DNA of 64,000 nt from Octopus sinensis (lineage: Eukaryota): assembly GCF_006345805.1 (NCBI RefSeq), contig NC_043018.1:22816001-22880000 (forward strand), written 5' to 3'. Shown here in pieces: positions 1 through 64,000 of the stretch. The stretch's first letter is position 1. Every line of letters starts with the position of its first letter. A model generated the notes under the pieces. It was given only the letters and a program-made list of their open reading frames with translations, searched no databases and was not told the origin of the DNA. The position numbers and the translations under genes are program-made.

Positions 1-11900: not shown

Positions 11901-13174
11901 TTATTATTATTAATATTATTGAGTGAGAGAGCAGTGCATGCCATCAAAGTGACACTGGGGTAAAATATACAAAGCCCAGTATACCCATCATGACTACCTG
12001 TCTGATAAGGGTACACCAGGCACATGCATCACAACCATGCGTGTGTGACATGGTGATCTCATATCAAGATAAACAGCACATATCCTTGCAGGTGGAGCCC
12101 ATTTAAAGTAACCATTCCGCTCAAAAGGTCCCTGAATAAGAGTTGTTTAAGGATGTTGAACGAAACACCCGTGTTCCCAGAGCTGAATTATCCAAACCTC
12201 AAAGAATCCCTCTCAACACATGGCTATGATGCTCCCCCACTACTTCTGCTCGTGATCAGAGATGCACATATCGTCAGCCACTAAGGGACATGCTCAACTG
12301 GTTAAAGTCAAACAACTGACAAGCAAATCTGTGGTATTGAGCAGAATATTTGCTGTAGCCCATCTTTTATACCAAGACAAAACAATGTACATTATAACAC
12401 TTCCAATCAGTTTATTATTATTATTATCATTATTATTACAGCTTAGTATATTCAATATTGTAATTTCTACTTTATTTCTTGTGTAGCACATTGGTTGTGA
12501 TGTCGTTGTTGCTAGTGGTGGTGGTGGTGATGTTGCTGCTGTTGTTGTTGTAGTTGTTGGTTTTAGTCATCAGCCAGCTGTGACTCAGCATTCCCTATAA
12601 CCAGCCGCAATCTCTTATTCAGATGTCAAATATCTGGGACTGTATTATGCAATCTATCTTTCTTCCCATTCCCCCTCCTCTTTCACCTTCTATTCCTCCT
12701 CCTCTTCATCCTCCTTCTTTCTCCTACTCCTCTTCTTCACAAGGGGCTACACTCAGAGTGGACAAACAAGGACAGACAAATGGATTAAGTCAATTATATC
12801 GGCCCCAGTGCGTAACTGGTACTTATTTAATTGACCCCGAAAGGATGAAAGGGAAAGTCGACCTCGGTGAAATTTGAACTCAGAATGTAGCAGCAGAAGA
12901 AATACTGCTAAGCATTTCGCCTGGCATGCTAACAATTCTGCCAGCTCGCCTGCTTCTTTCAGTTTCTGCTTATCAAATCCTCCCACAAGGCTTTAGTCAG
13001 CCTGAGGCTATAGTAGAAGTCACTTGCCCAAGGTGTCATGCAGTGGGACTGAACCAGGAACCATGTGGTTGGGAAGCAAGCTTACCACCCAGTTGGTTTT
13101 AGAACACCTACAATGCTACATGTTCTATATATATAACAGCCACATATATTTTCATTACTGGTGTCTTCAACTAC

Positions 13175-13560
13175 TCATTTACTTATTTCAGTCATTTGAC
13201 TGCGACCATGCTGGAGCACCGCCTTTAGTCGAGCAAATCGACCCCGGGACTTATTCTTTGTAAGCCCAGTACTCATTCTATCGGTCTCTTTTGCCGAACC
13301 GCTAAGTTACGGGGACGTAAACACACCAGCATCCGTTGTCAAGCAATGCTAGGGGGACAAACACACACATATATATATATATATATACATATATACGACA
13401 GGCTTCTTTCAGTTTCTGTCGACCAAATCCACTCACTAGGCATTGGTCGGCCCGGGGCTATAGCAGAAGACACTTGCCCAAGATGCCACGCAGTGGGACT
13501 GAACCCGCAACCATGTGGTTGGTTAGCAAGCTACTTACCACACAGCCACTCCTGCGCCTA
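13175..13560 (-). mobile_element. SINE family A
   Basis: Near-complete reverse-complement copy. Confidence 0.88.
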
Positions 13561-14149
13561 TAATTGAATGAGAAACTTTTCGTTGGTAATAACACTTTGG
13601 ACCTGTTCTTTACCACCACTCCTAGAACTACAGCTGGATGCCCTTCCTAACACCAACCACTCTGAGAGTGTAGTGGGTGCTGTTTTTACGTGCCACCGGC
13701 ACAGGGATCAATTTCCTGCCTACTACTCATTTCAGATCCCCAGTTTATCTTTTCACTTTTCATTCCTTCTAACTTCCTTCCCTCTACCCCATCTCTCTAT
13801 CCTTCTCCTGAGCCTTCTCATTGTACCTTTGGAACACAAGCACCACTATTTTCTTCCTTTTTTTTTTTGGTTAGTTTTTGTCATGTAGTGTCCCACATTT
13901 TGAAATACTTGCAATTTGTATTTTTACTGCTTATTTTAGCTCTGCTTGATACATTTCCAAAATTAAACATTTTAATATGCAAAATATACTTCACATTATT
14001 ATATATACTATTCATTAATGCAAAAAATATTGTGCTTATTGGATATCTTCAAAATGATCACACCATCAATGGAAATTTTCAATGCCAACTTCCTAAGGCA
14101 GTTATGAAAGTCTATCAAGACCAAACACCCAGAAAAACTAATGAATAGG

Positions 14150-14522
14150 GTCTTGTTTCATTAGGACAATGCTTCAGCACACAAGTCCTTGGTTTCAATG
14201 GCTGCTGTGTGTGACTGGCTTTGAACTGGTTGATCATCCTCCCTATGTTAGTCATTTGGTTCCTTCCGGTTATCATCTGTTTCCCAACGTAGAAAAACAC
14301 TCAGCTGAGCACCAGTATCACTATGATGAGAAAATCTTATCTGTTGTTGATGACCATTTTGATCAACAGAAAAGCTTCTTCACCAGTGCGACCCAAGCAC
14401 TGCAACTACTAATGGAAGTGTGTGGACAGTAAGAGAACTATGTTAGAAAATGAACTTCATTTGGTCACATTCCATTGAGAGTGTCTTGCTCAGATTATGA
14501 ACATTTCAGCCGACCCTCATAA
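14150..14522 (+). mobile_element. Mariner (Tc1/mariner) transposase relic, 3' end
   Basis: GFELVDHPPYVSHLVPSGYHLFPN resembles the mariner HPPYSPDLAPSDYHLF motif; degenerate; ends in TIR-like ttcagccgaccctcata. Confidence 0.75.
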
Positions 14523-15136
14523 TAATAAAAATTATTATTATACCTGCATTTGTTTTAATGTTAACATTGGAAAAAATCCACATTTTTCATTAAAAAAATT
14601 AGTACCTGGGTTTGCACTCCCTTAGCAAATTTTGTTGCTGGGCCACTGGACATGCTCAAGTGGTTAAGGTCAAGCAACTGACAAGCAAGTCTGTGGTATT
14701 GAGCAGAATATTTGCTATAAAATGATATTTCTGCTTCAACTACTCAGCGCTGAATATGTCTGAAATGTAATGGAATGTGTGTATTTGTGTGTACTGGTCT
14801 GCTGGATCACAGCTGACTCGTTAGTGTACCAGAAGTCGAGGTTCATTTTCTGACCGTTTATTTCTTGCATAATAGAAATTTAAAAAAAGGATGTTAAGTC
14901 GAAAAAGATGTTACTGGAAACTGCACATGTTCGGGTATGTCTGTATATAGAGTATTTAGTATAGAATGTTTCTAAATTTTGGCCGAAGGCCAGTAATTTT
15001 AAGGGAGGGATATAATCGATTACTTCGACCCCTTGAAGTTGACTGATGCTTTATTTTATCGGCATATCAACTGATGAAAAGTAAAGCCGACCCCGGGCGG
15101 AATTTGAACTCAAAAAGTAATGAACCGGATGAAATA

Positions 15137-15589
15137 GGTATTCATGAAGAAGTGGACCCGCGCTAATCATTAAGAAAAGTGAAAATAAAACAAATTTTCA
15201 AATTGAAATAACATGTTGTTCAAAAGTAAACCATTCCGAAAGATGTTTTACAATCTTCTGAAAACATTCATTCCCCGTTTTCCCATATTTTTCTCTCCGA
15301 AGAAACTCATCTAGATGGGATTCCATCATATTTGCTTGTACTTCCATAACTCTTGAATCCTGTAACATTCAACTGAGCTATGGGTGAAGGTAAAAAATAT
15401 GCATACCACCCGATTTGGGTGTTTAGGGTTAGGTTTAAATTTAGGGTTAGGGTTACGCCGAAAACGGGGCAATGTGCGTACTCTTTACCTCTGCCGAGTT
15501 ATGAATAACATTTTATTTCAATTTCAAAATCGTTTTATCTCCACGCTGTGAATAACTACCGCGGGTTCACCCTTCTTTATGAGTATCCC
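15137..15589. mobile_element. Old MITE with degenerate TIRs and internal TTAGGG-like repeats, nested in a family-B SINE
   Basis: ggtattcatgaagaagtggacccgcg vs cgcgggttcacccttctttatgagtatcc; gaaata duplicated at both flanks; tttagggttaggtttaaatttagggttagggtta at 15422-15455. Confidence 0.6.
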
Positions 15590-16211
15590 GAAATATCGAT
15601 TTAGTATTTTGTCCGAGTTCTAACGGTTCTGTCAATCTATCGTCCTTGTATTATAAGGCAGCATTAAACGTATTATTTATATAATACAGAGTACATGTCC
15701 TATACAGACAGTTTATAATATGTAATGTAAATTATATGTAGTATAACAGTGCATTCATTACATAATATTGAGTAGTTATTTTTAACAGCTGGTTAATTGC
15801 GAACCGGTGCGCCAGAAATGGCCATCAATTATTTTAATTAAGACGTAACATATCTACGACTATATTACTCAATGTGTTAGTCCTTGTTTTTTCAAGGTGG
15901 TAGAACGTGCTTTGAGGGAGAGAAGTGGCTGCTATTGCTAGTAATTAGTGTTACAGTGTCTTACAGTTCGAATACATTCCCCTAATTGCTATAATTTAAT
16001 GTTACTGCCGTCGAACGTAACATATGGAAATAGTATGAAAATTATATCCAATATAAATAAACGTCAAATTAGTGTAGATTTTTCGCAATCTGATTGTATT
16101 GACACTAAGAAAGAAAATTTCTAAAAATACATTAAAAATTGATAGATTTAAACATGTTCGGTTTATCAATAAAGTACGTTTATATAGATAATTTGGCAAC
16201 TATTTGGGCAG

Positions 16212-16305
16212 GCCTCGGTAGCGCAGTAGGCAGCGCGTCAGTCTCATAATCCAAAGTTATCATCGAGCCATCTGAAGGTCGTGAGTTCGATCCTCACCCG
16301 GGGCA
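16212..16305 (+). tRNA. Elongator tRNA-Met(CAT) with 21-nt intron (16249-16269)
   Basis: Exons give a 73-nt GCCTCGGTAGCGCAGTAGGCAGCGCGTCAGTCTCATA/ATCTGAAGGTCGTGAGTTCGATCCTCACCCGGGGCA; 7-bp acceptor stem, TTCGA T-loop, CAT at 16245-16247; intron at canonical 37/38 position. Confidence 0.95.
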
Positions 16306-16307
16306 GA

Positions 16308-16316
16308 TTTTTTTTT
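16308..16316 (+). terminator. RNA polymerase III oligo-T terminator of tRNA-Met
   Basis: T9 run 3 nt after the discriminator base. Confidence 0.8.
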
Positions 16317-16484
16317 AGTTTCGTACTTTACGAAATGTAAATTTCTTTTTTAAATATGGTAACTCTTTTACTCCTTTACTTTTTTCAGTCATTTGACTGC
16401 GGCCATGCTGGAGCACCGCCTTTAGTCGAGCAAATCGACCCCGGGACTTATTCTTTGTAAGCCCAGTACTTATTCTATCGGTCT

Positions 16485-16705
16485 CTGCAGGGCCTCATAA
16501 ATTGCCGGGGTGTAAAAACTCCAGTGAGATTATAAGTTCATGTACTGTTGTTTGTTCTACTGGTCATGTAAAGGACATTTATGTTATAATGAATAACCCA
16601 AATGTAAATGAAAATTTTTAAACGAATCTCTTAAATGTTTTTTGTATGTATGTCCTATATTTGTCCTTCTGTGTAATCGATTTTTATAATCATAATAAAG
16701 AAATA
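16485..16705 (+). mobile_element. 5'-truncated retrotransposed insert with 17-bp TSD inside a SINE
   Basis: ACTTATTCTATCGGTCT at 16468-16484 and 16706-16722; insert ends aataaagaaata. Confidence 0.75.
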
Positions 16706-17569
16706 ACTTATTCTATCGGTCTGTCCTTTTGCCGAACCGCTAGGTGACGGTAACTTTATAAAAAGTTCTCAACATAATTTACGAACATATTAATTTGCTG
16801 TATAATTTGGCACGAGGCCAACAATTTTAGATTGAAGAAGCAGTTGGTCGATTTACATGGACCACGATTCTGAAATGGTATTTTATTTTAACGACCCCCC
16901 CGAAAGGTTTAAAGAATTTACCAACACAATTAATGAAATAATTTAATTATTATGAAATACCTAAAATTAATTGATAACTATTGAGCAGTTACAAGTGTTA
17001 CGAAAAGCAATTAAAATACGTACACTCACAAATCACAACGGTAGGGTTTTACCAATATTCCCTGTACTTATGCTATCGGTTCTTTGGTCGAACAGTTAAG
17101 AGGACGTAAACAAAGCAACACAGGTTGTCAAGCGCTGGGGTACACACACACACGCACAAAGTCTTATTTACAAAACTGCTAATTTAATTCACTTAATTAT
17201 TGGGTAAATGAAAACAATAATATATTTAAAAAATTATAATTTTGAAACCGTGACCTGTTCACGGACAAAAAACCGTGCAGCATATAATAAAAAACTATAA
17301 CAATTTATTTTAAACCCCTTTGTTACCAAATTTCTATGTGCTGCCTTTGAATTAAGCAGGTTTTTGGAACATGAATCAACACGAAGTTTTGGCGGAAGAC
17401 TTTGATTGAAGTCGAATCAAAACAAGAAGTTTGTATCAGAGAAGCAGGGGTGGTCTCAGGCGAGTTCGTTCCAAAAGGGTGTATATGTATTCGTTTCGGT
17501 CATTCAGGATAAGTCATGCTATTTTTAAACACTACCCATTATTGTCAATGTATCTGAATGATGGATATA

Positions 17570-17800
17570 TATTTCTTTACTGCCCACAAGGGGCTAAATA
17601 CAGAGGGGACAAACAAGGACAGACAAAGGGATTAAGCGGATTGCATCGACTCCAGTGCGAAACTGGCACTTAATTTATCGACCCCGAAAGGATGAAAGGC
17701 AAAGTCAACCTCGGCGGAATTTGAACTCAGAATAGAGCCACAGGCGAAATACGGCTACGCATTTCGGCTGGCGTGCTAACGTTTCTGCCAGCTCGCCGCA
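17570..17800 (-). mobile_element. SINE family B
   Basis: Reverse complement of gcgagctggcagaaacgttagcacgcc...gagttcaaattccgccgagg...gccccttgtgggcagtaaagaaata; other copies 12740-12950, 18572-18767, 31712-31925, 39694-39925, 55785-55990 (-) and 51792-52018 (+). Confidence 0.85.
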
Positions 17801-17971
17801 TATCTGAATGATGGATAGGAGGGCAGGAAGGGTCCTCTTATTTGACGCCGCTTTTGTTCAAGATTACCATTACACACACATAACTCTCTCCCCGCCCGCA
17901 TCTCTCTATATTTTTTGTAGAATATATATTTATTATTACGATTGCAGCGTAAAAGACACTAAATAAACAAT

Positions 17972-18397
17972 TCGGCAATCTTTCGTCTCTAGTAGACCTT
18001 TCCGTCGATTTCCGTAAAAATTTTTTTTTTTACATATGGGCTTGCGGGAACTTTTGAAGTAATGAGAGCGAAAGAGACTAAGAGAAAGCGATTTTATGAC
18101 GAGGGAAGTTCTTTTGAAGTTACCGTGCATGGGAAGCATTGATGTACATGTGTGTGTGTGTGTGTGTTTGATGGGGTGTGGGAGACAGACAGTATGTTGT
18201 GTAAGTGAAGTGCTTCTGTTAGTGTGTGTGAAGAGACAGAGTAATGTGTGAAAGAAAGAGATAACTGAATTTTTTTACTCGGTGTATGTGTATATGTATG
18301 TATATTACTTCAAAAGTTCCCGCAAGCCCATATGTAAAAAAAAAAAAAATTTTACGGAAATCGACGGAAAGGTCTACTAGAGACGAAAGATTGCCGA
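17972..18397. mobile_element. MITE with ~92-bp TIRs and a 15-bp flanking direct repeat
   Basis: TIRs 17972-18063 and 18304-18397 (TCGGCAATCTTTCGTCTCTAGTAGACC...); CACTAAATAAACAAT at 17957-17971 and 18398-18412. Confidence 0.88.
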
Positions 18398-18895
18398 CAC
18401 TAAATAAACAATTCACTTAAACATTAAACATTTATTGTTTGTAATATGTTGTCACAATTTTCATCACTGGAAACTGCGACTTGGTCCCACACAAAGTTCC
18501 ACAGCAGAGTTTCTGAATCCTTGTGTATTTTCCACTCTGCAATCGTTTTAGTTTCAACACGAAAGGGATACCTATTTCTTTACTACCCACAAGGGGCTAA
18601 ACACAGAGGGGACAAACAAGGATGGACAACGAATTAAGTCGATTACATCGACTCCAGTGCGTAACTGGTACTTATTTAATCGACCCCGAAAAGGATGAAA
18701 GGCAAAGTCGACCTCGACGGAATTTGAACTCAGAACGTAGCGGGAGACGAAATACCGCTAAGCATTTCAACACAAAAGGGATACCGACGATATCCAGCAG
18801 GCCGAAACTTCGAAGTCACTTTCATCCCTCTTATTGTAAAAACGAAAGAACGTAACGATAAGCGTTTTCTTCAAACTTTCATGGCGACAATTCAA

Positions 18896-19313
18896 GGATC
18901 TTTTCGGTTTGAACGGCAGTTTTTTAAAATAATTTCCACGTAACTAAACACTTTTAAACTTCGTATACTGGTAGAATGTGTTTATAAAACATCTTTTTCT
19001 CTTGGCTTTATTGAGAAAATTCTATAGTTTGTAAGATATTTGTTGGGTTTTTTTCTTCAATTTCTGCAATTTCAACCAATCAATGACGTCTATTGAGGTA
19101 AAAAAATTCTGTGCCGTATGAATATGTCCCTCGTTTAAGAAACAGATTGGGTTTATTTACATTTGTGAAGAAAAAAAAAGATACCCTTCCCCCCACCCCT
19201 AACCCTAAAACAGATTGAAATGTAATAGATCGATACTAGGGTCATAATTATGGGTGACAATTTCATATGACACCGCTAGAAAAAAAAAACTGCCGTTCAA
19301 ACCGAAAAGATCC
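18896..19313. mobile_element. MITE with ~30-bp TIRs
   Basis: GGATCTTTTCGGTTTGAACGGCAGTTTTT / AAAAACTGCCGTTCAAACCGAAAAGATCC; near-8-bp TSD caattcaa / aaattcaa; internal ccctaaccctaa. Confidence 0.88.
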
Positions 19314-19988
19314 AAATTCAAAAGAAACCCAGGCTCGGTTTGCCCGCTGATGATCGGAAACGAGTAAATCGGAGGACGGGAAATCGGAGTTTTTCAGTTA
19401 TAATGTGCGAGTATGTGTGTGCGCGCGCACGTGGATGTGTCTATGTATGCATGCATGTATGTATGTATGTATGTGCGTATGTATGTATGTATGCATGTGC
19501 GTATGTATGCATACATGCATGTATGTGCGTATGTATGTATGTTTTTGAACGTAAAAGTAAGGGGTTAAATAAGCCGGATATTTTTGGCAAGGTATAAAAT
19601 TTGAAACCCTCACCGTTAAATACATAAGTGGGGGAGAGAAGGTAAAACAAATAATTGGAGAGAGAGATGGGAAGTAGAAAGAGGAATAAAAATAGAGATG
19701 GTGGTGATTGAGTTGAGAGAAGGAGGTAAGAAAGTAGCGCATGAAAGAGAGGGTGTGGAAAGCAAAGAGAACAGGATAAGTAGAGAGGAGGAGAAAAGAA
19801 GAAGGAAGCGATGACAAGGGAGATCACTCTCTGTTACCTAACATTGTCGCGGGAAATATTCCCTACAAAAAAAGATTTATATTTTGTGCATCATTGAAAG
19901 TTTCATCAAAATGCACGAAATTCTATCGGCAAACATTTTATTTATTTGAATTAAGTTTCCATCATCCATCACACTGGCTTCGGAGGAT

Positions 19989-20072
19989 ATGATAGCAGCC
20001 TGTGAAACCCAGGATTTTGTACCCTTTGGGAGGGAATATATCCATTTGCATCCCGGCAAGTTCGAAATACAG
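19989..20072 (+). CDS. ANAPC1: Anaphase-promoting complex subunit 1, coding exon 1
   Basis: MIAACETQDFVPFGREYIHLHPGKFEIQ matches the conserved APC1 N-terminal MIAA...QxFVPFGR; 84 nt; phase-0 donor CAG|gttaga. Not in the ORF track. Confidence 0.88.
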
Positions 20073-21120
20073 GTTAGAGAAGATTTCCTTATGCTTTCGG
20101 TTTTATATGAAATATTTGTGATTTTTTTTAAGAAAAAACTTCGTCTTTGTTCAGTATTTTGAAATTAGATTTTTTTTTACCTTCTTTCATTATGTAACAA
20201 ATTGTACATTTTTAATTGAAGTTAAACAGTGTGAAATTTTTGAATAGCTAACATGTGCCTTCCACGTTGTAACCGTTTTAGTTTCGACACAGATCGAATC
20301 ACTTGCCTGGTTAGTACATCTCCGAAATATACATAGGCCTATATATATAATTAACACTTACTGGGTATGGTTTTTGAATATACAACGCCAAAAAGCCAAA
20401 GTTTTTCTTTCTTCATTAGAGAGAAAAATACTGTTGAATGACCCAAAGTCAACATGCAATTTTAAAGGATAATTGGCAATCTCCGGATAATTTATTTTCA
20501 TTATTTCACGTCGGTAAACTACATGTTAATCTTAAATCCCAGCAGCCCTGTCCACTTAAGTTGTAGTTTACTTCACCGTAGTGAACATGTTTAGCTCTCA
20601 ACAAACCGATCTAGCTGAGTACTACTTCACTGTCAACCGCCAACGACTCAGTCCACCTTGTTGTGGGAGCATACCTACATGAGGACATAAAGTCGGTGGG
20701 TAGGTACCACAGTGTAAAGGTCTATTTAGCTGTTACTTTTAGCTTATCCGATACCCTCCTCATTTGTCAGTCATTCTGGCGTATTGGTGTTTGTGGATAT
20801 CTTTCTCTCCAGTCCAAAAATTCGGACTGTCCGTTTTTTTTTAAAGTCTTGTAAATTCCCGTGTGTAAAATACAAATTCGCAAAATTTTTCTGGCAATTC
20901 CAAACATTAAAAAAGTTATGAGGGGGTTATATGGTGTGTGTTGTTCGCTAGTAGTACCTGGTGTGCTTTACGTAGAATTCCGCCTTGGTACCAATTTACA
21001 ACGTCGTATTGTGTTCAGGAATAACTCATTTTGTAAAAAATATGGCACAAAAAAAAAAACAACAGGAAACACAGTAGACGCGGACATGTTCCTCCTCGTT
21101 TAGTTATCGACCGAATATCT

Positions 21121-21508
21121 GGATGGAAGCACTCCGTCGGTTACGACGACGAGGGTTCCGGTTGAACCGAATCAACGGAACAGCCTGCTCGTGAAATTAA
21201 CGTGTAAGTGGCTGAGCACTCCACAGACACGTGTACCCTTAACGTAGCTCTCGGGGATATTCAGCGTGACACAGAGAGTCACAAGGCCGGCCCTTTGAAA
21301 TACAGGTACAACAGAAACAGGAAGTAAGAGTGAGAGAAAGTTGTGGTGAAAGAGTACAGCAGGGATCGCCACCACCCCCTGCCGGAGCCTCGTGGAGCTT
21401 TAGGTGTTTTCGCTCAATAAACACTCACAACGCCCGGTCTGGGAATCGAAACCGCGATCCTACGACCGCGAATCCGCTGCCCTAACCACTGGGCCATTGC
21501 GCCTCCAC
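21121..21508 (-). mobile_element. Full-length tRNA-derived SINE (family C) with 11-bp TSD, in ANAPC1 intron 1
   Basis: Minus strand head gtggaggcgcaaTGGCCCAGTGGttagggcagcgg...GGTTTCGATTCCC; ACCGAATATCT at 21110-21120 and 21509-21519; CpGs retained. Confidence 0.88.
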
Positions 21509-21890
21509 ACCGAATATCTAAAGAGTGATGACAAGACACTCGATAATATTGTTTAGTCTGGCGATGTCAGCAATATAAGCTGCCGGTGTATGAGTTGACA
21601 TCATGCGATGGTTGTCAATAAGTATCGTTGTCATGCAAGTGAGGGTATTCGTTTCTAGTCTCCTGTGAAAAACGTACCCGACGATGGGGTGGGGGGATGC
21701 TACCTTGGTTGGAAACCGGTAAGGATTGCAGCCAGAAGGGCATCTGGCTGTAGAATATCTCCCTCGACAAATTTCGTCTGACTCATGCAAGCATAGAAAA
21801 GTAGACGTTAAAATGATGATGGTGCAGTATAGGCTGTTGAATAGTTAGCTTGTATTCATTCACTAAATACTGATTCTTTGACATTTCCAG

Positions 21891-22203
21891 GTACAACGAA
21901 GTCATCATGCTGATCATGGATTGCCATTGCTTCGCTCGTTCCGTGACATCTCCATCAGTGAACAGAGCCCCAAAGAACAATGGTATCTACATTGCAAACC
22001 AGATTCGAACTGTGTTGGTGCAGTGGAAGAAGAGCTGTATGTGTCTGGGAATACAGTTGTCTGGAGTGTCGGCACCCGACAAGAATCAAGGCGGGTACTG
22101 AAGACCTTCACTGTTGAATCGCCAGTCATTCAAGCCATGTACTGCAGCTTCTTGCTCTCCTATAACACCGAGATTCCAGAACAAATAGATTTAGACATTC
22201 CTG
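21891..22203 (+). CDS. ANAPC1: ANAPC1 coding exon 2
   Basis: Acceptor ttccag|, phase 0; VQRSHH...EEELYVSGNTVVWS...KTFTVESPVIQAMYCSF (APC1 EELYV.GN.V.WS and FTV.SPV.QA motifs); phase-1 donor G|gtgagt. Confidence 0.92.
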
Positions 22204-22269
22204 GTGAGTTGTCAATATTTTCTGAGATTTTGTATTTGTTTTAATGAAGGCACTCATCTTTGCTCTTTT

Positions 22270-23135
22270 TCCAGTAATTTCTAAAAGCTTTCCAGGTTTT
22301 CATGTTTTTAATTGCCTTATCTACCATACTGCTGTCCACTAGGATAGCTGGTCCCTCTGTTGGGTTCACATGAAGGGGACTCCCTTTATCCAGTTCATTC
22401 TCTACATTCAACAGTCTCACCATTGCCGCCTTGACTAGCTTCCGTGCCGGTGGCACATAAAAGGCACCAACCGATCGTGGCCGTTGCCAGCCACCCTGGC
22501 ATGTAAAAAGCACCCACTACTCTCACAGAGTGGTTGGCATTAGGAAGGGCATCCAGCCGTAGAAACATTGCCAGATCAGACTGGCCTGGTGCAGCCTTCT
22601 GGCTTCCCAGACCCCAGATAAATACACACCAATACACTGTCTAACAACCCAGAACACTTCAAGTCTCAGATCTTCATGCCGTAGGACATTGGCAAACCTC
22701 TTCTTTTTTGCTTCCACCCTAGCTACATAAACCTAACATCCCTTTTAGTGTTCTGATATGATTCTTTGCTACCCGCCCCCCTTTTTCTGTTCTTTCCGGA
22801 CTCGTCTCTTCTTTTTTATGGCCCTGTCAATATCACTGTTCCACTGCTATATCACCCTTGGTCTAACAGAGGCTTTGCTCCAACCACAGATTCGGTCTGT
22901 TGCCCTTAGTAGATTGTCCTGCAGGAACTTCCAGCTGTCCTCTACATCGTATGTTTTTTATGTCTTCCTCCTCCTCATCGAAGGCCTCGTTACAGACATC
23001 TCTAAATCTCTGCCCATTTGAAGGATCCTTCAGCTTCCACCTCATCCCATGTCTTCCTGGGTCTCCCTCTACCCTGGATTCTTTCCACTGTTTAGGAGTG
23101 GCACTTCTTCACACAGCTCTCCTCGTCCATCCGTA
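22270..23135 (-). mobile_element. Degenerate RTE LINE ORF fragments in ANAPC1 intron 2
   Basis: Broken frames such as GPAILVDSSMVDKAIKNMKTWKA and EAKKKRFANVLRHEDLRLEVF resemble the RTE region upstream of RT; interrupted by an RTE-tail repeat. Confidence 0.55.
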
Positions 23136-23642
23136 GTGTCCCACCTATGCTAGCATGGAACACAGACGTTAAATTATGATAATGATTGTTATTGTCAGAA
23201 ATAATACATGGTTCACTCATGCTGACCATTCACCTATTCATTATGTGCAGGTCTGTGCCTCATTTTATTCTTTAGGAACACAGATGTTTATCCAAGGAAA
23301 AGGCCATGGGTGTTGCTGACAGAATGCTAACAACCTGGTCATTAACTGCAAAGGCATCTCACCTGCCTCTTTAACAGTTCAGCTGATCCGTTCTCTTAGA
23401 TTAGCACTTTTTATGTGTTGTTTCCTTGACTTACATCATGTGATAGTTGTAAGCAAGGCCTCTCACACCTACCTTGCAATATCCCTCTAAAAATGAGCAA
23501 TTACACCATTAAAATCTCAAAGCTACAAGATAATCTATGATTCAAAACAGTATTCCAGTAATAATAACAACAGTTGTCATATTTGATACTAACTTCACAT
23601 CTTTGTTACTTTCAAACTAATCCAATCTGTCTTGCATTTCAG

Positions 23643-26600
23643 GTGAACTCCAAGAAGGTATCTGTGTCCTGGAATCAACTACAGCATCCGTGTTTACCAG
23701 CCAAGGCGAAGAATACAACGTCGCTTTGCCATTCCAGGTTACTAAATCCTGGGTTATTAAGAATGGGCTTCTCTTTGAACGTTCCTTGTCGTCGTCAGAA
23801 ATTGTTCCAAAAGTGTCTCGAAATGCTGCCAACCACTCCATTGTGTTCAGTATGTTGCATCCTCTTAATGACATTGCTCCTGTCATTCATGGCCCTAGCA
23901 ATGCCAACACCACACAGAACAAGGTTAGCTATTTCACTGACACGTCTCAGAGTATTGTGTTCAGCTGTGTCGAGCCCTCTATACTTCTTGTGTACGACAA
24001 CACAGCTGGACTACACTGTGTGTGGAAGGTCCGTCGTGTGAAGCCTGAGGAGAGTAATTTTCTCTTTGAAACCTGTGATATGCCCAGTTTATGCCACCTA
24101 AATAATTCCCTACTGAATACATCTTCTCATAACCAGTCAAAAGTCAGCAACATTTCACCTGGCATATCTCTGTTGCAGAATTTCTCCAACAGGACATTCT
24201 CACCTTCTCCTTCATGTTCCATAAGTCCTGTTGTCAGTAACCACTTGACATCTTCTGGAAATTCAGGCAGCTGCACTCAGTCTCCATTGGCTTTTGCGTC
24301 TTCAAGTCAATCTCGACCGTTCTACAGCCTAAATGCTCAGTCGAGGTCTTCCATGACATACATGCGTTCTCCTCCAGGCAGCCAAAACTTCTCAGTGATG
24401 TCCGAAAGCATGAATTATCGAATTGAACCGGTTAATCCTGATATATGTCTTGACCATATCTGGACTGAGTCGGCTACATCAAATCGTGAAGAGTTTGTTG
24501 GGAAAGCGAGCAAAGCATTCATTGCTAAGGATCTTTGTGAGCAGAACTATTTGTGTTACTTGATTCCACAAAGGCAACATCTACGTTGTGTGAAATTTGA
24601 GAAAAGCAATGATAATTCTCAGCTGATATTCGGTGCAGTTTGTACAATAGCTGCCAAAGATGCCCTCCCAGTTGAATTGCTTAACTTAACTGTAGTGCTA
24701 GATTTATCTGGCAGCCTTATCATATACAGTGGAACAACCAAAATCAACAAGTTGTTTGTGCCCAAATTGCCTATAGGAATTGCATCGCTGAATGCTTCGG
24801 CATCGCTGACTCCTCACAACTCTGTCCGAGTCACTAGCATGATCACATCAAGTCGGCCATCAAGCACAAGCAATGTATCTTTCGAAGATCAATTGTCTCA
24901 CATTTCTCCAGTAATTGGATCACCAAATGTGCATGATAACCATGTACTTGAGAGTTCTACCAGAGACTCGGAGATTTGCTGCCACGACAACACAGTCCAT
25001 TGCATTCGAGATAACACCCTCTCACGGTTCACCATAGAAACCACCGATGGCTCTTTGCTGCGAACGTCGCTGCCACCACTTACCGAGTCGACAGGAATCG
25101 AAAGTAGTCTCGAAGCCCTGCGTTACATCTTACCCAAAGACTGTGCCATGAAGATGTTGTCTCGCTGGTATACGACACGTAATGTCACCAGTGGATTTGA
25201 CAATCAGTCGGAGTGGGTGGTCTTCTCTCGTTTTCTCCTGGGACAGATGGGTTTTGATACTAGCCGTCTGCCATTGACACATGAAAATGAATTCAACAAC
25301 ACAACATCTCCTGTGGTGGAAGTGAAACGAGCTAAACCATCCAACCAGGGCTGCAACGACGATTGGGAATATCTACTCAAATCCGAACACCATCATTTCA
25401 CATCTAAGTACTTTGATTCTGCCCTTGGCTTCTCACTCGTAGCCATACCCAACATATATTATCCAAAACCTTGCACTGTAAACCCATCAGCTCCTCTCTT
25501 CTCTTATATACCAAGCATTCTCTTCTCATTACACTTGGTTTATGAAGAACTCAAACTAAACACTTGTCTCTCTGGACAGCTCGAATATTTAGCTCTGATG
25601 CTTTTTTTTCTGGCTAACAATCTGAAATGTTTCTACTACACTGACATCTACTGTCGAGATTTCCCTCATCTCTATAATATGGTCGATGAAAACCACCAGA
25701 TACATCCTGAACAGTGGGCAAAGCTGCAGTTCTCATCTATATTTACTGAAGTGCCCCCTAACATATGCATGTGGATTTCTAAACTGTTATCTGGACTGGA
25801 ATGCCAGCCAGTTCCGTTCCTGCCCAATATTTGTAAACGAATAGAAAATATCGTCATACTCTACACCACCCTTGTCAATCAGAATTGTGAGGTTACCCAT
25901 TTCCTGAGAGAAATCCCTGTTTCTGGTTACCGAACTCTTTCCTCTCGAGCAAAAGGTTCTTTGAGTGAAACTGAGAAAAACTCGCTGTCAATAGCGGAGA
26001 GTATAGTGCTACTCATGACTCGGCTGGGCATCACAAAACGGGATCTGGAATCGTATCCCATAGGTGTTGTGCTGCCATTACGAGAAGCGATACTACAGTG
26101 TCGGTGGGATCCACCATCGGATTGGCCTGAGGAAGCTTACATTTTGATTGGTCGTAAAGATTTGTCCCGAATCAGCGCTTACTGTAAATGTCAGTCGGGT
26201 TCTTCCCTGAATGAAGGGCGCTACGTGAAAGAATGTCCTTCTCTTGGGAAAACAAACAAAGAAGACGATGATGGAATGGGTCACCTCGATGAAGAACTCT
26301 TGAAATTACGGTTCAGTGAAGACCTTCGAGTGCAAGAGGTTCGCCACATGTTACAGTCATCTCGTCCTGTTCGTATTTCACTTCAACAGAAACCGGAAGT
26401 GAGTGACCATGAATTCATTGAAGAACAAGAACGCTACCTGTACGCAATCTGTACAAGAACAATGGCCTTACCTGTTGGTCGAGGAATGTTTACTCTGTCT
26501 AGCTTCCATCCGTTACCTACAGAAGCCCTTCCTATTCCGAAACTATGCCTGACCGGGAAAGCTCCACCTCGCAACACCACAGTTGACCTCTCCCATATTG

Positions 26601-29074
26601 AAACCCCTTCCAATATGGCCACATGGCCACACTTTCACAATGGGGTCGCCGCTGGATTAAGGATTGCCAACTCTTCCCAGATAAATTCCACTTGGATCAA
26701 TTATAATAGACCTAAGACTTGTGATTTCACTACAGAATATGCTGGCTTCTTGATGGCACTTGGACTAAATGGCCATTTAGCTCATCTTGCTACCCTTAAC
26801 ATTCACGAGTATTTGAGCAAAGGTCAAGATATGACTACTATTGGGGTCCTGTTAGGGCTGGCTGCCACAAAACGGGGAACAATGGATCAGGGTATAACAA
26901 AGGTACTCAGCATCCATGTACCGGCCCTTTTACCACCGACATCGACCGAACTGAATATTTCTCACAATGTCCAAGTCGCAGCTGTTTTAGGAGTTGGTCT
27001 TGTCTATCAAGGCACAAGTCATCGTCACATTGCTGAAGTACTGCTGTCCGAGATTGGACGTCCACCTGGTCCTGAAATGGAGAACTGCACCAACCGCGAG
27101 TCATACGCCACAGCTGCCGGTCTTGCCCTTGGTCTGGTCATGTTTGGTAAAGGAAGTGAAGCTGCTGGCTTGTCCGATTTAGGAATGGCAGACACTCTCT
27201 GTCACTTCATGATTGGTGGTCATAAACGGCCGGTGACGGGGCCAAATCGGGAACGTTATAGGTCGCCAAGTTACCAAATCAAGGAAGGTGACAGCGTGAA
27301 TGTTGATGTCACTTCTTCTGGTGCAACACTGGCCCTCGGTATGCTTTACTTCAACACAAATAACACAGCAGTTGCCGACTGGCTGAAGGCACCAGATACT
27401 CAGTTCACCCTGGATCACGTCCGACCAGATTTCTTAATGCTGCGTACTTTATGTCATGGATTAGTGTTGTGGGATCACGTACTTCCAACGACGACATGGA
27501 TCGACAGCAATTTACCAATAATTGTACAGAAATATGGTTTCAAACGAGAATCCCACAGCAGAGATGAAGACAACATCGATTATGAAACAATGAGTCAAGC
27601 TTATTGCAATATCGTCGGTGGTGCTTGTATGGCAATGGGTTTGAAATTTGCAGGAACCGCTAATGCAGTCGCTTACCAAACTCTACTAGATTGCATGAAG
27701 CGCTGCATGTATCTTTTACCAGTTCCTCCATTCTGTGAACAAGCCGGTAAAAGCACTGTTGAAAACTGTACCGTTGTAGTGCTTCTTTCCCTTGCAATGG
27801 TAATGGCAGGAACTGGAGATCTCGATGTGCTCCGAATAGCCCGGGCTTTGCGAAAACGTGTCGGTCCACAACATTCTTATGCCACTTATGGGTCTCACAT
27901 GGCTGTGAGTATGGCTATTGGCCTTCTCTTTCTGGGTGGTGGTAGATATTCCCTCAGTACAAAGCCAGAAGCTATTGCAGCCATGCTGTGTGCCTTCTTC
28001 CCAAAATTCCCCACCCACAGCATTGACAACCGCTACCATCTACAAGCGTTCCGCCATCTGTATGTCTTGGCTGCTGAACCCCGAGTCTTGATACCAGAGA
28101 ATGTTATTTCACGCCAGCCTTGCTATGTTCCAGTGGAAATTCGGTTTAACGACACCAAATTTTACAAAAACGTCTGTTACACTACAATGGCACCGTGTCT
28201 CATTCCAGAGCTAAACTTGTTGAAGGAGGTAAAAATCTTGGGACCTCGTTACTGGCCAATCAGATTCGATGTAGACAAAAACTGGAAAACTTTAGAGTTG
28301 CTTCTTAAAAATAGTGGTGTTGTATATGTGAAACAGAAAGCTGGACATTTGTCTTACAGCGAAGATCCTAAAGGTTACCATGGTCATTTAGCCAAGTCTT
28401 TGACAAATAATGAGTCCAGTTTTGAATCAACAAAACTTCATCCAAAATCTATAAAGTCCTTCACATCAGATGCTCGAATATTGGCCTTCTCTGAGTTTTT
28501 CCTATTTAAAAATGAAAAAGAATGTGACAGGCTGGCCCCTGTTGTCTACAGTTGTGCCTTTAAAGAAAAACCAGAAGGGATCCCGACTCAGATGAACTTA
28601 GCCTATGAAGTCTGGCAGTCACAGATTAACAAAGCTCCTTTGGGACTTTGGCAACTGAAGATTGTCTTGAACTATTACGGCAGCAAATACCAGTTCAAAG
28701 CAAGTGAAGAAACAGAGAAAGTGCCACTCGTGGAACTGGATTATGTATTATCTCTGAAGAATGAACTGGAAAAGTTCCTTGCTGATTGGGAATCTAACAA
28801 CATGGAAATTCTGTTGAAATATTTCCAAGGAGAATCGTTGAAAGACGAGCAATGTGGACACTTGTCTGCTTTCATTGTTTGGTACGACATTCCGCATCCT
28901 CATGATTTAGCAAGTATCAGTGTGAAAGGAAAGCCCACTCTTCCAGTGTTGTGTAGCCAGCTTCCTCATTTACCAATGTCATCCATTATGAAATTGCTGA
29001 ATGCATGGTGCATCAAACAGACCTACTCCGAGAAGGGCCACCTTCCTGAGTTTTCCCTTTCTGCCGATTCCTGA
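23643..29074 (+). CDS. ANAPC1: ANAPC1 coding exon 3 (5432 nt, to stop)
   Basis: Acceptor tttcag|, phase 1, in frame with the 1794-aa ORF; APC1 motifs LPFQV...GLLFER, LRFSEDLRVQEV, RTMALPVGRGMFTL, WPHFHNGVAAGL, PC repeats, DNRYHLQAFRHLYVLA. Spliced CDS 84+313+5432=5829 nt, 1942 aa. Confidence 0.97.
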
Positions 29075-29789
29075 TTTTGAACTGCTTGCTTCTGAGTGTG
29101 TCTGTACTTCGTGTCCTGTCTTCATTCTTGTGTATCTACATACATGTATAAATTATGCCTATAAACATATGCATAAATATATAAGTATGTATTATATTAA
29201 TATATATATATATATTTATATATATATATATATATATATAGTGTCTAAAGTATGTATTTATGTATAAAGAGACTATAAGTTATGTATAAAAAATAAAATC
29301 TTTATGAATAAAAAAAGAGATGTTGCATAATCACAACAGCCTTGTTTTATTATAAATACAAATTTAAGATGGCTTCCGTGTCGGTGGCACGTAAAAAGCA
29401 CCATCCGAATCGTGGCCGAAGCCAGTGCCGCCTCGACTGGCTTCTGTGCAGGTGGCATGTAAAATGCACCAATCCGACCGTGGCCGATGCCAGCCTCACC
29501 TAGCACCAGTGCAGGTGGCACGTAAAAAGGACTCACTACACTCACGGAGTGGTTGGCGTTAGGAAGGGCATCCAACTGTAGAAACATTGCCAGATAAGAC
29601 CGGAGCCTGGTGCAGCCTTCTGGCTTCCCAGATCCCCGGTCGAATCGTCCAACCCATGCTAGCATGGAGAACGGACGTTAAACGAAATAATAATAAAAAA
29701 ATAAAAAATTGATTTTGCTCCATCAATATTTGTGGTGTTCTTTCAGATTCAACATTTCAAACCTGAGTGCCAATCTTAAATTTGTTTAA

Positions 29790-30009
29790 CCCTTTAGCAT
29801 TCAGATTCTTCTATCAAATGTAAAGCTTATGTATTCACACCATATAAAATTAATCTTGCATCATTTCATGGCTTTGAGATTTCAATGATGTGATTGTTTA
29901 TTTTTAGAATGACACAATAAGGTAGCTATGAATGACCATATCTGACTAGTTTGGACATAAAACAGGTAGAATATTTTGGCCGGATATGGCTGGTTTAAAC
30001 ACTAAAGGG
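29790..30009. mobile_element. piggyBac-type MITE
   Basis: TTAA|CCCTTTAGCATT...AACACTAAAGGG|TTAA; related partial copies near 2123, 23460, 49190, 49555. Confidence 0.8.
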
Positions 30010-32774
30010 TTAAAAAGAAAGAATTCGAGCCAGGTTGTTGCCAGTACCGCCTGACTGGCTCGTAAAAGCACCCACTACACTCTCGGAGTGGTTGGCGTTA
30101 GGAAGGGCATCCAGCTGTAGAAACTCTGCCAGATCAAGACTGGAGCTTGGTGCAGCCATCTGATTCGCCAGCCCACAGTCAAACCGTCCAACCCATGCTA
30201 GCATGGAAAGCAGATGACCGAACGAAGGTGTATGTGTGGTTGGGTAGTAGAAGATCGCTTCAAGTCCACCCATAGTTTTGGGGTTTACTCTCTTTTGCAA
30301 GACACGTTTGTCTTCTATAGCCCTGGGACATCTAATGCAGTGATTCCCAACAGTGAGGCATGGGGTCTGGGAAAATTGTGGCAGAATGTGAGTTCGAAAT
30401 TTTTCTTTTTTTTTCACAACAAACACATTACACCTCCATTCAGTCCAGCCAATCCCTCCAAGCAAAAATACTCTGTGAAGACTGTTTGCTACAGTATAGC
30501 ACAGTTCTAATGCCATAGTGTGGATGTTTCCCTGGTGCAGTATACATTTTTCTGGGAAGCTATAGTGGGGCCAGGAGGGAAAACAGGTTAGGATGCACTG
30601 ACCCAATGCCAAAAATCTCTCCATCCAGAATTGATATTAGCAAGGTTATCTCCCTTGAATTAATTTACATCCGACGCGAGAGCGATTTTATTAGTTTCTG
30701 TTAAAGTATCTTTAATCTTTTACTTGCTTCTGTAATTGGACTGCGGCCACGCTGGAGCATCGTTTTGAAGGGATTTCGCCAAAAAGATTAACCCCCAGTG
30801 CTTGTTTTTAAGTTTGGTGTTTATTTTACTGGTGTCTTTCGCTTAACCACTAAGTTGGCTGGGACAAACATACATGTATATACTGTATCATCATCAGCCT
30901 TTAACGTCCGTTTCCCATGCTGGCATGGGTTGGACGGTTTGACCAGAGCTGGCAAGTCAGAGAGTTGCACCAAGTTCCGGTTTGATTTGACTTCGTTTCT
31001 ATGGCTGGATGTCCTTTGTAACACTAACCATTCTGTGTGAAAGGTTAGAGAAAGAAACCCTGCTGTTTCTTGCAAAACATATCAATATGAGATACATCTA
31101 AAGCAAAATGTTTTATGGACCCTTAAAATACTATCGTTGATCCCAAATTTACTTTGCTTGTGTGGATCCCCAGAAATCTTACGTGAACCTTTTGTCCTTT
31201 CTGGATCAGTGACATAAGTACCAGTTGTGTACTTGGGTTGATGTAATTGATTTACTCCATCCTTTAAAAATTGCTGGCTTTGTGCCTATAGTAGAAAGAA
31301 TTATTTTTAATATTGGTTTCAAATTTTAGCACAAGGCCAGCAAGTTCAGGGGAAGAATATGACACTGGCACAAGTGCTTTCACTTGGCATCGGCACCAGT
31401 ACTTTTTTTCATGTACACACTGGGACACTACTCTCACAGGTCAATCCTCTTTACTTGGGGGAGCGGCCTTAACACTTTCTGCTGTGGAGAACGGGTCTTT
31501 TTGTGTACAGCAAGCTGCCAGGTATCTCGATCCTTTGTCATCTTGTCCAAAAGGTTCTGTGTCCTTGTGCAACATAAAACCCAAAACGAAAGTTACTTCT
31601 TTTGGTTACACTTGAAAATGATCAAGCAGCTTGGATCAGGATCTCTTCCTGTCTAATTAGGTGTCTCTAATTAATGTTAAAAATAATAGCAGGGCCGCAA
31701 GCCAGCAGAACCTATTTCTTTATTGCCCACAAGGAGCTAAACATAGAGCGGACAAACAGATTAAGTCGATTACATCGACCCCAGTGCGTAACTGGTACTT
31801 AATTTATCGAACCCGAAAGGATGAAAGGTAAAGTCGACTTCAGCGGAATTTGAACTCAGAACGCAGCGGCAGACGAAATACCACAAAGCATTTCGCCCGG
31901 CGTGCTAACGATTCTGCCAGCTCGCAAGCCTGCACAACCATTAGCACGCTCAGAGGCATGTCGTCTGTCTTTACGTTCTGAGTTCAAATTCTACCAAGGC
32001 CAACTTTACCTTTTATTCTTCTGGGGTTGATAAAATGAGTACCAGTTATGCACTGGGTCAATGTAATCGACTTAACCTCATCCCTCGAACTTGCTGGCCT
32101 TGTGCTAAAATTTGAAACAAATATTAAAAATAATTATTTCTACTATAGGCACAAAGCCAGCAATTTTTAAAGGATGGAGTAAATCGATTATATCAACCCC
32201 AGTACACAACTGGTACTTATGTCACTGATCCAGAAAGGACAAAAGGAAAAGTTTACTTCAGTGGAATTTGAACTCGGAATGTTAAACCCAAAGAAATGCA
32301 GTTAAGTATTTTCTCTGCCTTGCTCAATCCCTGTAACTGGGGTGCTTGCTTTTCCACCCTGTCAGTTCTTCTCTTTCTCTCTCTCTGCCTGAGGCAGCCA
32401 TGTCTCTCCTCTACAGCAAGGCACCATTTTCTGTCCCTCAACACTGCTTTCTCCTCAGGTGAGAGGTATTGTCTTGCAAGCTACTTGATAAACCTCACTG
32501 TTGCCAGTGTCGCATAAAAGGCACCCCAGTACACTCTTGTAAAGTGGTTGGTGTTACGAAGGGCATCCAACTGTAGAAACTCTGCCAATGCAGACTGCAT
32601 AGATTGGGGCAGTCTTCTGCCAGTTCAATGGAAAATGGAGGTCACTGCTGGTCTCTTTCTTGTCTGGCTGTCACCCCTCACAGGTGGTTGCTGAACGGTG
32701 GCAGTGACCTGGTTGGCTTGGCCTATGCAAACCTGGTGACGGCATACTATCATGTCTAGGCCTACCTGTTAGCA

Positions 32775-33083
32775 AATAAGACTCCCTTCAGTCATGTTCC
32801 CCTCCAAGACACAAGGCCGGGCAAGGTTGTTTATGGAAGACCAGCAGTCGCCCATGCATACCAGCCTCCCCTCTCCACGCCACCAGTGTTATCCAAGGGA
32901 AAGGCAAAAGCTGATACAGCTTGGCACCTGTGACGTCGCAACTCATTTCCACAGATGAGTGAACTGGAGCAACATGAAATAAAGTGTCTTGCTGAAGAAC
33001 ACAACACGCAGCCCAGTCCGGGAATTGAACTTACTACTTCATAATTGTGAGCCCAGTGCTCTAACCACTGAGCCATGCACCTT
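32775..33083 (-). mobile_element. tRNA-derived SINE (family D)
   Basis: Minus strand TGGCTCAGTGGttagagcac...AGTTCAATTCCC head followed by gcaagacactttatttca..ttgctccagttcactca body. Confidence 0.75.
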
Positions 33084-33399
33084 CACAATTGTCAAATACT
33101 TCTTAAAGGGATTGGTGGCAGCAAGCTAAATGAGGTGGAGCCATAACTGTCTGTGATAACTTTAGATGACAGGAGCCACTTGCATGCTACATTGGAGATA
33201 ACATCTACCCCAGCCCAAGCGTTTCAAGAAACCACTGAACAACCTCCCATGATAGGGATCAGAGCTTACCAGCGCTACCCTTTCTGCATACCACCCATAG
33301 CTACTACCGATTGAAGGTCCTTGGATCTGGCTGACAAACCCACTTATGTGTGACACATTTCCTGGTGGCCCGGAGATGACCAAACATGATTGCTTTGAG

Positions 33400-33808
33400 C
33401 AGTGGTTCTCACCCGGGGTCCATATGGCCCCTGAGGGTTCGCGTAAGATTTTTGGGGATCGACCCAAGCAAAGTAAATTTGGGATCAACCCTTAAAATAC
33501 TATCATCATCATCATCAAGCGGACGTTAAACGATGATGATGATGATGATGATAGTATTTTAAGGGTCCATAAAAAATTTTGCTTTAGATGTATCTCGTAT
33601 TGATATGTATTGCAAGAAACAGCAGGGTTTCTTTCTTCAACATTTTACATAATTCAACCTACAAAAGTTAATGTGTAAGAAACAAAATAGGGATTCTGAA
33701 AGGAGTTTCTATAAAACTAGTTTTTAAACATCGAGTGTCTATGGGGGTCGACCAGAATGAAATAGTAATTAAAGGGGTCCATAGATAAAAAATGGTTGAG
33801 AAACCCTC
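33400..33808. mobile_element. hAT-like MITE
   Basis: CAGTGGTTCTCA ... TTGAGAAACCCT termini; 8-bp TSD gctttgag / gcttagag. Confidence 0.75.
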
Positions 33809-36104
33809 GCTTAGAGGAAGTAAAAGTCATAACAACGGTGTTGGTGATGGATACTCACTCCTTGATAATTCTTTCACATTTTGGCACAAGGCCAGCAATT
33901 CTGAGGGAAGTGGAAATGCCCCTAAGTAGGTTGGCTTGTGTGCTGACAATTCTGCCAGTTCACCATCTTACTACTACATAATAATAATAATCCTTTCTAC
34001 TAAAGGCACAAGGCCTGAAATTTGGGGGGAGGAGACCAGTCAATTACATCGACTTCAGTTTTTCACTGGTACTTAATTTATTGACCCCGAAAGAATGAAA
34101 GGCAAAGTTGACCTCAGCAGATTTTGAATTTGGGATGTAAGGACAGATGAAATACCTCTATGGGTTTTGTCTGACATGCTAACAACTCTGCCAGCTCACC
34201 ACCTTCATCATAATCATAATAATGACCCCTTTTTTTATTGGCACAAGACCTGAAAATTCTAGGGGAGGAGACTAGTCAATTACATCAACCATAGTGCACG
34301 ACTGGTACTTATTTTATCGACCCCTGAAAGGGTGAAAGGCAAAATCACCCTCAGTGGAATTTGAACTCAAAACACCAAGCCAGAGGAAATGCTGCTAAGC
34401 ATTTTAACCAGTACACTAATGAGTCTACTAATAATAATAATAATAACAAGAGCACTCAGAAAGTGCAAACCTCTGCCAAGGCAACATCAACATCCTCTCA
34501 ATGATTAGCCGAAGATGATTTTTAAAATGAGAATATCTGAAATATACTTGATTGCTCTTACAAAAGAGAATACTAAAAATGAACCTGACCACTCTCAAAA
34601 ATTAAGTTAAAAAAAAAATACAGTAAAAATAATCCAGCATCCTTGTCCGGTACCAGATCAATCCCAAAATCTAAACAGTTCATGTCAGTCATGAGGCCAA
34701 ACATCCCTGAAAGTCTCATCCAAATCCATCCAGCAGTTCTTGAGATGTCTTGTCCACAGACAAACCAACAAACACGACTGAAAACAATACCTCCACCTTT
34801 GCTAAGGCTGAGGTTAATAACACAGGCACACGACGAAGTTCTGAAATTTAGGTGAGGAGTCTAGATAATAATAAAACAAACAGAAAAAAAACGAAACCTT
34901 GAGACTTGAAAAATATTCAATTCATTTGTGTTATTTTAATTTACATCGTTAACATAACGATAATATTTAATTGATTTATTAATATATGAAATATTTCATA
35001 AGATGATTAGCTTTGCACATGTCTTTTTTTCCTTAATATTTTTTCCATTTTACAGTTGTCTTTATTAAGCATAATTTTAATATAATTATTACTAATTAGG
35101 TCAGATGAGTGCAGTGTTAAGTTCTAAGTGCACCAAATCTGCAATCAGGTTTTTGGATTTCATTGGAACTGCATTTTTCAACTTTTGTTCCCTTTGATCG
35201 CTACCTGGAGTTCTTGGATGTCTTGCTTAACCCTTTCGTTACTGTATTTCTGTTGAGATGCTCTGTGTTTCTTTCAATTACTTTAAATATAACAAAGAAT
35301 TTAGTAAAATAACTTGGTTATCATTCAGCTGGTGTTAGGAGCATAGATTGTGACTAAGGTTTGGGGGAAGATTTTAATTCAAAACTTATGAAAACAAGAC
35401 ATTTGTACTCAAGAGGCCGAAATTCTGGTTTGAGGAATATGTCCTCTGTTCTGTTCTGGAAGCAATGGAAAGGATCAAAGGTGCTGCTTCTTCTTCCAAT
35501 GAAACATTAAAGGCAAACACATGCATATGCAGAGAAAACAATGCACCACATACATAAACGGAGTCCTAACATACACATGCACACACATTTACACACACAC
35601 ACACAGACAACATCACATAAATATACATGAAGGTACAAACTAATCACATGCATATACATCAATATGCGCACGCACACACACACATGCACACAAACCACAC
35701 CCTACACACATACATGAATATACAAGCAACACAATATATTTTCACATACATACATAAATATACACACATTTATGTACACATACACACAAAAATGGTGATG
35801 CGAGTGGTAGTGAATGGAATGATGGAAGTGGTGGTGGGCATGGTGGTAGTGAAGCGATGGAATTGACATTTTGAAAGTACACACACACACATACATACAC
35901 AGGCCACATTACACTAACCACACCATACACACAATATTTGAATAATAAAAAATGATATAAACGAGTTGGTCATGGCTGGAATTCACTTAATGATTGGTCT
36001 GTGCAATCAGGATCAACCTATGGCTAAACAACAGCACTTCCATGTCCATCACCTTTAATTACCCTTAGCAAGGAATTCAATCTGTTGAATGTTCACTGAT
36101 CAGG

Positions 36105-36646
36105 TTGCAGCTGGTTGGTTTTATGTCACCCTTAAGAAAGCCATCCTCCATACATCTCTTTCGATCTAATCGATCATATTCCAACGCAGTACCTTACTGG
36201 TAGAGAGAGAGAGCGAAGATTTTTCTGTCCCAACCTTTGAAAATCAGAAAAATTGTGAAACCGGTTAAGCCTTTAAAAATAAACCCTCTAAATGACTCCC
36301 TGTGCATTTTCAATTTCTGTTTTTCTATATTTCTACCCATGTAGGATAAAATAACTTTGTTTTCTATACTTACACACACTTATATATATATACATATATA
36401 TATATATAGCCAGCAGCTAGGTACCCCATAAACAACTATGCCTAACCCTAACACCAAGATTGCCTGCTTCTTTTAGAGAAGGGGGAGAATTCTAAAAGAA
36501 GCAGGCAATCCTGGTGTTAGGGTTAGGCATAGTTGTTTAAGGGGTACCTAGTAAGGTACTGGGGTGGAATATGATCGATTAGAGTAGGGAAAGAGATGAA
36601 TGGAGGATGGCTTTCTTAAGGGCGACATAAAACCAACCAGCTGCAA
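36105..36646. repeat. Fold-back (long inverted repeat) interrupted by a 217-bp insertion
   Basis: Inner hairpin 36417-36477 / 36491-36551; outer arms 36105-36199 / 36549-36646. Confidence 0.85.
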
Positions 36647-37655
36647 AGAGCAGGAAATATAGCAGTAGGACAAAGAGGGGTGTCTAGATGTGGAAGTATC
36701 CCAGTTTTAAGAATACCTGGAAGGAAGGACAGCTGGCAATAAAATATCATCTCAACAAAACAGTCCAACCCATGCCAGCAGATGTAAAATTCTGTTATAG
36801 CTGCTGGCTATATATATATATAATACACCAATCCGACCGTGGCCGTTGGCAGCCTCGCCTGGCACCGGTGCAGGTGGCACGTAAAAAGCACCCACTACAC
36901 TCACGGAGTGGTTGGCATTAGGAAGGGCATCCAGCTGTAGAAACATTGCCAGATAAGACTGGAGCCTGGTGCAGCCTTCTGGCTTCCCAGACCCCCAGTC
37001 GAACCGTCCAACCCATGCTAGCATGGAGAACAGACGTTAAACAATGATGATATATATATATACGATTGTTTTGTGAATGTTCCGATCATAAATCTGCTCT
37101 GAAACAATTTTAACCTTCACTAAACAGTAACAACAACAATAACAACAACAGTGATATTCACTCAGTGGTATTGATATTGTATTCAGGCGTTAACCAATGA
37201 AAGTAAACATCTGTGAACGAGTCAAAAGTAGGTGGACTGTTTGACGCTGGTTTAGAATCAACGTAGACAGAGGGACGGCATTAGCGATTGTATTTACTTC
37301 TTCAGCCGTGAAACAAGGTCATTTCTGGCATGCTTTAGTTCGTTATTTACAAAAACTGAACAAAAAATGAAGAGGGCAGAGAAATTATAATTGAACAGCT
37401 AATTAGCTCTTCTAAGATTCTTTTACTTTAAATATATCATAAAACTCTGTGTGTGTGTGTAAACACAAAAACACACACACACATATATATATCATCATCT
37501 GGTCAAGCATCCTCAGACAATACATTTATATATACACACGTATGTGTGTGTGTGTGTGTGCTTAAATATATACATATATATGTATATATATATATATACA
37601 CATATATATGCATGTGTGTATACGTACGTAAATACATAACATATGTATTTGCATA

Positions 37656-37706
<51 letters not shown>

Positions 37707-38160
37707 ATGCTAGCATGGAAAACGGACGCTAAACGATGATGATGATGATTTATATATATATATATTTATATATAAATAGATAGATACACACACACACAGA
37801 TATCTATATATATAGACAGAGAGAGAGAAGGAAGACATTGTGGCATAGCCCCACATTTTTCTGTCCCGACCTTTGAAAATCAGAAAAGTTGTGAAACCGG
37901 TTAAGCCTTTAAAAATAAACCCTCTAAATGACTCCCTGTGCATTTTCAATTTATGTTTTTCTATATTTCTACCCATGTAGGATAAAATAACTTTGTTTTC
38001 TATACTTACACACGCTTATATATATATATATATATAATTCAAAAATATAAGGAATGGCCATAATAGGACATTCGACTCACTAGAAAGAGCAGCCAAACTC
38101 AAACCGCTAATAGTTGTAATTCTGAAATTGAAAGAGAAATAAAAACATTTACCCCTTTCA

Positions 38161-38255
38161 TCTCTGGACTATGCATAGTTTCGGCAAACTTTAGTAAACA
38201 AATTAATTAAATTAAATTAAATTTATTTACAACTGGCATGCCTCGTCAGCAGAGA
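38161..38255 (-). ncRNA. Type I hammerhead ribozyme (inverted copy)
   Basis: Reverse complement reads TCTCTG CTGACGA GGCA...TGCC GAAA CTATGCATAG TC CAGAGA; all core nucleotides intact. Confidence 0.85.
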
Positions 38256-38578
38256 AGCCAAGGACGAGTATATATCCACGAGGCGATGGTAAGGAAGCCT
38301 CAAGTCTATATGCTATAAATTTTCAAAATCTACCGCAATCGCGCGGTCTTCTCAGCAGTAAATATAAACTGCTGATTTAATTTCAAAATTAGCCAAAAAG
38401 TTTTTTGCTACCCTTATATTTATTAATTAATGATTTTTTGGCTAATTTTGAAATTAAATCAGCAGTTTATATTTACTGCTGAGAAGACCACGCGATTGTG
38501 GTAGATTTTGAAAATTTATAGCATATAGACTTGAGGCTTCCTTACCATCGCCTCGTGGATATATGTTCGTCCTTGGCT

Positions 38579-38673
38579 TCTCTGCTGACGAGGCACGCCA
38601 GTTGTAAATAAATTTAATTTAATTTAATTAATTTGTTTACTAAAGTTTGCCGAAACTATGCATAGTCCAGAGA
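38579..38673 (+). ncRNA. Type I hammerhead ribozyme
   Basis: Stem I TCTCTG/CAGAGA, core CTGACGA (38585-38591), stem II GGCA/TGCC with long AU hairpin, GAAA (38652-38655), palindromic stem III CTATGCATAG, GUC cleavage after C38667. Confidence 0.87.
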
Positions 38674-38896
38674 TGAAAGGGGTAAATGTTTTTATTTCTC
38701 TTTCAATTTCAGAATTACAATTATTAGCGGTTTGAGTTTGGCTGCTCTTTCTAGTGAGTCGAATGTCCTATTATGGCCATTCCTTATATTTTTGAATGTA
38801 TATTATATAGTCTTTGACTATCTTTTCTTTCTCACTGGACCGCTGGTAGCGGAGAATTTTTTCAAGAATTTTTTGCTACCCTTATATTTATTAATA

Positions 38897-38934
<38 letters not shown>

Positions 38935-40283
38935 GCCAGCAGCTATAACAGAATTTTACATCTGCTGGCATGGGTTGGACTTTTTTGTTGAGATGATATT
39001 TTATTGCCAGCTGTCCTGTTTTCCAGGTATTCTTAAAACTAGGATACTTCTACATTTAGACACCCCTTGTGTGTGTGTGTGTGTGATGTACATGGCTGTA
39101 GGTGTATGTTTATATCTGTACATAAGTGCCTCTGTGTGAGAACATCGGTAAGTGTGTATGTGTAAGTGTTAGTGAGTGAGATGGAGTGTTGGTGAGTCTG
39201 TGTGTGATACACATTAGTCTAGGTATGTATCTCTATATAAATGTGTGTGTGTGTGCACATGAGTGTGTTTGTGCATATGTGTGAATGTGTATGTGATATA
39301 TTTGAGAGTAGGTATATATTTCTTTCTCTATGTAAGTGTGTGTGTATATGTGTGTGAAAGAGTGAGAAAGAGAAGAGAATATTGGAGAGTGTATCTATGT
39401 GTGTAAACAATTACATAAAAACCAATTAGTGAGAGGCTAATTATATTAAAAGATCATAACACGATGTTGCAATTAACAGAAGAAATGTACAACATCGTTT
39501 AATTGTTGAATCAGAAGTAAAACACATTAACAAATATTATGAAGAATGTCTCTGTTAATTAACAGAAGAAAATTAAATACCAGTGCTACTGTGTTACTCT
39601 ATGAGTGATATAAGTGACTAATTAGATAATTAGTGAACAGATCAAAGATACACTGGATTTTCGATCATAGACAGTATAACATTTCTATATTCATTTCTTT
39701 ACTACCCACAAGGGGCTAAAAACACAGAGGGGACAAACAAGGACAGACATTTGGGATTAAGTCGATTACATCGACTCCAGTGCCTAACTGGTACTTAATT
39801 TATTGACCCCGAAAGGATGAAAGGCAAAGTCGACCTTGGCGGAATTTGAACTCGGAATGTAACGACAGACAAAATATGGCTACGCATTTCGCCCGGCGTG
39901 CTAACGTTTCCGCCAGCTCACCACCTTTAACATTTCTATATTGTTAAGGATTATGCTTATGGTTAAGTTGTGTATAAGAAAATCTCTGGCCATCCTTAGG
40001 TCTCTTTTTGCAACCATAAGTCTTCTACGTTTCTGAAAGTATATAGAAGTAAAACTAGATGTGGTAAATAGTATGTTTTACTGGGTTTTGAAACTGGATG
40101 GTAAAAATTCCTATGATTAGCACCCACCTACATGTTTAGCAATGGATTAAAATTATTATTTTTTTTTGTGTGTGTGTGTATGTTAGAAAATTTGGGTTGG
40201 TCATGTGATAGATTATTATCTTTAAATTAGGTATGGAGCTATTTTGTAACTTTTATGAACGACTATTTGTTGAGATTCCTGTT

Positions 40284-40367
40284 CATCCTGATGAGGGGGT
40301 CATTGCCGAGATACACCTTAACTCATAATCAAACCATGGCAGTGAACTCCCGAAATGGCCAAAGATG
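40284..40367 (+). ncRNA. Type I hammerhead-like motif, probably inactivated
   Basis: CATC CTGATGA GGGGGTCATTGCC...GGCAGTGAACTCCC GAAA TGGCCA AA GATG: stem I 4 bp, stem II 13 bp with one bulge, palindromic stem III, but U16.1 is A. Confidence 0.65.
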
Positions 40368-41328
40368 TGTTTTGACTTGATTTTGTGGAATTCTCTTGAT
40401 TAGGTCACATGAGTGCAGTGTTAAGTTCTAAGTGCACCAAATCTGCAATCAGGTTTTTGAAGTTCATTGGAACTGCATTCTTCAACTTTTGTCCCTTTGG
40501 TCGCTACCTGGAGTTCTTGGATGTCTTGCTTAAAGATAACCATTGTCTATTCTCTTTGTTGCTAATATTCAAGAGGCCGAAATTCTGGTTTGAGGAATAT
40601 GTCCTCTGTTCTGTTTTGGAAGAATGCCAGCACTGCATGACTGGCACGTAAAAGGCACCATGATTTTTATGAAATGAACTTTTTTGACATATTTTTGAGG
40701 GGAGTAAAAACATTTTTTTAGTCGATTGATATTTTTATTTATATTTTTAGTCACATGACACGCTTTAGTAATTCATTTGGATTGCTTTATTTTTAGTTGA
40801 TTGTATATACCTTCTCGATGGGACGTTCTATATATTTGTATTTTCATTTGCATATATGTATTTTTCACCTTCTTTTTTTTTTTATATATGTATTCATTTT
40901 ATATGTGGAAGGCCATGGAAATATTTATATATGATCAAATGTATGGACGCATAGTGTTCTATAAAGTCGACTTGAATTTGATGTTTGTTCTATAATCAAT
41001 GTTTTATATGTGTGTGTATGTATGTATATATGTACATATATATATATTGAAAGAGAGAGAGTATATAGATAATGGAGAAATATTGATCAACAACAATTGA
41101 CTTAGATTAATTATTATTTTTTAATTCAATACAAATAGACTGCATCCCATCTGACAGCTGTTTCCACTTGGTGTGTTACATGGTATTGCCGCTGATATTC
41201 TAAAAATAATATTCATCATATTTGGTAATAAATCTGATCTGAAGCATGGAGCTTCATCAGAATATGTACACCAGCATGGCCACAGTCAAATGACTGAAAC
41301 AAGTAAAAGATATGTATGTATGTATGTG

Positions 41329-41361
<33 letters not shown>

Positions 41362-41364
41362 AGT

Positions 41365-41695
41365 TAGTTAGTTAATTTTTTTGGCTCAAAAAGCAAAAAA
41401 GCAAGGCCATGTAGGGGGACATGGAGTTATGTACAGGGTGGTGTTCATGTAAAGAGTTCAGGCCACTTGTGGTCAAGGGAGACTTTGAACCGAGCGGTCG
41501 TCGGCATCTTCACCATCTCGTCCGGCAGCTTATTCCACGGATCCGCAACCCGGACGGAGAAAGCCCCTCTCCTTCGATTGAGATGAAATCGTCGCAGATA
41601 GAGCTTTTCGGAATGACCCCACAGCCGACGCTCTGAAGCAGGAGTGAAGAACAGCTCCTTCGAGAGGTTACATTTTCCGCTTATGATGTTGTGAG
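41365..41695 (-). mobile_element. CR1/L2-clade LINE 3' end
   Basis: AHNIISGKCNLSKELFFTPASERRLWGHSEKLYLRRFHLNRRRGAFSVRVADPWNKLP; same family on + at 57748-58068. Confidence 0.85.
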
Positions 41696-42089
41696 CAAGT
41701 ATATATATATATATATATACATATCTTTTACTTGTTTCAATCATTTAACTGTGGCCATGCTGGAGCACTGCTTTAGAGGGATTATTTTAGTCAAAGAAAT
41801 CGACCCCAGGACTTTTACTTTGTAAGCCTATTACTCATTCCATCTGTCTCTTTTACTGAGCCACTAAGTTACAGGGACGTAAATACACCAACATCAGTTA
41901 TCAAGCAATGTGGGGGTGACAAACACAGACACAAAGACACACACACAGGCGCACACACACATACACACACACACAGGCGCACACACATATACGACAATCT
42001 TCGTTTCAGTTTCCACCTACCAAATCCACTCGCAAGGCTTTGGTCAGTCTGAGGCTATAGTAGAAGACACTTGCCCAAGGTGCCAAGCT

Positions 42090-42172
<83 letters not shown>

Positions 42173-42772
42173 ATTATGTATGTATAACATACACACACAC
42201 ACACACACGACAGGAGGTATTAGTTGATCCAAAGTTCCAGAGCTAGAGAAGAAGACCTTTGCCCAAAATGCTGTGCAATGTAGCTTCACCCAAAACCACA
42301 TTGTTTTGCAAGGCAAGTTTCTGAACCACACACCCACGCTTGCACCTATGTGTACACCACCAATTATACAGCCAAACCTCTTATACACACACACACACAA
42401 GTAGTACAACAAAGCTTACCTTATTAGCACCGAAACGTACAGCAAATACTGTGCCACACAGGTCATGTTTATTCATTGTGCACATGATGTCTCAGTTTTC
42501 ATTATTTTCTTGACAAATCTAATTTGTTCCTCGTTAACAAATACACATTTTGTCGCTTCTCAGTTATGCTAAATAATACACATTTGTGTGTATTTAAATT
42601 GGTAATTTAGTCAACAAAACATTAGACACGGGATACCTTTTTGATTAGTTAAGGCGTCCAGGTTTTTGACAAAGACCACAATAGCAGTAACAATAACATT
42701 TGCTTTCATCGTTTTCGTATGAATTTGTGTTTTCTTTTTTTTCAGGTATTGTCATGCTTCTTGATTTACACT

Positions 42773-42819
<47 letters not shown>

Positions 42820-42887
42820 CATATACATTATATATGTATAATTTATATACATACATATGTATGCATGTATGTATGTATATGTATATA

Positions 42888-42924
<37 letters not shown>

Positions 42925-43190
42925 ATATATATATAAACATATATATGCATATATAGACACATATATATATGTGTGTGTATATATATATATATATATAATA
43001 TATGTATGTATGTATATATGTATATATATACACACACACACACACACACATATTTATACATATACATGTCTTGCAAACAATTTGCACATGCAAGTGCTAC
43101 CAGTTAAAAGCTCCGTATACCTTTTAACATATATATGCATATATATATATACCTACATGCATACATATATATATATGTATACATATACAC

Positions 43191-43221
<31 letters not shown>

Positions 43222-43320
43222 CACACATACATATATATGCATATACATACATACATATGTATCTTTGTATATATGTATATATATATATATGTATCTGTGT
43301 GTGTGTGTATGTGTGTATAC

Positions 43321-43351
<31 letters not shown>

Positions 43352-43379
43352 GCAGAGTAAGACAAATCTTTCTTCTTCC

Positions 43380-43415
<36 letters not shown>

Positions 43416-43417
43416 CG
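42773..43417. repeat. Large compound (TA)n/(CA)n/(TG)n microsatellite field
   Basis: Direct reading; source of many spurious YI/HT/VC ORFs. Confidence 0.95.
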
Positions 43418-44238
43418 TCGAATAAACATTGTTGAATAAACTATACTTGAGAAGACAGACCTGTTGGAATCAAGAGCAATCATTGTCGTGGCCGATGCCA
43501 GCACTGCATGACTGGCGCGTAAAAGGCACCATTCAAGTGTCATCGATGCCAGTGCCATGCTGGTGACACGTAAAAAGCACCATCGAGTGTGGTCGTTGCC
43601 AGTACCAATGCCGGTGGTACGTAAAAAGCACCCACTACACTCTCGGAGTGGTTGGCATTCGGAAAGGCATCCAGCTGAAGAAACTTTGCCAGATTGGAGC
43701 TTGGTGCAAGCTTCTGGCTTGCCAGTCGTCAGTCGAACCATCCAACCCATGCCAGCACGGAAAGCGGACGTTAAACGATGATGATGATGATGATATATAC
43801 ATATATGTATGTATGTAAGTATGTATGTATGTATACATACATCTGTATTTATGTATATGTATGAATTTACCTGTTCAACAGGCACTGCCATTGCCCCCAA
43901 ATAACCTTATTCCCCTCCCTCAATTTGATCTCAACCACCACCACTATACCACCACCACCACCACCACCAACAACAACAACACTCCACTTAAAAAATGTTG
44001 ACTAATTGGCAATTAATATATTTATGTATTTATCTGCCAGCTTTAACTTCACTCTTTGTCATAGTAAAAAGTTAAGTATAATGAACAAACCTTTTGAAGT
44101 TGTGGCTGTAAATAAAATGCTTAAGGTGGGAGTTTGTAAAAAGATTTCCATTTGTTTTTTAACAGATTTTGACCTTTAAAAATGGAACATTGTAAATATG
44201 CAAAGCTTTTTCATCTTTTAAGATCAAAACAAATATAC

Positions 44239-44285
<47 letters not shown>

Positions 44286-44289
<4 letters not shown>

Positions 44290-44487
44290 AAGTTAATCCA
44301 AACAAGAAAACATAGAAAAAAACACAGCAACGCGAGGACGTGGAACAAATAAGGTATTATTGGACGCTCAGGGAAGAAGGAGGGTTTAACGTTTCGAATG
44401 GAGCTCTTCGTCGGAAACATAGGAGAAGGAAAGATCCCGAGAAGGGAAGACAGGAAAAAAAATCGACAGCGGTACTCATAAGGTCAC
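44286..44487 (-). mobile_element. Second copy of (TA)n-inserted element with minimal hammerhead-like motif
   Basis: Homologous to 183-384; motif at 44384-44418 (minus): GTTT CCGACGA A GAGC TCC ATTC GAAA CG TT AAAC. Confidence 0.65.
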
Positions 44488-46314
44488 ATATATATATACA
44501 TAGATAGATAAGTAGACAGATAGATAGATAAATGGACAGACAGATAGATAGAGAGATACATACACGCATAGGTGCAGGAGTGACTGTGTGGTAAGTAGCT
44601 TGCTTACCAACCACATGGTTCCAGCTTCAGTTCCACTGTGTGGCACCTTGGGCAAGTGTCTTCTGCTATAGCCTCGGGCCGACCAAAGCCTTGTAAGAGG
44701 ATTTGTTAAACAGAAACTGAAAGAAGCCTGTTGTATGTGTGTGTGAATGTGTACATTTGTGTGTTGTGTTTGTTCCCCCAACATCGCTTGACAACCGATG
44801 CTCATGTGTTTACATCCCCGTAACTTAGCGGTTAGGCAAAAGGACCAATAAATCAAAGGAGTCCATAAGTAAAAAATGGTTGAGGACCCCTGATCTGAAT
44901 AAAGGGTTCCATCACAAACTTCAAATGGACTTGGTTTTGATATGGGTACCAACATGCAACCTAATCAAAATTTCCAAACACTCATTTAACCAATTCTAAA
45001 AAACCATGACATTTAGACCAACATCAATATGTATACCACCTTGAAAATTAATATTCAGAATCATCTTTATTAACCTTTAAGGTAAGCTAATTAATATTTC
45101 AGCATGTGATAAAGGTGGCGAGCTGGCAGAAATGCTAGTATGCTGGGTGAAATGCTCAGCGGTATTTTGCGTCTTTACATTCTGAGTTCGAATTCCATCG
45201 AGGTCGACTTTGCATTTTTTTCCTTTTTGAGGGTCGATAAATTAAATAACAGTTGTGTACTGGGGTCGATCTAATCGGCTGGCCCCCACCCTCAAAATTT
45301 TGGGTCTTGTGCCTAGAGTAGAAAAGAATATTTCAGCATGTCGTAAAGGTGGCAAGCTGGAAGAATCATTAGCATGGTCTGAGTTCAAATTCCACCAAGG
45401 CTGATTTTGCTTTTCGTTCTTTTGCGGGATCAATAAAATAAGTACCAGCTAAACACTGGGGTGGATGTAATCAACTTAAACCCTCTCCAGATCTGCTACC
45501 TTTGTGACAAAATTTGAAACCAATATTTTAGTACATCGCCTTGGTCATAAAGAAATAACGGAAATCAATATTTCAAAATTGATTTTTTTTATTGTTTTTT
45601 TTTAGGTCTTTTATTTGACTTATTGATGAATTCTGGTTCTTTCTTTTATTTGTTTCAGTTATTTGGCTGTGGCCATGCTGGAGCATCACTTTTAGTCAAA
45701 CAAATCAACTCTAGGAATCATTCTTTGTAAGCCTAGTACTTATTCTATTGGTCTCTTCTGCCAAACTGCTAAGTTACAGGGATGTAAACAGACCGATGTC
45801 GGTTGTCAAGCAATGGTGTGTGTGTGTGTGGGGGGGGGACAAATACAGGCGCACAAACATATACACACATATATATATATCTAATATATAAAATAGAGAT
45901 GTGTGTGTATTCACTTTTCACATGAAAACAGCCTCACCAATTGCTTCCATCCTTGTGATGCAAGAATAATTTGACCTCAGATACATGTTAGGCTCCCTCT
46001 GCTAATATACAATATATATACGATGGGCTTCTTGCAGTTTCCGTCCACCATATCCACTCACAAGGCTTTGGTCAGCTCGAGGCTATAGTAGAAGACACAT
46101 GCCTGTGGTGCCATGCAGTGGGACTGAACCCAGAACCATTAGACTTTCAGAAAATTGCTTGTTGACAATTCTCATATTTGTAGGGTTATGTAGAATTATT
46201 TCACTAGTTTCAATGATTTGACAGTGGCCATGCTGGAGCACAATGTTTTCAGTTAATCATAAAGTTCGTGTACATGAATATGTGTGTGTGTTTAATGAAA
46301 GAAAAGAACATATT

Positions 46315-46698
46315 CTCTCTTTACTCTTTTACTTGTCTCAGTCATTTGACTGTGGCCATGCTGGAGCACTGCCTTTAGCCGAGCAACTCGACCCCGGGAC
46401 TTATTCTTTGTAAGCCCAGTACTTATTCTATCGGTCTCTTCTGCCGAACCGCTAAGTGACGGGGACATAAACACACCAGCATCGGTTGTCAAGCAATGCT
46501 AGGGGGACAAACACAGACACACATATATATATATACATATATACGACAGGATTCTTTCAGTTTCCGTCTACCAAATCCACTCACAAGGCATTGGTCGGCC
46601 CGGGGCTATAGCAGAAGACACTTGCCCAAGGTGTCACGCAGTGGGACTGAACCCGGAACCATGTGGTTGGTTAGCAAGCTACTTACCACACAGCCACT
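46315..46698 (-). mobile_element. SINE family A
   Basis: Near-complete reverse-complement copy. Confidence 0.88.
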
Positions 46699-47132
46699 GA
46701 AGACAGTTATCAGAGATATTAACTATGGAAAGTTGGGATGGTCATAGCAAGATTGTATTTGATCATTATTTAGACTAAAAAAAACTGCAAGTCAGTACTT
46801 GGGAAACAAAATATCAGGCATGTATTGCTGTTTAGCCCCAGGTCAGTCCTTATCGAGCCGATCTATGATCAAAAGCATTCCAGCCGTGACCTTCTCATCT
46901 TTTTACTTTCTGAAGGAAACCTAGAAATCTACTAAACAAATTCCATCTGAGGCATCGTACGCTTGGAAAAAATGATGTTGAAAGCAGAGACACATTGCTA
47001 GAACTAAGACGATGGCAAAACTAACACCAAACGTGTCATTTACAAATAGTCTTTTACTAGTCTCAGACAATCAGCTGTGAATGCGCTGAAGACTGGTTAC
47101 CATTGGTGCTGGTGCTTTTATTTGGCTCTTTA

Positions 47133-47605
47133 AATAATAATAATAAAACATTGAGTACAGTGCTCAGGTGCACTACAACTCATCTAAAGTGTATGTATAA
47201 TCAGGTGTAGTTTCGGCAGATTTCGGAAAGCATGAGGGCCTTAAAGGATGCAGTGTCATGGCAGTCAACAACTGACGCAGGCAGTTTATTCCATGCTTCA
47301 GCAACTCTGAGCGTGAAAAAATGTTTCCGAAAGTCATGGGAGCTGTGTTGTTTTCTGACTTTGTAGGCATGTCCACGTGTGTTAGACACATGGAGATCAA
47401 AAAGGTGTTCAGAGTTGTTGTTGGTGAGGTGGTTGATAACTTTGTGGGTGTTTACCAAGTCCGTCGCCAGACGCCGGAGCTTCAGTGAATCCATGCCCAG
47501 GGAAACAAGGCGCTCAGAATATGGTAGGTGTATGATGGAGGGTATGCGTTTGGTTGCACGTCTCTGGACAGATTCCAGGAGGTCAATGTTCTGAGCAAGA
47601 TAGGT
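47133..47605 (-). mobile_element. CR1-clade LINE 3' end
   Basis: LLESVQRRATKRIP...YSERLVSLGMDSLKLRRLATDLVNTHKVI...NTRGHAYKV...FFTLRVAEAWNKLP; same family on + at 51045-51533. Confidence 0.88.
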
Positions 47606-50259
47606 CTAAGCAGCAGAGAATGTCCTAATTAGGTGCTCATAGTCTTCTTCCTGCAGCTTTTCTCATGGCTGGTCCTTCCTATGTTTGGCAAGCAAGATCT
47701 GTAAGCAAGGAAGGTGCTGCAGGGCTGTGGTACGTCGTCCTTCTCTCTTTGGCATTTTGCTATGAGGGCCAGGATGTTTTTCTTTCTGGAGCCGTTTAAC
47801 TCCTAAAAGCTTCTTATTTATGTTTACGTAAAAATAAATGAGTAAAAAAAAAAAAATAACAAAATTCAATTAACAACAAGATAAAAAAAAATTTATTTTG
47901 TTTCTGTTTGTTTTTTCTTTTTTTTTTGTATCTGCAATAAATTTGATTATTTTTATACAAATAAGCTTTGATGATATATAAACATTTATACAACATAAGG
48001 GATTGGTTTTTGTGATTGCGTCTTTGGTGATAATATATATAAACATACAACATAGAGACTTCATTTTGTTTTTGCAATTTATATATAATAATTTCATTGT
48101 AGACTAGTTAATATTTAACAAATTCATTTTATAATAATAAACAATTGTATTAATCTTGAAAACAAAAATAAAATGGAAAAAAAAAATGATAAAAAAAATA
48201 TGTAAGGAATGTCTTCAGCATATAAATTCTTTGCTCTTTTTTGTTCCTTTTAAATAACAAAATGTAACTGCCATATTTCAACTTGATTTAGAAAAATAAG
48301 GAAAAATTGAAAATAAAATAAAATCTAAAAAAAAAAAAATGTTTAATTGCAGACATGACTCGTTAAGGTCATTTAATTTTGAAAGACATTCTTCAAGTTG
48401 ATGGAAGTTCATGGCTAAGGGAAAACACTGGATTCTTAGCAAATAGATTTACACACACGAGTGATATATGAGCGATTATATGCATTATATATATATATAT
48501 ACATACATATAATGCATATAACTTCTGTAATAGACATTATATGTACATATACATGTATAACATATATACATACATAACATACAAAACACACACACATACA
48601 TATATACATAAATATATATAGACATACATATACATGTTTATTAAACAAGCTTCCGTTTTTATTTTAAGGAAACAAAAAAAGAGAAAGTTTAATGGAGTTG
48701 CAAATGGCTGTATGCGTGTGCATGAGTGTGTGTTCGTGAATAAAAAGCCAAAAGCCAAAAACCAATACAGACTACACTTGTAAAAATGCAAGCTTTCGTT
48801 CGATCATGCAGGTGGACATCTTCAGAGAAAATAAATGTGTAACAAGTCATCACATGTTCACAATGAGCATGAGCTTAGTTTCACAGCATAGAGGTGTGTA
48901 GGAGAGGAGGGGGGAGAAGCAGACAGCTGTTTCTTCAAAAAGTTAGCAACAAATTTAGGACAGCACCAAATGTTGGTTGGCTGGTTACAAATATATGTGT
49001 GTGTGTGTATATATATATATGTGTGTATATGTATATATATATAGCATAAACAACAAGGAAAGCATTCATAAGAAGAAAAAAAAAACACTGAAGTAACCAA
49101 CTGGGAATTGAAACTCTGTATAATATTTTGTTTCATCACCACATGCAAATTTATTTAAACTATTCCCATGGTAATACTGTATGTAACCTTAACCTTTTAG
49201 CATTTAAAATGGCTGTATCCAGCCCAAATATTCTGTTTTTTTATTCACACCAGCCAGATCTAGCCTCTAACACCTACCCCAGCAATGTCATTCTAAGAAT
49301 AAACAATCACATCATCGAAATCTCAAAGTTACAAGGTAAAGCAGGATTAATTTAAAAGAGTGGGAATAAATACGTGTTAGATTTGACAAAGTAATCTGAC
49401 AACTAACTTGACCCTTTCGCACTTAAACTGGCCAAATCTGGCTCAAATATTTTGCATGTTTTATTAAGTAAAATAAGCATTTGCTGAAAACATCAAGGAA
49501 AGAGGGTGCACCACAGAAATGGTAACGGGTTTATGGCACAAAAGAAATCACTTTTAACACTTTAGTATTTAATCTGGCCATATTCAGCCCAAATATTCTA
49601 CCTGTTTTATGTTCAAACTGGGCCAGATCCAGCCTGCAATGTCATTCTGAAAGTCAACAATGACATCGCTGAAATCCTGAAGCTACAAGATAATGCATGA
49701 TTAATTGAAATGTGAATAAATAAGCATTATGCTTGACAAAAACAGATAGTAGCCTTATGCATTACAAGCGATCTCTATGTGGGAGTATAGGGACAGCTTG
49801 ATGAAGTCCATACCGTTGAGGTTTGGTTTGAGTGACTCTTCAATGACCGAGTCACTCCTTGTTTCACTCAAGGATTAATTCGATGGAGGTCTTGTCTATA
49901 TAGGGCTTTCTTATTTCTTTCGGTATCTCTTTCTCTTTAGCTGCCACACATACATTTCATACATACATACATGATGCAAATTCTACTCATTGGTGATTAG
50001 CCTAAGATTAAGCAGTGATGGATATAGGTTTAGATTTAAACAAAGCAACTTATGCATTCAAAGAGTGTGTTTGTTAGTGTGTATAATGAAAGCTGGTAAA
50101 ACTCCTGTCTATATTCCATGGAGGATTCAATACGAAGATATGGATCCAAATTCTATGAAGTACTCATGCTTTTAGCTTCTCTAATACACACAGGTACATA
50201 CTTGTGTATATGTGTGCACACAGACATGCACATATATAAGCATATATAATTATATAAAC

Positions 50260-50460
50260 ATAATTATAATAATGAGGGCACTGATGAATAGCACCACATG
50301 CTAGAAATAGATACCAAATGGCTCTAAGAACTACAGTTATTCCATTAGCAGGGACTGAAATCCGTGCTAATGGAGTAAATAATTGTAGTTCTTAGAGCCA
50401 TTTGGCATCTATTTCTAGCATGTGGCGCTATCCATCAGTGCTCTCATTATTATAATTATA
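50260..50460. repeat. Inverted repeat (~95-bp arms, ~8-nt loop) downstream of SNAPIN stop
   Basis: taattataataatgagggcactgatg...tccattagca vs tgctaatgga...catcagtgctctcattattataatta. Confidence 0.9.
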
Positions 50461-50888
50461 TATACTTGTATTAATTGTTACCTGTATGGGTTATTACTTG
50501 ATAAAATCTTATATAGATTTTATCCTTGGTCATTAAATATATATATATATATATATATATCATTGTATTGTAATAATATATTTTTATATGTATATATGTG
50601 TGTGTATATTTTATATATATATATATACACACACACATTATAACAGTCTGACTCAGCGTCATATGACAAACTTCCGTGGGTAGATTGGAGACATCCATCT
50701 CATCAAATGTATTGAGTACTTCTTTCTTCTATTTGTTCATTCACTCATGTGTGTGTGTGTGTATGTGTATGTGTGTGTGTGTGTATGTGTGTGTGTATAT
50801 ATATATATATAGATAAATAAAATTTTGCATTTTACATGTGTGTATTTATGTATGTAAGTGTGCATGTATAGAATATATGGGTCTCTTT

Positions 50889-50981
50889 CTATTTTGGTTT
50901 TCCAGGAGAGGGTGGATCAAGTAACGCCTTCCTGCGTGCTGTTTCTTTTGAGACATTGTTGTGGAGTTTGTTGAGTCGTTC
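50889..50981 (-). CDS. SNAPIN: SNAPIN (BLOC-1/BORC subunit) exon 4, to stop
   Basis: Acceptor tttttccag|; ERLNKLHNNVSKETARRKALLDPPSPGKPK*, matching the SNAPIN C-terminal ERL..L...V.KETARR motif. Confidence 0.92.
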   Translation of the reverse strand, partial: ERLNKLHNNVSKETARRKALLDPPSPGKPK

Positions 50982-51044
50982 CTGGAAAAAAAAGAAACAC
51001 AAAACAGAGAAATTAGTATCATCGTTATCATCAGCATCATCATT

Positions 51045-64000: not shown

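Follow-up and report, generated by a model that had tools for sequence, protein, structure and literature searches.

Non-LTR retrozymes of metazoans are described (Cervera & de la Pena 2020, PMC7229834) as non-coding, many-copy units with a GC content below 50% and a type I hammerhead, mollusc hosts included, that are joined head to tail and have a stable predicted circle permitting the ribozyme fold. Their units are given a range of 150–450 bp in that paper (350–390 bp in, for example, Mytilus galloprovincialis) and of 51–972 bp in a preprint (Li, Clavereau, Pollet 2026, bioRxiv 10.64898/2026.07.22.740005). The preprint proposes that retrozymes originate and are mobilized as non-autonomous derivatives of Penelope-like elements (PLEs), on the basis of co-occurrence and pseudo-LTR (pLTR) phylogeny, mostly in vertebrates; of 9 predicted retrozyme dimers assayed there in vitro, 8 did not cleave. 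The enzyme that moves animal retrozymes has so far been argued from co-occurrence and phylogeny.

Endonuclease-bearing PLEs (PMC3846280, PMC8557442) insert into (TA)n as partial tandems with a head-to-head inverted 5′-truncated copy and a one-sided extension, and carry a hammerhead in the repeat. Craig 2021 (PMC8557442) reports the partial tandems, the adjacent inverted truncated copy, a 30–40-bp tail, a bias to microsatellites and also non-autonomous head-to-tail derivatives, and calls the formation of the inverted repeat and the tail unresolved. The same layout is described in Arkhipova 2013 (PMC3846280), in which self-priming is proposed; hammerheads in pLTRs, including opposite-strand pairs 100–700 bp apart, are described in Cervera 2014 (PMC4209133), and inverted pLTRs are taken as routine in Goubert 2022 (PMC8969392). 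In PAc (Poseidon, Anolis; Frangieh 2024, PMC11167929), two internal RT starts 3′ of the hammerhead bound the tail, the target is AT-rich, and both strands are nicked and extended in vitro. In Octopus vulgaris, 190 PLE families make up 6.83% of the genome and 31 PLE families were recently active (PMC13282606); the words hammerhead, ribozyme and retrozyme do not occur in that paper. We found no description of an octopus or cephalopod retrozyme in the open literature (subscription papers and repeat databases, which lay outside the search, may hold a consensus).

The locus described here is, with a probability of roughly 0.75, a head-to-head insertion into (TA)n of a non-LTR retrozyme, that is, a non-autonomous PLE, in the standard PLE layout and with a PLE RT/GIY-YIG protein acting in trans. 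The kind of element and the insertion layout are already known from the PLE literature; a repeated end signal and a hint of two templates are additions beyond the known layout. The octopus element shares the retrozyme traits listed above, with a unit of 468 nt that lies slightly above the range of PMC7229834 and inside that of the 2026 preprint, and differs in having a long AU hairpin for loop 2 and in consisting of one unit, 27 nt of another and an inverted copy. It likewise shares the listed traits of endonuclease-bearing PLEs, but its unit has no ORF, its extension is 98 nt rather than 30–40, and its direct pLTR is just 27 nt. As in PAc, two ends 3′ of the hammerhead bound a tail at an AT-rich target; PAc starts in an AC-rich stem-loop within its ORF (PMC11167929), whereas the octopus ends lie 130 and 228 nt past the cut site, are U-rich, stand 15 nt past a hairpin and have a motif in common. 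The origin and mobilization that we propose are those of the preprint, the basis here being the insertion anatomy of one cephalopod copy.

Insertion anatomy and hammerhead motif

The features discussed below lie within the window, the whole 64-kb stretch of octopus DNA that was analysed (strand in brackets where assigned).

36219–36419 (+): empty paralogous site, about 1.6 kb upstream, with flanks as at the filled site and without the element
38017–38036: left target tract, (TA)10
38037–38399 (−): inverted arm, a 5′-truncated copy of the unit (equal to 38435–38797), its 3′ end facing outward into (TA)n; outer end possibly about 10 nt further out, within the TA tract
38161–38255 (−): hammerhead fold of the inverted copy, the mirror of the + strand pairing; core from 38249, predicted cut after 38167
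38400: lone G at the inversion joint: not templated, a mutation, or from a family variant with G here
38401–38427 (+): short 3′ remnant of an upstream unit, 27 nt, equal to the very short pseudo-LTR of a partial tandem
38428–38895 (+): complete non-coding unit, 468 nt, 33% GC, a circular permutation of the predicted RNA monomer, which would start at 38668
38579–38673 (+): type I hammerhead fold with 6-bp stem I, CUGACGA, 4-bp stem II, GAAA and palindromic stem III
38761–38797 (+): end module A, predicted hairpin 38761–38782 plus 15 nt; the inverted arm ends here and a TA-like tract (38798–38810) follows
38798–38895 (+): extension, 98 nt, at one end only, the analogue of the PLE 'tail'
38845–38895 (+): end module B, predicted 16-pair hairpin 38845–38880 plus 15 nt; right end of the insertion
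38896–38914: right target tract, 19 nt in which A and T alternate

The left flank (37855–38016) is repeated at 36219–36380 with 4 differences in 162 nt, and this paralogous copy goes on, without the element, through (TA)6, an identical C interruption and 11 nt from the start of the right flank. The empty paralog thus identifies 38037–38895 as one insertion into (TA)n and fixes the ends of the element, and the target is an AT-rich microsatellite, as in PLE-type insertion, for which a target-site duplication is optional. The TA content is (TA)6 at the empty site versus 20 + 19 nt at the filled site, and slippage in the TA tract masks any target-site duplication and makes its length unreadable. 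The empty site lies in a repeat nest (36100–36830), in which a palindrome (36105–36202/36545–36646) surrounds the empty-site copy and a 135-nt hairpin element (36417–36551, 61-nt arms); the right flank recurs inverted at 36676–36809 (7 differences in 134 nt), and this copy ends in (TA)n. Other palindromic stretches at 8050–8484, 31758–32285, 42868–43067 and 50244–50471 have arms of 71–92% identity and no hammerhead core by regular expression.

Between the tracts, the two arms (38037–38399 and 38435–38797, 363 nt each) differ by six transitions and no other changes (98.3% identity), and the 27-mer at 38401–38427 is identical to 38869–38895 at an offset of 468 nt (blastn E 7e-8 inside the window). 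Homology at the inversion junction amounts to 1–2 nt at most, and the one-sided extension to 98 nt, or about 86–98 nt allowing for the TA ambiguity. No ORF remnant was found in the 468-nt unit, the longest stop-free frame in the tandem unit being 94 codons on the + strand and 54 on the − strand; nor did an RT or GIY-YIG domain, the coding content of an autonomous PLE, match in the 29 ORFs scanned, a selection of those in the window. The preliminary description had spoken of 363-bp arms about 98% identical, a terminal 27-mer repeated at the centre right before a unit of about 468 nt, and an element without an ORF, and was accurate on each. An ATG in stem II of the left arm was considered as an ORF remnant near the ribozyme and rejected, as its frame ends after nine codons; in PAc, too, a start codon lies in stem II of the hammerhead. 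The arrangement is the PLE-type partial tandem with an adjoining inverted 5′-truncated copy, and the unit has the properties of a non-LTR retrozyme: short, non-coding, below 50% GC, with a type I hammerhead and no apparent LTR structure.

On the + strand, stem I pairs 38579–38584 with 38668–38673 (6 of 6 Watson–Crick pairs) and stem II pairs 38592–38595 with 38648–38651 (4 of 4); CUGACGA lies at 38585–38591, GAAA at 38652–38655, a long AU hairpin (38604–38640) takes the place of loop 2, and stem III falls within a perfect 12-nt palindrome (38655–38666), with the predicted cut 3′ of C38667. These are the elements of a type I hammerhead (core CUGANGA, GAAA and UH; three closing stems; open at stem I), and a regular expression for the core had only two matches on both strands of the 64 kb, at + 38585 and − 38249. 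The complete type I hammerhead claimed for each arm is therefore present in all core letters and stems, which is the sense in which we call the motif intact, and Rfam adds no independent support: no hammerhead family reached its gathering score, and on a 141-nt stretch only the RAGATH-1 hammerhead aligned (12.7 bits, E 8.4), over the core and the ends of stems I and III, with the long stem II insert skipped. Rfam miRNA matches, far under their gathering scores, reflect the palindrome and were discarded. Stem III alone is predicted not to fold (0.0 kcal/mol), and two-molecule pairing yields −12.5 kcal/mol, which resembles the dimer-type design of metazoan type I hammerheads (PMC4209133). Being on opposite strands, the two hammerheads of the locus would not dimerize in cis. 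A scan for the pattern of the hammerhead 3′ half gave 0 matches in viral contigs and 0 in metagenome contigs, and thus no lead toward a viroid-like or viral origin. Immediately downstream of the hammerhead, 38682–38712 (+) comprises GT, a pyrimidine tract and AG and resembles a splice acceptor; the same stretch offers an alternative pairing that would block stem I, at low predicted probability. PLE introns are retained near their ribozyme (PMC4209133).

The unit in sequencing-run contigs

The stretch occurs wholly or partly in 20 of 24 listed sequencing runs (four organism labels, 8 studies), with half of its words or more in 8; runs with a word share under 0.2 were left out. Contigs from four of the 24 runs were aligned: X1, X2 and X3 (organisms A, B and C; DNA-type, X2 being treated as such with its kind of run not on record) and X13, which is only guessed to be RNA. 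On the 495 nt, 1491 (X1), 686 (X2) and 1157 (X3) contigs aligned across all identity classes, numbers in line with the many copies of a non-LTR retrozyme (686–1491 contigs per DNA-type run), the claim being limited to many divergent copies since summed contig depth gives no copy number. Contigs are silent on strand, ends and circles, and the low cover at 38602–38641 is a stretch skipped as repeat, not a deletion. The share of aligned DNA that runs into unlike sequence is 0.01, and an ORF-bearing form at ≥85% identity is not common among the aligned contigs (24 of 300 loose ends listed).

Ten joints were listed, three that go back by 456–467 nt, four strand changes and three internal skips. The joint 38861>38401 goes back in X1, X2 and X3, and X2 and X3 also have 38856>38401 and 38878>38412, the shorter side reaching as many as 64 and 79 letters; further joints of this kind are listed at 38846>38427, 38851>38401 and 38874>38417. 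As other copies carry more of the upstream unit, the head-to-tail junction is a family trait: in all three DNA-type runs it continues further upstream than the 27-mer, and divergent copies under three organism labels (8–17 differences per listed piece) have the 3′ end joined to 38428 at the same place. The opposite-strand joints, at 38401/38677 (X1, X3), 38421/38680, 38487/38792 and 38500/38782, all sit elsewhere than that of the window (38401/38435), which is not among the ten joints listed; 38401/38677, the only strand change with its orientation shown, is head-to-head like that of the window. This joint is shared by runs of two organism labels at single-contig depth and is possibly one insertion predating their split.

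Given a family-wide tandem junction and variable inversion joints, the element is the 468-nt ORF-less unit and not, as the preliminary description had it, the palindrome, which is likely made afresh at each insertion. That description took a single-copy unit with no junction elsewhere as part of what would count against it; copies are many, and the junction occurs in 3 of 3 DNA-type runs. Of the tandem arrays that it suggested looking for, only this junction was seen; arrays of at least two consecutive full units with complete hammerheads, by which the 2026 preprint calls a retrozyme 'active', were seen neither at the locus nor in the listed contig pieces, which are too short to span the stretch. 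Loose ends at 38486, 38724, 38734 and 38784–38786 indicate diverged subfamilies that share about 38435–38485 and 38690–38790 and differ elsewhere, some with a longer internal TA tract after module A.

These contigs bear on whether the 468-nt unit propagates by itself or is no more than a truncated pLTR end from an autonomous Penelope-like element. Most PLE insertions are 5′-truncated, opposite-strand hammerhead pairs 100–700 bp apart have been ascribed to truncated PLEs (PMC4209133), and the listing, with 24 of 300 loose ends, excludes sequence beyond the ends of the stretch. Against this, divergent copies under three organism labels join the 3′ end to 38428 at the same place, only 0.01 of the aligned DNA runs on unlike, and the unit has no ORF remnant, and we regard a truncated pLTR as improbable. 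Long inverted arms, TA flanks, the lack of an ORF and the further palindromes in the window would also suit a TA-targeting fold-back DNA transposon (MITE) with a chance hammerhead-like motif; the ends are asymmetric by 98 nt, however, the inversion joints vary among copies, and a tandem junction and a complete ribozyme core are present, which makes a MITE very improbable. Single-armed copies and variable centres, which would contradict a MITE, are partly visible in the contigs. An assembly or library artefact (a fold-back chimeric read), with which the absence of the joint of the window among the ten listed would agree, is scarcely credible given six arm differences of which several are family variants, an empty paralog that matches both flanks and like inversions in other copies.

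End signal, templates and the inverted arm

In the predicted fold, 15 nt separate each end of the insertion from the base of a hairpin (pair probabilities 0.97–0.99), and both outward ends carry a common 16-nt motif, CCTTATATTT-W-T-K-AAT. Within the 64 kb the motif has four occurrences, one at either end, one at the centre and one at 38782–38797, where 0.06 are expected; three of the four are mutual copies by construction, and the informative comparison is that between modules A and B, in which 38782–38797 and 38880–38895 match at 14 of 16 positions, a value reached in 12 of 5000 shuffles. In four X2 contigs the unit gives way to (AT)n at 38803, which shows module A in use independently, with the caveat that the TA-like tract after the module may be an old insertion scar or priming site. 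The list of hairpins came partly from a bacterial promoter scan, the promoter calls of which are irrelevant to an octopus host.

At five of the six arm differences, the letter in the left arm is a listed family variant and the majority in X1 (38596 is not listed). For the adjacent pair 38565–38566, both states are common in the family and their shares move together (0.82/0.83, 0.44/0.46 and 0.30/0.33). That a double change later than the insertion restored a common variant is unlikely; the arms therefore probably derive from different template variants, or were converted later. The base before the 27-mer is G at the centre and A in the 3′ unit, and one X1 contig has G there. Read from unphased contig tables, both observations hint weakly at a mixed multimer or at two RNAs, rather than at a single circle read once.

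This copy has two or three letters that are almost its own (38721, 38864 and perhaps 38490). With a borrowed clock (JC 0.09 = 25 My, PMC13282606) and few sites, the insertion may be dated very roughly to about 1–2 My, and it appears younger (1.2–1.8 My) than the flank duplication (about 3.4 My), again from very few sites. The preliminary reading of a young non-autonomous retroelement from a tandem or circular template agrees with the many copies and the family-wide junction, 'young' standing for roughly 1–2 My.

In the retrozyme reading, tandem units would be transcribed and cut after C38667 by the predicted hammerhead, probably as a dimer, giving 468-nt monomers that possibly circularize, and a PLE protein would nick both (TA)n strands. 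The first cDNA, 495 nt long, would start from end module B (38895) and cross the ribozyme site, uncut or re-ligated, and then the junction, ending 27 nt inside the next unit; as it passes both, its template would be an uncut multimer or a ligated circle. Uncut RNA is the main substrate in vitro (PMC11167929), so the junction is no proof of a circle. The second cDNA, of 363 nt, would be made on the other strand from module A (38797–38803), likely on a different template variant, and the two cDNA ends would be joined with little or no homology. We tentatively suggest, as one possible course, that a dimeric Penelope protein began reverse transcription at both target strands, on two different retrozyme RNA units and each time at the signal duplicated in this family (a hairpin plus 15 U-rich bases).

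The inverted arm of the same element could also have arisen by fold-back self-priming of one cDNA, with the ends set by endonuclease cuts at the shared AAT. Self-priming has been proposed for PLE inverted junctions (PMC3846280), the PLE endonuclease tested prefers ATT (PMC11167929), the complement of both ends, and three of the six arm differences are in CpG and could be later than the insertion. One cDNA should yield identical arms, yet 38565–38566 differs with both states common in the family (a difference for which later gene conversion could also account), and the junction homology is too short to speak for self-priming; we consider this course doubtful. If dual priming is true, it would provide a sequence rule for PLE start sites and account for inverted copy and tail together, in a single step, and the anatomy would show the PLE machinery moving retrozymes, here in the first cephalopod retrozyme family. 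A family of short units in many copies, polymorphic and with an end signal that recurs, makes both questions, the formation of inverted repeat and tail and the identity of the moving enzyme, testable by counting in an octopus assembly.

Predicted RNA folds and other features of the window

The circle opened at the cut site is predicted to fold on the + strand with −125.7 kcal/mol (z −6.2; none of 100 shuffles reached so low a value), compared with z −3.7 for the − strand and +0.7 to −3.6 for five control stretches; low z-scores are not unique to the unit, and this predicted fold is supportive only. A predicted helix (38705–38717/38443–38455) bridges both sides of the head-to-tail junction, and forcing the active hammerhead within the circle costs 4.8 kcal/mol. 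Among 37 listed variant sites, two both-side pairs were observed versus 0.99 expected (P 0.26, not significant), with variants unphased and 59 further variant rows left out. None of the listed variants falls in the 31 core positions (P 0.056), part of which is poorly covered.

For the whole 859-nt + strand the predicted fold is a 363-bp duplex (−654 kcal/mol) in which the core pairs with the opposite arm. A read-through transcript would meet the antisense arm first and the fold would bury the ribozyme in the duplex, so that self-cleavage at the locus is unlikely and the landed palindrome is probably inert as a ribozyme. Of the double-stranded RNA with one self-cleavage site that had been proposed for the locus, the long duplex is retained as a predicted fold, and the cleavage, with the core buried, is unlikely. 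If read through, the landed palindrome would give long double-stranded RNA, and each inverted landing could yield such RNA in long perfect form, in an animal with heavy A-to-I editing. X13 (92 contigs, taken as presence only) has no sign of A-to-I editing, with 13 A>G and 17 T>C changes versus 10–14 and 14–15 in the DNA-type runs.

Elsewhere in the window, an APC1 reading frame at 23690–29074 (+) runs over 1794 codons with no intron break; as the matching octopus protein has 1942 aa, a single exon holds most of the gene. In a search with 401 residues, it is 100% identical to a protein assigned to Octopus sinensis, 97% to that of Argonauta and about 72% or less to those of other molluscs, which identifies the host as an octopus. 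A tRNA gene at 16212–16305 (+) has 23 extra nt following the anticodon, which are likely an intron (Rfam 54.4 bits; missed by ARAGORN with bacterial settings). A frame at 57850–58389 (−) has a partial Snapin/Pallidin match (E 6e-9) and is probably an exon.
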